A DNA stretch of 64,000 nt from an uncultured delta proteobacterium (lineage in GTDB: Bacteria; Desulfobacterota; RBG-13-43-22), in the NCBI GenBank assembly GCA_963843145.1, contig CAWJJC010000028.1, forward strand, positions 544,001-608,000, read 5' to 3'. Each line of letters begins with the position of its first letter. The stretch's first letter is position 1. Shown here piece after piece: positions 1-64,000 of this stretch. The notes beneath the pieces are model-generated. The model ran no database searches. It was not told the origin of the DNA and was given only the letters and a program-made list of their open reading frames with translations. The translations under genes were made by a program, and so were the position numbers.

Positions 1-786
1 CACCAGGCCGATCACCAGGGCGCCGGCCGCCCCGATTCCTCCGGCCTGGGTGGGGGTAAACCAGCCCCAAAACAGTCCCCCGATCACCAGGCCGAATAAG
101 AGAACGGATTCTCCGGCGTTTAAGGTCGCTTTTATCTTCACCCGCCAGGGTACCGAGTCCCCCCGGGGGGCCATCTCCGGATGGCGCCAGCAGATGAAGG
201 CCACGGTCAGGACGAACAGGAAGGTCAGGATCAGGCCGGGGATGATCCCGGCCACAAAGAGCTTGCCGATGGATTGCTCGGTGATGATGCCATAGACCAG
301 AAAGATGGTGCTGGGAGGGATCAGGATCCCCAAGGCCCCGGCGCTGGCGACACAGCCGGCGGCCAGCGTATCGGCATAGCCATAGCGTTTCATCTCGGGC
401 AGGGCGATCTTGCCGATGGTGGCGGCGGTGGCGGCGGTGGAACCGCAGATGGCGGCAAACCCCCCGCAGGCCAGGACCGTGGCGATGGTCAAGCCCCCCC
501 GCAGGCTGCCCATCAGGGCATAAGCGGCATCATAGAGTCTTTTCCCGATCCCGGCCGCGAAGGAGAAAGAACCCATGAGGATAAACATGGGGATGGCGCT
601 CAGCGGGAAGGAAGAGAATTGTTCAAAAATATCCCGGGCCAGCAGCTTGCAAGCCGCCGGAAAGGAAACCAGGACGGAAAAGCCCGCCAAACCGACAAAG
701 GCCATGGCAAAGGCGACGGGTAAACGGATTAAAAAGAGAAAGACCAGAAAGACGATGCCCAGGAGTCCAAGGCTAACGGGATCCAT
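1..786 (-). CDS. dctM: TRAP transporter large permease (DctM family), 3' end runs off the window
   Basis: Manual minus-strand translation from ATG at 786: MDPVSLGLLGIVFLVFLFLIRLPVAFAMAL...AIPMFILMG...GSTAATAATIG...LGILIPPSTIFLVYG...FTPTQAG; follows dctP/dctQ. Confidence 0.9.
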   Translation of the reverse strand, partial: MDPVSLGLLGIVFLVFLFLIRLPVAFAMAFVGLAGFSVLVSFPAACKLLARDIFEQFSSFPLSAIPMFILMGSFSFAAGIGKRLYDAAYALMGSLRGGLTIATVLACGGFAAICGSTAATAATIGKIALPEMKRYGYADTLAAGCVASAGALGILIPPSTIFLVYGIITEQSIGKLFVAGIIPGLILTFLFVLTVAFICWRHPEMAPRGDSVPWRVKIKATLNAGESVLLFGLVIGGLFWGWFTPTQAGGIGAAGALVIGLV

Positions 787-1288
787 GCTTCACCACCTGG
801 GACAAGGACTGGACCACTTCCAAAAGAAAAACCAGACAGACGGGCACGGCCGAGAGCGCGATCAAAAAGGCAAAGGGGTAAAAGGGGACCCGGGAGGTGG
901 ACCCGATTTCCCCGGCTTTCAGCAGGGACTGACCGTAGAGCAGGCTCTGCCAGGCCAGCAGGGCAAAAACCGCCAGCCCCAGCAGGGAGCTGAAAGCGCT
1001 GATCAGTCCCCGGGGTCGGGGAGATAACCGGTCTAACAGGAAGTCCACCCGGATATGCTGGCCTTTCAAAAGGACGTAGGCGATCGGCGGGGCGATGGCC
1101 ACTACCTGAAAAAAGCCAATCACTTCGACGGCCCCGGGCATCGGCCAAAGAAGCAGTTTCGCCCCGACCACATCGACCAGATTGACCACAAACATGGCCA
1201 GAAAGCCAAACAACCCCACCCATTCCAAGGAGCGGCTCAGCGTGGTAATGAGCCGCTCCAGGGTACCTTGACGGTTGAGCACTTCCAT
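773..1288 (-). CDS. dctQ: TRAP transporter small permease (DctQ family)
   Basis: 171 aa, four hydrophobic segments, GQHIRVDFL motif, lies between dctP and dctM. Confidence 0.9.
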   Translation of the reverse strand: MEVLNRQGTLERLITTLSRSLEWVGLFGFLAMFVVNLVDVVGAKLLLWPMPGAVEVIGFFQVVAIAPPIAYVLLKGQHIRVDFLLDRLSPRPRGLISAFSSLLGLAVFALLAWQSLLYGQSLLKAGEIGSTSRVPFYPFAFLIALSAVPVCLVFLLEVVQSLSQVVKHGSR

Positions 1289-1302
1289 GGGGTTCCGTGG
1301 CC

Positions 1303-2370
1303 CTATTTCACCCGCACGGCGGCCGGACCGGTGGCGGACTTGACCCCCGCTTCGATTTGCTTTTTGGTCCAGAAATCGATCCGTTGTCCGATGAAGTCCA
1401 GCCAGCTCCGGACTTCCGGCTCCGGGTAGCCGACGCCGACCATGGATTTGACGTACTTATCCAGGACCGGATGCACGGCTTGCTTCCAGCGCGTGACCTG
1501 GTCCGGGGACAACTCCGAAATCTTCAGCCCTTTTTCCAGACCGTATTTTTTGCCATCGGTATCGGCGTTGTTCCACATGACCGCGAATTTTTCTTCGAAG
1601 GGATATTCATTGAAAATCTTTTGGATGTCGGGCGGAAGCTTGGCCCAGACCTCCTTGTTCATGATCAGGTAAAAGGTATACACCTGGCCGATAGGCCAAC
1701 ATTCCGTGGCGTATTTGGCCACCTCGGCCAACCGAAAGGCCCGCAGGGTTTCCATGGGGATCAGCAACCCGTCGATCACATGTTTGCTGACCGCTTCATA
1801 GGCCTCCGGCATGGGGATGGCCCGGGCCGTCCCGCCCAGGGCCGTGACCGATTCGGCGATATACCCCAGTCCCCGCAGCGTCATGCCCTTCAGGTCTTCC
1901 AATTTCATTACCGGCTTGGTGGCCGACAGGACCACGTTCGGCGGGCTGGTATGCATGGAGAGCATATGAATCTTGTCCCATTCCTTGGGTTTGAATTTCC
2001 GGAAATAATCGTTGGCCACATGATTGGCCACCCAGGCATCGGGAAAGCCGATGGGCAGGTCCAGGGCTTCGGTCTCCTTGAAACGACCAAAGGTATAGGC
2101 GACGTTGGAAAGTCCGATATCCCCGATCCCTTCCACGACCCCGTCGTACATCTTAGGGGCGCTGAGCAGGGTGCCTCCGGGGAAATAGCGGAACTTCACC
2201 CGGCCGCCCGTTCGGGCCTCCAGGTCTTTGATCATTTCTTCGCAAATCTTGGATTGATTCGAGGGGGCCGGAAAGTAATTGCAGAATTTCAACTCGATGG
2301 CCGCCGAGGCGAGGGAAGGTACCACCAAACCCAAAACCAGTAGACAGGAAACAAATAGCTTCTTGCTCAT
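1303..2370 (-). CDS. dctP: TRAP transporter substrate-binding protein (DctP family)
   Basis: Signal peptide; TGGRVKFRYFPGGTL, LEDLKGMTLRG and PMPEAYEAVSKHVIDG motifs. Confidence 0.9.
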   Translation of the reverse strand: MSKKLFVSCLLVLGLVVPSLASAAIELKFCNYFPAPSNQSKICEEMIKDLEARTGGRVKFRYFPGGTLLSAPKMYDGVVEGIGDIGLSNVAYTFGRFKETEALDLPIGFPDAWVANHVANDYFRKFKPKEWDKIHMLSMHTSPPNVVLSATKPVMKLEDLKGMTLRGLGYIAESVTALGGTARAIPMPEAYEAVSKHVIDGLLIPMETLRAFRLAEVAKYATECWPIGQVYTFYLIMNKEVWAKLPPDIQKIFNEYPFEEKFAVMWNNADTDGKKYGLEKGLKISELSPDQVTRWKQAVHPVLDKYVKSMVGVGYPEPEVRSWLDFIGQRIDFWTKKQIEAGVKSATGPAAVRVK

Positions 2371-2516
2371 GACTGTAAACCTCCTGGGAATAAGATGAAT
2401 GGAATGGGAGTTGCCTCACTTTTCCAATAAAGGGAATCGAACACCCGATTGGTTGGCGATTGAAAACCGATTTCACCTCCTCTCCAGCCGATTTGTTGAA
2501 CCGAAAAAGAGGCGGA

Positions 2517-4190
2517 CTATTCCTGCCTTTCCCGCCGCAGTTTTTCCTGGATGATTTCTCTTAACCGTTTTTTGTCCACTTTCCCCACCGGGGTCAAGGG
2601 AAGTTCCTCAACCGTTTCCAACCGTTCGGGGAAAAAGAGGACGGAAACTTTCTGCCGCCTAAGATAGGAAAGGATGTCTTCCAGGGTGATGGCCGCCCCT
2701 TTACTGGGTTTGACAAAGGCACAGACTTTTTCCCCGAAAGTCGGGTCAGACATTCCCACCACCGACACCTGTTCCACTTGAGGATGGCCGCCGACCAACT
2801 CCTCCACTTCCCGGGCGCCGATATTTTCTCCCCCGCGGATGATGATGTCCTTGCGGCGACCGGTCAGGATGATCCGGCCTTCCGGGTCGAAGCGGGCGAT
2901 GTCCCCGGTTCGAAAAAATCCGTCCGGGGTAAAGGCCAGACGGTTTTCTTCCTCCGAACGATAGTAGCCTCGAAAGATGCAGGGGCCTCTGGTCACCAGC
3001 TCACCTTCAGCCGTTGGGGGCAGATCCTGGCCGGCCGGGTCGATTAATTTGAATTCATCGTAGGGGCAAATGGGCCGACCGACCGATTGCCGGACAGCCT
3101 CATCCGGATCTTCATAACGGGTTTGGGCACAGGGTCCTTCAGAGCTCCCATAGACATTGTAGAATTTGCACCCGATCCGATCCCTGACCCGCTGGACCAG
3201 TTCGGCGGGCACGTGGGATCCGGCCCCGGCAATGACCTGCAAGGATGAAAGGTTGAATTCCTTTAAGTCCGGATAGTCGAGGATCGCGTGAAGCTGGGCG
3301 ACCACCAGGATGGTGGTGGTTATCCGCTCCCGCTCAATGGCCTCTAAAATCTCTTTCGGGCGCGTAGAGGGGAGAAGGACTACTTTTCCGCCAAAGAGAA
3401 TCGTGGGATTCAAGGAAACTTCTATCGCCATATTGTGGGTCAGGGGGGTGGCGATCAGGGTAATATCGCGGGCACTTCGCTCCCAGGCCCTGGCTCGGAA
3501 TTCCACATTGCACAGAAAGTCGTTATGGGTCCGGGGGACTATCTTCGGTCGGCCGGTCGTTCCCCCGGTAGGCATCAAATGACAGATTTCGCCGGGCTCG
3601 GGTTTAAAGGAAGGCAGATGGTCCGCTGGAACCGAAGCCGGGTCCGAGCAGTTAAGAAGATGGTTAAAGGAGAGCGTCCCGCTGGGGAGGGGCCCGTCGT
3701 AGGTCGGGGAAGGGGGGATCACCAGCATTTTTTCCAGGGAAGGGCATCGGGATTGAAGGCCCTGGATCAGCGCTTCATAATCGGTCTTCTCGAAACGGAG
3801 GGGGCCGATCCAGGCCCGGGATTCGGTGACGGCGGCAAAATGTTCCATTTCCCGGAGCGAGTAGCGGGGGAGGCAAAAGACGGGGATGGCCCCGATCTTT
3901 TGCAGCCCGAAATAGGCAAAAACGAATTCCGGCCAATTGGGAAGTTGCAGGAGGACCCGGTCCAGCCGGCCCAGGCCGGCTTCCAGAAAGGCCAAAGCGG
4001 CCCGGTCGCTCCACTCCCGAAGTTGGAGGTAGGTGAACCGTCTTTCACCGGCGACCAGGGCCTCTTTGGTGGGATAGAGGTCCGTGGTCCTATCCAACAT
4101 CTCCCCGAAGGTTATTCCGGGCCACCAGTGGTTTTTTAAATAGCGGTCGGCATATTCCGGAGGATACGTTGGGGCGCCGGGCAGTTGCAT
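2517..4190 (-). CDS. AMP-forming aryl/acyl-CoA ligase, DhbE/2,3-dihydroxybenzoate-AMP ligase-like
   Basis: TGGTTGRPKIVPRTHND P-loop, YGSSEG, GFFRTGD, RKDIIIRGGENI, LPLTPVGKVDKK. Confidence 0.85.
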   Translation of the reverse strand: MQLPGAPTYPPEYADRYLKNHWWPGITFGEMLDRTTDLYPTKEALVAGERRFTYLQLREWSDRAALAFLEAGLGRLDRVLLQLPNWPEFVFAYFGLQKIGAIPVFCLPRYSLREMEHFAAVTESRAWIGPLRFEKTDYEALIQGLQSRCPSLEKMLVIPPSPTYDGPLPSGTLSFNHLLNCSDPASVPADHLPSFKPEPGEICHLMPTGGTTGRPKIVPRTHNDFLCNVEFRARAWERSARDITLIATPLTHNMAIEVSLNPTILFGGKVVLLPSTRPKEILEAIERERITTTILVVAQLHAILDYPDLKEFNLSSLQVIAGAGSHVPAELVQRVRDRIGCKFYNVYGSSEGPCAQTRYEDPDEAVRQSVGRPICPYDEFKLIDPAGQDLPPTAEGELVTRGPCIFRGYYRSEEENRLAFTPDGFFRTGDIARFDPEGRIILTGRRKDIIIRGGENIGAREVEELVGGHPQVEQVSVVGMSDPTFGEKVCAFVKPSKGAAITLEDILSYLRRQKVSVLFFPERLETVEELPLTPVGKVDKKRLREIIQEKLRRERQE

Positions 4191-4204
4191 GTCGATATAC
4201 CCTT

Positions 4205-4372
4205 TCTTAGATGACGGACTCGGAAAAGTCCGTCAGCAGCCCGAGCGCGATTAAGCGCCGGGCTGGGGTAGGGGTGGGACCATTTGAATTCACTTCAAAT
4301 GGCGGGGGAGGGGAAGCCCTCCCCCGACGAGCAGAAAGTCGTTTTTTGACTTTTGCGAGGTCATCTTAGATG
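4205..4372. mobile_element. MITE-like repeat with ...CGGAAAAGTC / GACTTTTGCG... ends, flanked by the 9-bp direct repeat TCTTAGATG
   Basis: TCTTAGATG at 4205-4213 and 4364-4372; internal hairpins; a shorter homolog lies inverted at 9006-9075. Confidence 0.6.
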
Positions 4373-4470
4373 GATCGGTGCTTGTTAGGAGACGGTTTCA
4401 GTCGGTCTTTTTCAATCCGGAGGAAGACCCCATCGGCACTGCTTCCCAGAGTATAGCCCAAGAGAATAGC

Positions 4471-6755
4471 TTATTTCTTCTCCCGGCGCAAAGCCTCCAG
4501 GATATTCTCCGGTGTTACCGGGAGTTCCATGAAATCGACCCCGATGGCGTCATAAATGGCGTTGACGATGGCCGGGGCCGGGGACAACTGAGTCCCTTCA
4601 CCCGCTTCTTTGGCCCCGAAAGGCCCGACCGGGTCGTCGGTCTCTATATCGATGGCCCCGATTTCCGGCATCTCCATAAAAGTGGGGAAACCGTAGTCCA
4701 GAAAGGAGGGGTTCATCACCTGTCCCTTTTCCACGATGATGTTTTCATAAAGGGCCTGGCCCATGCCGCCGACCACGGAGCCTTCCAGTTGCCCCTCCAC
4801 CAACATGGGGTTGATGGCCCGGCCGCAGTCATGGGCGGTGACCATCTTCAGGAGCTTGATTTTACCGGTATCCAGGTCCACCTCCACTTCGGCGGCTTGG
4901 GTCATGAAGGAATAGCTGGGGGCGAAGTTGCCGTCCTGCTGGAACAGGGTGGTCGGTTCGGTGGACGGAGCAAACCAGGCGGCCCGGCCCACGATGGGCA
5001 TCGGCAAATCGGCATATTGATAGCCCTTGATGGCCTTCTTCAAGGACATCCCGCGGTCCGGCGAGCCGTTGACAAAGATCATCCGGTCCCGGGCCACCAG
5101 ATCCTCCGGGCTAGCCTCCAACTTGTCGGCCACGAATTGGAAGAGTTTGCCCCGCACTTCCTCGGCCGCCAGACGGGCGGCATTCCCGGCCCGCACCGTG
5201 ACCCCGCTGCCGAAGGTGCCGGGGTCCAGCGGCGTCAGCCCGGTATCGGCGGCGGTGATCCGGATGTCCTCCAAGGTTACGCCGAGCACCTCGGCCACGA
5301 TCTGGGAGATGACCGTTTCCGCACCCTGACCGATGTCCGCGGCCCCTGAAAGGACGTTAACGGCCCCGTCCTGACCCATCTGGACCACCGAGCCGGAGCT
5401 GATGTGGCTCATGTTGCTGACCCCGCTGGGAAAGGAGGCGCCGGCCAGGCCCACCCCTCTCCCCCGGGGGAGTTTTCCCCGTTTCTCTTTCCAGCCGATG
5501 GCTTCGGCCGCCAGTTTCAAGGAGTCGTAAAAGCCGCAGGAGTTGATAATGAATTTGGCCGGGTGGGGTTCCCCGGCATGGATGCTGTTTTTCAGCCGCA
5601 GCTCCACCGGGTCCACCCCGATTCGTTCGGCGATCAGATCCAACTGGCGTTCCACGGCGAAACGGGCCTGGGGAATACCATGCCCCCGCATGGCCCCGCC
5701 CACCGGTTTATTGGTGTAGACATGATGGCCTTCGTAGATCAGGTTGGGTACCCGGTAGGGGATCATCAGAAAGTAGCAGGAAAGGGCCATCATCGTCGGG
5801 GCGGTGCTATTGAAGGCCCCGCCGTCGGCATGGGCCAGGAACTGCTGACCCATGATGGTCCCGTCCTTCTTCACGCCCGTCTTGACCGTAATGTACATGG
5901 GGTGTCGTTGCCGGGTGGAGATGAAAACCTCTTCCCGGTCGTAGAGGAACTTCACGGGTTTACCGGTCTGGCGGGCGAACCAGGCCGCGCAGAAATCCTT
6001 GGCGAACATGTCGATCTTCTGGCCGAAACCGCCCCCCACCTTGGGCTTGATCACCCGGACCTTGCTCTCGGGGATCATCAAAGTGAAGGCCAGGTTCCGG
6101 CGCAGGAAAAAGGGGATCTGGGTGGAGGAATAGAGGATAATTTCCCCTTTGAGCGGATCGTATTGAGCAACGGCGGCATGCGGCTCCAGGGGGGCATGAT
6201 TGACCGCCTGGGAATAGAACCGGTCTTCAAAAACGAAGTCGCTTTCCTGAAAGGCCTTTTCCACATTCCCGAATTCCTTGCGGATGGAAAAAGAGGTGTT
6301 GTTGGGCGACCCCGTCGTGGATCGATGGGCGCTCCTTCCTTAATGGCCTCCAGGGGGTCGAAGACGGCGGGGAGTTCCTCATAGTCCACCCGGATCAGCT
6401 CCAAGGCTTCTTCGGCAATCTCCGGGTCCAGGGCACAGACGGCGGCCACGTCATCACCAATGTAGCGCACTTTTCCCCGGGCCAGGGCGTGCTCGTCATG
6501 GGCCTTGGGGACGATGCCGTAGACGCGGTCCGGAATATCCTCTCCGGTCACTACCCCTTTTACGCCGGGGAGCTTCTCGGCCCGGGAGGTGTCGATGTGA
6601 AGTATCCGGGCGTGGGCCAAGGGGCTCCGTAAGATTTTTCCGTGCAACATCCCCGGCAAGAGGATATCGTCCGTGAACTGGGCCGTGCCTTTAGCCTTGG
6701 CGGCCGCGTCGTGCATCGGCAATCGTTGACCGACTACGTTGAATGTTGTTCCCAT
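4471..6755 (-). CDS. hcrA: Xanthine dehydrogenase family molybdopterin-binding subunit, 4-hydroxybenzoyl-CoA reductase alpha-like; frameshifted near 6300-6325
   Basis: N-terminus (ILRSPLAHARI, VRYIGDDVAAV) in ORF 6078-6755 and the rest (GGGFG, GAMRGHG, GPFGAKEAGE) in ORF 4471-6264; junction restores as ...IHDGV.NNTSFSIRKEFGNVEK. Confidence 0.7.
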
Positions 6756-7232
6756 TTAGGCCTCCTTCCCGGTCGGCGTCCGGACGCTCATCACCGCCTC
6801 AACCACTTTTTTATAGCCGGTGCAGCGGCAGAGATTGCCCGCCATTTTTTTCTTGATGGTTTCCTCGGTGGGCCGGGGATCTTCCTGCAATATGGCCTGG
6901 GCGGTGAGGATCATGCCCGGCGTGCAGAATCCACATTGCAGCGCTCCCTGGTCCACAAAGGCCTGCTGCAGGGGATGGAGTTCCCCGGTTTCGCTCAGAC
7001 CCTCGATGGTGGTTATTTGTTTTCCCACGGCATCCAGGGCCAGCATCAGGCAGGAAAGAGCGGCCTCCCCGTCGATCAGGACCGTACAGGCCCCGCAGGC
7101 CCCCAGGTCGCAGCCCCGCTTAGTACCCATCAGCCCCAGTTTTTCCCGTAAGACCTCCAATAAGGTATTATTGGGGGAAACCAGGATCTCGTAGTGGTCT
7201 CCGTTGATCTGAAGTTCGATGGCGGTTTTCAT
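6756..7232 (-). CDS. hcrC: 2x[2Fe-2S] small subunit (HcrC/CoxS-like)
   Basis: GTKRGCDLGACGACTV, QCGFCTPG, GNLCRCTGY. Confidence 0.75.
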   Translation of the reverse strand: MKTAIELQINGDHYEILVSPNNTLLEVLREKLGLMGTKRGCDLGACGACTVLIDGEAALSCLMLALDAVGKQITTIEGLSETGELHPLQQAFVDQGALQCGFCTPGMILTAQAILQEDPRPTEETIKKKMAGNLCRCTGYKKVVEAVMSVRTPTGKEA

Positions 7233-8197
7233 CTATTCATCTCCTTTTTCAGCACGCTGCGCAGCAGGCGGCCCATCAGCGTTCTTTTATAAGACGGCGC
7301 ATAAAGGGAATTCTTGACCGGGGAGGCGTCTTTGGGGGCTAATTGCGCGGCTTCCTCCACGACTTCCGGGGTAAGAGATTTGCCGTTTAGAAAGGCTTCC
7401 ACCTGCCGGCCTCTGACCGGGCGGCGGTCCACAGCGGTGAAGGCGAGGCGGTATTCCTTTTTATCCGGGGAGGCGTGAAAGGCCAGCCCGACGATCGGGA
7501 AATCGATGCTTTCCCGGTTGGCGAATTTGACGTAGTTCGAAAAACCCCCCGTCGAAGTCGCGGGGACCATGACTTCGGTTAAAATCTCCCCCCGTTCCAA
7601 GGACAGGGGGGCTCGGCCGTCTCCGGAAAAAAAGTCTTGCAAAAGAACCTCGCGCGATCGCTTCCGGCCCTTTAAAAGAACCTTGGCCTCCAGGACCAAG
7701 AGGGCCGGGGCCAGGTCCCCGCAGTAACTGGAATAGCAGGCCTCCTGCTTCTGGACCACGTGGCAGACGTTCCCGCCCACCTTGAAGCAGGGGGCATTGG
7801 CGCTACGCCACCATTGAGACTGGTTGAAGAACTTGCAGCGATTCTGCTGGCAGAGATTCCCGCCGATAGTCCCCATGACCTGATGATGATAGGAACCCAC
7901 CGCCGAGGCGGCCTGGACCAGAACCGGCGCGGATTCCGAGATCGTCGGGTCCTGATAAATTTTTTTGAGGGGTGTCAGGGCGCCGATCCTCAGGGCGTCC
8001 TTCTCCGGCCGGATATAGTCAAGGCCTTTAATTTTTTTAATATTCACCAGGGTCGTCGGCAGTTCGACCCGATGTTTCATATTAACCAGCAGGTCCGTTC
8101 CGCCGGCGAACACCTTGGCCCCCGGGTCGTCCAAAAGCAGGGAAGAGGCTTCTTCGAGGCTTTCGGGCTCCAGATAGTTGAATTTTGGCAGTCTCAC
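7229..8197 (-). CDS. hcrB: FAD-binding subunit with [4Fe-4S] insertion (HcrB-like)
   Basis: AGGTDL; TIGGNLCQQNRC-x-NQSQWWR-x-C-x-C-x-C insert characteristic of HcrB. Confidence 0.75.
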   Translation of the reverse strand: MRLPKFNYLEPESLEEASSLLLDDPGAKVFAGGTDLLVNMKHRVELPTTLVNIKKIKGLDYIRPEKDALRIGALTPLKKIYQDPTISESAPVLVQAASAVGSYHHQVMGTIGGNLCQQNRCKFFNQSQWWRSANAPCFKVGGNVCHVVQKQEACYSSYCGDLAPALLVLEAKVLLKGRKRSREVLLQDFFSGDGRAPLSLERGEILTEVMVPATSTGGFSNYVKFANRESIDFPIVGLAFHASPDKKEYRLAFTAVDRRPVRGRQVEAFLNGKSLTPEVVEEAAQLAPKDASPVKNSLYAPSYKRTLMGRLLRSVLKKEMNR

Positions 8198-8209
8198 CGC
8201 GTCCTCCTT

Positions 8210-8998
8210 TTATCGAGAAAAAAGGGTTTCAATTCTTAATCCTATTTCTTTCAAACTTTTTTTGAATTCAGGGATCCGCCCAGCGCTGATTTGACTTTTC
8301 AGGCCCACTACCCAAATGGCGGCCTGCACATCGGGTCGACCCAAATCAAGGGGAATGGCCAGGGAACGGATTCCCTCCAGGTATTCTTCATCGTCCAAAG
8401 CAAAACGATCCGCGGCGGCTTTTTGGACCATTTGTTTGTAGGCTTGAGGGCGGGTGCAGGTGTGCGAGGTAAATTTTCTGAGGTTCTTCTCCACCAGGAT
8501 TTCATCCAGTAGCTCCTCGGGGAGCAAGGACAACAGCGCCTTTCCGTGGGAGCCGGCGATCAAGGGGATTTTCATGCCCTTGGCTGAAGACAACCTGATG
8601 TCGTTAGGGGAATCCACCTTATCCATAATCACCGCCTTCAGATTGGAGCGCAGGCCTAAGAAGACGGAGAGATTTGTCTTTCTGTTGATTTCTTCCAGGA
8701 AGGGCCGAATTTTGGAAATAAGCAGTCCCCCGGCATTCGATTCCCGACTCAGGTCGTGGAGTTTCAGCCCCAGTCGCACTTTATTCCCGGGGACGGTCTC
8801 GAGAATTCCCAGATCCACCAAGGTGTAGATAAGGTTGAAGACGGTGCTCTTGTTCAAATTTAAGGGGCTGGAAATCTCGGTGACACCTAAAGCGGTTCGG
8901 GAGTTCGCCAAAAACTCCAAGATCCGAAAGCATTTGTCCAGAGCCGGAACCCGCTTGAATTGTGTTTTTTTCTTTTCTGGTTGGACTATCATAATCAC
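8210..8998 (-). CDS. IclR family transcriptional regulator
   Basis: VPALDKCFRILEFL N-terminus, HTH LNKSTVFNL, GSHGKALL, DDEEYLEGIRSLAIP. Confidence 0.9.
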   Translation of the reverse strand: MIMIVQPEKKKTQFKRVPALDKCFRILEFLANSRTALGVTEISSPLNLNKSTVFNLIYTLVDLGILETVPGNKVRLGLKLHDLSRESNAGGLLISKIRPFLEEINRKTNLSVFLGLRSNLKAVIMDKVDSPNDIRLSSAKGMKIPLIAGSHGKALLSLLPEELLDEILVEKNLRKFTSHTCTRPQAYKQMVQKAAADRFALDDEEYLEGIRSLAIPLDLGRPDVQAAIWVVGLKSQISAGRIPEFKKSLKEIGLRIETLFSR

Positions 8999-9005
8999 AA
9001 TAGGT

Positions 9006-9075
9006 AACCTCGCAAAAAGTCAAAAAGCGACTTTCTGCAGCCCGGCGCTTATTCGCGCTCGGGCTGTTGACGGAC
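9006..9075. repeat. Internally deleted, inverted copy of the 4.2-kb MITE-like element
   Basis: ACCTCGCAAAAAGTCAAAAAGCGACTTTCTGC plus CAGCCCGGCGCTTATTCGCGCTCGGGCTG match the reverse complement of 4331-4361 and about 4227-4265. Confidence 0.7.
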
Positions 9076-9224
9076 GTATTGAGAGTCCGCCCCAATATAT
9101 TCTCTATAGAAAACTTATAATTTCTATTTAGAACAACTTTTCAGGAATGTCAAGAAAAAGCGCCTGGGTTTAAATTTGATTTATTTTTTCCAGGCGTCGT
9201 TGTAGTATCACCTTTTCGTTTTTC

Positions 9225-9348
9225 GCAGGGCCGGCGACCCCGCCGGCCGGCTGGGTGAGGGATAAGGTTCCCTGCCCATCCAAGGTAAGGCTCCGGCTCC
9301 GGTGGCCAAATCCGGCCCTGGTTTGGGCGGCGGGGTCGCCGCCCCTAC
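9225..9348. repeat. GTAG-type REP doublet (REPIN-like)
   Basis: GCAGGGCCGGCGACCCCGCCGGCC at 9225 and an inverted GTAGGGGCGGCGACCCCGCCGCCC ending at 9348. Confidence 0.6.
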
Positions 9349-9421
9349 GAAGAGTACTTCGTCATTCGAGATTCGGAGTTGGCTATTCGAAATTCGTTTC
9401 TATTTTCATGCTAAAGTTAGG

Positions 9422-11500
9422 ATGTCGATGCTGAAAACATGGCCCCCGAAACGAAGTCCTTCCAGCGGTCAAGAAACGACCTTTAAAAAGGGACTCATTG
9501 AGGTGGCTTTGGGAGAAAGACCTGCCCAGCAGGTGTTCCGGGGCGGTCGAGTCCTGAATGTCTACACCGGTGAACTAATCGAGGAAACCGTAGCGCTGTT
9601 CCGGGAGCGGATTGCTTATGTGGGTCCCTCGGAAAAGGCGATCGGGAAAAGAACCGAAGTCTGGGAAGCGCAAGGGCGTATCCTGGTTCCCGGGTATATG
9701 GACCCCCACTGCCACCCGGACCTCTATTCTAATCCGGCCTCCTTTTCGGATTGGGTTGTTCAAACCGGCACTACGGCGGTTTTTGCCGACATGCATGACT
9801 TGGCGAATGCGCTGGGACTGGCCGGAATCCTCCAAGTGTTGAAAGATATCCCTGGCTACCCCTTGACCTATTATCTGGGTGTTCCTTCTTCGGCCCCGCC
9901 CTTTCCGCACTTCGAAGGTGGGGAAAAGTTTCCTTTAACCGTTCTGCTCCGGCTTTTGAAGCGGCCGGAGGCCTTGGGGTTGAGCGAGGTGACGGCCTTT
10001 GTCCGCCTCCTGCAAAAAGATCCCCGGATGCTGAAATTGCTGGTTCAGGCCCGGCGACTGGGAAAAACGGCGGAAGGGCATACCATCGGGGTCAACCAGG
10101 AAAAACTGAATGCCCTGATCGGGGCCGGCCTGACCTCCTGCCATGAATCCCTGACCGCCGCCGATGTGCTGAAACGCCTGAGGCTGGGGCTGTATGTCAT
10201 GCTGCGCGGCGGCTCCATCCGCAACGATCTGCCGGAATTATGCCGGGCCGTCCGGCGGCTGTCCTCTTATGATACCTCCCGGATCATGTTGACTCCGGAC
10301 GGCCTTTTTCCGGAGGAGATGGCTCGGTCCGGGTATCTGGATTATCTGCTCCGGCAAGTGCTGGATCTAGGGGTTGAACCGGTGAAGGCCTATCAAATGG
10401 TGACCCTGAATCCGGCCCGTTATTTCGGGTTGGAGCTGGAACAGGGGGCCATCGCCCCGGGGCGTCGGGCGGATATTCTTCTTTTGAACGACTTGAAAGA
10501 TCCCCGCCCGGTCGGGGTAATGGCCAAGGGGAAATGGGTTCGGAGGGCCGGGAAAAGGACAGCCACTCAGGCGCCTCCCTTCCCTGCGGGCCCCTATGAT
10601 CACCCCTTTGACCTGCCGCCTATCGGGCCTGAATTTTTTCATTTTCAGGTGTCGCACCAGGACCCGTTGCCGATTATAAAAATCGATGACCGGACCGTCA
10701 CCCGGAGGGTGGACCGGAAGGTGCAGGACCGGACGGGAACCGTACAGGCTAATTCCCATGAAGACCTGGCCAAGGTGGCCCTGATCGAGCGTCAGGGAAA
10801 GCAGGCCGCCCTGGGCCTGGTCACTGGTTTCGGCGCCCGGCTGGGGGCCATCGCCTCCACCATGGCCCACGAAACCCACAATATCCTGGTCCTGGGTTTT
10901 GACGACCGGGACCTGGCCCGGGCGGTTAACGAGGTGGTGAAGATGGGCGGGGGGCTGGTCATTGTGAGTCAGGGAAAGGTGCTGGGGAGGCTGGGTCTGC
11001 CGATCGGGGGACTGATGTCTGCTAAGCCGGTTCCGGCGCTGGCCCGGGAAATGGCGCGATTTGTCCGGGTGCTGCGCGAATTGGGGAGCACCCTGGAAGA
11101 CCCGCTGCTGACTTTAAGCTTTCTTTCCTTCACTTCCCTGATTGAACTGCGGATTACCCTGTCCGGGATTTATGAGGTAAAAACCGGGAAGATTCTCTAT
11201 AATGCGATTACGATCCGGTTGATCTCTAATATATATCATGGTATATATTTTATCCGAGAGGTAACCATTATGCAAAGTGCAAAGTTATTTATCAATGGTA
11301 GAAGTCAGGCTGTCAGATTACCCAAAGAATTCCAGTTTTTCGGAAAAGATGTATTAATTCATAAAGTTGGTGATGCGGTCCTACTTCTTCCCCATGATAA
11401 ATCATGGGAAGTTTTCCTCCATGGCTTGAATAGCTTTTCCGATGACTTTATGAATAGTGGACGCGATCAAGGAATAAATCAGAGTAGAGAACAGCTATAA
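9422..11500 (+). CDS. ade: Adenine deaminase family amidohydrolase; homology ends near 11200, then the ORF reads through into VapB
   Basis: PGYMDPHCH, GTTAVFADMH, EGH, SCHE, NPARYFG, GAIAPGRRADI, GAIASTMAHETHN, LPIGGLMS. Confidence 0.85.
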   Translation: MSMLKTWPPKRSPSSGQETTFKKGLIEVALGERPAQQVFRGGRVLNVYTGELIEETVALFRERIAYVGPSEKAIGKRTEVWEAQGRILVPGYMDPHCHPDLYSNPASFSDWVVQTGTTAVFADMHDLANALGLAGILQVLKDIPGYPLTYYLGVPSSAPPFPHFEGGEKFPLTVLLRLLKRPEALGLSEVTAFVRLLQKDPRMLKLLVQARRLGKTAEGHTIGVNQEKLNALIGAGLTSCHESLTAADVLKRLRLGLYVMLRGGSIRNDLPELCRAVRRLSSYDTSRIMLTPDGLFPEEMARSGYLDYLLRQVLDLGVEPVKAYQMVTLNPARYFGLELEQGAIAPGRRADILLLNDLKDPRPVGVMAKGKWVRRAGKRTATQAPPFPAGPYDHPFDLPPIGPEFFHFQVSHQDPLPIIKIDDRTVTRRVDRKVQDRTGTVQANSHEDLAKVALIERQGKQAALGLVTGFGARLGAIASTMAHETHNILVLGFDDRDLARAVNEVVKMGGGLVIVSQGKVLGRLGLPIGGLMSAKPVPALAREMARFVRVLRELGSTLEDPLLTLSFLSFTSLIELRITLSGIYEVKTGKILYNAITIRLISNIYHGIYFIREVTIMQSAKLFINGRSQAVRLPKEFQFFGKDVLIHKVGDAVLLLPHDKSWEVFLHGLNSFSDDFMNSGRDQGINQSREQL
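11228..11249. promoter_or_regulatory. Probable vapBC autoregulatory operator
   Basis: Perfect 8-bp inverted repeat AATATATA-TCATGG-TATATATT ending 20 nt upstream of the vapB ATG. Confidence 0.6.
11270..11500 (+). CDS. vapB: VapB antitoxin (AbrB/MazE fold)
   Basis: MQSAKLFINGRSQAVRLPKEF motif; own GAGG RBS; TAATG coupling to vapC. Confidence 0.9.
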   Translation: MQSAKLFINGRSQAVRLPKEFQFFGKDVLIHKVGDAVLLLPHDKSWEVFLHGLNSFSDDFMNSGRDQGINQSREQL

Positions 11501-11916
11501 TGTATTTATTGGATACCAATATTTGCATTTATATAATCAAAAAGAAGCCAGTGGAGGTTTTAAGGATTCTCAAAAAGAAATCCCAAAAGGAGATTTTTGT
11601 TTCGTCCATAACCGTTGCGGAATTAGAGTATGGGGTTGCAAAAAGTTTATACCCGGGGAAAAATAAGGTAGCCTTAATTGAATTTCTATCTCTCTTCAAT
11701 ATATTGAACTTTGACGATAGGGATGCCGTTGAATTTGGGATCATCAAATTCAAATTAGAAAAAAGCGGCAAAATAATTGGTCCGATGGATTTACTATTAT
11801 CAGCCCAAGCAGAATCAAAAAAACTCATACTGGTCACCAATAATATTAGAGAATTTGAAAGAATTGAGGGTTTAAGAATTGAAAATTGGGTAGGAGAGAG
11901 CTATGGAAAAACATAA
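11500..11916 (+). CDS. vapC: VapC PIN-domain toxin
   Basis: YLLDTNICIY, SSITVAELEYG, IGPMDLLLSA, LVTNNIREFERI. Confidence 0.92.
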   Translation: MYLLDTNICIYIIKKKPVEVLRILKKKSQKEIFVSSITVAELEYGVAKSLYPGKNKVALIEFLSLFNILNFDDRDAVEFGIIKFKLEKSGKIIGPMDLLLSAQAESKKLILVTNNIREFERIEGLRIENWVGESYGKT

Positions 11917-13339
11917 GGTCCTGATCCGTAGGTGCGCGGCCTATGACCCGGATAAGATCGCCGGAATCATCAAGGAGGGGATGGAAGAGCTGGGCGTGAC
12001 CCCGGAAGGGCGGGTCCTTTTGAAGCCCAACGTGGTCCTGGCCCATCCGGAGGTCTTCCCCCAGGCCTTCACCCGGAAAGAGTTTCTGGACGGGGTCTTG
12101 ACAGCCGTCAAGGCCAAAGCCGGGAAGCTCAAGGAACTGGCCGTGGGGGAGCGTTCGGGCATCACCATCCCGACGCGATTCAATTTTAAGAAGGCCGGCT
12201 ACCCGGCGGTGATCCGAAAACACCGGGCCAAGGTCTACTATTTCGATGAGGTGCGTCAGGTGCCGCTGGAGCTGAAAAAGGATGGTCGCCTGCGAGACCT
12301 GATCTTCGTCCCCCAACCCGTTAAGGAATGTGATTTCCTGATCAATCTACCCAAATTCAAGGCCCATCCCTGGACCCGCTTAACCCTCAGTCTCAAAAAT
12401 TTCATCGGTATTCAGGACGATCGGCACCGGTTAATCGATCATACCAGTTTTCTGGAGCATAAAATTGTCGATCTCCAGGAAGTGATTCAACCTAAATTCA
12501 TTGCCATAGACGGCATCATCGCCGGTCAGAAGATGATGCTGACGCCGACCCCCTTTGAGCTGGGGGCCATCGTCATGGGGACCAATTCCTGCGCCGTGGA
12601 TACCGTGGGCTGCCACATGGTTCACGTGGATCCCCAGGATCTTATTCACCTCAAAATGGCCGCGGAAAGGGGCTACGGCCCCATGGATCTTGAGGAGATC
12701 GAGGTGGGCGGGGATTTTCCGCTGGAGGAGGTCCGGGACAAAACCAAGGATTTTCAGTTCTGCCTGGAGCGGATCGATGAGTATTTCCCCAAGGGAGGCA
12801 ACCTGACCTGCACCGTGGGGACCTTTCCGGAAAGGCATTCGGCGGATTACTGCTGGGGAGGGTGCCCGGGGGCCCTGCAGGAAGCGATCCACATTTTTCG
12901 GGGCTTTGATCCGGAGGCGGAACGAAAAATGAAAAAGATCCGCTACGTGGTGGGAAGGGTGGAGGGACCCCTTCACCTGGAACCGGATGAACGGGTCATT
13001 TTCGCCGGCAACTGTACCAGTTGGGAGGGGAATCTGGATGGAGAGCGAGTCAAGATCGAACCCTGCTACGATTCTCCCTCGGCCGTGGATGCCCGAAAAA
13101 CCCCATCGAATGACCTGATGAAAAAACTCGTTGCCGGGCTCTGGGACTGTTTTGAGAACCGTAAATCGAGATATGTCCGGATGAAAGGCTGTACGCTTTC
13201 GGTGGCCGAACATGTCAATTATCTTTCTTCGGTGGGAAAGATAAAGAATCCTAATTTCGATCCCCGCCTTTCCATCCCGGTGACCACGGCCTACTGCCAG
13301 ATGCGAGCCCAGCGGGCCATGAACCGGCTGTTCGGGTAA
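11903..13339 (+). CDS. DUF362 domain Fe-S protein
   Basis: VLLKPNVV, DFLINLPKFKAH, TLSLKNFIG, IDGIIAG; C-terminal Cys motifs. Confidence 0.8.
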   Translation: MEKHKVLIRRCAAYDPDKIAGIIKEGMEELGVTPEGRVLLKPNVVLAHPEVFPQAFTRKEFLDGVLTAVKAKAGKLKELAVGERSGITIPTRFNFKKAGYPAVIRKHRAKVYYFDEVRQVPLELKKDGRLRDLIFVPQPVKECDFLINLPKFKAHPWTRLTLSLKNFIGIQDDRHRLIDHTSFLEHKIVDLQEVIQPKFIAIDGIIAGQKMMLTPTPFELGAIVMGTNSCAVDTVGCHMVHVDPQDLIHLKMAAERGYGPMDLEEIEVGGDFPLEEVRDKTKDFQFCLERIDEYFPKGGNLTCTVGTFPERHSADYCWGGCPGALQEAIHIFRGFDPEAERKMKKIRYVVGRVEGPLHLEPDERVIFAGNCTSWEGNLDGERVKIEPCYDSPSAVDARKTPSNDLMKKLVAGLWDCFENRKSRYVRMKGCTLSVAEHVNYLSSVGKIKNPNFDPRLSIPVTTAYCQMRAQRAMNRLFG

Positions 13340-13364
13340 GGCGCAGGGCGCGGACCGTAAAGCG

Positions 13365-13540
13365 CGAAGCATGAAAAGAGGCTTTTAACGGATCGAGTCA
13401 GCTCGTCATTCCGGACAAGCGAAGCGCGATCCGGAATCCAGACCTCAGTTAAGCCTCAAAGGCCTGGATGCCGGATCGAGTCCGGCATGACGGAAAAAAT
13501 GAGGCCTAAAAGAGGTAGTGGATTCTAATTTCGTATTAAT
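13365..13540. repeat. Composite palindromic repeat containing a CGTCATTCCGG...ATGACG REP doublet (13404-13492)
   Basis: Shares the CGAAGCATGAAAA left flank and TTCTA(A/T)TTTCGTATTAAT right flank with 25873-26080. Confidence 0.7.
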
Positions 13541-13542
13541 TG

Positions 13543-13911
13543 CTAATGCAGGTCTAAAACCATTTTAAGGGCCTCATCGACCTCTACCATGCGCTCGGGG
13601 GGCATAGTCCCAACTAGGCGGGACTTTCCGGGCTTAAGATTCACAAAACGGTTCGGATCCAAGGACCGGATCTGAAAACAAAGGAATACCGTATCTTCGG
13701 GCAAACCGGTCTCCTGCGATGTAACCCGGACGTTAGTGGGGTAGTCTCGGGTCACCCTGGAAGCGTTCGTCCCGACCACTACTGAAATGACCAGCGGCTG
13801 ACGATTAATGGCGTCGGCGGATACCACTAAAACCGGTCGAAACCCGGCTTGCTCCCGTCCTTTGGTCGGCGTTAATTCCACAAAATAAATCTCTCCCCGC
13901 CTAATACCCAT
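13543..13911 (-). CDS. PemK/MazF family toxin
   Basis: RRGEIYFVEL.PTKGREQAGFRPVLVVS...N, CFQIRSLD. Confidence 0.9.
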   Translation of the reverse strand: MGIRRGEIYFVELTPTKGREQAGFRPVLVVSADAINRQPLVISVVVGTNASRVTRDYPTNVRVTSQETGLPEDTVFLCFQIRSLDPNRFVNLKPGKSRLVGTMPPERMVEVDEALKMVLDLH

Positions 13912-14179
13912 CGGCCAAACCGTCTTTTTCTGTTTCGGCAAATTCCTGAATAATGGTTTGGCACTGGGCCCTAATCTCCGGGTCATCCCCCATCTGTTTC
14001 ATCGCTTCCTCGAAGGTTTGTTTTCTCCGGTGCGCGGCAAAATCCTCCAGGGCCACCATGACCAGTCGATTAAAATTTTCTTTAAGCTCCGGGGGGGCGG
14101 CGGATTTTGCCTCCTCCACGAGCTTTCGAGGCAAAGCAATGCTTCTCCTCACGGTATTTGCATTATGCTGTGCTTTCAT
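13901..14179 (-). CDS. Ribbon-helix-helix-type antitoxin
   Basis: RRSIALPRKL N-terminus, acidic C-terminus ending DGL; overlaps the toxin start. Confidence 0.75.
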   Translation of the reverse strand: MKAQHNANTVRRSIALPRKLVEEAKSAAPPELKENFNRLVMVALEDFAAHRRKQTFEEAMKQMGDDPEIRAQCQTIIQEFAETEKDGLADGY

Positions 14180-14320
14180 TTGACACCTCAAGTAACACTA
14201 AATTAGCACCAAAAACTGCACCTGTCAAATCTTGATTTTGGTGGGAAGTGTGATCACGTGGCCAGACGGCCAGGCCAGATATGGGGGGTACCCCCCAAAA
14301 AGGGACAAAGCGTCAAATAA

Positions 14321-14627
14321 GATGAGTTCGCAAAAAGTCCAGAATTGTCATCCTGAACGAAGTGAAGGATCTCGGAACTAGCTGAAAAAACAAGATTCTT
14401 CGTCCCGCGCTATCGCGTGACGAAGAATGACAAACTCTCTCCGACAGAATTTTTGCGAGACCATCAATTAATGACGGTTTCGCAAAAAGTACTCCGGGCT
14501 GTCATTGCGAGGAGTCACGCCTTAGGCGTGACGACGAAGCAATCCCCAAGAATCAGCTACTTGCCATGGTGGGGATTGCTTCGCTTCGCTCGCAATGACG
14601 GGTTTTTCGACTTTTTGCGAACTTATC
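14321..14627. repeat. Two tandem MITE-like units with TTCGCAAAAAGT / TTTTTGCGA ends, each enclosing a different GTCAT...ATGAC REP doublet
   Basis: Inner doublets at 14347-14431 (GTCATCCTGAACGAAGTGAAGGATC) and 14501-14599 (GTCATTGCGAGG...GCAATGAC). Confidence 0.7.
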
Positions 14628-15130
14628 AATCTGGCCTACAGGGCTCCATGTTTTATGAACCGAAGGAATCAAGAGGAAGCCCGATTCGTCGATAAAGACG
14701 AGGTGGGCTGCCAGCCTTGCGGCGTTTTTTTTACACGGGGCCAGACAGATTGTTTCCATTTCTTGATGGCCTCTTCGTCCCGCTCAATAGCGCGACGTTC
14801 CGGCTTCTGGTGGCTCCAACCTATCTGGTGGAGGAGTTTGCCCACGTGATTACGATGGTATTTCACTCCCAGTTGACTTTCGATCAGTTCGGCAATGCGT
14901 TGTGTGGTCCACAACTCGGTTCGGTAGCCGTGTGCCATGGCCCCCTGAGTCAGGAATCGAACCAAGCGTTCTTTCTGTCTCGTTGTCAGCTTTGGCGGTC
15001 TCCCGGACACCGGCTTGGCCTTCAACGCTTTTTCACCACCGTTCTGGAATGCATCGCGCCACCGAAGGACGCTGCTGGCATGACAACCCATACGCCGGGC
15101 GATCTCATGAAGGGACAAATTTTGTTTAAG
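14628..15130 (-). mobile_element. Truncated IS630-family transposase (OrfA HTH plus start of the DDE domain)
   Basis: GRPPKLT, ELWTT.RIA, GWSHQKPERRAIERDE; A8 slippery run near 14725-14732 leads into VFIDESGF; cut off by the repeat at 14627. Confidence 0.85.
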
Positions 15131-15209
15131 AAATAATAAGGGCTAAACAAAATATTAGTTTGTCCGATGAAGCGTAATGGAATCTTAATTTTATTTAGAA
15201 AATGGAGCG

Positions 15210-15644
15210 ATGACTACTTTGAAATCAGGGTTTATCTTGGAAACCGGTAAAGGATTTACCATTATTGAGTTAATCGTTGTTATCGCCGTTATGGGTATCC
15301 TGGCGACGATAGCTATCGCCCGCACCTTGGATGCTCCGGTTATAAACGCTCGTGAGGCGGCGGCCATGGTAGGGACGGATGTCCGGCGGACACAGGAATT
15401 GGCCATGGCCAATATAGTCACCTACCGGATTGTTTTCGACGGGACAAGCAGTTACCAAATAATACGAGACCCCGGAGGAACCAATACCATTGTGAAAACA
15501 GAGACCATTCCCGCCGGAATAACCGCTTCCGCCACAACAATTGATTTTAATTCACTGGGAGAGCCCAGCGGGGGGGGCACCATTAACGTAGGGGGTAGTT
15601 CCGTGACGGTAGCCCAATATACCGGACGCGTCAACTACCTTTAA
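15210..15644 (+). CDS. Minor pilin/pseudopilin, FimT/GspH/MshC-like (cassette A)
   Basis: Prepilin motif KGFTIIELIVVIAVMGILA; IDFNSLGEP; C-terminal TGRV. Confidence 0.85.
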   Translation: MTTLKSGFILETGKGFTIIELIVVIAVMGILATIAIARTLDAPVINAREAAAMVGTDVRRTQELAMANIVTYRIVFDGTSSYQIIRDPGGTNTIVKTETIPAGITASATTIDFNSLGEPSGGGTINVGGSSVTVAQYTGRVNYL

Positions 15645-15663
15645 TCATGAGGTTTGCCGGGAT

Positions 15664-16083
15664 ATGACGCCTAAAAGATCCTCCTTAACCGCTTCGGACG
15701 GCTTCACCCTGATTGAGGTCATCGTTTTTCTGGTTGTCGCGGGTATAGTCCTACCCCTGGCAATTGCCCCATTCGTGACCGCCATTAACAAGAGTGGAGA
15801 CCCGCAAGCGGTGATCACGGCTAATTTTTTAGCCTCCCAAAAATACGAAAGACTTGTGGGGGCCGGGTATTCCAGCCTGCCGACCGCCTCCCAAGTGGAA
15901 ACCATAACTCTTAATAGTCAAACCTTTACCCGGACCACAGAGGCACCGGTTGAAGTGAGTGCCGCCGATCTGAGCACCCCCCAGAGCGGAACGGGAATCA
16001 AAAGGATCACCGTTACCGTGATCCAGGCCCAGGTCCTACCCGGTGGTTTGACCATTATCGGGCTGGTTTCCAATAGGGTATAA
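15664..16083 (+). CDS. Minor pilin, PilV/MshD-like (cassette A)
   Basis: DGFTLIEVIVFLVVAGIV; KRITVTV. Confidence 0.8.
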   Translation: MTPKRSSLTASDGFTLIEVIVFLVVAGIVLPLAIAPFVTAINKSGDPQAVITANFLASQKYERLVGAGYSSLPTASQVETITLNSQTFTRTTEAPVEVSAADLSTPQSGTGIKRITVTVIQAQVLPGGLTIIGLVSNRV

Positions 16084-16086
16084 CCC

Positions 16087-16563
16087 ATGGGTAAACCTCG
16101 AGGTTTCTCTTTTATCGAATTGATCGTAGTCATCGTTATTCTGAGCATCGTGGGTCTGATGGTCTTTAGTTTCCTGGGGAACAGCATGGCTTCTTATATG
16201 ATTGTCAAGGAGAGGGACCGGATATTCGATGAAGGCTTGACGGCCATGGAGCGGATGAGCCGCGAGATCAAGGATGCACGTTATGATTCCGTCACTTATC
16301 CGATCACGGCGGTGGCCAATACCAGCGTCTCCTTCACCCGGAAACACGCCACCCCGCGGGACGCCTCGACCAGTATCACTTTCCGGAGAAACGGAAATGT
16401 GTTGGAGCGGGTGGGGAATGTTTCGGGAACCCGCGTACTGGCCGGCAATGTGGCTTCTTTCTCCCCGACCGTTTCCGGGAAAAATGTGGATTTCAGCCTG
16501 GGTCTATCCGTCAGCGGTGGAGGGACCCTGGTGTTGCAATCAAGCGCCGTTGCCAGGAACTAA
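16087..16563 (+). CDS. Minor pilin, PilW/GspJ/MshO-like (cassette A)
   Basis: RGFSFIELIVVIVILSIVG; AMERMSREIK.A; C-terminal ARN. Confidence 0.8.
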   Translation: MGKPRGFSFIELIVVIVILSIVGLMVFSFLGNSMASYMIVKERDRIFDEGLTAMERMSREIKDARYDSVTYPITAVANTSVSFTRKHATPRDASTSITFRRNGNVLERVGNVSGTRVLAGNVASFSPTVSGKNVDFSLGLSVSGGGTLVLQSSAVARN

Positions 16564-16585
16564 AAGAGGATAAAGAAAATCCGCC

Positions 16586-17562
16586 ATGGCTGACCAGAAA
16601 AAAAATAAAAACGAATCCGGTTCGGCGATGATTATTATGATAGCTACCATAGCCGTTCTGAGCGTCATCGGCTACATACTGGGGTCATTGATTTCCAGAC
16701 ATCAGGAGTCCATATCTGTGAATATGGACTCAGCCCGGGCTTTCGCCCTCGTCCAAAGCGGAGTGGAATATGCGGGGAAATACCTCGAGGGGGCGAATTT
16801 TACGACCGTGGCCAATCCCCCTACCAAGACCCTGGGGACCGGCACCTTCAGCACCGCCTTCAGCGGGGCGACTATAAACCAAATTACCGCCACGATCACC
16901 GGGACTTCCGGTACGGCCACCCGCCGGATCACGGTCGGCTATAAGAAAAATGGGGGGGCCATCGTCAGCGGTACGTCCATCGATCCGGGGTCCAATCCGA
17001 ATGGTCACATAACCTGTGATGCCACTACAACTTGTAATAATAGTAACATGCAAACGTGTGCCTGCACTCTGGAAAATGTTCCGGCCTCGGCTATTCCGGT
17101 AATCCCGGTCCCATTGGCCGACACCGCCAGCCATACCCAGGGGATGCAGCGTCGGCAGCATTACCATTCCGGCAGGTACTTATTACTGCCCAACCTTTTC
17201 GATTAATCATAATCAGGATGCTCATGTGGCCGGCGTGGTAACGATATTTTGCGATCATTTCAGCATCGATAACCATGCCAGTTTAAATTTTGGGGCGAGC
17301 GATCAGGCCGCCAACCTGACCATCATCGCCTCCACTTCGGTTACTATCGATAACAACACGAATATGAAAGGGGCCGTTTATGCCCCCGGGGTTACGATAA
17401 CGCAGGAATAATAGCTCCGTCTTTCAGGGAATGATGGTGGGAAATTTTGTAAGCTTGAATAATAATTATACGGTGATCTATGATGCAACCGCCGGGGCGA
17501 ACACCCCTTATGGCGGCACCTTTTCAGCCTCGGTCAAGGCTGTCGACTGGCAGGGTTTTTGA
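16586..17562 (+). CDS. PilX/GspK/MshP-like protein with Asn-rich beta-strand C-terminal domain (cassette A); frameshifted
   Basis: NESGSAMIIMI lacks Glu+5; ARAFALVQSGVEYA; continues across frames (GAVYAP...) to VKAVDWQGF* at 17562. Confidence 0.65.
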
Positions 17563-17684
17563 TGATCCGAGTGGGGAAGTATTCCTTATTGTACATGTCA
17601 ATAAATTGAAATGGAAATCGGGATTCAGACCATAATGCTTTTTAGGTTCTAACCCGGCCCTCTTATCTTCAAATTTTTCAGATT

Positions 17685-18005
17685 AAGGGCCTCATCGACA
17701 TCTGCCATACGCTCTGGGGGCATAGTCCCGGCCAGGGGGGACTTGCCGGGGCTTAAGATCCACTGGCCAATCCGTCCCTTTCGGTTTCGGCAAACTCACG
17801 AACAATGGTTTGGCACTGGGCACTAATCTCCGGGTCATCCCCCATCTGTTTTATCGCTTCCTCGAAAGTTTGTTTTCTCCGGCGCGCGGCAAAATCCTCC
17901 AGGGCCACCATGACCAGTCGATTGAAGTTTTCTTTAAGCTCCGGGGTGGGGCGGCGGATTTTGCCTCCTCCACGAGCTTTCGAGGCAAAGCAATGCTTCT
18001 CTTCA
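17685..18005 (-). pseudogene. Degenerate second copy of the antitoxin/MazF module with most of the toxin deleted
   Basis: Closely similar to 13567-13643 joined directly to about 13912-14150. Confidence 0.85.
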
Positions 18006-18092
18006 CGGGTTTATTCTTTACATTAGGCGACGGATGAATTATATTCTTAAACAAATAATAATTCATTTTACTGATTATTGTAGAGGTGGATC

Positions 18093-18317
18093 ATGAGAAG
18101 CACGATTACCGAACGTGGACAGACGGTCATTCCTGCGGAAATACGGCGTCAATTCCGGTTAAGTCCGGCTGACCGCCTGGAATGGCTGGTGGAACCGCAG
18201 GGAATCCGGGTTGTTCCAGTGCGAGCCAATCCCATCGAGGCCTTTCGCGGCCAGGGCAAAGGAGGAGGGACGGAACGCTTGCTGGCAGACCGCCGGGAAG
18301 AGATGGAAAAGGAATGA
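18093..18317 (+). CDS. AbrB/MazE/SpoVT family antitoxin
   Basis: STITERGQTVIPAEIRRQF motif. Confidence 0.88.
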   Translation: MRSTITERGQTVIPAEIRRQFRLSPADRLEWLVEPQGIRVVPVRANPIEAFRGQGKGGGTERLLADRREEMEKE

Positions 18318-18736
18318 AAAGCTATCTGCTGGATACTTCCGCGATCTTGACGCTGCGAGACGATGAGCCCGGGGCCGACCGGGTGGCGGATCTGCTGGAG
18401 CAGACTCAACAGGGGCGGGTGCGGTGTCTGGGATGCTTCATCACCCTGATGGAAGTTTTTTATAGCGTTTGGCGGGATGAGGGGGAAGCTGCCGGCCGTT
18501 TGGCCTATGAGCAGTGTCTGACGCTGCCCATCGTCTGGGTTCATGAGTCTCCGAGTTTACTGAAACGGGCAGCGGCGATTAAGGCCAGTCATCTCCTATC
18601 CCTGGCGGACGCCTGGATTGCCGCTGCGGCGTTGGAGCAAGAGGCTGTTCTGATTCACAAGGACCCCGAGTTTCGGGCCGTGGAGGTAAAGCAGGAAGAG
18701 CTTCCACTGAAAAAGAAACGCGGCCGAAGAATCTGA
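18314..18736 (+). CDS. PIN-domain (VapC-like) toxin
   Basis: YLLDTSAIL, EPGADRV, LSLADAWIAA, HKDPEF; ATGA overlap with the antitoxin. Confidence 0.88.
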   Translation: MKSYLLDTSAILTLRDDEPGADRVADLLEQTQQGRVRCLGCFITLMEVFYSVWRDEGEAAGRLAYEQCLTLPIVWVHESPSLLKRAAAIKASHLLSLADAWIAAAALEQEAVLIHKDPEFRAVEVKQEELPLKKKRGRRI

Positions 18737-19018
18737 CGGGGCCCGCTCGTTATTTCGGATTTACTTTCCTTAAGGGGGCCTGGCCCTCGCCCGGCTGGTG
18801 GACCTGAAATTTGCCCGGCGCGGGGGCTCTGGATCGGTTTTTCCTGCTTTTCTCCTTTTCCCGGGCTTCTTTTTAGTCTTGTCGTAATGTTCCGGGGAAA
18901 CAAAGGCCTGCAGGCTACCGGCCGATAAGAACAAGATTCCACCCAACAATAATCCGGTCGAATTTCTTATTCAAAAAAGACATCCTTCACCTCTATTTCG
19001 CAAAAACAGTCATTAGGT

Positions 19019-20812
19019 CTATTGTTCTTTTTTCCCTAAGATTTGAACTGCAAGGTCATCCACGGCGATCACGCGATCGGAGTTATTCAGGTTGCCCATC
19101 CCATGGAGTCCCAATTCCGGTCCCTGGGCGGAAAAATTATCGAGCACGAATTTGTAGGTCCGGAGGGTGCCTTCATCATACCATTGCCCATCCCCCAGAT
19201 TATAGTAAAGTAATTTGACCAGGTCTTTATTCGCTGGAACGACATTGGCATTGCAGTCGGTGGGGTTGGTCGGATTGGTGCTGGAATCAGAACGCCGTCG
19301 GCATAGGCCGGGTTGAAATCAACTGTACCGGGTTTAAGCTCGGGCTTATAGCGGGAGGTGCAGGACCGATTTGGGTGGAACGATGGACAGGGTAAAGAAG
19401 TCAAAAATTAATATTATGACTGGGATTCTTGGAGTTAGATGGATCGACCACCCAGTAATTCAGAATATTGTGGAAGTAGTGCATCGGACTTATTGCATCG
19501 AGTGAAGCTGAATCCCAGCTTATTAGAGGGCCAGGAAGGGAAAAGGGATGGGTCCACCCACTGCGGGGACATCCTTTTACGAACGGATCCGTGCAGACCG
19601 ATCTGGAGTCCTCTGGGCGTTGTAATAGGGCGAGGCATCCCCGTAGAAGATATTGATTTCGTTGACCCTTTGGCCCTGAACGAAGTTTTCCTTAACCCGG
19701 ACCAACAGCAAAGAGTCATCGTTTAACAGCCCATCCACATTATCCTGGGCGCCCAGGACCTTGGGATCGTTTCCCAGTCGGGGGTTGGGATAGAGGGCCG
19801 GGGTGCCCAGGTCGGCATAGGCCAGCCATCTCCGGTGTTCCGCCCCTCCTACAACCCGCTGCTCCCAGAGGACCAGCAACAGATGATTCGCCAGCCCCGG
19901 GGGCTTGATACTGTTGGGAATGAAGTCGTAACCGGCACCGCAGCCGGCGGCGGAATAGGTATAACGCATGAAGGATAACCCGTACCCCTCAAATTTTCCT
20001 GAAACCACCTCGTGCCAGCGAAAATTGAGTCCGGAAACCGCCGCTGACAAACCCATGTACCAGCCCATCTTGGCTTGGATATCATAGTTGACGTGGTTGT
20101 AGTCGTTCCAGGACCTGGAGGAGCGGTTGGTACATATTGGCGTCTGCTTGTCCCACATGAAAGCCGATGTTGCATCCCGGGTTGTCCGCGTCGGGCACCG
20201 GATAGGTCCCCGTATTGGTAAAGGCGGCCCAGTAGAGGTGGAATCCCCCGGTGGCCACGTAGTACGGATGCGGATCATGGTGTGATTATCGGCATCTTTG
20301 AGGCCCGCTTGATTAAACCAATTGAGGTTTTCAAAGGTGGTATTGGACGCCTGCTGATTGAACGGTGGCTCAGCCCGGAAAAAACACGGGTTATTAGGAT
20401 CGGACAGGCTGGGATCAGCACACGAGCGTACCTGGGCCCGGGCCAGTTGCAGCCCATCGTTCCCGTTGACCGTGCCAATAGAGGTGACATCATAATAGGC
20501 CGTCCCGGTAGGCGGGTTTAATTTGGAGGCGGTAAAGCTGAATTGCCCGCGATTGTTATTGAGGGTGAAGGTCCGGTTATGGAGGGTGGTCAGATCAGTG
20601 GTGCAACTCGGATCATTTCCTGTAAGGCAATTGGCCGCATAATTCAATCCCGTCTGGGCCAGTTGGTAGGCTCGGTTACGGTTATTTTCCGTCAATTCGG
20701 TGTAGGCGGAACTGGTGGTGAAGGAATAGATGGCGGCCCCCATACCGCCCAGGGCCAGCATGATAAAGATCAAATAGATGAGGGCAAATCCTTTTGGGTT
20801 GTTACGATCCAT
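19019..20812 (-). CDS. Large PilX-like protein with extended C-terminal domain, putative tip adhesin (cassette B); multiple frameshifts
   Basis: KGFALIYLIFIML...NRAYQLAQTGLNYA; last frame reads GPELGLHGMG...VDDLAVQILGKKEQ* ending at 19019. Confidence 0.6.
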
Positions 20813-20878
20813 GTTCCTTCTCCCCTTTTATTTGGGCGTGCATCCCCTTTCGGCCTTTTTCAGCCGGTGCATCGCGGC

Positions 20879-21400
20879 TCAACTCTGTAAGGCCACGCGG
20901 GTAGTGAATGTACGGGTTACATTCACATTCGGCCCTCTCAGACTGAGGGAAATTTGAATAATCCGCAACGCCAGGTCGGTCCCGCCTCCGAGCGTGGTTC
21001 CGCCGGCATTGAGATAGGTAAACTGGAGGCCGTTGCCGATAACCAGGTCGGCTAAAGGCTGGTTGTCCAACCGCAACTGGTCACCCACCTGGCTGAAGGT
21101 ATGGACCTCATTGGCCCCTCCGAAGGTGGCGGTGTAGGTCAGGCTGCCGGCGGTACCGGCGGAAATATCATAGCGCGACCTAATGCTCCGTTGTAAGGGG
21201 ATGTTGCGACAATTCGATGGCCAGGCGATCCAGGGCATTTTGTGCTTTTTGGGATATTTGGCTGTTTTCCCGGGCAAGATTGTAGCCGTCAAAGGCCCGC
21301 TCAGCCCAAAAGATCCCATGAGGGCCATAATGCCCAGGACGACCATCACCACCATGATCTCGATCAGGGTAAAGCCGCGTTGGGATCGAATTAAGTTCAT
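20879..21400 (-). CDS. Minor pilin, PilW/MshO-like (cassette B); compensating frameshifts
   Basis: RGFTLIEIMVVMVVLG; alternate frame gives QKAQNALDRLAIELS. Confidence 0.75.
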   Translation of the reverse strand: MNLIRSQRGFTLIEIMVVMVVLGIMALMGSFGLSGPLTATILPGKTAKYPKKHKMPWIAWPSNCRNIPLQRSIRSRYDISAGTAGSLTYTATFGGANEVHTFSQVGDQLRLDNQPLADLVIGNGLQFTYLNAGGTTLGGGTDLALRIIQISLSLRGPNVNVTRTFTTRVALQS

Positions 21401-21853
21401 AGAACTTCCTCGATAACATGTAAAAAGTCGTGTTAACTGGTACCCCGGGCGAGTAGGGCTGACCATGGTTACTTTTAGTATCCGCTCTGCACCGGCCACC
21501 GCGGGCTGTTCGTTTCCTCCGCCGTCAAATCGTGATAAATATATTTTCCAGTACGGCATAAACGCCGAAGTTGTTATTGAAGGAAGACCCGGCCGGACCA
21601 ATACTGGCGGAAAGGGCATCCAGGTTCGATTTCTTTTTATCCAGGAAGGGCCCGGTAAGCCCCGTTGATGCTTTCCATGGCCCGTTGCAGCGCCACAGCG
21701 TCCTGAAGCCACTGGGCCGGCCGGTGGCTTTCGGTGATGCCGGATTGAAAGTAGGGCAGGATCATGACCATGATGATTCCGGCGATGGCGATGGTCGCGA
21801 TGAGTTCGATGAGGGTGAAGCCCTGGAATTGAGTTTAACCGTCGCTTTTTCAT
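21401..21853 (-). CDS. Minor pilin, PilV/MshD-like (cassette B); frameshifted, 3' end approximate
   Basis: GFTLIELIATIAIAGIIMVMILPYF recovered after a frame change; C-terminal ILKVTM...LTRLFT. Confidence 0.65.
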
Positions 21854-22316
21854 GGGATAAATCCTGTCTCTGGGGTGATGGTGATCGCCGGTCAGCTCCA
21901 TAAACCGTAATGGGTTGGGGGCGCTATCGGGCTGCCATTGGCAGCAATCGGTTGTCCCCGGAAATTGAACCGGATCAGGCCGGTTCCGGCGGTGACCGAG
22001 ACCCCGGAGGGCAGGGTATAGGTTTCCTGAATTAGTGCCGGGAAGGTTAACTGCCGGGTTGGGCACTGCCTCCATTTCGCTGAATCGTATAGTTAGCGGC
22101 GGTAATATTCAAACTCCACACATTCCCCGGCAGGTCACTCATAGCCTTGGATTGCGTGAACCTTAAATTGGCCTTCAGGGCTTCCGCTTCGGCCAGGGAA
22201 TTAAACCCCCGGGGGTTTCCCATGGCAACGATGGCAATCCCCGCTAATATACCCAGCAGGGCAATAACCGTCAGCAGCTCAATGATGGTGAAACCTGAGT
22301 TATCTCTAAAGGACAT
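21850..22316 (-). CDS. Minor pilin, FimT/GspH/MshC-like (cassette B); frameshifted
   Basis: SGFTIIELLTVIALLGILAG, LKANLRFTQSKAM, IRFNFRGQP, ITITPETGFIP* across frames. Confidence 0.7.
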
Positions 22317-22641
22317 GGTGACCCGCAAAATAGTATTATTCTTTACTATTGATCGTGAAATTCCGGGAAAAGTTTAATTTTTTCTTTGAGTAGGCCCAAA
22401 AAAAAGCCATTTCGGGGTCCTCTTTGGCCAACCCTTTGCTTTTCCTTGACAATATGCCATAATTGTCTTAACCTATTGAATATGTTTATTTTATTAATAA
22501 TAAGGCCGTATTGGGTTAACCTATTTTTTTCTTGCAATGCCGGTTCTTTTTGATATTAATAGATATTCAAAAGTCTTTCCGGTATCAGGTTTCATTTCCA
22601 AAGATTGAAAACCTCTCTAAGGGTGCTATTTAAAAGTTTTT

Positions 22642-22855
22642 GTCATTCTGAGCGTAAGCGAAGAATCTTGTGCCTTTAGTAAGTTACAAGATCCCTTTCA
22701 GCGCTTACCCTGATCCAAAGACCTAGACCTTTGCGGAGTTTACCCTGAACCGAAAATCGAGATCCTTCGCGGAGTCTACCCCGCCTGTGGCAGGGCTCAG
22801 ATGACAGGAGGCGAAGGGCTGGGGATGATATAAACGAGCTTTTTGCGAATCCATC
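22642..22855. repeat. Nested GTCAT-type palindromic repeat cluster
   Basis: GTCATTCTGAGCGTAAGCGAAGAATC..., GATCCTTCG...ATGAC, and a CTTTTTGCGAATCCATC end. Confidence 0.6.
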
Positions 22856-22910
22856 AGGTTTAATACTCGTTCCCGTGATAAGCCATCGGCTGTAAAGGAA
22901 AATCGGACTT

Positions 22911-24668
22911 ATGCCGTCTGGAAAAAATCAGTGGGTTGGTTTGGACATCGGCACTCAGTCCATTAAAATCATTACTTGCGAAAAAAAGAGGGGTCGTTGG
23001 CTCCTAACGAATTACCAATATCACCAAACCACCGGCAACTGGGACGATGACCCTGTAGGGTATGAGAAGTGGGTTCAGGAGACCTTAAAGAAATCCATTA
23101 ATCAAATGGGGTTGGCAGGGGCCTTGGTGAGCAGCCCGCTTTCGGGAACCCAGGTTGCTCTGCGGAAGATGAGTTTCCCGAACATGCCCCTGGAAGAGAT
23201 CAAGGAGGCCGTTCGTTTTCAGGGGAAGGCGGCCTTCCCTTTTTCTCTGGACAACGCCGTCGTGGATGCGGCCTGGGCGGGCAAGTCCCAGGAACAGAAG
23301 GAATCCCAACAGGATGTACTGGCCGCTGCCGCCATCCGGGATTTGGTCGACCAACGGGTGACCTTGTTAAAAAGTGTGAATCTTCTTCCCTCATGCCTGA
23401 GCTTGGTTCCTTTGGCCCTGAAAAAAACCTATTTTCTCAACTCCGGTCGCCCAACGAACGAATCCGTAGCCTTGATTGATATTGGCGCCCATGCCAGCAC
23501 CATTGCCATGATTCAAAACGAGGAGGTGGTTTTTTCCCGGGAGATCGGCCTGGGTGGAGGGCATTTCACCGAAACATTGATGGACCTTTCCCGTTCGGGC
23601 CAATCCGGGAAGCCCTTATCTTACGAGGAGGCGGAACGGGCCAAAATAATTTATGGTATCCCCGACCCGGGCCTGGAGCAGGAACAGACCGAAGAAGGGA
23701 TTCCACTTGAAGGAATTCGGGACGGTTTGATGCCGGTGGTTGACCGTTTGATCATGGAGATCGACCGGTCTTTCGGCTATTACAAGACCCAGTCGGAAAA
23801 TCAGACCATCGATCGCATCTTCTTGTCCGGCGGGGGGGCGTTGCTCAAAGGATTGCCTAAGGCCCTGGAGCGCAGTTTTAATATACCCATCGCCGAGTAT
23901 GATTTCTGGGAAAATCTGGATATCGGCCCGGAGATCAACGGCGAGGTCTTTGGCCGGGAATATCCGCTTTTCATCATTGCCATTGGTTTGGCCACCGATG
24001 ACCGACCCGCCATCAATCTTCTTCCCTTTGCCCCCAAATCTTCCCGGCAATCCTATTGGGAGACCGGGAAGAAAGCCCTGGCTTATGGGGTCCTACCTGT
24101 TTTATTTACCGGTTTTTTGGCCTACCAGGTTCTAAGCGTGCGATCGGATTTGGCCCAACTCGATAAAAAGATTGCCACCCGAAAAGGGGAACTGACCCGT
24201 TTAGACAAGGCCCAACAAGAATTGGATAAGCTCAGACAACAGGAAGTTGAACTGGACCAAAAACTAAGTGTCTATCCTCCTGAAATGGTGGAAAAAACCC
24301 CGGTTCAGGAGACCCTCAGCCGGATCAGTCAAAAAGTCCCCCCCAATATAACGCTGACCAGCTTTTCATTGATCATGGATCCGGCCAAAGAGGGGAAGTC
24401 TGCCGAAAAGAAGGCCAACGAAGAGGAAAAAGGAATAAAAACGGAGAGGAGTCCTCAAGGAGGCCTTCGGCCGAAAGGTGGGGGGAATATCCAATTGAAA
24501 GGGATAGCCTACGGACCTGGTGACGAGGTTCTCCGGTCGCTGGAGGCCTTCAGCCGCGGTCTGGAAACGGTGGATTCTTTCAGCGGGGTTCGATTGGAGG
24601 ACGTCAAGCGGAACGATACGTTTAAAACTCCGGCAGCGGATTTTTCCCTGTCGGTCCGAATCAACTAG
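22911..24668 (+). CDS. pilM: PilM-like actin-fold protein fused to a PilN-like domain
   Basis: VGLDIGTQSIK, ALIDIGA, LSGGGALLKGL; internal INLLP, TM helix, coiled coil and ferredoxin-like C-terminus. Confidence 0.8.
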   Translation: MPSGKNQWVGLDIGTQSIKIITCEKKRGRWLLTNYQYHQTTGNWDDDPVGYEKWVQETLKKSINQMGLAGALVSSPLSGTQVALRKMSFPNMPLEEIKEAVRFQGKAAFPFSLDNAVVDAAWAGKSQEQKESQQDVLAAAAIRDLVDQRVTLLKSVNLLPSCLSLVPLALKKTYFLNSGRPTNESVALIDIGAHASTIAMIQNEEVVFSREIGLGGGHFTETLMDLSRSGQSGKPLSYEEAERAKIIYGIPDPGLEQEQTEEGIPLEGIRDGLMPVVDRLIMEIDRSFGYYKTQSENQTIDRIFLSGGGALLKGLPKALERSFNIPIAEYDFWENLDIGPEINGEVFGREYPLFIIAIGLATDDRPAINLLPFAPKSSRQSYWETGKKALAYGVLPVLFTGFLAYQVLSVRSDLAQLDKKIATRKGELTRLDKAQQELDKLRQQEVELDQKLSVYPPEMVEKTPVQETLSRISQKVPPNITLTSFSLIMDPAKEGKSAEKKANEEEKGIKTERSPQGGLRPKGGGNIQLKGIAYGPGDEVLRSLEAFSRGLETVDSFSGVRLEDVKRNDTFKTPAADFSLSVRIN

Positions 24669-24726
24669 ATTCTTACAGCCAAAAATATTACAAATATTTT
24701 TGGCTAGGGTTAAGGATTTTTATTCC

Positions 24727-25335
24727 ATGGTTCTAAAGACCCGCGAAAAGATTATGATGGCCCTGGCCGCGGCTGTCGTCCTTTATTTTGCTGTCGACTT
24801 TTTGGTCTTGGGGCCCATGCAAAAAGGAATAAAGGCAAAACAGGACCAATTGAAAGGGTTGCAGGAAAAAATGACGGCGGTGACCGCTACGCTACCGGAG
24901 TTAAGTGGGTTGAGGACTCGGTTGGAGAAAAAAAAGCGGTTTTTGGATTCGGCTAAAGAAAAAGTAACGGGCAAAGACCAACTTCGCGTATTTTTGGACC
25001 AGTTGGCCGCGGAAAGCGCGCGCCTTAAGTTGGAAATCAATTCGTTGACCATCGGTCGGGAAACGGATGTGGCGAAATCGGAAAAGTCGTCGACCCCTCC
25101 TGAGGCGGGTAGCAAAGGGTCCGGCCTTGGAGGATCGAAGTTCAGAAAGGTAATGACCGAACTGAATTTGTCCGGCTCCTACGAAGGGGTTATGATCTAC
25201 CTGGCGGAAGTCGAGAAATTGCCGCTGTTCATGGAAATGGATCAGGTCCAAATCGTGGGAAATAAAGATGGGCTGCCAAAAGTGCAATTGTCGATCCATC
25301 CGGGTTTTTTGATGAAGGCGGAAGAAAAGCTGTAG
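24727..25335 (+). CDS. pilO: PilO/GspM/MshJ-like protein
   Basis: LKTREKIMM plus TM helix and coiled coil; LSGSYEGVMIYLAEVEKLP. Confidence 0.75.
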   Translation: MVLKTREKIMMALAAAVVLYFAVDFLVLGPMQKGIKAKQDQLKGLQEKMTAVTATLPELSGLRTRLEKKKRFLDSAKEKVTGKDQLRVFLDQLAAESARLKLEINSLTIGRETDVAKSEKSSTPPEAGSKGSGLGGSKFRKVMTELNLSGSYEGVMIYLAEVEKLPLFMEMDQVQIVGNKDGLPKVQLSIHPGFLMKAEEKL

Positions 25336-25384
25336 AAAAGCGGTGGTGAACATCGAACATCGAACATCGAACGTCCAACATCGA

Positions 25385-25840
25385 ATGTTTAAGAGTAAGA
25401 TTATCGTCAATCTTCTCCTGATAGCGGGCTTTTTATTTTTATCAGGGATTGGAAAACCTTGGGCCGCCTCCGAGGAGAAGGGCGATAGATCCCTTTCCCC
25501 GGGGGGCAGAAACCCTTTTGCCTATCCGGCTAAAATTCTCAAAGAAATGACTCTGGCTAAGAAACCGGAGGGAAAACCGGGGGTCGAGGTCCCCCCCGTC
25601 GCCAAGATGTATACCTTATCCGGCATCCTCTGGACCGACAGGGGCGGGGTGGCCTCCATCAACCAGCGCATCCTGCGGGAGGGAGAAACCCTGGACGAAT
25701 ATAAGGTGACCCGAATAGAACCCGGGAAGGTGGTTTTGAAAAAGAGTGACGAAGAGCTGATCCTCAACCTGTATCAGAGTCCGGTGGTCATCACCCGGCA
25801 TGGAGATCGTTTCCAATCTAAATTTAAACGAAAGAGATAG
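25385..25840 (+). CDS. PilP/GspC/MshK-like protein
   Basis: RNPF, LSGILW...ASIN..ILREGE; start placed after the heptamer repeat. Confidence 0.65.
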   Translation: MFKSKIIVNLLLIAGFLFLSGIGKPWAASEEKGDRSLSPGGRNPFAYPAKILKEMTLAKKPEGKPGVEVPPVAKMYTLSGILWTDRGGVASINQRILREGETLDEYKVTRIEPGKVVLKKSDEELILNLYQSPVVITRHGDRFQSKFKRKR

Positions 25841-25872
25841 CGGCTAAGACCAGATGTCCGGGGCGAGTATCC

Positions 25873-26080
25873 CGAAGCATGAAAATTTATGTTTATTCAA
25901 TTTGTTTAGGTCGTCATTCCGGCGAACGCCCTTCGGCTAGCTCAGGGCCATGAGCATTGTCGAATGGCCGGAATCCAGGGCAGTGAAGGTCCTGGGTCAC
26001 CTGGATCCCGGATCGAGTCCGGGATGACGGCAAAAACAAAACGCCTAAAAAGCGGTGATCAATTCTATTTTCGTATTAAT
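25873..26080. repeat. Composite repeat with a CGTCATTCCGG...ATGACG REP doublet (25912-26029)
   Basis: Same family and flanks as 13365-13540; an extra hairpin is inserted in the first REP. Confidence 0.7.
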
Positions 26081-26130
26081 TCTGGTTATTGAAATCTGAA
26101 TTCCGTTGAAATAAAAGGGAGGGGTGCCTT

Positions 26131-27899
26131 ATGCGCCGATTTTTTATTTTCGTTTTCCTCGCTTTCTTGTGGCCGGCTGCGTTGATCCTCTCCGGTTGCA
26201 CGATCGATTCTAAGGTGGCCCGTATCCCAAAACCACCACCGGCTCTCAACCCTCCCCCGATTCAAGCCCAAGCCCCGGAGTTGCCTTCCGAACTGCCGGC
26301 ATTGCAGTCGTTGCCCAAGCCCAGCGAAATGGAAGGGGAGGTTTTCAAGGAGCGGCTTTATTCTCTGTCCTACCGGGATGCCGAAATCCGGGATGTGCTG
26401 ATGGCCTTTTCCCGGGAAAGCAGCTATAACATCATCGTGGACCCGGAGGTCACCGGAAGGGTCACTGTGGACCTGAAACGAGTGACGATGTTTAAGGCTT
26501 TGAATTCATTGCTAAAACCACTTGAATTGGAATATGAACAGGAAGGGAATTTTATTAAAATAATAAAACCCAAGATGGTGACTCGGGTCTATGATGTTAA
26601 CTATTTAACGCAACTAGATCTGGGAAGTCTTCAGTGGTCGGTTCATCTACGGGCTCAACTTCGACCGGTACTACGACTTCATCGGGGACTACTACTTCCG
26701 TTACTGGTAGCGCCTCATCTTGGTTAGTAAGCGAGGATAAAGCTGATTTTTGGGAACAATTAAAGGGCGAAAAAAATAAAGATGGTGAATATGTAGGAGG
26801 GATATCGGAACTACTTACTAAATCGAAGGTTAGTGAGGCGAAAGCGGATGCATCAACACAGCCAGGGTCTCCAGCGACGACGGGTGCCAGTGGAAAACAA
26901 CCGCGAGTGAAATCAGAACAAGGAACGATGGTTATTAACCGAACTACTTCAACAATAATTGTTACAGATTACCCAAAAGTGCACCAAGCGGTAGAAAAGT
27001 ATTTGAACAGAATTATGGGGGTGTTAAATAGACAAGTCTTAATTGAAGCCCAAATAATTGAAGTAACGTTGAATGATAACTATCAGCTAGGAATTGATTG
27101 GCGTTTTTTACCTCAGATGACCAATGCCGGTTTTGGTTGGACGGCCAGTCAAGGTGTTTCCGGAACCTCTGGAACTATTCCCAGCAGTTGGGCTGTTCCG
27201 GCAGCAACCACCGGGGTAACGGCCGGAATAAGCACATTGGCTTTTACTAGTATGGTAGATGCCTTATCTCAGCAAGGGCACGTAAATGTGATTTCCAAAC
27301 CAAGGGTCTCCACCCTGAACAATCAACGGGCCGTTATTAAGGCGGCAACGGATGATGTCTATTTTGAAATTAGTATCAGCACCAGTACCGGCGGTCCTCC
27401 CATAATAACCGCAACGCCAAGGGTGGTTACGATTGGTGTAGTCCTGGATGTAACCCCTCAGATCGACGCCGAGGGAAATATATTATTAGATATTCAACCA
27501 AGTGTTACCGAAGAAGTTTCGCGTCGGACCCAGCAGGTTGGGGTGTCAGGGACAACGCCGATCCTGACGGAGGCACCAGTGGTATCGGTGCGCCAAGCCC
27601 AAACAGTAGCCCGGGTTAAGGATGGCCAGACCATCGTTATCGCCGGTCTTTTAAGAGAGCGGAAAAAAAATGTTGATACGGGAGTTCCAGGATTGATGGA
27701 AATCCCATTGTTGGGTTATTTATTTAGAAATACCCAAGAAGTCAAAGAAAAATCTGAGTTAGTATTTCTTATTACTCCGCATATTCAGAGTGGGCCACAG
27801 ATTCTAGATTTTACCCGCCAGGGTCTGGACCGTGCCCGGGATTTACAAAAGAAGAAACGTTTGGATGAAAGGGTATTTTGTCCCACCTGTCCTGAGTAA
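26131..27899 (+). CDS. mshL: Lipoprotein secretin, MshL/PilQ/GspD family; frameshift near 26610
   Basis: LSGC lipobox, STN domain, Ser/Thr-rich linker, QVLIEAQIIEVTLND, GVPGLMEIPLLGYLF, KSELVFLITP. Confidence 0.8.
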
Positions 27900-27973
27900 T
27901 TTTTCTTATTTATGGTTTTTTGTTCAAAGGGTAGAGAGATATTCTCAGAATGAAATATGTAAGAACTTAATCT

Positions 27974-28978
27974 ATGATCGCCTCCAAGATTTACCAGGAC
28001 TTTTACGGCCTTCGAGAGAAGCCTTTTAATCTGACTCCGGACCCTAAATTTCTGTGCCTGACGGAGAAACACCAGGAGGCCCTGGACCACTTAACCTTTG
28101 GCCTGGAACAGAAAACCGGGTTTATTATGCTTTTGGGGGAAGTGGGGGCCGGAAAAACTACCGTCTGTCGGGCTATGTTGGAAAAACTGGATGAGGGGTA
28201 TGCGGCGGCTTTGATCCTCCACCCCTTCCTGGCCGAAGAAAATTTGCTGGAGACCATTCTTCGGGACCTGGGGGTAATTCCCCGAGGGGAATCCAAAAGG
28301 GAATTGCTGGAGCAGTTGAACGCCTTTATCCTGGCTCGAAAAGTGGAGGGGAAAACCGTAGTACTTATTTTTGACGAGTCCCAGAATCTCAGCCCGAAGG
28401 CCCTGGAAGAGATTCGGATTTTATCTAACCTGGAGACCGACAAGGAAAAATTGCTGCAGATCATCTTGATCGGCCAGAAGGAACTGGAAACCAAGTTAGC
28501 TCGCCAGGAATTGAGACAACTCAATCAGCGAATCGGTGTCCGTTATTATTTGTACCCGTTGACCCGTGAAGAAACGGGCCACTATATTGCCCATCGATTG
28601 CAAGTGGCCGGCGACCAGGGCAGGATTCATTTCGCTAGAGGCGCTGTTCGGGAAATCTATTCCTTTTCCCAGGGCATCCCCCGCCTCATCAATTTAGCCG
28701 CCGATCGCGCCCTATTGGCCGGTTATGTGAAGGGAACCAAAAACCTCACCCGGGAAATGGCCAGGAAGGGTATCCGCAGTTTATCCAACCGGCCGGATCC
28801 CCAAGCAAGACGGTTGCCGCAGGAATCGTTGACCCCGGCTTCTCTTTTGATTTTGGCGTTTATCATCCTGGGGGGATTTTTTCTGCTCTGGGCCTTAAGC
28901 CACTATTGGGAGTGGTGGGAGGCCCCGAATCAATTTATTCTAACCATTCCGGCGGGGTTGATACGGGAGTATGCATGA
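27974..28978 (+). CDS. ExeA/MshM family AAA ATPase
   Basis: YGLREKPFNLTPDP, GEVGAGKTT, DESQNL, GIPRLIN. Confidence 0.9.
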   Translation: MIASKIYQDFYGLREKPFNLTPDPKFLCLTEKHQEALDHLTFGLEQKTGFIMLLGEVGAGKTTVCRAMLEKLDEGYAAALILHPFLAEENLLETILRDLGVIPRGESKRELLEQLNAFILARKVEGKTVVLIFDESQNLSPKALEEIRILSNLETDKEKLLQIILIGQKELETKLARQELRQLNQRIGVRYYLYPLTREETGHYIAHRLQVAGDQGRIHFARGAVREIYSFSQGIPRLINLAADRALLAGYVKGTKNLTREMARKGIRSLSNRPDPQARRLPQESLTPASLLILAFIILGGFFLLWALSHYWEWWEAPNQFILTIPAGLIREYA

Positions 28979-30189
28979 GCCTGATTAGAGAATCCCTAAA
29001 AAAAGCGCAGGAAGACGATCGGAACGACAAGACGACCGCTACGTTGATCTCGGGTTCTAAGTCCCCCGGGGGTAAAAAGGTGCCCACCAGCACGGTTATC
29101 CTGATCGGTATCGGGGTGGTGTTGATCGCCGGAGTGTATTTGTTTCTCTATCTGCCCGGCTCGCCCAAGTCGGCTGTCCCCGGGGGCGCAGCGGCGCCTA
29201 AACCCGTGATCGCGGCTCAAGCCTCTTCTCCGGCCACCCCGGCCAAGCCGGAGCTCGGCGCGGCCTTACCCTCTCCGGGGCCGACGTTAAAGACGGAATC
29301 CAAGCCTGTTCTTAGGAGTCCTGCACGGGTCAGCGGTCCAATGTCGGGTGCCATGGGTCTAACCCCGGCAGAGGGAAAGTCTTCTAAAGTCCCCTTAAAA
29401 GAAAAACTGGTGGAGGCCTCGATCCTAGGACCGGGAGCGACCCTAGCGAAGAAAGCCGGCCGGGAGAAAGAGGGGCGGGCTGACTTGACGGTCCAGCTCA
29501 AGAAAAAAACCGAACAGGGACCGGGAGCAAAAGGATCAGCCCGGGAAGTCCCGTCCGCGAACTTGAAGGGGGCCGGTGAACCACAGGGCAGGGAAAGTGA
29601 GGAGACCCTCAAGCAGTACTACCAGCAGGCTTATTCCTGGCAGCAGGAAGGGAAGATGGAGCAGGCCTTGTCCCGTTACCGTGAAATATTAGGACAGGAT
29701 CCCTCTAATCCCTATGTCTTGACGAACCTGGGACTTATCTATCAACAGAAGGGAAACTGGAAGGAAGCCGTCTCCTTGTATGAAAAAGCCCTAGAGTCGG
29801 ATCCGAAGTTTGTGCCGGCCGTGCAAAACCTGGGGGTGGCCTACATAAAGGCCGGCAACAGCGAGGAAGCGGCTCGCTGGCTGGAACGAACCCTGGTCCT
29901 CCAACCCGACAATGCCAATGCCCTGGTCAATCTGGGCATACTCTACAAAAGACGGGGCGATCGGGAAATGGCCCGTCAGTACTTGAGAAAGGCCTGGACG
30001 CTGAATAATCGTCTCCCGGAAGCCAACTATAACCTGGCCCGCCTGGAGGAGGAGGCTGGAAATATCCCTGAAGCGTATCAGTATTACCAGCAGTTTATCA
30101 GAATCCGAAATGACCCCAGCGATAACCTGGTCCGGGAAGTCCAGCGCCATGTTCAAAATTGGAAGGTTCCCGAGCCGAACCAAAAGTGA
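28975..30189 (+). CDS. Membrane-anchored TPR protein (MshN-like)
   Basis: MSLIRESLKKA, TM helix, Pro/Lys-rich linker, C-terminal TPRs. Confidence 0.75.
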   Translation: MSLIRESLKKAQEDDRNDKTTATLISGSKSPGGKKVPTSTVILIGIGVVLIAGVYLFLYLPGSPKSAVPGGAAAPKPVIAAQASSPATPAKPELGAALPSPGPTLKTESKPVLRSPARVSGPMSGAMGLTPAEGKSSKVPLKEKLVEASILGPGATLAKKAGREKEGRADLTVQLKKKTEQGPGAKGSAREVPSANLKGAGEPQGRESEETLKQYYQQAYSWQQEGKMEQALSRYREILGQDPSNPYVLTNLGLIYQQKGNWKEAVSLYEKALESDPKFVPAVQNLGVAYIKAGNSEEAARWLERTLVLQPDNANALVNLGILYKRRGDREMARQYLRKAWTLNNRLPEANYNLARLEEEAGNIPEAYQYYQQFIRIRNDPSDNLVREVQRHVQNWKVPEPNQK

Positions 30190-30346
30190 TGTCTAACTAA
30201 AAAGTCCGTTTTTGCACAAATTCCGCTCCGGATACCGGGTGGTTTACCACTTCAGATAAAAACGGACGCGAAAGATAGCCCCAAAGCGCCGAGTCGTAGG
30301 GGAGGGGTTAATCCCATACGCGCTAACTTAAAGAGTGAGGGTTTCT

Positions 30347-30679
30347 ATGTTGTCATTCCGGCGAAAGCCGGAATCCAGGGAGGCACCACTGGATAAACAC
30401 CCTGCGGTATACGTTCTGGCAAGCCAAAGAAATGGGACCCTGTATGTTGGTGTAACATCAGACCTTGTTAAAAGGATTTGGGAACATAAAAACAACCTAG
30501 TCGAAGGGTTTACCAAACGCTATGGAGTCCATCGACTGGTTTGGTATGAACTGCACGGGAGCATGGAAGCCGTTATTAATCGGGAAAAGCAGATAAAAGA
30601 ATGGAAACGCAAGTGGAAGCTCGAATTAATTGAAGAGACGAATCGAAATTGGGCGGATTTGTATTATAGTATAGTCTGA
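30347..30679 (+). CDS. Small GIY-YIG nuclease family protein (start may be CTG at 30389 after GGGAGG)
   Basis: VYVLASQRNGTLYVGVTSDLVKRIWEHK...FTKRYGV..LVWYE...REKQIKEWKRKWK. Confidence 0.92.
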   Translation: MLSFRRKPESREAPLDKHPAVYVLASQRNGTLYVGVTSDLVKRIWEHKNNLVEGFTKRYGVHRLVWYELHGSMEAVINREKQIKEWKRKWKLELIEETNRNWADLYYSIV

Positions 30680-30709
30680 ACTGGATTCCGGCTTTCGCCG
30701 GAATGACAA
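30350..30709. repeat. Perfect 29-bp inverted repeats (each itself a hairpin) bracketing the GIY-YIG gene
   Basis: TTGTCATTCCGGCGAAAGCCGGAATCCAG at 30350-30378 and its reverse complement at 30681-30709. Confidence 0.95.
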
Positions 30710-30831
30710 TCTTTCTAAAGTTAGCGCTTATGGGGGTTAATCCCCTCCCGCACCTTGCCGGGCCGACAACACGAAATATGAATTTGTTTCGAGTTTCGAA
30801 ATTCGGATTTCGTGTTTCGGATTGTTGGTGA

Positions 30832-31107
30832 TTACTGTATATACCCGGAGCAGATTTTTCCCAGGCCTTTCAGTTTAAAAACTTTTCCCAGTTCCCCTAG
30901 CAGCAGGTTGGTGGAGGCCTCTATTTTTTCGAGGTCTTGTTCGGTCAGGGCGGAGGGCAGAAACTGATGGATTAATTCCTTTAGGATTTCCAGTTGTTGG
31001 ACGATTTCCGGACTGATGGTTTGGCCGCCCATGTATTCATGGACCTCCAAAATAGTGTGGAGACAGTGTTGCATCCGCCATTGAAGCCTGGAAATGGAAG
31101 GGTCCAA
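30832..31107 (-). CDS. Hypothetical helical protein
   Basis: 91-aa ORF at the end of the pilT/pilU run. Confidence 0.6.
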   Translation of the reverse strand: MDPSISRLQWRMQHCLHTILEVHEYMGGQTISPEIVQQLEILKELIHQFLPSALTEQDLEKIEASTNLLLGELGKVFKLKGLGKICSGYIQ

Positions 31108-31117
31108 AATAGCGCTA

Positions 31118-31585
31118 TCAAGTCAAGGGTTGCCGGCGGAGCTGGAGGTAGACCCCGAACAAATCCAGATATTCCTGCCGGGATTCGGCCATCAAGCGGA
31201 TGGTGTCCATCAGGTAATCAGGATGGATGACCAGGTTGACGCTGAGGGCAAAGGCGGTCAGGTAGTCACGGGTTTTAACCGAGGTACCGATCCAGGCCAC
31301 AAACAGGGTCCGCCGGGTAGGGGCCGGAAGCTTGGCGATGAAGTTCAGCAGCGGATTCAGGTGGGGTTGATGGGTGCTAAACCCCTCGGATAGAAGCAGA
31401 AATTCGGGGGTCGAAAAGGTCAGCCGCTGGATGGCGTCTTCCAGGGAAGCGGCGATCTTAACCTCCATTCCGGCCTCGATCAACGGTGGGAGGAGTAATT
31501 CATTTAACGAACTGGGCTCCAGAGCCAGCAGGATGGCTTTTCCTTCCAGGAACTCCTGTTCAGTTGTTGTGGCTGGCTGGTTCAT
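31118..31585 (-). CDS. Hypothetical protein, degenerate receiver-like fold
   Basis: Good RBS; PTRRTLFVAWIG..KT.D..TAFALSVNLVI; directly downstream of pilU. Confidence 0.65.
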   Translation of the reverse strand: MNQPATTTEQEFLEGKAILLALEPSSLNELLLPPLIEAGMEVKIAASLEDAIQRLTFSTPEFLLLSEGFSTHQPHLNPLLNFIAKLPAPTRRTLFVAWIGTSVKTRDYLTAFALSVNLVIHPDYLMDTIRLMAESRQEYLDLFGVYLQLRRQPLT

Positions 31586-31601
31586 CTAAAATACGCCCTC
31601 C

Positions 31602-32777
31602 TTAACGGCGAACCTTTTTTCTCTCGTATTCCACGTCCAGTTTAAGGCCCGCGATATCGGTTGTTTTTTCTCCCCGTCGGCTTTTAATCTGATCGATTCC
31701 TAAATGCACTACCGAACGCTTCGAGGCGTAAAGCCCGGCGGTTTCTTCGGTAATGACCCCCTGCTCATAGGCAGCCAGGATATCCTGGTCAAAGGTCTGG
31801 CTTCCAAAAGGTCTGCTGGTCTCGATAATTTCATAAAAAGTCTTTCCTTCGGATTCGCCGGTTGAAATTAGTTCCTGGATTCGAAGGGATGTACCCATGA
31901 TTTCGAAGACGGCGAAGCGTTCCCCATCCGTTTTGGGGAGCAGACGCTGGCAGACCACCCAGCGCAACGCCCCGGCCAGACGGGTGCGGACCTGTCTTTC
32001 TTCCTCCAGGGGGAACATGCCCATGATCCGATTCAGCGTCTGAGAGGCATCTACCGTGTGCAGGGTGCTCAAAACCAGGTGTCCGGTTTCGGCGGCGGTC
32101 AGGGCGATATCCAGGGTTTCCCGGTCCCGGATTTCTCCGACCAGAATGACCTTGGGGGCCTGGCGCAGGGCAGCCCGCAGGCCATGGGGGAAGCTGTCAA
32201 AGTCCGTTCCCAATTCCCGTTGGTTAAAGGTGGCCCGGTTGTGGGGGTGGATAAATTCGATGGGGTCCTCCAGGGTGATCACATGTACCGGCAGGCGCTG
32301 ATTGATCTCGTTGAGGATGGCCGCCAGGGAGGTAGTCTTGCCGGTCCCGGTGGCCCCGGTAAAGAGGATAATCCCGTTTTTTTCCGTAGACAGTTTTTTA
32401 AAGACGGCGGGCAGCCCCAAGGATTCGATGGTGGGGATTTCCACCGGTAGTTTGCGCATCACTATGCCCAAAGAATTCCTCTGGGAAAAGACGTTGACCC
32501 GGAAGCGAACCTTTTCGTCGACTTCATAGGAAAAGTCGCATGCCCCCTGACGCAGGAGGTCCTGAATTAAACGGCGGTCCGAATGGAGTAGATTCAAGGC
32601 CACCACTTCGGTTTGAAAGGGGGTCAAGGAGGCTAGCGGGGGGGTTAAATTGAGGGAGACCAGTTCTCCGAAGGATTCCACTTGAATCGGCCGTCCCACG
32701 GAAAAGAGGATATCGGAGATCTGCGGGTGACTCCTGACGATTCTGGATAAAATTAAATCTAATTCCGTCCGGCGCAT
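31602..32777 (-). CDS. pilU: PilT/PilU family retraction ATPase (PilU-like)
   Basis: GATGTGKTT, TLEDPIEF, LRQAPKVILVGEIRD, AETGHLVLSTLHT; lacks the AIRNLIRE motif. Confidence 0.75.
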   Translation of the reverse strand: MRRTELDLILSRIVRSHPQISDILFSVGRPIQVESFGELVSLNLTPPLASLTPFQTEVVALNLLHSDRRLIQDLLRQGACDFSYEVDEKVRFRVNVFSQRNSLGIVMRKLPVEIPTIESLGLPAVFKKLSTEKNGIILFTGATGTGKTTSLAAILNEINQRLPVHVITLEDPIEFIHPHNRATFNQRELGTDFDSFPHGLRAALRQAPKVILVGEIRDRETLDIALTAAETGHLVLSTLHTVDASQTLNRIMGMFPLEEERQVRTRLAGALRWVVCQRLLPKTDGERFAVFEIMGTSLRIQELISTGESEGKTFYEIIETSRPFGSQTFDQDILAAYEQGVITEETAGLYASKRSVVHLGIDQIKSRRGEKTTDIAGLKLDVEYERKKVRR

Positions 32778-32790
32778 GGGGTTTTCCTTT

Positions 32791-33873
32791 TCAAACTTCG
32801 ACGAAATCGGTGACCAGTTCGGAGACCGAGGATTTGAATTTTTCTTTATCCACGCATTTCATATAGGCGTCATCTCCGGAGATCCACCCTTTCTTCAAGA
32901 AGTCCATGATGGCGTCATCCAAGGAGCACATACCGAATTTTTTTCCGGTTTGAATGACCGAAGGGATCTGGAAGGTTTTCCCTTCCCGGATCAGATTTCT
33001 GACCGCATGGGTGGCAATCAGGATTTCCAAGGCGGCCACCCGGCCTTTGCGGTCAATGCGCTTCAGGAGGGTTTGGGCCACCACGGCCCGCAAGGCATCA
33101 GCCAACGTCGCTCGAATCTGGCCCTGCTGGTGGGACGGAAAGACCTCGATAATCCGGTCCACGGTCTTCGAGGCGCTGATGGTATGCAGGGTGGCGAACA
33201 CCAGGTGCCCGGTCTCGGCGGCCTCTATGGCCAGCGAGATGGTTTCCAGATCACGCATTTCTCCCACCATGATGATGTCCGGGTCTTCCCGGAGGGCGCC
33301 CCGCAAGGCGGCGCCGAAAGACCGGGTATGGCGGCCCACTTCACGGTGGTTGACGGTACAGTTGATATTCTGATGGACGAATTCGATCGGGTCTTCCACG
33401 GTCAGAATATGGTCCTTCCGGGAACGGTTGGCGTGATCGATGATGGCAGCCAGGGTCGTCGATTTGCCGCTTCCGGTAGGACCGGTTACCAGGACCAGTC
33501 CTTTGGGCAACAGGGCTAGCCGTTTTATAATCAAGGGGAGGCCCAGTTCATCCAGGGTCAAGATCTTATTGGGGATCTCCCGGAAAACGGCCCCGATCCC
33601 GTGGAGCTGGCGAAAAAAGTTTACCCGGTAACGGGCCAGATCGGGGATCTCGTGGGCGAAATCGATATCCCCGGTCTCTTCAAATTCCTTGATTTTGTCC
33701 TCCGGTGTGATTTCAAATAACAGGGTCCGGAGTTCATCATTTTCCAGGTTTTTGAACTTAATCCGCTCCAATTCACCCCGGATCCGCAACAAAGGTTGGG
33801 TACCGGCGGAAAGGTGCAGGTCGGAGGCGCCCTGTTCATTCATGAGTTTTAAGAAGGCGTCTATTTGGGCCAT
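32791..33873 (-). CDS. pilT: Type IV pilus retraction ATPase PilT
   Basis: GPTGSGKSTT, LREDPDIIMVGEMRD, AVRNLIREGK. Confidence 0.92.
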   Translation of the reverse strand: MAQIDAFLKLMNEQGASDLHLSAGTQPLLRIRGELERIKFKNLENDELRTLLFEITPEDKIKEFEETGDIDFAHEIPDLARYRVNFFRQLHGIGAVFREIPNKILTLDELGLPLIIKRLALLPKGLVLVTGPTGSGKSTTLAAIIDHANRSRKDHILTVEDPIEFVHQNINCTVNHREVGRHTRSFGAALRGALREDPDIIMVGEMRDLETISLAIEAAETGHLVFATLHTISASKTVDRIIEVFPSHQQGQIRATLADALRAVVAQTLLKRIDRKGRVAALEILIATHAVRNLIREGKTFQIPSVIQTGKKFGMCSLDDAIMDFLKKGWISGDDAYMKCVDKEKFKSSVSELVTDFVEV

Positions 33874-33893
33874 AGAGAGATTCCCTTTCCTTG

Positions 33894-34232
33894 CTATTTA
33901 ATCAATCGGGTAATCAGCCAACTGATAAAACTGATGACCAGGGCGCCCAGTACGGCAACCCAGAAGCCTCGGATGAAAAACCCCTTGATCAACGAGGAAA
34001 CCATCCAGAGCAGGAGGCCGTTGATGATCAGGGTAAACAAACCTAAGGTCAAGATATTGATAGGTAATGTTAATAAAATAAGCACGGGTCGGATCAAGGC
34101 GTTCAATATCCCCAGCAGGGCGGCGGCGGCCAGGATCGCCATAGGGCCGCTGACTTTAATGCCCGGGATGAGGTAAGTGACCAGCAGTATGGCAACAGCA
34201 TTGATCAACCAACGGACCAGGAAAGGCTTCAT
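33894..34232 (-). CDS. YvlD-like membrane protein (phage holin family 4)
   Basis: NALIRPVLILLTLPINILTLGLFTLIING motif. Confidence 0.85.
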   Translation of the reverse strand: MKPFLVRWLINAVAILLVTYLIPGIKVSGPMAILAAAALLGILNALIRPVLILLTLPINILTLGLFTLIINGLLLWMVSSLIKGFFIRGFWVAVLGALVISFISWLITRLIK

Positions 34233-34460
34233 TTTTCAATCTATACCATAAGTCCTTTAGAGTGGGAACAGCTAAACGACCATTGGGAAAGCTGTGATCT
34301 TCTCCCGGTCAGCCCAGGGAGGATCGACGGCCAAGTACCTCTACCAATATATTTATCGGAGTTATTGGCAAAACCTTAATTTTTTCAGATTTATATTGAC
34401 TCGCCGGAAAGGCTTTTGGTAAATAAGGATTGAATTTACTAGGCGAAAGGAGAAATCAAT

Positions 34461-35354
34461 ATGTCGGCAAAAATTATCAGCGGCGCCGAGGTAGCCAAAC
34501 AGATCCGGGAAGAATTGAAAAAAGAAGTGGAGGCTATGCAGGCCCAGTACCAGACGGCCCCCGGCTTGGTGACGATTCTGGTCGGTGAGAACCCGGCCTC
34601 CGTCAGCTATGTTACCGCCAAGCAGAAAACCTCCAAGGAACTGGGGTTTTTTTCCATCCAGGACAGCCAACCGGCGGACATTAGCGAAGAGGCCTTACTG
34701 ACTTTGATCGACAAGTACAATAAGGACCCCAAGATTCATGGGATCCTGGTGCAATTGCCTTTGCCAAAACACGTCAATGAAACCAAGGTGTTATACGCCA
34801 TCGACCCGAAAAAGGATGTGGATGGCTTCCACCCGGTGAACGTGGGGAAACTAATGATCGGCGAAGCCGATTATCTGCCCTGCACCCCGGCCGGTATTCA
34901 GGAACTCCTGGTTCGCTCCGGGGTGGAAACCAAGGGAGCTGAAGTGGTGGTGGTGGGTCGTTCCAATATTGTCGGCAAACCCATTGCCAACATCATGCTC
35001 CAAAAACAGAAAGGGGCCAACTCTACGGTGACGATCGTTCATACCGGAACCCCTCGAGACAAAATCATCGACCATTGCCGCCGGGCCGATATTCTAATCG
35101 TTGCCGCCGGGGTGGCCAAGTATGTGAAGGCCGATTGGGTGAAAACGGGTGCCGCCGTGATTGATGTGGGGGTCAACCGGATCGGCAAGAGCGAAGCCGG
35201 CAAAGCCATTTTGGCCGGGGACGTGGACTTCGAGAGCGTCAAAGAGATTGCCGGCCTGATCACCCCGGTACCCGGAGGTGTCGGCCCGATGACCATTACC
35301 ATGTTGATGAAAAATACAGTCAAGGCCGCCAAGGCCGCCGTGGGAATGAAGTAA
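34461..35354 (+). CDS. folD: Methylenetetrahydrofolate dehydrogenase/cyclohydrolase
   Basis: GILVQLPLP, KDVDGFHP, PCTPAG, GRSNIVGKP, TPVPGGVGPMT. Confidence 0.97.
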   Translation: MSAKIISGAEVAKQIREELKKEVEAMQAQYQTAPGLVTILVGENPASVSYVTAKQKTSKELGFFSIQDSQPADISEEALLTLIDKYNKDPKIHGILVQLPLPKHVNETKVLYAIDPKKDVDGFHPVNVGKLMIGEADYLPCTPAGIQELLVRSGVETKGAEVVVVGRSNIVGKPIANIMLQKQKGANSTVTIVHTGTPRDKIIDHCRRADILIVAAGVAKYVKADWVKTGAAVIDVGVNRIGKSEAGKAILAGDVDFESVKEIAGLITPVPGGVGPMTITMLMKNTVKAAKAAVGMK

Positions 35355-35411
35355 CGCGGAACAATACCAAGGCGTCATACATTTACCAATTTAATCGAGT
35401 AAACTTAAGGT

Positions 35412-35453
35412 GGTACCGCTTGGATCCAGTCTCTGGACCGGGACGGGGATACC
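35412..35453 (+). ncRNA. Probable pan RNA motif (hairpin with two bulged A) in the panB leader
   Basis: GGTA-CCG-CTTGG-A-TCCAG-tct-CTGGA-CCGGG-A-CGG-gga-TACC upstream of panB/panE. Confidence 0.6.
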
Positions 35454-35463
35454 GGATTTTTTC

Positions 35464-35497
35464 GAACCCCTGAACGCCGTTCAGGGGTTCTTTTATT
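35464..35497 (+). terminator. Intrinsic terminator/attenuator before panB
   Basis: GAACCCCTGAAC-gcc-GTTCAGGGGTTC followed by TTTTATT. Confidence 0.8.
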
Positions 35498-35542
35498 AAT
35501 GGTCCCTTAAACCCATAAAACCAAAATTACAAGGGAGGTCCC

Positions 35543-36403
35543 ATGGAACCAAAGAAAATCTCCATCCCGGATTTAATGGCCAAGAAACGGGCCGGAGAGA
35601 AAATTACCATGCTGACGGCCTATGATTTTTCCATGGCCTCTTTCATTGATCAGGCCGGGATGGATATGATTTTGGTCGGCGATTCCCTGGGCATGGTGGT
35701 CTTGGGCTACGAATCCACGGTCCCGGTGACCATGGAGGAGATGCTTCATCACTGCCGGGCCGTGAGACGGGGGGTTCGGTACGCTTTTCTGGTGGGAGAC
35801 ATGCCCTTTATGTCCTATAACATCAGCCGGGAAGAGGCCATTCGAAACGCCGGGCGGTTTTTGAAGGAGGCCGGCTGCGACGCCGTCAAGCTGGAGGGTG
35901 GTCTGGAAATGGCCGATACGGTCCGGGCGATGGTGGAGGCCGGCATCCCGGTTATGGCGCATATCGGGCTTACCCCGCAGACGGTTTCCAAATTGGGGGG
36001 GTTCCGGGTCCAGGGCAAGGATCTAATGGCCGCCCGGCGGTTATTGGAATCGGCCCGGGCACTGGAATCGGCCGGGGCCTTTTCGGTGGTCATGGAATGT
36101 ATCCCCGATAAGCTGGCCGGGTTGATTTCCCGGTCCTTGGATATCCCCACCATCGGGATCGGGGCCGGTCCGGAATGCGACGGCCAGGTATTGGTGACCA
36201 ATGACCTGCTGGGCCTATACGAAAAATTTCTGCCCAAATTCGTCAAACAATACCTTCAACTCCACCCTCGGATCCGGGAGGCCTTGAAAGATTATGCCCG
36301 GGAAGTCAAAGAGGGGATCTTCCCCGGCCCGGAGCACAGTTTTTCCATGGATCCCCAGGACCTGAAACCGCTGCTGGGGCCTCAGCCAAGGAAAAAGAAA
36401 TGA
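35543..36403 (+). CDS. panB: 3-methyl-2-oxobutanoate hydroxymethyltransferase
   Basis: MLTAYD, LVGDSLGM, GDMPFMSY, AVKLEGG, HIGLTPQ, TIGIGAG. Confidence 0.97.
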   Translation: MEPKKISIPDLMAKKRAGEKITMLTAYDFSMASFIDQAGMDMILVGDSLGMVVLGYESTVPVTMEEMLHHCRAVRRGVRYAFLVGDMPFMSYNISREEAIRNAGRFLKEAGCDAVKLEGGLEMADTVRAMVEAGIPVMAHIGLTPQTVSKLGGFRVQGKDLMAARRLLESARALESAGAFSVVMECIPDKLAGLISRSLDIPTIGIGAGPECDGQVLVTNDLLGLYEKFLPKFVKQYLQLHPRIREALKDYAREVKEGIFPGPEHSFSMDPQDLKPLLGPQPRKKK

Positions 36404-37344
36404 AGATCGGAATTGTCGGGCCAGGGGCCATGGGCTGTCTCCTGGCGGGGATGATGGCCCGGGCGGGTTTGGAGATCATGCTTTTAGACCACCGGCCGGA
36501 CCGGGCCGAACAGATCCGCCGCCAGGGGGTGCGCCTGGAAACCGGACTGGATGAAATTCGAGTGCCGGTGGCCGTTACCCTGGAGGCGCTGGATTTGTCC
36601 GGAGTCGACCTGGTACTGATCTGCGTCAAGGCCTATGATACGGAGGTGGTGGCCCGGAGGCTGCGCGCGCTTGATCCCCCCCCCTTTTTTCTGACCCTGC
36701 AAAACGGGGTCGGTAATGTGGAACTCTTAGGGAACTCCCTGCCCCGGGAAAAGGTCTTGGCCGGCATCACCTCCCATGGGGCCACCGCCTTGGGACCCGG
36801 ATGGGTCCGCCATGCGGGGCGCGGGGATACCTTTGTCGGCTCAGGGTTTGGGGAAGAAAATGAAGATCAGGGTCCGGGGGTTCGGATGGCTCAATACTGT
36901 TTAACTTCGGCCGGCTTTGAGACCCGGACTGTCCCCCGGATTAATCCGCTCATTTGGAGCAAGCTGCTGGTCAATGTGGGGATCAATGCCCTGAGCGCTC
37001 TAACCCGACTGCGAAACGGAGACCTGCTCAGTTTCCCCGTCACCGAACAGACCCTGGAGGAGGCTGTGGCCGAGGCGTTGCGGGTGGCCCGGACTAAAGG
37101 AATTGAATTGATTTACGACGATCCCCTGGGACAGGTCAAGGAAGTATGCCGGTCCACGGCCCCCAACCTCTCTTCCATGCTGCAGGATGTGCTGAAAGAA
37201 AAGAGAACGGAGATCGATTTCATAAACGGAACGATCCTGCGGGAGGCGGAAAAACTAGGGATTCCGGCACCGGTCAATGCCCTGTTGACCCGACTGGTTC
37301 AGGCGCTGGAACAGTCGTATTCCCTGCGCGTAAATTCGTTTTAG
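36400..37344 (+). CDS. panE: 2-dehydropantoate 2-reductase
   Basis: GPGAMG, VKAYDT, LQNGVG, WSKLLVNVGIN, SSMLQD, TEIDFING. Confidence 0.93.
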   Translation: MKIGIVGPGAMGCLLAGMMARAGLEIMLLDHRPDRAEQIRRQGVRLETGLDEIRVPVAVTLEALDLSGVDLVLICVKAYDTEVVARRLRALDPPPFFLTLQNGVGNVELLGNSLPREKVLAGITSHGATALGPGWVRHAGRGDTFVGSGFGEENEDQGPGVRMAQYCLTSAGFETRTVPRINPLIWSKLLVNVGINALSALTRLRNGDLLSFPVTEQTLEEAVAEALRVARTKGIELIYDDPLGQVKEVCRSTAPNLSSMLQDVLKEKRTEIDFINGTILREAEKLGIPAPVNALLTRLVQALEQSYSLRVNSF

Positions 37345-37416
37345 CCTTTTTTTGAGTCCTGAAGTAGTGGCCTCACCAAGATCTGATTGGCTGGATTTTG
37401 TCTGCACCCCGCGCCG

Positions 37417-37524
37417 GTCATCCTGAGCGAAGCGAAGGATCCCGGTGTTCGGCTCAGGATAAATTTCGCGAGGGACCTTCTGGAATCAACAGGCGTTACG
37501 ATCCTTCCCTTCGGTCAGGATGAC
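37417..37524. repeat. GTCATCCTGAGCGAAGCGAAGGATC-type REP doublet
   Basis: Inverted partner GATCCTTCCCTTCGGTCAGGATGAC ends at 37524; same family as 14347 and 22642. Confidence 0.75.
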
Positions 37525-37556
37525 AACAAGGGACTTATTAAGAAGTCGTCCAAAGG

Positions 37557-37691
37557 CTATGGGGCGGTAGGGGTTACGGTTTGCGGGGTTGCCGTGGCGG
37601 TAGATTTCGCCGCCAATTTTTTCCGTTTCAGACGCCGGTGACGCCGCCGTTCGATTTCCCGAACCCGTTCAATTTTTTTGTGCTTGGCCAA
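37557..37691 (-). CDS. Small basic protein (possibly DUF6800-like)
   Basis: GGAGG RBS, TTG start, IERVREIERRRHRRLKRKKL. Confidence 0.55.
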   Translation of the reverse strand: MAKHKKIERVREIERRRHRRLKRKKLAAKSTATATPQTVTPTAP

Positions 37692-38002
37692 AACCACACC
37701 TCCTTTCTTTACCTGGTTTCTTTCTCTAGGGAGAAAAATCAATCGTAATTTTTAAGTATGAAGGAATTATCCCCGCCTGTCAAGGTCGAAGAATTACGCG
37801 GCACTTTTTCGATATTTTTTTTGACAACGATATCCTGATAATAGAAAATACCCCCCAGCCTTCACCCGGCAGAGCGTCATCCATCATGGGTCTTCCGGGG
37901 GGCGGGGCAGGGGAGGCTTCAGCTTTCCCGGGGCAACCGAAGTCTCCCCGGGCTTTTTCTCAGACCTTATTATTTTTGACGCTCCAGATAGCGTACCTTA
38001 TT

Positions 38003-39622
38003 ATGAAGCACAGGAACCAGCACACGATAATAGACGGGGCCGGGCAGGGCCAATCAGGTGATCGACCGCCCCGGGTTGAAGACCTCGAAGTGGAAATCCG
38101 CCGGCTCAGGGACGCGGAGTGTTTGCTCCGTCGAAAAAACGAACACCTGACGGCGCTGCACGAGACTTCACTGGGTCTGATTGACCGGCTGGACCAGGAA
38201 GAATTGTTGGAGGTCATCTTGTTCCGGGCCGCCCGGCTGAGCGAGACGGCCAGCGGATACATCTATCTTCTGGAGCCCGGGGAGACGGAGATGCAGATGC
38301 GGGTCGGAATGGGTTTTTTTGAAAACCAGTTGGGCCGGCGGGTGAAAAGGGGGGAAGGGGTGGGGGGGAAGGTCTGGGAAACCGGGCAGCCCGTACTGGT
38401 GGATGATTACCGCCGGTGGAAAGACCGGATCAGTGACCGGTCCCTGGACGCCCTCCGTTCGGTGGTGGGCATCCCCTTGCGGGACCAAAAGCGTTTTCAC
38501 GGGGTCATCGGTCTGGCCAGCGTCGATCCCGATAAAAAGTTTCGGGAGGAAGACATCGAATTTTTGGGCCGGTTTGCCGAACTGGCCCTGGTGGCCATCG
38601 ACAAGGCCAGATTATACGCCGCGGTCCGCCGGGAATTGGGCGAACGAAAACAAACCGAAGCGACGCTGCGCGAAAGTGAAGAAAGGTATCGCTTGTTATT
38701 GACCTCCTCTCCGGACCCCATCGTGGTCTACACCATGAAGGGTACGGCCACCTATGTCAACCCCGCTTTTGAGCAGACCTTCGGTTTTTCCGGCGAGGAA
38801 GTCTCGGGCAAACAAATTGATTTTGTGCCCCAGGAATGTTGGCCGGAAACGCAAATGGCCATTGCCTGCATGCTGAGCGGTGAAAAGATCCAGCTCTTTG
38901 AAACCAAACGCCTGACCAAGGACGGTCGGGTGCTGGATGTACAGATCAGCTCGACTATCTATAGAAATCGGGATGGTCAGCCGACGGGGAATATCGTTAT
39001 CCTCCGGGATATCAGCGCTCATAAACAGGCCGAAGAGGAACTGAAAAAAACCCATGATCATTTGGAGGACCGGGTCAAAGAGCGGACGGCCGAACTGGCT
39101 AAAATCAATGCGCAACTCCAGCAGGAAGTGGAAGAACGGAAACGGGCTGAAAGGGCCTTGAGAAAAAGAGAAGTCGAGCTAAAGGCCCAGTCCCACCACC
39201 TGGAAGAAGTCAATACGGCCCTGAAAGTCCTGTTGAAACAACGGGAAGAGGACAAAAAGGAATTAGGGGAAGTGGTCTTATCCAATGTTAAGGAATTGAT
39301 TTCCCCTTATGTGGAAAAGCTGAAAAGGGGTCGATTGAACACGACCCAGCAGACCCTGGTGGACATCATGGAATCCAATTTGGATAATATTACCTCCCCC
39401 TTTATCAGCCGGCTGTCATCCAAATATTTCAACCTGACCTCCACCGAAATCAAAATAGCCAATTTGGTCAAGGAAGGCAAGACCAACAAGGAGATAGCCG
39501 AGCTTCTCTACCTTTCTAAAAACACTATTTTGTTCCACCGTCACAACATCCGCGGCAAGCTCAATTTGAAACATAAAAAAATAAATTTACGGGCCCATCT
39601 TTTATCCTATTCTCATGAATAG
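38003..39622 (+). CDS. GAF-PAS-LuxR HTH transcriptional regulator
   Basis: GEGVGGKVW (GAF), YVNPAFEQTFG (PAS), LTSTEIKIANLVKEGKTNKEIA...HRHNIRGKL (LuxR). Confidence 0.88.
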   Translation: MKHRNQHTIIDGAGQGQSGDRPPRVEDLEVEIRRLRDAECLLRRKNEHLTALHETSLGLIDRLDQEELLEVILFRAARLSETASGYIYLLEPGETEMQMRVGMGFFENQLGRRVKRGEGVGGKVWETGQPVLVDDYRRWKDRISDRSLDALRSVVGIPLRDQKRFHGVIGLASVDPDKKFREEDIEFLGRFAELALVAIDKARLYAAVRRELGERKQTEATLRESEERYRLLLTSSPDPIVVYTMKGTATYVNPAFEQTFGFSGEEVSGKQIDFVPQECWPETQMAIACMLSGEKIQLFETKRLTKDGRVLDVQISSTIYRNRDGQPTGNIVILRDISAHKQAEEELKKTHDHLEDRVKERTAELAKINAQLQQEVEERKRAERALRKREVELKAQSHHLEEVNTALKVLLKQREEDKKELGEVVLSNVKELISPYVEKLKRGRLNTTQQTLVDIMESNLDNITSPFISRLSSKYFNLTSTEIKIANLVKEGKTNKEIAELLYLSKNTILFHRHNIRGKLNLKHKKINLRAHLLSYSHE

Positions 39623-39947
39623 TAGTTTTTACCTACTATTTAGCCACTATTTTATAAACTTGACATCCTGGCTAAAGTTAGCTACCCATAATCGTTACCA
39701 TTTAAAAGCATTAGCGGTCACTCGATGTAACGAGCGTTTTTTCCCTTGACAGAGTTCCATTGTTATAACTATACTGAATTATTAGTTTTAATTTAATTGC
39801 GCAACGATGATTTGTAATTAAAATTGACTAATTTGTCTTTCTTTACCCCCCGATACATCAAATTCGAACAACTCGTACCATTGGTTCTTCCTGATCCCGG
39901 GAAAGAGCCGAAATTTTACTTCCCCTACTAGGAAGGAGAATGGTCCT

Positions 39948-40760
39948 ATGGAAGCGGATCAGCTTGGGCCGGTTATGCTGAAGGTTGACGAAATCCACAT
40001 GTATTTCGGAAAAGTGGCCGCCCTTTCCGGCGTGTCCTTTGACGTTCGCCAGGGGGAGATCCATTCCATAATCGGCCCCAATGGCGCGGGCAAGACCGTC
40101 CTCCTCAACTGCATCAACGGCCTCTACCACCCCCAGAAGGGTTCCATCACTTTTCTAGGACAGGAAATCAATAAATTGCGGCCCCATAACCGGGCCAAGT
40201 TGGGGCTTTCCCGGACTTTCCAGAAAATCGAACTGTTCAAAGGCATGACGGTGCTGGACAACATCCGTCTCGGCCGCCATATCCATCTGAAATCAGGAAT
40301 CCTGAGCGGGGCCGTTTATTTCGGAAAAACGGCCAAGGAAGAGGTGGAGGCCCGTCAGTACCTGGAAGAGGAAATCATTGATCTGCTGGAAATAGAATCC
40401 ATCCGGCATAAAACAGTGGGCATGCTGCCCTATGGCCTGCAAAAACGGGTGGAACTGGGTCGGGCCCTGGCCTTGAACCCCAAATTGCTGCTCCTGGATG
40501 AACCCCTGGCAGGGTTAAACCTGGAGGAAGTGGAGGATATGGCCCGCTTCATCATCGATATCAGCGAAGATGAAAAGTGGAAGGTCACCTGTATTCTGGT
40601 AGAGCACGACATGGGGGTGGTGATGGATATTTCCGATCAGATTTCGGTGCTCAACTTCGGAAATAAGATTGCCACCGGTACCCCGCAGGAGGTGCAAGCC
40701 AACCCCCAGGTGGTGGAAGCGTATTTGGGTGAGGAGGATCTGTATGCCACACGGAGATAA
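39948..40760 (+). CDS. Branched-chain-type ABC transporter ATP-binding protein (LivG-like)
   Basis: GPNGAGKT, LPYGLQKRVELGRAL, LLDEP. Confidence 0.9.
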   Translation: MEADQLGPVMLKVDEIHMYFGKVAALSGVSFDVRQGEIHSIIGPNGAGKTVLLNCINGLYHPQKGSITFLGQEINKLRPHNRAKLGLSRTFQKIELFKGMTVLDNIRLGRHIHLKSGILSGAVYFGKTAKEEVEARQYLEEEIIDLLEIESIRHKTVGMLPYGLQKRVELGRALALNPKLLLLDEPLAGLNLEEVEDMARFIIDISEDEKWKVTCILVEHDMGVVMDISDQISVLNFGNKIATGTPQEVQANPQVVEAYLGEEDLYATRR

Positions 40761-42696
40761 AACGTTTACCATCCCCTTTAAGATTACCGATGAATTGACC
40801 TTGCCCAAGGTGCTCATAGAGACTGCCAAGAAATACGGCCACAACAAAGCCGCCATGCGGGAGAAGGAGTTCGGGCTCTGGAAGCCGATCACCTGGCAGG
40901 ATTACTTGGATCGAGTGAAGTATATCGCCCTGGGTCTGATCAGCCTGGGCTTGAAGCGGGAAGACAAGGTGGCCATGATCGGAGATAACCGGCCGGAGGG
41001 GCTCTGGGCCGAGATGGGCACCCTTTCGGCGGGAGGCATTGCCGTCTGGCTTTTTCAGGATTCCCTGCTGGACGAGGTGGCCTATATTATCAACCACTCC
41101 GACGCCGTCTTCCTGGTCGGTGAAGGGCAGGAAGAGGTGGACAAGGCCCTGTCGATCAAGGACCGCTGCCCCTATTTGAAGAAGATCATCTGGGACGATC
41201 CCAAGGGGATGCGCGGGTATGACGACCCCATGCTGATCAGTCTGAAGGAGGTCATGCGCCTGGGCCGGGAACTGGAACAAAAGGACCCGGGGATTTTTGA
41301 ACGTACGGTGGGCCAGGGCATGACCAAAGACGTGGCCCTGCTTTTCTACACTTCCGGGACCACGGCCTTGCCCAAAGGGGCGCTGCTCTCTCATTACAAC
41401 CTGCTGACCATGGGGCAGGCTATGATGGGCGTTGACCCCTGCACGCCCGAGGACGATTTCGTTTCCTTTTTGCCCTTTGCCTGGATCGGGGAACAGATGA
41501 TGTCCATCTCCAGCGGGTTGCAGGTGGGTTTTACCATCAATTTTCCCGAGGAGCCGGAGACCGCCCAGGAAAACATCCGGGAGATCGGCCCCCACGTCAT
41601 GTTCGCTCCCCCGCGGATGTACGAGCAGATGACCCGGACCGTGCAGGTCAAAAACCTGGATTCATCCTGGATCAAACGCCACATCTTTAACTGGGCCATG
41701 AAGGTCGGCTATCGGGTCGCCGATTTGAAGTTTGATAAAAAGCCGGTGCCGGTGGGCTGGCAGGTGTTACGCTGGCTGGCGTATATCATCGTTTTCAAAA
41801 AACTGCGGGACCATCTGGGCCTGAGCCGCGTGCGCAACGCCTATACCGGCGGCGCCGCCATGGGACCCGATCACTTCCGTTTTTTTCATTCTCTGGGAGT
41901 CAATCTGAAGCAGATCTACGGCCAGACGGAAATCGCCGGGATTTCCGTGCTCCATCGTAAGGGGGACATCAAGTTCGATACGGTGGGCACTCCCATACCC
42001 GGTACCGAGGTGAAGGTCACCGAGGAGGGGGAGATCATCTCCAAGAGCCCTTCGGTCTTTCTGGGCTACTACAAGAACCCGGAAGCCACCGAAAAAACCC
42101 TCAAAGACGGCTGGCTGTACTCCGGGGATAAGGGCTTTATCGATGAGGACGGTCACCTGGTGGTCTTTGACCGCTCCAAGGATGTGATGATCCTCCAGGA
42201 CAAGTCCATTTTTGCCCCTCAGTATCTGGAAACCCGCCTCAAATTCGCCCCTTTTGTGAAAGACGCCTGGGTCATCGGGCACGAACGACCTTATATCACC
42301 GCCGTGGTCTGTATCGATTATGCCGTGGTGGGCAAGTGGGCCGACGACAAGAAGCTCAATTACACCAGCTATCACGAACTCTCCCAAAAACCGGAGGTTT
42401 ATGATCTGGTTGAAAAGCAAATTCGAGAGGCCAACCGCAGTCTGAAAAAACCGGCTAAGGTTCATAAGTTTTTGAACCTTTATAAGGAATTCGATGCCGA
42501 CGACGAGGAGCTGACTCGGACCCGGAAGCTGCGCCGGGCCTTTGTGGAGAACCGCTATAAGATGCTGGTCGACGCCCTTTACCAGGACACCGACAGCGTT
42601 CACATGGATACCACCATCACCTATGAAGACGGCCGGGTGTCGCAGATCAAGACCGATCTGCACATCCGTAAAATACCCATCGAGGAGGGGAAGTAA
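40744..42696 (+). CDS. Long-chain acyl-CoA synthetase family protein
   Basis: YTSGTTALPKG, YGQTE, GWLYSGD, ELTRTRKLRR. Confidence 0.9.
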   Translation: MPHGDKTFTIPFKITDELTLPKVLIETAKKYGHNKAAMREKEFGLWKPITWQDYLDRVKYIALGLISLGLKREDKVAMIGDNRPEGLWAEMGTLSAGGIAVWLFQDSLLDEVAYIINHSDAVFLVGEGQEEVDKALSIKDRCPYLKKIIWDDPKGMRGYDDPMLISLKEVMRLGRELEQKDPGIFERTVGQGMTKDVALLFYTSGTTALPKGALLSHYNLLTMGQAMMGVDPCTPEDDFVSFLPFAWIGEQMMSISSGLQVGFTINFPEEPETAQENIREIGPHVMFAPPRMYEQMTRTVQVKNLDSSWIKRHIFNWAMKVGYRVADLKFDKKPVPVGWQVLRWLAYIIVFKKLRDHLGLSRVRNAYTGGAAMGPDHFRFFHSLGVNLKQIYGQTEIAGISVLHRKGDIKFDTVGTPIPGTEVKVTEEGEIISKSPSVFLGYYKNPEATEKTLKDGWLYSGDKGFIDEDGHLVVFDRSKDVMILQDKSIFAPQYLETRLKFAPFVKDAWVIGHERPYITAVVCIDYAVVGKWADDKKLNYTSYHELSQKPEVYDLVEKQIREANRSLKKPAKVHKFLNLYKEFDADDEELTRTRKLRRAFVENRYKMLVDALYQDTDSVHMDTTITYEDGRVSQIKTDLHIRKIPIEEGK

Positions 42697-43580
42697 TGCA
42701 GCTATTCTTGCAAGCCCTGATTACCGGAATTATGATGGGCGGGATTTACGCCCTGGTGGCCCTGGGCTGGACCCTGATATATAAATGCTCCGGGGTGCTC
42801 AACCTGGCCATGGGAGAATTGACCCTGATCGGCGCGTATGTCTCCCTGACCTTATACCTTTGGGGAATCCCCTTTCTACTGGCCTTGCTTTTGAGCATCA
42901 TCATCGGCTTCATCCTGGGATTGATCACCGAGCGGCTCTTCCTGGACAAGCTGATCGGAGAACCGGTGCTGACGATCATTATGGTTACCGTGGGCCTGTC
43001 TTTCTTTTTCCGGGGCATCATCGTCTTCATCTTCGGGACCGACACCGTAATTTTTGACCCTCCGGTTTTCCCCATGAAACCCATCGAATTCGGCGGAATC
43101 ATAATCGGGCAGGTCTATCTCTGGAGCTTCATCGCCGCCATCGTGCTCCTGCTGGTCTTTGTCGCCTTTTTTCAGTACACTCGCTGGGGGCTCTCCATGC
43201 AGGCCACGGCCGACGATGAAATGGCCGCCCTCTCTCTGGGGGTCAGCGCCCGCTTCGTTTACGCCATCGCCTGGGGGATCGCCTTCGTCGCCGCCGGGGT
43301 GGGCGGGACCCTGCTGAGCAATATCAACGGCCTGAATATTTCGGTAGGCTACCTGGGCCTGCTGGTCCTGCCGGCCGTGGTCCTGGGCGGGTTGAATTCC
43401 GTTCCGGGGGCCATCGTGGGCGGGATTATCATCGGAGTGTTACAAAACTTAAGCGGCACCTACCTGGACCATTTTTTTCCCGGGGGGGTCAAGGAAATCG
43501 CCCCTTTCATCTTTATGGTCATCATCTTATTTTTTAGACCCTTCGGCCTCTGGGGTTGGGAACGGATTGAGAGGGTGTAA
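42696..43580 (+). CDS. ABC permease (LivH-like)
   Basis: GGIYALVALG.TLIY, NLAMGE, GGLNSVPGA. Confidence 0.9.
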   Translation: MQLFLQALITGIMMGGIYALVALGWTLIYKCSGVLNLAMGELTLIGAYVSLTLYLWGIPFLLALLLSIIIGFILGLITERLFLDKLIGEPVLTIIMVTVGLSFFFRGIIVFIFGTDTVIFDPPVFPMKPIEFGGIIIGQVYLWSFIAAIVLLLVFVAFFQYTRWGLSMQATADDEMAALSLGVSARFVYAIAWGIAFVAAGVGGTLLSNINGLNISVGYLGLLVLPAVVLGGLNSVPGAIVGGIIIGVLQNLSGTYLDHFFPGGVKEIAPFIFMVIILFFRPFGLWGWERIERV

Positions 43581-43582
43581 CC

Positions 43583-44650
43583 ATGTCCTATTTACCTTGC
43601 GGTGTTTACCACGAAGTCTATCGGCAGGACCATGCCTTTTGGCAGACCAAATTCGTGATCTGGAAAATGATCCTCCTGGGAGTGTTCATTTTCTTCGTGA
43701 TCCCGTATCTGGGGGGGCTCTATGCCATCAGCGTGACCAACCTGATCTTCTATACCATCATGGGCGCCCTGGGGGTCCAGCTTTTGATCGGCTACTGCGG
43801 TCAGGTGACTTTGGGGCACGCGGCCTTTCTGGCTGTGGGGGCCTACACCAGCACCCTGCTCATGCTCCAGTTGAATGTGCCCTACCTACTGAGTATGTTT
43901 CTCGGCGGCCTGGTGGCGGGAATCTGGGGTATTCTTTTCGGTTTACCCTCGGCCAAGGTCAAGGGGTTTTATCTGATCATGACCTCCTTGGCCGCCCAAT
44001 TCGTGACCGTGGAGTTCATCCTGACCCAGTACGTCAGCCAGATCGGCGGTCGGGGCCAGGCCTTTTCCCTGCCTCCGGGCACCATCACCATCGGCCCCCT
44101 GGTTATAGATACCGATACGAAAGTCTATTATCTGGGGGCGATCCTGACCATTCTTTTGACCCTGGGTCTGGCCAATCTCCTGCGTTCCAAGGTGGGCCGG
44201 GCCTGGGTCGCCATCCGGGACAACGACATCGCCGCGGAGACCATGGGCATCAATATCATCACCTACAAGCTGATGGCCTATTTTGTGGCCGGCTTCATCG
44301 GCGGCATCGCCGGCGCTTTCTGGGTGAGCAACCTGGCCGCCCTGAGTCCCGAGCATTTCCAGTGGTTCTGGTCCCTTTGGCTGGTGGGGGTGATCCTGAT
44401 CGGCGGCGTGGGCAGTATCTACGGGACCATTTTCGGCTCCCTGTTCATGGTGCTGATCCTGGAGGCCTTAAAATTTATCATCATTCCCCTGACCCCCCTC
44501 TATCCGTCCATCGGTATGAAAATGATGTCCTTGAAAGACGCCGTCTTCGGTTTGTCCATCGTAGTTTTTTTGATGTACGAGCCCAACGGTTTGGCTTACC
44601 GCTGGTGGCAGGTTAAGAACTATTTTAATCTTTGGCCTTTTTCTTACTAA
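43583..44650 (+). CDS. ABC permease (LivM-like)
   Basis: GQVTLGHAAF, GRAWVAIRDNDIAA, GGVGSIYG. Confidence 0.9.
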   Translation: MSYLPCGVYHEVYRQDHAFWQTKFVIWKMILLGVFIFFVIPYLGGLYAISVTNLIFYTIMGALGVQLLIGYCGQVTLGHAAFLAVGAYTSTLLMLQLNVPYLLSMFLGGLVAGIWGILFGLPSAKVKGFYLIMTSLAAQFVTVEFILTQYVSQIGGRGQAFSLPPGTITIGPLVIDTDTKVYYLGAILTILLTLGLANLLRSKVGRAWVAIRDNDIAAETMGINIITYKLMAYFVAGFIGGIAGAFWVSNLAALSPEHFQWFWSLWLVGVILIGGVGSIYGTIFGSLFMVLILEALKFIIIPLTPLYPSIGMKMMSLKDAVFGLSIVVFLMYEPNGLAYRWWQVKNYFNLWPFSY

Positions 44651-44738
44651 GGAGGTGATGGCCAGGAAAGAGCAAGGGTTATCAGAAGACTCGAATTTTT
44701 AAATTGCTGTTATTCAGAAAACCAAAGAGGAGGTTGGT

Positions 44739-45995
44739 ATGATGAAGAAGAATTGCGTTTCGTGGGTAGTGGTTTTATTGATCACCTTAGTGATGACGAC
44801 GGGGATGGTTTACGCCCAAAACGAAATCCGTGTCGGAGCGATTAACGATATGACCGGCGGCACGGCCGATGTGGGCAAGGATTACGCCCTGGGCATCGCC
44901 GAGGCCATAGCCTATGTGAACGATACCGGCGGCATCAACGGCAAGAAAATAAAGCTTTTTCAATACGACTATGGCTACCGCATTCCGGAGGCCATCACCA
45001 CCTACAAACGGTTTCGAGATTTCGATAAGGTCGTGGCCGTCCTGGGCTGGGGAACCGGGGATACGGAAGCCCTTTCACCGACGGTAACCAGGGACAAGAT
45101 GCCCTATGTCTCCGCGTCTTATTCCGCCCACCTGACCGATCCGAAAAAGACGCCATATAATCTTTTTTTCGCCTCCGACTATTCCACCAATGCCCGGGCC
45201 GCCATTACCGTCTGGTATGACCATGTCTGGAAGAAGGACCCCCGTTTCAAGGACCGGGTGGCCAAGGGGGAAAAACCCCGCTTTGTTTGTTTTTACGCCT
45301 TCCCGGTCCCTTACGCCAGCGCCCCGATCAAGGCCATCAAGGACCAGGCCGTCCTGCTGGGGTTTGAGGTGGGGCCCGACCAGGACGTGGCCTTAACCGC
45401 GTTGGATGCCAAAAGCCAGGTGTTGGGGGCCAAGCAGTTCAAACCCGACCTGGTCTGGCACGGAAACACCACCATGTCCGTGGCCACGGCTCTGCGGGAT
45501 GCCTATGCCCTGGGCTTAGGGGCCGATCATATCGTCGATAACTGGGGGTTTGATGAAAACCTTCCCCGGCTGGCCGGTCCGGCCGCGGAAAACGTAATGG
45601 GCGTCGCGGTCTGCGCCTTCTTCGGCGGCAAGGCCCCCATGATGGACAAGATCAAGGCCTATGCCAAAAAGATGAACCCCGGGGTTCCGGAAAACAAACG
45701 GACGACCCACACCATTCAGGCCTGGGGCGATGTGCTGTTATTGACGGATGCCATGAAGATCGCCGACAAAAAGGGCAAGATGACCGGCGAGTCGATCATG
45801 AGGGCCATGGAAACCTTTAAGAATAAAGATTTGGGCGTAGGCTCGTTGCCGGTCAGCTTCACGGCTACCGACCACCGGGCGGCCAGCGGCTGTCCCATCT
45901 ACAAGATTGTTAAAGGCAAGTTTGTCCTGGTCGACATGCCGGACCTGAAGAAACGCTGGCCGGAAAAATGGGAAAAGGAGTGGTTAGGCTGGTAA
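44739..45995 (+). CDS. ABC transporter substrate-binding protein (LivK-like)
   Basis: Signal peptide, DMTGGTA, N.TGGINGKKI, GWGTGDT. Confidence 0.88.
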   Translation: MMKKNCVSWVVVLLITLVMTTGMVYAQNEIRVGAINDMTGGTADVGKDYALGIAEAIAYVNDTGGINGKKIKLFQYDYGYRIPEAITTYKRFRDFDKVVAVLGWGTGDTEALSPTVTRDKMPYVSASYSAHLTDPKKTPYNLFFASDYSTNARAAITVWYDHVWKKDPRFKDRVAKGEKPRFVCFYAFPVPYASAPIKAIKDQAVLLGFEVGPDQDVALTALDAKSQVLGAKQFKPDLVWHGNTTMSVATALRDAYALGLGADHIVDNWGFDENLPRLAGPAAENVMGVAVCAFFGGKAPMMDKIKAYAKKMNPGVPENKRTTHTIQAWGDVLLLTDAMKIADKKGKMTGESIMRAMETFKNKDLGVGSLPVSFTATDHRAASGCPIYKIVKGKFVLVDMPDLKKRWPEKWEKEWLGW

Positions 45996-46081
45996 AACTG
46001 CAGACAGCTTCCAGATCTCAGCTTTCAGCTTATTTAGAGGGCCAGCTAATTGCTGATCGCTGAAATCTAACAGCTCATTAA

Positions 46082-46906
46082 ATGGAGGTAAGGCCGTTGG
46101 CAGACGAACCGATCCTAAAAATCAACAGCATTGAGGTCAAATATCATGAGGTGATTCTGGTGCTGAAGGGCGTGTCGATCGAAGTCCCGAAGGAAGGGAT
46201 TGTGGCCCTTTTGGGGGCCAACGGGGCGGGTAAGAGCACCACGTTGAAGGCCATTTCCGGCCTGCTCAAACATGAAGACGGTAAGGTGACCGATGGCAAC
46301 ATCACCTTCATGGGGGAGCGGATCGATCGAAAAAACGCCGAAGATATCGCCAAATCCGGTGTCATCCAGGTCATCGAGGGCCGCCGGGTTTTTGAACACC
46401 TAACGGTGGAACAGAACCTGAAAGTAGGCGCCCACTTACGGCGGGACCGTAGTTCCGTCAAACAAGGTTTGGAGATGGTTTATCACTATTTCCCCCGGCT
46501 GAAAGAGAAACGCAGTGAAACCGCGGGCTTCATCAGCGGGGGGGAGCAGCAAATGTGCGTGGTCGGTCGGGCCTTGATGGCCAACCCCAAGCTGATGCTG
46601 CTGGATGAACCCTCCATGGGTCTGGCCCCCATGCTGATCAAGGAGATTTTTAATATCGTCACCCGGTTGCATCGGGAGTCCAAGATCGCCATCCTGCTGG
46701 TGGAGCAGAACGCCAAGCTGGCTTTGAGCGTGGCCCCTTATGCCTACGTGATGGAAAACGGCCGGATCGTCATGGACGATACCGCTGAAAAATTATCCGA
46801 GAACCCGGATATTAAGGACTTCTATCTCGGCCTGACCGATTTGGGAACCCGAAAAAGCTTTCGAGACATCAAACACTATAAACGCCGTAAACGGTGGCTG
46901 ACCTAA
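46082..46906 (+). CDS. ABC transporter ATP-binding protein (LivF-like)
   Basis: GANGAGKST, SGGEQQM, LDEPSMGLAP. Confidence 0.9.
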   Translation: MEVRPLADEPILKINSIEVKYHEVILVLKGVSIEVPKEGIVALLGANGAGKSTTLKAISGLLKHEDGKVTDGNITFMGERIDRKNAEDIAKSGVIQVIEGRRVFEHLTVEQNLKVGAHLRRDRSSVKQGLEMVYHYFPRLKEKRSETAGFISGGEQQMCVVGRALMANPKLMLLDEPSMGLAPMLIKEIFNIVTRLHRESKIAILLVEQNAKLALSVAPYAYVMENGRIVMDDTAEKLSENPDIKDFYLGLTDLGTRKSFRDIKHYKRRKRWLT

Positions 46907-46918
46907 GGGAGGATTCGA

Positions 46919-47536
46919 ATGAGAAAAATCGCGATCGCTTTGTTGATGTTGGGTGTTTTGGGACTGGTGGCCTTGCCCTGTCTGGCCGCTGATGAAAAGG
47001 CCCCTGCGGCCAAACCGGCCCCACTAATGGGTAAAGGGAAGGCCACAAAAATGGCGGCCGCCAAGGCCCCGGTGGTCAAATTGGAGCGGGTCGATATCGC
47101 CAATTACTGGTCTTTTTATCTGGATCCCAAGGAAAAAAGGGGCTCGGCCTTGAACCTGGCTTTTGTCTTTTCCATGGAAAACCCGAATAATTATAAGGTC
47201 ATGTTGGATGGTATGAAATTTACCGTTTCCTTTGAGGAATTTGAAGTCAATACCATTACTAATTTTGATAATAATTACATCCCGGGGAAAACCACCGATC
47301 ACCTGCGCATCAACGGGGCCTTTGATCCTTACAGTATGATGGTCCTGCTGTTGGTCACCAAGGGGAATCGACTGCAGGAAATGAATGTCAAGGCCCCGGA
47401 TCTGGTAAAAAAATGGTGGGAAGAGGTCCAGGATTTTAAGTTCCCCATCACGGTGAACGGTACGGCTACCTTTGTGGGACCCGATGGGAAAAACATGATC
47501 GTTCCTTTCGAAGGCACTTTTCCGCCTAAGTCCTAA
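46919..47536 (+). CDS. Secreted hypothetical protein (possible LEA_2/WHy-like fold)
   Basis: GGAGG RBS, signal peptide, F.MENPN motif. Confidence 0.6.
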   Translation: MRKIAIALLMLGVLGLVALPCLAADEKAPAAKPAPLMGKGKATKMAAAKAPVVKLERVDIANYWSFYLDPKEKRGSALNLAFVFSMENPNNYKVMLDGMKFTVSFEEFEVNTITNFDNNYIPGKTTDHLRINGAFDPYSMMVLLLVTKGNRLQEMNVKAPDLVKKWWEEVQDFKFPITVNGTATFVGPDGKNMIVPFEGTFPPKS

Positions 47537-47565
47537 GTACCCGCGGTCGTGGAAATCTGGTACCA

Positions 47566-47603
47566 GGGGCCGAGCTGGTTGATAGCTCCGGCCCCTTTTT
47601 TTT
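47566..47603 (+). terminator. Intrinsic terminator
   Basis: GGGGCCGAGCT...AGCTCCGGCCCC followed by T8. Confidence 0.75.
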
Positions 47604-47731
47604 AACTTGGCTGTAAGTAAGCTCTTTCAGAAAAATCACTTCATCAATTAATAATCAATTGTTCATTATTAACTGTTAATAAAGGCTTTGTGGTGCCGAG
47701 TTCTATTTTCGAATTAACCGAGGGAGGGACC

Positions 47732-49015
47732 ATGGCTACCAAGAAAGAACGCGCTACCGGCTATTTTTCCAAGTTGGAAACCATGACCGGGACGGAACGC
47801 CGCCGGTATTTAAATAAAAAGTTGAAGCAGATCGTGGCCTATGCCTATGAAAAAGCCCCGGCCTTCAAAAAGAAGATGGACCGGGCCAAAATGAAACCTC
47901 AGGATGTCCAGACCGTGAAAGATCTGGAACGGCTGGGCATTACCGAAAAGACCGATCTCATCGGCATGCAGAAAAAAAGCCCGCCCTTCGGCGGCTTTAA
48001 CGGGGTACCACCGGAATCCCTGAGCAGGATCTTTGTCTCCCCGGGGCCGATCTATGAACCGGGAGAAAGGCATTACGAGGATACCCGCTGGGCCCAGGGG
48101 TTGTTCGCCGGTGGATTTCGGGCCGGGGACATCTGCCAGGTTACCTTCAGCTACCACTTGGTCCCCTTTGCCTTCATGCTTGATGAATCGCTGCGCTTAT
48201 TGGGCTGCCGGACGATTCCGGCCGGCGTGGGAAACACCGAACTTCAAATCCAGACCTTGAAGGATCTCAAGGTCTCCGGCTTTTTGGGCACCCCCAGTTT
48301 CCTCCATGCGATCTTGCAGCGTTCCAAAGAAGTAGGTCTCAAACCAAAGAAGGACCTATCCCTGAAGACCGCCTTTGTAGCCGCTGAAATGCTCCCTGAA
48401 TCGCTTCGGGACGGCATCGAGTCCGAATGGGGGATCATGATCCGTCAGAGCTACGGGACGGCCGACATCGGTTGTTTGGGCTTTGAATGTGTGGAGAAAA
48501 ACGGCATGCATTTCCCCGACGATTGCATCGTGGAGATTGTCGACCCCCTGACCGGCAAGCAACTGGGGCCCGGCGAGGTGGGTGAGGTGGTGGGGACTTG
48601 TTTCAATCCGGTCTATCCCCTGATCCGCTTCGGGAGCGGAGATCTTTCCTATTTCAGTGATGAACCCTGCCCCTGCGGGCGCACCTCCCCGCGGCTGATC
48701 CGGATTGTGGGCCGGGTGGACCAGGTCACCAAAGTGAAAGGCATGTTCATCCATCCCGGCCAGGTGGACGCCGTGGCGGCCAAGTTTTCGGAACTCTGCG
48801 GATGCCAGGTGGTGGTCACCCGCGAGAAGCATCAGGATCAGATGGTTTTTCGGGCGGAACTGATCGGTCCCTGCCGGGACCCGAAGAAGCTGACCGAGGA
48901 CTTGAAAAAAACCATCCAGGATATTCTCCGCCTGCGGGGAGAGGTCCAGCTCCTGAGCAAAGGTTCCCTTCCCAAAGGGGCCAAAAAAATTGAAGATAAG
49001 AGGGTCTGGGAATAG
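47732..49015 (+). CDS. Phenylacetate-CoA ligase (PaaK) family protein
   Basis: SPGPIYEP, GTPSFL, YGTADIG, YPLIRFGSGD, KVKGMFIHP. Confidence 0.85.
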   Translation: MATKKERATGYFSKLETMTGTERRRYLNKKLKQIVAYAYEKAPAFKKKMDRAKMKPQDVQTVKDLERLGITEKTDLIGMQKKSPPFGGFNGVPPESLSRIFVSPGPIYEPGERHYEDTRWAQGLFAGGFRAGDICQVTFSYHLVPFAFMLDESLRLLGCRTIPAGVGNTELQIQTLKDLKVSGFLGTPSFLHAILQRSKEVGLKPKKDLSLKTAFVAAEMLPESLRDGIESEWGIMIRQSYGTADIGCLGFECVEKNGMHFPDDCIVEIVDPLTGKQLGPGEVGEVVGTCFNPVYPLIRFGSGDLSYFSDEPCPCGRTSPRLIRIVGRVDQVTKVKGMFIHPGQVDAVAAKFSELCGCQVVVTREKHQDQMVFRAELIGPCRDPKKLTEDLKKTIQDILRLRGEVQLLSKGSLPKGAKKIEDKRVWE

Positions 49016-49241
49016 GCCTAATACGAATGGTCAATTATCAATTATTAATTAAGAATTGAGAGTTGATTATTGATTATTGGCTAAAAGGAGCCCTCGATTT
49101 TCCACTTTTAGTAATTCCTTTTTCACGTTTACCGAAGGCCCTCCCCGGTCAGTGGAGGGTCTTTTTTATTCCCTTGACAACCTCCCGGAGGACCAGTAAA
49201 TTATTAAGTTTAGATTAAAAAAACAAACTGAGGAGGTTGCG

Positions 49242-49688
49242 ATGTCGTTAAGTACGTTACCGGAAATCATTCAATTCGCCATCGATAAGGAGAAAAATGC
49301 CCAAGCTTTTTACCGTTCGGCTGCCGGCCTTTCGCAATACCCCGGGATCCCGACTCTTTTTGAAGAGCTGGCCGATGAGGAACAAAAACATGAAAAAATG
49401 TTAGAAAATATTGGGCAGGGGGCCAGCATTCCGGAGGCCGGCGGGATGGTTCCTGACCTGAAGATCAGCGATTATCTGGTGGATCTTACTTTTTTCCCCA
49501 ATATGAAGTATCAGGAAGTCATGATCCTGGCCATGAAAAATGAAGAGAAATCGATGAAGTTTTACCAGGCCTGGTCGGAAAAGGCCGCCCAGGCGGACCA
49601 CAAAAAATTGTTTGCCCATCTGGCCGAAGAGGAGGCCAAACATAAATACCGTTTGGAATCCATCTATGACCAAGAAATTTTAGATTAG
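49242..49688 (+). CDS. Rubrerythrin/ferritin-like di-iron protein
   Basis: Two E-x6-Y...EE..H repeats. Confidence 0.85.
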   Translation: MSLSTLPEIIQFAIDKEKNAQAFYRSAAGLSQYPGIPTLFEELADEEQKHEKMLENIGQGASIPEAGGMVPDLKISDYLVDLTFFPNMKYQEVMILAMKNEEKSMKFYQAWSEKAAQADHKKLFAHLAEEEAKHKYRLESIYDQEILD

Positions 49689-49689
49689 G

Positions 49690-50646
49690 ATGGAGCCCAT
49701 TCCAATCCCTAACGAAGAATCCAGTCTCCTTTCAGAGGACGACCGGAACCATCCTCCCGGCGATGAACCCAAGGCGGGGCCGGTTGTTCCTTATGATCCC
49801 CTCCAGCGGTATCTGCGAGAGATCAATCGCTATCCGCTGTTGAGCCCGGATGAAGAAAAGGAACTCCTGCTCCGTTATCACCAAAATCAGGATTCGGAGG
49901 TGGCCTATAAATTAATCACCTCCAATCTCCGTCTGGTGGTCAAGATCGCCATGGAATTCCAGCGTTATTGGATGCAAAACCTGCTGGACCTGATCCAGGA
50001 GGGGAACATCGGTCTGATGCAGGCGATCAAAAAGTTTGATCCCTTTCGGGGGATCAAACTTTCTTACTACTCCTCTTTCTGGATCAAAGCCTATATCCTT
50101 AAATTCATCATGGATAACTGGAAGCTGGTCAAGATCGGGACTACCCAGGCCCAACGGAAACTCTTTTACAATTTAAAAAAAGAAAAAGGCAAGTTATTGG
50201 CCATGGGGATTGATCCGGCCCCCAAACTGCTTTCGGAAAAATTTCAGGTTTCGGAACAGGATATTATCGAGATGGATCAACGACTGGGTGAATGGGAATT
50301 GTCCTTGGATGCCCCGGTAAGTGAAAGCTCTCCGGAGGATCATAAGGCCTTTCTGCCGGACAAGTCTGCTTCCCCGGAAGCGGCCCTCTCCAAACTGGAG
50401 TTAAAAACGATCCTGAAGTCGAAACTGGATGATTTCCAAAAGGGACTTACCCCTCGAGAAAAAGAGATCTTCGAAAAGCGGATCCTCACCGAAGAACCGT
50501 TGACCCTTCAGGAACTGGGAGACCATTTCCGGGTTTCACGAGAGAGGGTCCGCCAATTAGAAGATAAGTTATTAAAAAGATTAAAAGTGTACCTGGAAAA
50601 GGAATTGCCGGGCTTGAAGCCGGATTTTTTACATGTCGCCTTCTAA
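49690..50646 (+). CDS. rpoH: RNA polymerase sigma-32 factor
   Basis: SNLRLVVKIA, DLIQEGNIGL, RpoH box TTQAQRKLFYNL, SRERVRQLE. Confidence 0.9.
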   Translation: MEPIPIPNEESSLLSEDDRNHPPGDEPKAGPVVPYDPLQRYLREINRYPLLSPDEEKELLLRYHQNQDSEVAYKLITSNLRLVVKIAMEFQRYWMQNLLDLIQEGNIGLMQAIKKFDPFRGIKLSYYSSFWIKAYILKFIMDNWKLVKIGTTQAQRKLFYNLKKEKGKLLAMGIDPAPKLLSEKFQVSEQDIIEMDQRLGEWELSLDAPVSESSPEDHKAFLPDKSASPEAALSKLELKTILKSKLDDFQKGLTPREKEIFEKRILTEEPLTLQELGDHFRVSRERVRQLEDKLLKRLKVYLEKELPGLKPDFLHVAF

Positions 50647-52471
50647 ACCTTTCATCCTCCCTCACCGGGAATACTTTCCGCGGAAACTCCCCTCGGTCGC
50701 CAGAACCCTCATTATTTTTCTTTTAAGCTGGGGTCTGGTTAACTGGACCGGGTGTGCGCTTTCCCCCCCTCACTCCCGGGATCAGAAAGCGACCTCTCTC
50801 ACCCGCGTGGTGCTGGAGAAGAAGCCTCCCAGCAAGGAGAGCGAAATTTATTATCACCTTATCCTCGGCGCGATGTACGGCCAGGGAAACCAGAATCTGT
50901 TGGCCGCCGCCGAGTTTGAAAAGGCCCTGGCGCTTCAACCACGGGAGCCTTCCCTGATGTTGGAATTGGCCCAACTGTATTACAAGATGATGGAAATAGA
51001 GAAGGCCCTGGCCCTGATCCAGAGGGCCATCAACCTGGACCCCAAGTCTAGAGAGGCTTACCTGCTCCTAGGGGAAATGCAGATCGCCCAGGGGAAATGG
51101 GAAGGGGCCTTGAAAACCTATCAGTCCCTGGAAAAGTTGGACCCGGATAGTGAAGAAGCTCAATTTTTCCAGGGTCTGGCTTACCTCCAGCTTAAAAAAT
51201 ATCCTCAGGCGGTGGAGGTCTTTAAAAGGACCGCCAAGAGTCATCCGGACTCGGATCGGGCGCATTTTTTTCTGGGTAAAGTCTATCTTTCTCTTAAACA
51301 ATTCGATCGGGCTGAAAAAGCCCTCCAGGAGACGCTAAAACTGAATCCGCTCCATGAAGGGGCCACTTTGGGGTTGGGTTATCTCTATGAATTGAGGGAC
51401 CATCCCCGCCAGGCCTTGGAGATGTACCAGAAAGTGCTGCACTTGAACCCGGAGAACGTAGAGGCCCAGGAGCGGGCCGGGGATCAATATTTGCAGTTGG
51501 AGAAGTTCGAGCAGGCTCGGCAGTTATTTATCCATTTAAAACGACAAACCCACAATGACCCAGAAATTCGATTCCGTATCGGGATTATCTATCTTGAAAA
51601 CAAGCGCCTCGAAGAGGCCCAGGAGGAGTTTAAGGCCCTGATCAAGGAAAAGCCCGGTGCGGATAAAGTCCGCTATGCCTTGGCCAATACCTTGTTTGAA
51701 AAGAAGGAGTACCGTCAGGCCGAGGAGGTCTTGAGCCCGATCGGCCCCCAATCGGATTACCATGCCCCCTCGTTGATTCTGCGGGCCCATATTCTAGAGA
51801 AAGAAAAAAAGGTTGTCGAGGCTATCCAGTTGCTGGAGAAGGCCCTGATTGCCTTCCCCAAAAAAATTGATCTTTACCTTTCCCTGGCCTCCCTCCATGA
51901 ACAAAAGAACCAATTTCCGGAAAGTTATATAATTCTGAAGGAAGGTTTGGAGGTTGACCCGGAAAACGCCGAACTCAATTTCCGGCTGGGGGTCCTCTTG
52001 GACAAGATGGGCAAAAAAAAGGAAAGTATTCAACAACTTAAAACGGCCATCGAAAAAGATCCCTTCCATGTTTCGGCATTAAATTACTTGGGTTATACCT
52101 ACGCCGAGAAAGGGGTCCAACTGGATGAGGCCGAGGAGTTGATCAAAAGGGCCTTGAAATTCAAACCCAATGACGGCTTCATTATCGACAGTCTGGGCTG
52201 GGTGTACTACAAAAAGAAAAAATGGGATGAAGCAGTCATCGAACTGGAAAAGGCCTGGAAGCGAGTTCCAGGCGATCCGAACATCGGCGAGCATCTGGGG
52301 GATGCCTACATTAAGAAGAATTATTGGGATAAGGCCTTGCGAATTTATCGCAAGGTTTTGGACCTAAATCCGGGGGCCAAGGAGAAGGAAGGGATTCAGA
52401 AAAAAATAAAAGAGGTTCAGGATAAACTGGAAGAAGAAAGAAAAAATTCCGAACGGGGGATTTATTATTAG
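50633..52471 (+). CDS. TPR-repeat protein, probable lipoprotein
   Basis: WTGC lipobox-like; many TPRs; ALNYLGY...IDSLGW. Confidence 0.85.
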   Translation: MSPSKPFILPHREYFPRKLPSVARTLIIFLLSWGLVNWTGCALSPPHSRDQKATSLTRVVLEKKPPSKESEIYYHLILGAMYGQGNQNLLAAAEFEKALALQPREPSLMLELAQLYYKMMEIEKALALIQRAINLDPKSREAYLLLGEMQIAQGKWEGALKTYQSLEKLDPDSEEAQFFQGLAYLQLKKYPQAVEVFKRTAKSHPDSDRAHFFLGKVYLSLKQFDRAEKALQETLKLNPLHEGATLGLGYLYELRDHPRQALEMYQKVLHLNPENVEAQERAGDQYLQLEKFEQARQLFIHLKRQTHNDPEIRFRIGIIYLENKRLEEAQEEFKALIKEKPGADKVRYALANTLFEKKEYRQAEEVLSPIGPQSDYHAPSLILRAHILEKEKKVVEAIQLLEKALIAFPKKIDLYLSLASLHEQKNQFPESYIILKEGLEVDPENAELNFRLGVLLDKMGKKKESIQQLKTAIEKDPFHVSALNYLGYTYAEKGVQLDEAEELIKRALKFKPNDGFIIDSLGWVYYKKKKWDEAVIELEKAWKRVPGDPNIGEHLGDAYIKKNYWDKALRIYRKVLDLNPGAKEKEGIQKKIKEVQDKLEEERKNSERGIYY

Positions 52472-52655
52472 GTTCGGGATACTAATAGAATCGGCGGCCG
52501 TTTTTCTTTTCCTGATCCTCTCTTTTTATCCCCCGACGGTTGGAGCCCAGCCTTCCAGTACTCCGGCAATAACCGCTCCCGGTCCTTCCCTGGAGGAGCA
52601 ATGGGAGCGTCTGCAAAGCCTTCCTCCCTCTATTCCCTGGGAGGCCTCCGGCAGC

Positions 52656-53249
52656 TTGTTATACGAAGCGCCGGGAGAGCGTTATCGGTTGGGGTTCCGC
52701 TTATTGGCCCGGGATTACCGGTCGTTGCGCCTGGAGTTGTCCGATCCCTTCGGACGGCCGGTTTACTATCTGGTTTTTTATCAGGGGCGGACTAAGGCCC
52801 TTTCTTTAATGGATAAGAAAGTTGTTCCCCTCGACCTGCCCGCGCTCCTGAAGGCCTTTCCTCTTCCCTCCGAAACTCGCTGGGAGGATATTTTTCAACT
52901 CTTCTGGGGACGGGCGCCTCTCTTTTCTGGTGGAACCGGTCCGATCCGAGCCCAGGCAGACCGGGATCCCAATCGAATGAAGTTTCTGGTCGATGGGACG
53001 CCTCCTCAAATCATCCGAGTGGAAAAGGAACCCTTCCGAGTGGTGGGGATGGAAATCCCCGGACGTGGAACTTCGGAAGCTCTCGAGATCTCATTTTCCA
53101 ATTTTATTGAATTGGCCGGGTCCTATTGGCCGAAGAAGATAGAGGCTCGGGGCTTGGACAGCGAAAAAAAGTTGACCATTCAGTACGAACAAATAATTCC
53201 CCGGTCCGATATCCCGGACGAGGCCTTCCTGATCGCGGAACCAAGATAA
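52656..53249 (+). CDS. LolB/DUF4292-like envelope protein (frame is open upstream to about 52410)
   Basis: LRLELSDPFG motif; follows the TPR gene; upstream in-frame signal-like segment. Confidence 0.55.
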   Translation: MLYEAPGERYRLGFRLLARDYRSLRLELSDPFGRPVYYLVFYQGRTKALSLMDKKVVPLDLPALLKAFPLPSETRWEDIFQLFWGRAPLFSGGTGPIRAQADRDPNRMKFLVDGTPPQIIRVEKEPFRVVGMEIPGRGTSEALEISFSNFIELAGSYWPKKIEARGLDSEKKLTIQYEQIIPRSDIPDEAFLIAEPR

Positions 53250-53385
53250 ATTCGAAATCCGAAGCACGAAGCTCGAAACAAGCACGAAGGTCCAAAATCC
53301 AAATGATCAAAACGAAATCGTTTCGAATTTTGAGATTTGGTCATTTGAATTTGTTTCGGATTTTGTGCTTCGAATTTCGGATTTA
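53247..53385. repeat. Inverted heptamer-periodic repeat element
   Basis: AAATTCG/AAATCCG/AAGCACG-like units followed by their reverse complements. Confidence 0.8.
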
Positions 53386-53399
53386 GGGTTTCTAAATCT

Positions 53400-53870
53400 A
53401 TGCGTCTCTGGTTAGCCCCCCACCTGGCTCATCTTAATAAAATTATGCGCATGGCCGGCCTGGATACCCGGATCTGGAAGAAGGGAGTCGGGGGGATTGA
53501 ACCGGAGGACCGGGTGATTCAGCTCCTTCGTTATCCCTTGCCGGTAAAAGGGGTGACGGTGGTTTCCTTAGTCTCGGAGGAGAGCCGGGAACAACTTCAG
53601 GAGGTGTTTAAAGCCCTGGCGTTCAAACCGAACCGGACTGGTCCGCTGGGCCGCTGTATCCGTTGCAACCATCCTTTAAAACGACTGAATTCCGAGGAAT
53701 TGGCCCGATTTCAATCTGTCATCCCGGTCTATATCTTGCAAACCCAACGACAGTTTAACCGCTGCGAAAGGTGTGGGCGGATCTATTGGCAGGGAACCCA
53801 CGCCCGTAATATGAGGCGTCGAATGGAGGAGTGGGGAATTATCGGCCGCAATCTCCCGGATGACCCTTGA
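53400..53870 (+). CDS. Mut7-C RNase domain protein
   Basis: MRMAGLDT; RC..CN..L...C..CGRIYW.GTH. Confidence 0.8.
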   Translation: MRLWLAPHLAHLNKIMRMAGLDTRIWKKGVGGIEPEDRVIQLLRYPLPVKGVTVVSLVSEESREQLQEVFKALAFKPNRTGPLGRCIRCNHPLKRLNSEELARFQSVIPVYILQTQRQFNRCERCGRIYWQGTHARNMRRRMEEWGIIGRNLPDDP

Positions 53871-54327
53871 TCTTTTCAATGGCATGGGGCAGAGCGGGCA
53901 AAATCACCGGGAACATTTCTTCAATCGCTTTTATACTTCCGGGCAGGTTAACGATGAGGGTCTCTCCGCGGAAGCCCGCTTTCGCCCGGGAGATTTGAGC
54001 CAAGGGGGTATGCCTCAATCCCTCGGCCCGCATGGCCTCGGCCATGCCCGGGATTTCCCTGTGGAGTACCTGGGCCGTCGCTTCCGGGGTGATATCCCGG
54101 GGGCTGACCCCGGTCCCTCCGGTGGTCAGGATCAGGTCCAATTTTTTCCGGTCGGCCCAATCGACCAAGGCCGCGGCTATGGCCGGAATATCATCCGGAA
54201 CGATGGCGGTGACGGCTACCTGATAATATTGGTGATCAAGCAACTTTTGGAGGGCAGGGCCTCCCAGGTCTTCACGTAGTCCCTGAGAGGCCTTGTCACT
54301 GATGGTCAGGATTCCGACTTGGTACAT
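53839..54327 (-). CDS. mog: MogA/MoaB molybdopterin adenylyltransferase
   Basis: LTISD, TTGGTGVSPRDITPEAT, VNLPGS. Confidence 0.9.
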   Translation of the reverse strand: MYQVGILTISDKASQGLREDLGGPALQKLLDHQYYQVAVTAIVPDDIPAIAAALVDWADRKKLDLILTTGGTGVSPRDITPEATAQVLHREIPGMAEAMRAEGLRHTPLAQISRAKAGFRGETLIVNLPGSIKAIEEMFPVILPALPHAIEKIKGHPGDCGR

Positions 54328-54350
54328 GGCTTTTTTAGCTGCCCAAAGGT

Positions 54351-54513
54351 TAAATCCGAAATCCGAAACTCGAAACTCGAAACAAAACCGAATGTTCAAA
54401 ATTCAAATGACCAAAACGAAGGCCCCCTTCGCGGCAGGAAGATTCTTGTTTCGAATTTTGAATTTCGGTCATATGAATTTGTTTTGAATTTCGGATTTCG
54501 AGTTTCGAATTTA
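54351..54513. repeat. Inverted heptamer-periodic repeat element
   Basis: AAATCCG AAATCCG AAACTCG AAACTCG...TTTCGGATTTCGAGTTTCGAATTTA. Confidence 0.8.
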
Positions 54514-54532
54514 GCCCGGTGTAGGCTTTAAT

Positions 54533-56620
54533 TTATTCCTCCTCCTGCGCCGTTTTGGCCTCCTGAATGATCTTTTCACTCATATAGGCCGGGATCTCTT
54601 CATAGTGGGTGAATTCCATCTGAAAATAGCCCCTTCCTCCGGTCAGGGCCGTCAGGTCCGGGGCATATTTAGCCACTTCCGCCATAGGGGCCTGGGCCGT
54701 TACCACCTGAACATTATCTTTGGCTTCAACGCCCATAACCTTCCCCCGACGACTGTTTAAGTCGCCGATCACATCCCCCACATTGTCATCCGGTACGAAA
54801 ATCAACATTTTGACCATCGGTTCCAGCATGGTCGGCTGAGCCTGTTGGACCGCCTTTTTAAAGGCCATGGAGGCGGCAATTTTAAAGGCCATTTCCGAGG
54901 AGTCCACTTCGTGGGATTTCCCGTCATAAAACCGGATCTTGAAATCCACCACCGGGTAGCCGGCCAGCACGCCCCGCACCATAGCTTCGGTAATCCCTTT
55001 CTCAACGGCCGGGACGAAGTTGCGGGGCACGTTCATCCCCACCAAGGCGTCCTGAAACTCAAAACCCTTGCCCCGTTCGAGGGGTAAGATGTCGATATGG
55101 ACTTCGGCGAATTGTCCCCGGCCGCCGGTCTGTTTTTTGTGCCGGTAAATGATGCCTTTGGCCGCCTGGCGAATGGTTTCCAGGTAGGGGATTTTAGGGG
55201 CCTTGAGGATTACCTCCAGCCCGAATTTTCTTTTTAATTTTTCAACCGTGGTTTCCAGATGGACCTGTCCCATTCCGGAAAGGATGATTTCTTTGGTCTG
55301 GGAATCCCTGTCCAGGCGCAGGGTGGGGTCTTCTTCCATGAGGCGGTTCAGGGATGAGAAAACCTTATCTTCGTCGCCTTTGTTCTTGGCCTCAATGGCA
55401 TAGGAAATGACCGCGCTGGCCGGCGGTTGAAAGGGGAAAAGGATCGGATCCTTTTCATCGGCCAGACTGTCGCCGGTGACGGTCTCTTTCAGTTTGGAGA
55501 CCGCCAATATTTCTCCGGGATGGCCGACGGAGATTGGTTTTTGGGTTTTGCCCTCCAGCATGAAGAGCTGTCCGAATCGTTCTTTGACTCCGCGGGTGAC
55601 GTTGTAAAATCCGGAATCGGCAGTTAAGGTCCCGGAAAAGATGCGGAATATGGTCAACCGCCCGGCATAGGGATCGGCCATGGTCTTAAAAGCCAGGGCC
55701 GAAAAAGGGGCCTCCACGGCGGGTTCCCGCAGTTTTTCTTCCTTGGTCTTGGGGTCCTGGCCTTTATGGGCGCCCCGGTCCAGGGGAGAGGGGAGGTTGG
55801 CATTGATGGCCTCCAGGAGAAGATCCACTCCGAGGTTCTTCAAAGCCGAACCGCAGAAGACGGGGACAAAGCTTCGCCCTAAAACGGCCTTCCGTAAACC
55901 CTGAACCAATTCCTCGGAAGTCAGTTCCTGCCCGTCCAGGTATTTTTCAACCAGGCGGTCGTCGGTCTCAGCGATGCTTTCAATCAGGTTATCCCGAAAG
56001 GCCTTGACCTCTTCTTCCAGCTCTGTGGGCAAAGCCGTTTCTTTTCCTAAACCGTTCCCGCCTTCACTGTAGGCATAGGCCTTTTGATCAAGAATGGAGA
56101 CGACTCCGCTCAAGGTTTCACCACCCCCGAGGGGCAGGGCCAGGGGCAGGGCCTTGGCCTTTAAAAGTTTCCGTATGGATTCCAATGTCTTGGCGAAGTC
56201 GGACCGTTCCCGGTCCAGTTTGTTGATGAAGATCAAACAGGGAATTTCGTAGCGGTTGGCCAGTTGCCATACCCGCTCGGTCTGGACCTTGACCCCGTCC
56301 ACGGCATCGACCACTAAAATAATGCTGTCCAGGACCTGGAGGCAGGAGAAAGTATCCGCAATAAAATTATCGTCCCCCGGGGTGTCGGCAAAAAAGACCC
56401 GATGTTTTTTCCAGTCATAATGGTGAAAGGCCGTACTGATGGTCAGGTTTCTTTTGACTTCCTCGGCTTCGAAATCCAGAACCGAGGTGCCGTCGTCCAC
56501 CCGTCCCAAGCGATCGGTGGCCTTAGTGGTGAATAAGAGGGCTTCTCCCAGGGAGGTCTTTCCGGCGCCGCTGTGGGCGACCAATCCGATGTTGCGAATC
56601 TTTTCCAGGTTTTTTTCCAT
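54533..56620 (-). CDS. fusA: Elongation factor G paralog (EF-G II-like), outside the str operon
   Basis: AHSGAGKTSL, DTPGD, NKLDRE, SGMGQVHL, KKQTGGRGQF, VDSSEMAFK. Confidence 0.88.
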   Translation of the reverse strand: MEKNLEKIRNIGLVAHSGAGKTSLGEALLFTTKATDRLGRVDDGTSVLDFEAEEVKRNLTISTAFHHYDWKKHRVFFADTPGDDNFIADTFSCLQVLDSIILVVDAVDGVKVQTERVWQLANRYEIPCLIFINKLDRERSDFAKTLESIRKLLKAKALPLALPLGGGETLSGVVSILDQKAYAYSEGGNGLGKETALPTELEEEVKAFRDNLIESIAETDDRLVEKYLDGQELTSEELVQGLRKAVLGRSFVPVFCGSALKNLGVDLLLEAINANLPSPLDRGAHKGQDPKTKEEKLREPAVEAPFSALAFKTMADPYAGRLTIFRIFSGTLTADSGFYNVTRGVKERFGQLFMLEGKTQKPISVGHPGEILAVSKLKETVTGDSLADEKDPILFPFQPPASAVISYAIEAKNKGDEDKVFSSLNRLMEEDPTLRLDRDSQTKEIILSGMGQVHLETTVEKLKRKFGLEVILKAPKIPYLETIRQAAKGIIYRHKKQTGGRGQFAEVHIDILPLERGKGFEFQDALVGMNVPRNFVPAVEKGITEAMVRGVLAGYPVVDFKIRFYDGKSHEVDSSEMAFKIAASMAFKKAVQQAQPTMLEPMVKMLIFVPDDNVGDVIGDLNSRRGKVMGVEAKDNVQVVTAQAPMAEVAKYAPDLTALTGGRGYFQMEFTHYEEIPAYMSEKIIQEAKTAQEEE

Positions 56621-56635
56621 TCCTTATCCTTTCCC

Positions 56636-56722
56636 TCTAAATTTTGTGACCCATCAGCCCTTTGAAACCAATGGATCTTGAACCATCGCCTGCTAAAGGG
56701 CTGATGGGTCACAAAATTTAGA
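56636..56722. repeat. Perfect 28-bp inverted repeat, MITE-like
   Basis: TCTAAATTTTGTGACCCATCAGCCCTTT and its reverse complement, 31-nt spacer. Confidence 0.85.
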
Positions 56723-56817
56723 ATGATAGTAAAAAAAACAAGCCCCGTCAAGGTAAAATCTTTTATTATCAGGTAGTTGATTATTTTGGGAAAATTGATC
56801 GCGATCGCAGAAGGGGC

Positions 56818-56845
56818 TTGACAAAAGAAAATATTGAAGTATAAT
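56818..56845 (+). promoter_or_regulatory. Consensus sigma-70 promoter of the tRNA gene
   Basis: TTGACA-N16-TATAAT ending 10 nt before the tRNA. Confidence 0.85.
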
Positions 56846-56855
56846 ATTATTTTTT

Positions 56856-56932
<77 letters not shown>

Positions 56933-56940
56933 ATAAAATC

Positions 56941-56975
56941 AATGCCTTATGGAGATTTTTTCATAAGGCATTTTT
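56941..56975 (+). terminator. Terminator hairpin after the tRNA
   Basis: AATGCCTTATG...CATAAGGCATT followed by a T run. Confidence 0.7.
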
Positions 56976-57023
56976 ATTTTGTGCCCCTATTGTGCACCTG
57001 GAAGAAAAGGGGGTGATCTAACC

Positions 57024-57494
57024 GTGTGGAATGTTTATGATCGCCTCTACATCGGATCCATCCGGGATTGCTTCCATGAAAAGGAGGGCTGGGCTACGGT
57101 TCATGCCTGTAAGAGCCCCTGCCATCAAAGGGCCGTTGGTTATCAGAAAAGCCTCCCGAGTGCCCATCCCAATTATTTAATCTTTGAACGGCCTCAAAAT
57201 CTTTATCTGAATATGATTGATCCTCCCGTGCCTCTATTTAGGCCCCAACTTTTTACCGGGTTTTTAGGATTTGCAAGGGCACAATGGGAGGGTGGGCAAA
57301 ACCTATTGATCCACTGCAATCAGGGTGAGTCTCGGGCTCCATCCCTGGCCCTTTTGTTCCTGGCCAAGGCTTTGGGGGCCCTCCCCACTGAAAGTTATGG
57401 GCTGGCCTTCCAGGAGTTCGTCAAACTATACCCCCCTTATTCCCCCGGGTTGGGGATCCAAACTTATTTATGGAAGAATTGGGGCATGTTTTAG
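57024..57494 (+). CDS. Dual-specificity/protein-tyrosine phosphatase-like protein
   Basis: LYIGS and LIHCNQGESRAP (HCxxGxSR). Confidence 0.75.
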   Translation: MWNVYDRLYIGSIRDCFHEKEGWATVHACKSPCHQRAVGYQKSLPSAHPNYLIFERPQNLYLNMIDPPVPLFRPQLFTGFLGFARAQWEGGQNLLIHCNQGESRAPSLALLFLAKALGALPTESYGLAFQEFVKLYPPYSPGLGIQTYLWKNWGMF

Positions 57495-57884
57495 GATTAT
57501 AATTGGCGGGTAAGCCGGACCATGACTTCTTCCTGCATTGAAAGTTCCGTTGTGAAAAAACAGAAGAGTATAAACGGTATTCAACAAAAGGACTTTCAAT
57601 TCTTGCCCCCTTCATTTTTAGACATGGGGAAGGAGGATTAAGTCGAAGGTTTTGAAAAGATGAGGGCAGGAAGAAAGGAAAATGGCCAACAGGAAAGAAT
57701 TAAAAGTGTAAGACGTTAGTTTCGGATAAATCGTGATAGCAGTTTTTTCTTGACAAGAAGTTCTTATTAAGTATTGTCATTAAGTCCTACGATATCTCTA
57801 GCGCATTATTACGGCTGTTCTGTCGGTCTAATTTTTGTTTGTACGCGTTTTGCTACCTTGTCAAAAAAGTGAAAAGGGGGAATT

Positions 57885-58703
57885 ATGAAAAGAGCGGTGA
57901 TCGTATCACTAACCATGCTGTTTCTGAGCGTTTCTGTAACTGGCTTATGGGCGGGGGAACCGGTTAATCTGAACCTTCCTAATCAGAATAACCTCTTCCT
58001 TCCACTAATTGAGAATGGGCTTGCGCCGGCATCGGAAGAACTCACCGGCCGGTGGGAAGGAATAGGAACAACTTGGGAATGGTTTGGCGCCTTCGGCCTT
58101 CTTCTGAAGCAGTCAGGGAGCTTAGTGACAGCTACATTTGTTAGTGGACAACTCAGTAATGTGGAGTTTGTCAATGGTGTGCTCACGGGTACAATGCTTG
58201 CTGCCAACAAGACATTTGATTTTCATTTCACGCTTTCCACCGATAAGCAAACCCTCGACGGAACGATCATAGTGCATGAAAGTGGTAAGGCCGATAAGAC
58301 TATCCCGATTACCTTCAAGCGGTTGTCCAATGATCCGACCTATCCGGATTTAACCCCGCCGGTGGTTGAGCAGATCACGTTATCTCCCTCACCACCCTAT
58401 GTGATCAGCATTAGATGGTCTAAACCGATGTATGGGTGGTCTATACAATTAAGAACCTATATTGGCGGGATTCCTAGTACGTTTGATGGCCTCGATCTGG
58501 TTGATAAAACAACATTCACCTACAATCCCCAGACGTACACCTTCACCATGCAAATCAAATCATACATTGTTCCGGATACTGGGGCTGCTTCCACATTGAG
58601 CCTCTGTTCGGGAGTAGTCCTTTGGAGCAGTGAATATGGAATACCCGCGTGGCCGGATTGTAGCCAAGCTACACCGATCAACTTTAATTGGCCGAACCTT
58701 TAA
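57885..58703 (+). CDS. Secreted beta-rich hypothetical protein (C-terminal Ig-like segment)
   Basis: RBS, signal peptide, LTGRWEG, DLTPPVV...WSKPM. Confidence 0.7.
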   Translation: MKRAVIVSLTMLFLSVSVTGLWAGEPVNLNLPNQNNLFLPLIENGLAPASEELTGRWEGIGTTWEWFGAFGLLLKQSGSLVTATFVSGQLSNVEFVNGVLTGTMLAANKTFDFHFTLSTDKQTLDGTIIVHESGKADKTIPITFKRLSNDPTYPDLTPPVVEQITLSPSPPYVISIRWSKPMYGWSIQLRTYIGGIPSTFDGLDLVDKTTFTYNPQTYTFTMQIKSYIVPDTGAASTLSLCSGVVLWSSEYGIPAWPDCSQATPINFNWPNL

Positions 58704-59174
58704 TCAAAGCTTAGTGTTTCCATCAGGGAGGGTGGAGGCCCTTCGCCTCCAGGCGATTGTTGGATTTTGGTTGCGTGTTTGCGCTCGGGGAAAACGGGTG
58801 AAATGTTTTTTATATTAGATTTTTGCATCCATTATAAGAGACAAAATCTCAGGGCAATGGATGTAAAAATCTAATTCCCTGAAAGACCGTCTTTTTCGGG
58901 CGCCTTGGTTTTCACCCCAGGGAATCATACAGCCTTTCCGTCGCTTCGGCAATCCGGGTCCAGGAAAGCGGTAGCAAGGCGGCCGCCAATTAAAAGCGTT
59001 TGTCATCCGCCTTGCATTTTGTCTTTATTTAAAGCAGCCCCCCCCGCCCCCCGGACGGCGGACTGACTGTTCCAGACAGACCGCCTGGGGGGTTCCTTAT
59101 TTTTTTAGCGGTGGCTATCAACCCGTCCCAACTCACCTCCCTTCGGTCGGGGAGATAGGAGGGCTGGATTATTA

Positions 59175-59443
59175 ATTTTATCCCCCCGGCCCCCTTATCG
59201 CCAGCGGCACTCACGCCCCCCGGATTAAAACTTTTCCGTGTGACGTGAGAGCCGCAGGCTGGGGGAGTTGTGGAAGAGCCCCCGGGATTTACTTCCCCCT
59301 CCGCCCGCCTTACTGATCTTCGACGACGGGTGAAGAAAACCCCGAGGGCTTATTATTTAAGATTTTACCCCCCCGGCCCCCCAAATCGGCCAACGGCACT
59401 CACGCCCCACTTTTAAATACTTCTACGTGTGACGTCAGAGCCG
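59175..59443. repeat. Two imperfect ~80-bp direct repeats, each folding into a hairpin
   Basis: 59175-59254 and 59362-59443: ATTTTA-Cn-GGCCCC...CGGCACTCACGCCCC...CGTGTGACGT.AGAGCCG. Confidence 0.75.
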
Positions 59444-60964
59444 ATGGCCCCGGGGGGAGAAAAACAACGGGCGGTTGGGCCGTTATTTGGGACTTTCCTC
59501 CGCTCCCCTCGCAAATACAAAAGCCGGCCTCGGTTCGCTTCGGTAAGGCACAAATAACGGCCTATATTTTAAAGGCATTTGACCCCCTCAATTTCCCCCA
59601 GGGGATGCCCAAGGTACTGCCGGGCGTTCGAGACTGCCGGTGGTCATGCCAGGCGGGGGGCTTAGTTTGGAGGGGGCAGACGCAAACGTCCGGCTGTCAA
59701 AAACCATTTATTTATTTTTCTTGGCTGGTTATAGTCCGTGGTTTTTAACCAACTGTCCGGCAGGTTGGGGGTTTCTTCGCTCGCCTCGGTCATGGCCCTT
59801 GCATTGGTTATGGCGGGCAAGGCCCACGCCCTCGGCTCGCTTAAGCGGTGGTCTGCTTTGATGTTTCTCTGAACCCGCCCCTTCGCCCCGGTACCCCCCG
59901 CCTGCAATTATATGACCACAATCGGGCCGAGCGTTTCCTATGCCCCAACACCCCCTTTACCTTCCCCTCCGCCAGTCGCTTCGGTTCCCTTTCCGGCCGT
60001 CATGGCCTTTGCATTAAGGCTCTTTGCAAAGTCCCCGCCTGCCTCCAAGGATCACCGGCTTCTTGGCGGGTTAAGGTATTGCCAACCTCAAATTTTATTA
60101 GGGGGGCAAGGAAACTCCATCTTTCCGCCTATGGCCGGCGGAAGCGGCCCTTGCCTTCGGCATTGGTCATGATTGGCCTTGCGGCGTCTGCTTCCGCCAT
60201 AAGGCCAAAAGTTGCAGGCCCCTTTTAAAATCGGTATTAAAATATTTCTAAAACATTATTTAGGCCCCCGCCCCGGCGCCGCATTTATTTAAGGCCTTGT
60301 TATTGCCCTCCCGTCCGCCCCCGGGGCTCCCCCTTTTCGGTTGCGTCAGCGTGGCACTGTTAGATTGAAAGCTCGTCGGCCTTTTTAGGATCGAGGCCTC
60401 GCAGTTTCTGGACGGCTTCCACGGCGGCTGGCCGTTCATTTGCCGATTGAATATCAGACCGCTTCATCTTAATCAAAAATAAACCCAGGCCCAGCCTTCC
60501 CAGGTTCCCTCAGGTTCGACGTTCTATTCGGACCACCGGTCTGACGCCTGGTGAAGTACCGAGCATACCAGGCCGGTATTTTGTCCCGACGAAAAAGGAG
60601 AGGGCCAAGATCAAATGGTTTATCGATAAGTTAGGCGAGGAGGAAGAACCCTGGGTGAAGGATATGGTGGGGTTGGCCAAGGCTGTCTTGGAGGGGGTGC
60701 AGTGATCGGTAGATGCCGAGTGTCCAGGAGACGACCTCTTCCTGAACTGTTGTTTGTGAATATTGGACTCGCTATGCATGAGTTCTAACGAGAATCGTTG
60801 ACGGATACTCCCAATTCTCCACCTTTCTTAGGACAAATTTCCCTATTTTCTTATCACAAAAAGGTGTATAGTTCTGGTCATTACCAAGCCAGATTAATTA
60901 AATAACCTATCTTCCAGTTTCACCGCCGCAACCTTAGGGAGGCAGTATGATGGAGGAATTTCGG

Positions 60965-60999
60965 AAACCCCATTTCTCGGATGAGAGATGGGGTTTTTT
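60965..60999 (+). terminator. Terminator-like hairpin directly upstream of the cyclase gene
   Basis: AAACCCCATTTCTC-ggat-GAGAGATGGGGTTT followed by TTT. Confidence 0.65.
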
Positions 61000-61013
61000 A
61001 TTGGGGGTATGCG

Positions 61014-64000
61014 ATGATTTGTCCCAAGTGTCTGTTTGAAAACCGGGAAGGTGTGAAGTTCTGTGAAGAATGCGGGGCAAAGATGGAATTGAGATGCCCT
61101 GGTTGCGGAGCCAAAATCCCATTGGGTAAGAAATTCTGTGGGGAATGCGGCTATCAATTAACTCTGTCGCTGGAGCCCTCTCCGGTGGATTTCTCCGCCC
61201 CCCGATCCTACACCCCCAAGCATCTGGCCGAAAAAATCCTGACCCATCGCAGCTCTATCGAGGGCGAGCGAAAAATCGTTACCGTCATGTTCGCTGATGT
61301 GGCCGAGTTCACTTCTATGTCCGAGAGGCTGGACCCGGAGGACGTTCACCGGATCATGGACGGGTGCTGCCGGATACTGGTCGATGAAATCCACCGCTTT
61401 GAGGGCACAGTCGGCGAATTCCGGGGCGACGGGGTGATGGCCCTGTTTGGGGCGCCCATCGCCCACGAAGATCATTCCCAGCGGGCCTGCCATGCCGCTT
61501 TGGCCATTCAGCAGGCCTTGGTCGCCTATGGTGAGGAAATTAAACAACGTTATGGGATCGATTTCAAAATGCGCATCGGGCTCAACTCCGGCACCGTGGT
61601 GGTGGGGAGTATCGGGGATGATCTGCGGATGGACTACACGGCCATGGGCGATACAACCAATCTGGCCGCCCGGATGGAAAGCAATGCCCAACCCGGCAGC
61701 ACATTGGTGTCCCAGAACATCTACCGACAGACCAAAGAGTTTTTTGAATTCCAGCCCTTGGGGGAGATTCAGATCAAGGGGAAGGAAGAGCCGGTCGAGG
61801 CCTACCAACTCCTAAGGCCCACCCAGGTGCAAACCAGAATCGCCGCTTCCACGGCCAAAGGGTTGACCCGGTTCGTGGGCCGCGACCGGGAGATCGAAAC
61901 GCTCCGGGAGACCTTCGCCAAGGTGGAGTCAGGAGAGGGCCAGGTCATCGGCCTGGTGGGGGAAGCCGGGGTCGGGAAATCGAGACTGCTGCTGGAGTTC
62001 CGGAGTCTTTTACCCCAGGGTGAATATGCCTATCTGGAAGGGCAATGCCTGCACTACGGGGGGTCGATGCCCTATCTGCCCATTTTGGACGTCCTTCGTT
62101 CCTTCCTCGGCGTCAAAGAAGGGGAGCCGGAGCGGGTCATCCGGAACAGGCTAAAGGAAAGGATCCTTGGAATGGACGAGAATCTGCGGCCGATCATTCC
62201 GCCACTCCAGGAACTCTTGTCCCTGCCGGTCGGGGATGAAGTCTATAATAAGCTGGAGCCGAAGCAGAAAAGAGAGAAGACCTTTGAGGCCCTTCGGGAC
62301 CTGCTGATTCGCGGCACCCGGGATCGGCCGCTGGTCCTGGCCGTGGAAGACCTGCAATGGATCGACAAGACCTCGGAGGAATTCCTTACCTACATGATCG
62401 GTTGGCTCCCCCGGACCCGCATTCTCCTCTTACTCCTCTACCGGCCGGAATACGTCCATCAGTGGGGGAGCAAATCCTATTACAGCCTGATCGGGGTGGG
62501 GCAACTCTCCACCGGCACCAGCGCGGAACTGGTGGGAGCGATCCTGGAGGGGGGCGAGGTGGTGTCCGAGTTGAAGGAATTGATCCTCAACCGGGCCGCC
62601 GGAAACCCGCTGTTCATGGAGGAGTTGACCCAGTCCTTGCTGCAAAACGGCTCCATCCGGAAAACGGGCGATCGGTTTGTCCTGACCCGGGATATCGCCA
62701 GTGCCCAGGTCCCGGACACGGTCCAGGGGATCATCGCCGCCCGTATGGACCGGCTGGAGGACAGCCTCAAGCGGATCATGCAGGTGGCGGCGGTGATCGG
62801 GCGGGAGTTTGCCTTTCGCATTCTGGAGACGATCACCGAGATGAAGGAGAACCTCAAATCAGGCCTGGTAAACCTCCAGGGGCTGGAATTCATCTACGAG
62901 AAGAGCCTTTTCCCCGATTTGGAGTACATCTTCCGGCACGCCCTGGTCCAGGAGGTCGCCTACAACAGCCTGCTCATCAACCGGAGAAAGGAGATTCACG
63001 AGAAGATCGGCCGGGCCATCGAACAACTCTATCCCGCCAGACTGGAAGAATTTTGCGAGATGCTGGCCTATCACTATTCGAAGAGCGTAAACCTGTCTAA
63101 AGCCTATGAATACCTCAAGCAGGCAGCCGGGAAAGCCTTCCGAAAAGACGCCCTGTTTGAGAGCCTCCGGCTTTATAAGGAAGCTATGAAAGCAATCTTA
63201 AAGCTGCCCCCAACCGAGGAGAACAGGAAAGAACAGATAGCGCTTGTTCTGACGATGAGTCCTCCCATGAGCAGGATAGGTTATACCGAGGATTATCTCC
63301 CTTGGCTTCAAAAAGCCGAAGCCCTGGCCGAAGAGCTGGAAGACGACAGGAGCAGACTATCCATACGAAGCCTATTGGGGGGGTATTATATTCTCAAAGG
63401 AGGCAATTCAAAACTCGGCTGGGAATACTTAGAGAGTTGCGGCGAAAACCCGGAATTGATCCAGGATAATGAATTCCTGGTCTCCAATGGTTATGACCTT
63501 TGTTCTTTCTCTTTTATTCTTTTCGATTACCAAAGGGTCGGCCGGATTGCCCCGACGATCATTGGCTTGATTGAAAACTCCCAAACGCAAGCCGAATTTT
63601 ATGAAAAGCCTTTCAACCCCTATTCGCAAATTCTCGCGTTTTGGGGTTTCGCTACAGGATTTTTGGGCCATTTAGATAAGGCGGAAAGATTGCTGGAGAA
63701 GGCCTTATCCTTTGTCGAGGAAATCAATCATCGAGCTACCTTAGGTTTAGTACAATGTCTTTATGGCATTTTGCTGGCATTCAAGGGAGACGGGCTTAGT
63801 ACGATCAGGATGATAAAGAAAGCGATCAAAGATCTCGAAGAATCGCAGACCATGCTCTTCGGAGGACAAGCCTGGACCTGGCTGGGATACGGTCATTGGT
63901 TGATAGGGGACTACGGGACTGCCCTTGAGTTCGCCGAAAAGGGGCTCAAAATACATACCGATCTGGGCCTGCCCTTCAGTCTATCGGTATGTCATTGGTT
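61014..64000 (+). CDS. Double zinc ribbon / class III adenylate-guanylate cyclase / AAA (STAND-like) ATPase / TPR protein, runs off the window
   Basis: Manual translation: MICPKC...KFCEECG..C..CG...KFCGECG; ERKIVTVMFADV, GDGVMALFGAP, GDTTNLAAR; GEAGVGKSRL; AGNPLFMEE; FRHALVQEVAY. Confidence 0.9.
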   Translation, partial: MICPKCLFENREGVKFCEECGAKMELRCPGCGAKIPLGKKFCGECGYQLTLSLEPSPVDFSAPRSYTPKHLAEKILTHRSSIEGERKIVTVMFADVAEFTSMSERLDPEDVHRIMDGCCRILVDEIHRFEGTVGEFRGDGVMALFGAPIAHEDHSQRACHAALAIQQALVAYGEEIKQRYGIDFKMRIGLNSGTVVVGSIGDDLRMDYTAMGDTTNLAARMESNAQPGSTLVSQNIYRQTKEFFEFQPLGEIQIKGKEEPVEAYQLLRPTQVQTRIAASTAKGLTRFVGRDREIETLRETFAKVESGEGQVIGLVGEAGVGKSRLLLEFRSLLPQGEYAYLEGQCLHYGGSMPYLPILDVLRSFLGVKEGEPERVIRNRLKERILGMDENLRPIIPPLQELLSLPVGDEVYNKLEPKQKREKTFEALRDLLIRGTRDRPLVLAVEDLQWIDKTSEEFLTYMIGWLPRTRILLLLLYRPEYVHQWGSKSYYSLIGVGQLSTGTSAELVGAILEGGEVVSELKELILNRAAGNPLFMEELTQSLLQNGSIRKTGDRFVLTRDIASAQVPDTVQGIIAARMDRLEDSLKRIMQVAAVIGREFAFRILETITEMKENLKSGLVNLQGLEFIYEKSLFPDLEYIFRHALVQEVAYNSLLINRRKEIHEKIGRAIEQLYPARLEEFCEMLAYHYSKSVNLSKAYEYLKQAAGKAFRKDALFESLRLYKEAMKAILKLPPTEENRKEQIALVLTMSPPMSRIGYTEDYLPWLQKAEALAEELEDDRSRLSIRSLLGGYYILKGGNSKLGWEYLESCGENPELIQDNEFLVSNGYDLCSFSFILFDYQRVGRIAPTIIGLIENSQTQAEFYEKPFNPYSQILAFWGFATGFLGHLDKAERLLEKALSFVEEINHRATLGLVQCLYGILLAFKGDGLSTIRMIKKAIKDLEESQTMLFGGQAWTWLGYGHWLIGDYGTALEFAEKGLKIHTDLGLPFSLSVCHW

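Follow-up and report, generated by a model that had tools for sequence, protein, structure and literature searches.

Organization of the locus

The window analyzed here is a 64,000-nt stretch (C28:544001-608000) of a 5.35-Mb assembly that comprises 32 contigs and is 97.9% complete. Within it, a small gene encoding a GIY-YIG nuclease is located between two hairpin repeats in inverted orientation; this cassette is enclosed by an outer pair of inverted repeats that delimit a 418-bp unit, and the unit in turn splits a hairpin with a GTAG head (Table 1). An earlier note on this DNA had described these three layers (gene within hairpins, outer ends and split target), and all three are present at the coordinates listed. 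Each 29-nt arm of the inner repeat is itself a hairpin, with an 8-bp stem (ATTCCGGC/GCCGGAAT), a GAAA loop, a GTC head and a CCAG tail, and the folding energies of the two arms are -13.6 and -13.3 kcal/mol (RNA parameters). On the outside of the unit, a 12-nt direct repeat (GGGGTTAATCCC) occupies positions 30304-30315 and 30733-30744, the 11-bp target duplication being GGGGTTAATCC. The ORF list and Pfam searches revealed no transposase inside the 418-bp unit, in which the GIY-YIG gene is the sole sizeable ORF with a Pfam match.

Table 1. Features of the locus (window positions) and copies of the unit in the genome (contig positions).
Feature	Position	Strand	Description
Left half of target	30296..30314	+	GTAG head, stem GGGAGGGG and part of loop; duplication copy 30304-30314 at its end
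Outer inverted repeat	30313-30329 / 30718-30734		17 nt, 94% complementary; contains CATACGCGCTAACTT and CATAAGCGCTAACTT
Non-autonomous IS186-family unit (mobile insertion cassette)	30315..30732	+	418 bp, without transposase gene
Left terminal inverted repeat	30315..30329	+	CATACGCGCTAACTT; 14/15 with E. coli IS186A, 15/15 with left end of autonomous IS of G374
SsnA-family GIY-YIG gene	30347..30679 (ORF 30335/30347-30679)	+	Stop codon 30677-30679
Inverted-repeat arms	30350-30378 / 30681-30709		29 nt, 100% complementary; from repeat search of the window
Upstream SRM / CGTC-tagged hairpin	30351..30378	+	TGTCAT-TCCGGC-GAAA-GCCGGA-ATCCAG; matches published SRM search sequence
Downstream SRM hairpin	30681..30708	-	Inverted copy of upstream hairpin; starts 2 bases past stop codon
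Right terminal inverted repeat	30718..30732	-	CATAAGCGCTAACTT read inward; 15/15 with E. coli IS186A
Right half of target	30733..30753	+	Duplication copy 30733-30743, then right stem CCCCTCCC of split GTAG hairpin
Window copy	C28:574315-574732		Full; duplication GGGGTTAATCC
Second copy	C28:295271-295687		Full; gene ends 5 codons early; duplication GGATTGAGGGG
Third copy	C17:218870-221147		Full; left hairpin split by 1.84-kb IS (later insertion); duplication CCCCCCAACCC
Fourth copy	C28:655997 onward		3'-truncated, without right end; gene decayed, internal stops; duplication not readable
Gene-less derivative, 87 bp	C20:286936-287022		Both ends, one symmetric hairpin; duplication 10/11
Solo right end	C27:34033		No duplication

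The 114-aa ORF matches PF01541 over residues 24-96 (E = 1.8e-15) and encodes a single-domain protein (95-110 aa in the family) without a DNA-binding domain. Residues Y7, Y18, R28, H32, E65 and N84 are invariant among 10 aligned family sequences, and, by analogy with I-TevI, are taken to be the catalytic set. Matches to NCBIfam models were all sub-threshold, with group I intron endonucleases at E = 3e-4 and 20.8 bits against a 56-bit cut-off. A search of solved structures returned spurious WD40 matches and a weak UPF0213 match (1zg2, E = 5e-4), which were set aside. The start codon used by homologs (ATG or GTG) aligns with positions 30389-30391, which read CTG in all copies of this genome; an alternative in-frame ATG, preceded by a GAGG motif, lies at 30347, and a start there would extend the protein by 14 residues read from the hairpin sequence. 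For the three gene copies that can be read, pairwise dN/dS ranges from 0.25 to 0.57, on 12-18 differences per pair. With a CTG start, decayed or shortened copies and dN/dS values based on so few differences, activity of the gene copies in this genome is not assured.

The gene and its hairpins as a member of the Ssn/SRM system

A system of the same composition has been described by Chenal et al. (2025, Nat Commun, PMC11893778), whose main text associates the NTS repeats of Neisseria (CGTCATTCCCGCGMAVGCGGGAATCYRG) and their relatives (SRM) with ssnA, a small GIY-YIG gene (cd10448). As reported there, at least one SRM lies near 71% of ssnA homologs and SRMs lie on both sides in 42%; purified SsnA proteins bind ssDNA at the hairpin and cleave it on the upstream side, family members cleave neither dsDNA nor the reverse strand, and the effect of the nuclease in Neisseria is restriction of ssDNA. 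The same text likens the NTS-ssnA-NTS layout to IS200/IS605 elements and REP-associated transposases. The repeats had been approached from another side by Di Nocera, De Gregorio & Rocco (2013, BMC Genomics, PMC3733652), who defined CGTC-tagged REPs as hairpins with CGTC or TGTC at the head, 8-9 bp in the stem (its first bases AT), a loop of 4-5 nt and CCA at the tail, found them mostly as facing dimers, included Neisseria dRS3 among them and concluded that they "apparently lack a dedicated transposase".

The SRM search sequence published in PMC11893778 matches both arms of the inner repeat. A search of the genus Neisseria with the protein as query yielded matches in 12 of 41 genomes, with E-values from 8e-42 to 3e-31 and 51-68% identity, all of them well within the limit of tblastn E < 1e-10 that the main text of PMC11893778 gives for homology, and four of the five Neisseria homolog loci that were inspected sit within arrays of the published NTS hairpin. 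The protein had no match in N. lactamica NS19 or in N. mucosa, two genomes of the genus that were reached by way of their NTS loci. The only small GIY-YIG gene of these two genomes is seemingly unrelated and has no flanking hairpins.

Judged by sequence, the gene and its 29-bp hairpins are a member of the Ssn/SRM system, and the flanking hairpins are also CGTC-tagged REPs of family CGTC-1. With SsnA and NTS/SRM, as the main text of PMC11893778 describes them, they share a single-domain GIY-YIG protein of ~100 aa, inverted hairpins 5' and 3' of the gene whose head is (C/T)GTCAT and whose tail is CCAG, and hundreds of repeats in the genome; they differ in their host, which belongs to an environmental lineage and is neither Neisseria nor a symbiont, in the stem, which is ATTCCGGC instead of ATTCCCGC, and in the cassette being multi-copy and enclosed by IS186-type ends. 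The CGTC/TGTC head, the 8-bp stem from AT, the 4-nt loop, the CCA tail and the facing dimers are likewise those of CGTC-1 REPs, but whereas the study in PMC3733652 found no enzyme gene linked to these repeats, a GIY-YIG gene lies between two of them here, as in PMC11893778. By extension from the biochemistry in PMC11893778, the predicted protein would cut ssDNA at its own hairpin: if made, it would bind the single-stranded hairpins and nick upstream of the GTCAT head, and the inverted orientation of the two hairpins would place the two predicted nicks on opposite strands, just outside the cassette.

Hairpin repeats in the genome

Scanning the genome for GTCAT followed by a hairpin identified 328 sites, 190 of which continue into CCAG; the reversed genome, used as control, gave 31 GTCAT hairpins and none with CCAG. 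The pattern GTCATNCC-N7-20-GGNATCCAG was found 186 times in the genome, and its backward version not once. At least six sub-families are distinguished among the 190 CCAG hairpins, 17 of which belong to the type found beside the gene, and sub-families with longer loops (9-12 nt) extend beyond the four families given in the text of PMC3733652. Nearly all pairing among these hairpins is convergent: 92 of the 190 form 46 convergent pairs, in which the spacer is 16-23 nt long and the partner types are fixed, the geometry seen in the two hairpins flanking the gene, and only one divergent pair was found. The facing pairs lie within longer repeats, one class of them inside ~170-bp MITEs with unrelated TIRs (TATTAACGGTCTCATAAT).

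The hairpins are linked to one type of nuclease gene in the genome. A GTCAT hairpin is present within 1.5 kb of all five genes of the GIY-YIG subfamily, versus none of the 11 loci encoding a Y1 transposase (PF01797), and the three other GIY-YIG genes of the genome, including uvrC, have no such hairpins. Among the linked genes is a paralog at C22:452097, 53% identical, which is flanked by hairpins of its own with the stem ATTCCCGC.

Distribution of homologs, hairpins and outer ends

Homologs of the gene were collected at 80 loci, with proteins 66-79% identical, from NC10, Desulfobacterota, Nitrospirota, Elusimicrobiota, Acidobacteriota and Proteobacteria. A strict scan detected hairpins on both sides, inverted as in the window, at 48 of these loci, downstream only at 13, upstream only at 8 and on neither side at 11, so that 69 of the 80 have at least one flanking hairpin. 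Five loci of Gallionellaceae type present the reverse geometry, with the heads of the hairpins toward the gene. Nested or variant hairpins were noticed at several of the loci scored as having none. The frequency of two-sided flanking, taken with the division between Y1 and GIY-YIG subfamily genes in this genome, supports the view of the earlier note that gene and hairpins form a functional pair.

In a sample of 401 genomes from the phylum, 191 contain the pattern GTCATNCC-N7-20-GGNATCCAG, its reversed version being almost always absent, and a homolog at E <= 1e-12 is present in 94. Where a close homolog (E <= 1e-30) is present, 47 of 54 genomes have at least ten hairpins, versus 57 of 347 where it is absent, an odds ratio of 34 whose p-value overstates the association because related genomes are not independent. 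The link between the two components is not strictly one-to-one: 14 genomes with at least 50 hairpins have no homolog at E <= 1e-12, and 21 genomes with a homolog, mostly a more distant one, have no hairpin of this pattern.

Outer ends were sought at the same 80 loci by scanning outside the hairpins for the 12-nt core of the IS186-type end, allowing up to 2 mismatches. The core was identified on at least one side at 20 loci and on both sides at 8, with the reversed core found on 0 of 160 sides; clean 11-bp duplications accompany some of the shelled homologs, as at L052 and L054, and shelled units are likewise present in G341 and G449, from other genera of the family to which the window belongs. 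In a quick tree (83 rows, 95 columns) that leaves 51 of 78 inner branches open, shelled copies are clustered without being demonstrably monophyletic. The shell label requires 10 changes on this tree against a mean of 19.5 after shuffling (0 of 500 shuffles as low), and the starred branches force at least 2. The shell may have arisen on the cassette once or a few times.

Copies of the unit and the IS186-type shell

The terminal 15 nt of the unit are those of IS186, an IS4-type DDE transposon of E. coli (right end 15/15, left end 14/15), as the earlier note had proposed together with the 11-bp duplication. The target is also of the same kind. IS186A of E. coli K-12 has the ends CATAAGCGCTAACTTAAGGGTTG and occupies the site GGGGATCACTCCCC, which is GGGG-N6-CCCC with a 10-bp duplication, and the insertion in the window is in GGGG-TTAAT-CCCC with 11 bp duplicated, so that both are 10-11-bp duplications in a GGGG-N5/6-CCCC target. 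Removing the unit and one copy of the duplication rebuilds a GTAG-headed hairpin with an 8-bp stem and a 5-nt loop (-21.5 kcal/mol), which aligns with two intact hairpins of the same genome, at C28:104220 and C28:125467, in 32/33 and 31/33 columns. Insertion into a GTAG-headed hairpin, put forward previously as a GTAG REP, is supported by the restored hairpin and its 32/33 match; the target family has only three members in the genome, the rebuilt target and the two intact hairpins.

A precise orthologous empty site was not obtained at the one congeneric locus compared. The congener G451 retains both flanking genes and lacks the unit, with a wholly different 143-bp spacer, and because the whole intergenic region differs it gives no clean boundary. 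Among public reads, no run contained more than 29% of the words sampled. The contigs of four runs, aligned to positions 29900-31200, show only the hairpin arms and "joints", hairpin doublets separated by 18-32 unrelated letters that derive from elsewhere or from other organisms, and none of them spans an empty target. RNA contigs cover the hairpin arms and a neighboring repeat only, and the reads speak neither for nor against an empty site.

The gene is carried by four copies of the unit (Table 1), and all four, as well as the gene-less 87-bp derivative, have the IS186-type shell. Every near-identical copy of the gene is positioned by this shell and by 11-bp duplications, and the gene has therefore very probably been multiplied in this genome as cargo of a DDE transposon and not by means of its own nuclease. 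Of the copies, that on C17 is closest to the 87-bp form, whose simplest explanation is a deletion at the 8-bp direct repeats (ATTCCGGC) in the arms, which removed what lay between them, and a later round of transposition; since this form has a target duplication of its own, it would have transposed independently.

An IS186-like transposase was not found in this genome with InsL as query, nor was an InsL homolog in five other genomes that carry a shelled unit (none found in six of six, including this draft assembly of 32 contigs and 97.9% completeness), and three PF01609 matches in this genome lie elsewhere and have no such ends. Multi-copy insertion sequences are often absent from draft assemblies. 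InsL matches are present in 7 of the 401 genomes of the phylum, and three of these (G024, G258 and G374) encode full-length relatives with 32-33% identity. There, autonomous elements of 1.39 kb combine an InsL-like PF01609 transposase of 379-388 aa with the ends CATACGCGCTAACTT or CATAAGCGCTAAAAT, and the G024 copy has a readable 11-bp duplication. An InsL-like transposase associated with these ends, the IS4 partner that the earlier note had suggested looking for in the genome, exists in the phylum (G024, G258, G374) and was not detected in this genome. Past approximately the first 16 nt, the ends of the unit share nothing with these autonomous relatives.

In mobile insertion cassettes, of which MIC231 from the Bacillus cereus group is one, a passenger gene lies between bare terminal repeats and no transposase is encoded. 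The unit resembles them in this organization. It departs from both IS186 and MIC231 in its cargo, namely a nuclease gene accompanied by hairpin repeats of its own, in its hosts, which are distant phyla, and in that a cognate transposase was not found in the same genome. We consider it very probable that the locus holds an Ssn-family gene between its cognate hairpins as the cargo of a 418-bp IS186-type unit moved by a DDE transposase acting in trans. The unit would have inserted into the GGGG-N5-CCCC core of the GTAG-headed hairpin, duplicating 11 bp, and an IS186-like enzyme would have moved both this unit and its 87-bp derivative. Since no IS186-like transposase was found in the genome, the mobilizing enzyme is inferred, and it would now be either absent from the genome or unassembled.

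The shell provides a concrete and checkable vehicle for the multiplication of the ssnA cassette within a genome and probably for its movement between phyla, and with it the copy number of the gene here does not require any activity of the nuclease itself. "IS186" occurs 0 times in the main text of PMC11893778, and "insertion sequence" appears there only as an analogy. Literature searches returned nothing joining IS186 with mobile insertion cassettes, MIC231 or miniature inverted-repeat elements. Carriage of ssnA and SRMs as cargo of an IS186-family cassette looks undescribed, although the supplement of PMC11893778 might list cases. What is new here is the member in an environmental lineage and the composite form; the inner system of gene and hairpins is already published.

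Alternative routes for the spread of gene and hairpins

The shell bears on a broader question, namely what spreads CGTC-tagged REPs, which a transposition assay could address. Two carriers are seen in this genome: the IS186-type shell, with the gene cassette and the 87-bp form, and the unrelated TIR family TATTAACGGTCTCATAAT, with one class of hairpin doublets. A generalization of this observation would be that, in this lineage and its relatives, Ssn hairpins and ssnA spread as the palindromic core or cargo of miniature elements bounded by TIRs and moved by DDE transposases in trans, and not through the nuclease. We regard this as a tentative reading, on the unlikely side, and keep it open because the hairpin doublets are embedded in longer repeats and one class lies in ~170-bp MITEs. 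If true, it would answer the question raised in 2013 and again in 2025 of how CGTC REPs and SRMs multiply, and Ssn would be recast as an enzyme that processes or restrains the single-stranded hairpins of these elements and does not copy them.

The converse reading, in which the GIY-YIG nuclease itself, acting by way of single-stranded intermediates, copies and spreads the hairpins together with its cassette, as proposed for RAYTs and GTAG REPs, was the one favored in the earlier note. The likeness to REPtrons, in which GTAG REPs flank a RAYT gene (Nunvar 2010, Bertels & Rainey 2011, Ton-Hoang 2012), lies in a small nuclease gene between inverted, dispersed hairpin repeats and in the arrangement of the repeats as facing doublets. 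Unlike REPtrons, however, the locus encodes a GIY-YIG enzyme and not an HUH/Y1 one, and the gene is multi-copy and horizontally spread where REPtrons are single-copy and vertically inherited. Several observations agree with such a role for the nuclease: different phyla conserve the layout of a gene between inverted hairpins, which comes in two geometries; the gene and the abundance of hairpins go strongly together from genome to genome; the hairpins have no Y1 transposase linked to them (0/11); and the 53%-identical paralog is flanked by its own hairpin variant. The conclusion on CGTC REPs quoted above from PMC3733652 points the same way, and the same hypothesis is raised in the main text of PMC11893778.

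Nevertheless, we judge this reading improbable. Four near-identical copies with IS186-type ends, three of them with 11-bp duplications, are explained by a DDE transposase; facing hairpin pairs are embedded in longer repeats, one family of them in ~170-bp MITEs; and the gene is missing from 14 hairpin-rich genomes. GIY-YIG enzymes are not known to have strand-transfer activity. The activity shown in the main text of PMC11893778 is ssDNA cleavage only, and nothing there or here shows a nuclease spreading its own hairpin repeats. The idea of a REPtron-like system was sound as an analogy but is a rediscovery, because the main text of PMC11893778 already draws the parallel with RAYTs and REPs. Literature searches found nothing joining GIY-YIG with "repetitive extragenic palindromic" or REPtron. 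Since the arrangement is the Ssn/SRM system published in 2025, a GIY-YIG REPtron is not to be counted as a discovery, and the main value of the analysis in this respect is negative: an attractive novelty proves to be already known under another name.

Homing offers another way in which a nuclease could account for the cassette, by cutting empty hairpin sites into which repair would then copy it. GIY-YIG is a classic homing-endonuclease fold, the weak, sub-threshold NCBIfam match is to group I intron endonucleases, and the single symmetric hairpin of the 87-bp derivative resembles an empty site. We nonetheless find homing very improbable for this cassette, as the protein (95-110 aa) has no DNA-binding domain, the boundaries of the copies are IS ends with duplications and not hairpin halves, and deletion between the ATTCCGGC repeats, then independent transposition, explains the 87-bp form most simply. 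Members of the family, moreover, cleave neither dsDNA nor the reverse strand in the assays of the main text of PMC11893778. Finally, it is hardly credible that the outer ends belong to the nuclease element itself as its termini and resemble IS186 by chance: an IS186-like transposase was found in none of six genomes with the shelled unit, but the ends are absent from 60 of the 80 homolog loci and therefore do not belong to the nuclease cassette proper, they match IS186A at 15/15 and 14/15 bases with the same duplication length and target type, and the same phylum contains autonomous elements that combine these ends with an InsL-like transposase.

Insertions within SRM hairpins

The left hairpin of the ssnA (small GIY-YIG nuclease) unit on contig C17 of the source genome is split by a 1,838-bp IS with termini CTGGAGTTTGGAC, which is flanked on either side by the 20-bp hairpin ATTCCGGCTTTCGCCGGAAT as a duplication. 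The IS encodes a 497-aa, DDE_5-like transposase, whose match to PF13546 (E = 6e-6) falls slightly short of the cut-off. Its sole other copy in the genome (99.8% identity) adjoins a different hairpin and extends to the contig end; this IS may be a hairpin-targeting element. At several homolog loci in other genomes (L039, L042, L045, L059, L062), a second hairpin is nested in the loop or stem of the ssnA-adjacent hairpin, so the hairpins are insertion targets in their own right.

Coordinates of the elements and repeats discussed (C-numbers, contigs of the source genome)
Feature	Location	Remark
1,838-bp IS	C17:219250-221087, outside the window	Insertion point exactly in the ssnA-unit hairpin on C17
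1,838-bp IS, second copy	C9:40914-42751, outside the window	
Doublets of the GTCATTCCCGC.../GTCATCCCCGA... type	Genome-wide, e.g. C14:16543, C13:44391, C27:115705, outside the window	Inside ~170-bp MITEs
Commonest doublets	Window 13405-13491; also throughout the genome, e.g. C28:104414-105545, C28:139878-140982	
Distant GIY-YIG gene	C28:459792-460025, outside the window	31% identical
Imperfect 18-nt inverted repeat, AACACGAAATATGAATTT / AAATTCGGATTTCGTGTT	Window 30768-30816	Directly right of the insertion

Hairpin doublets, flank geometry and other repeats

One type of doublet (facing hairpin pair) lies within MITEs whose terminal repeat, TATTAACGGTCTCATAAT, has 70 matches in the genome with at most 2 mismatches, versus none in a reversed-genome control; 10 of the 21 terminal repeat pairs of this family enclose an SRM hairpin (the GTCAT-headed repeat flanking ssnA). 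The commonest doublets consist of a 33-nt long-loop hairpin and GTCATNCCGGACTYGATCCGGNAT, with sequence conservation continuing for tens of bases outside both heads. They are grouped in ~1 kb clusters, which can be likened to BIME mosaics.

At five loci from Gallionellaceae-type genomes (L079, L093, L094, L105, L109), the GTCAT heads of both flanking hairpins face ssnA, at a distance of ~100-140 bp, a geometry opposite to that of the window unit. The distant GIY-YIG gene lies between two direct copies of a ~60-bp repeat (TAGCGTCGAATGA...GTCGAAAGGCCAA), whereas ssnA is flanked by inverted hairpins. The 18-nt inverted repeat beside the insertion belongs to another short dispersed repeat, with similar 40-50-bp stretches at C27:461796 and in congeners; metagenome contigs cover this region heavily.
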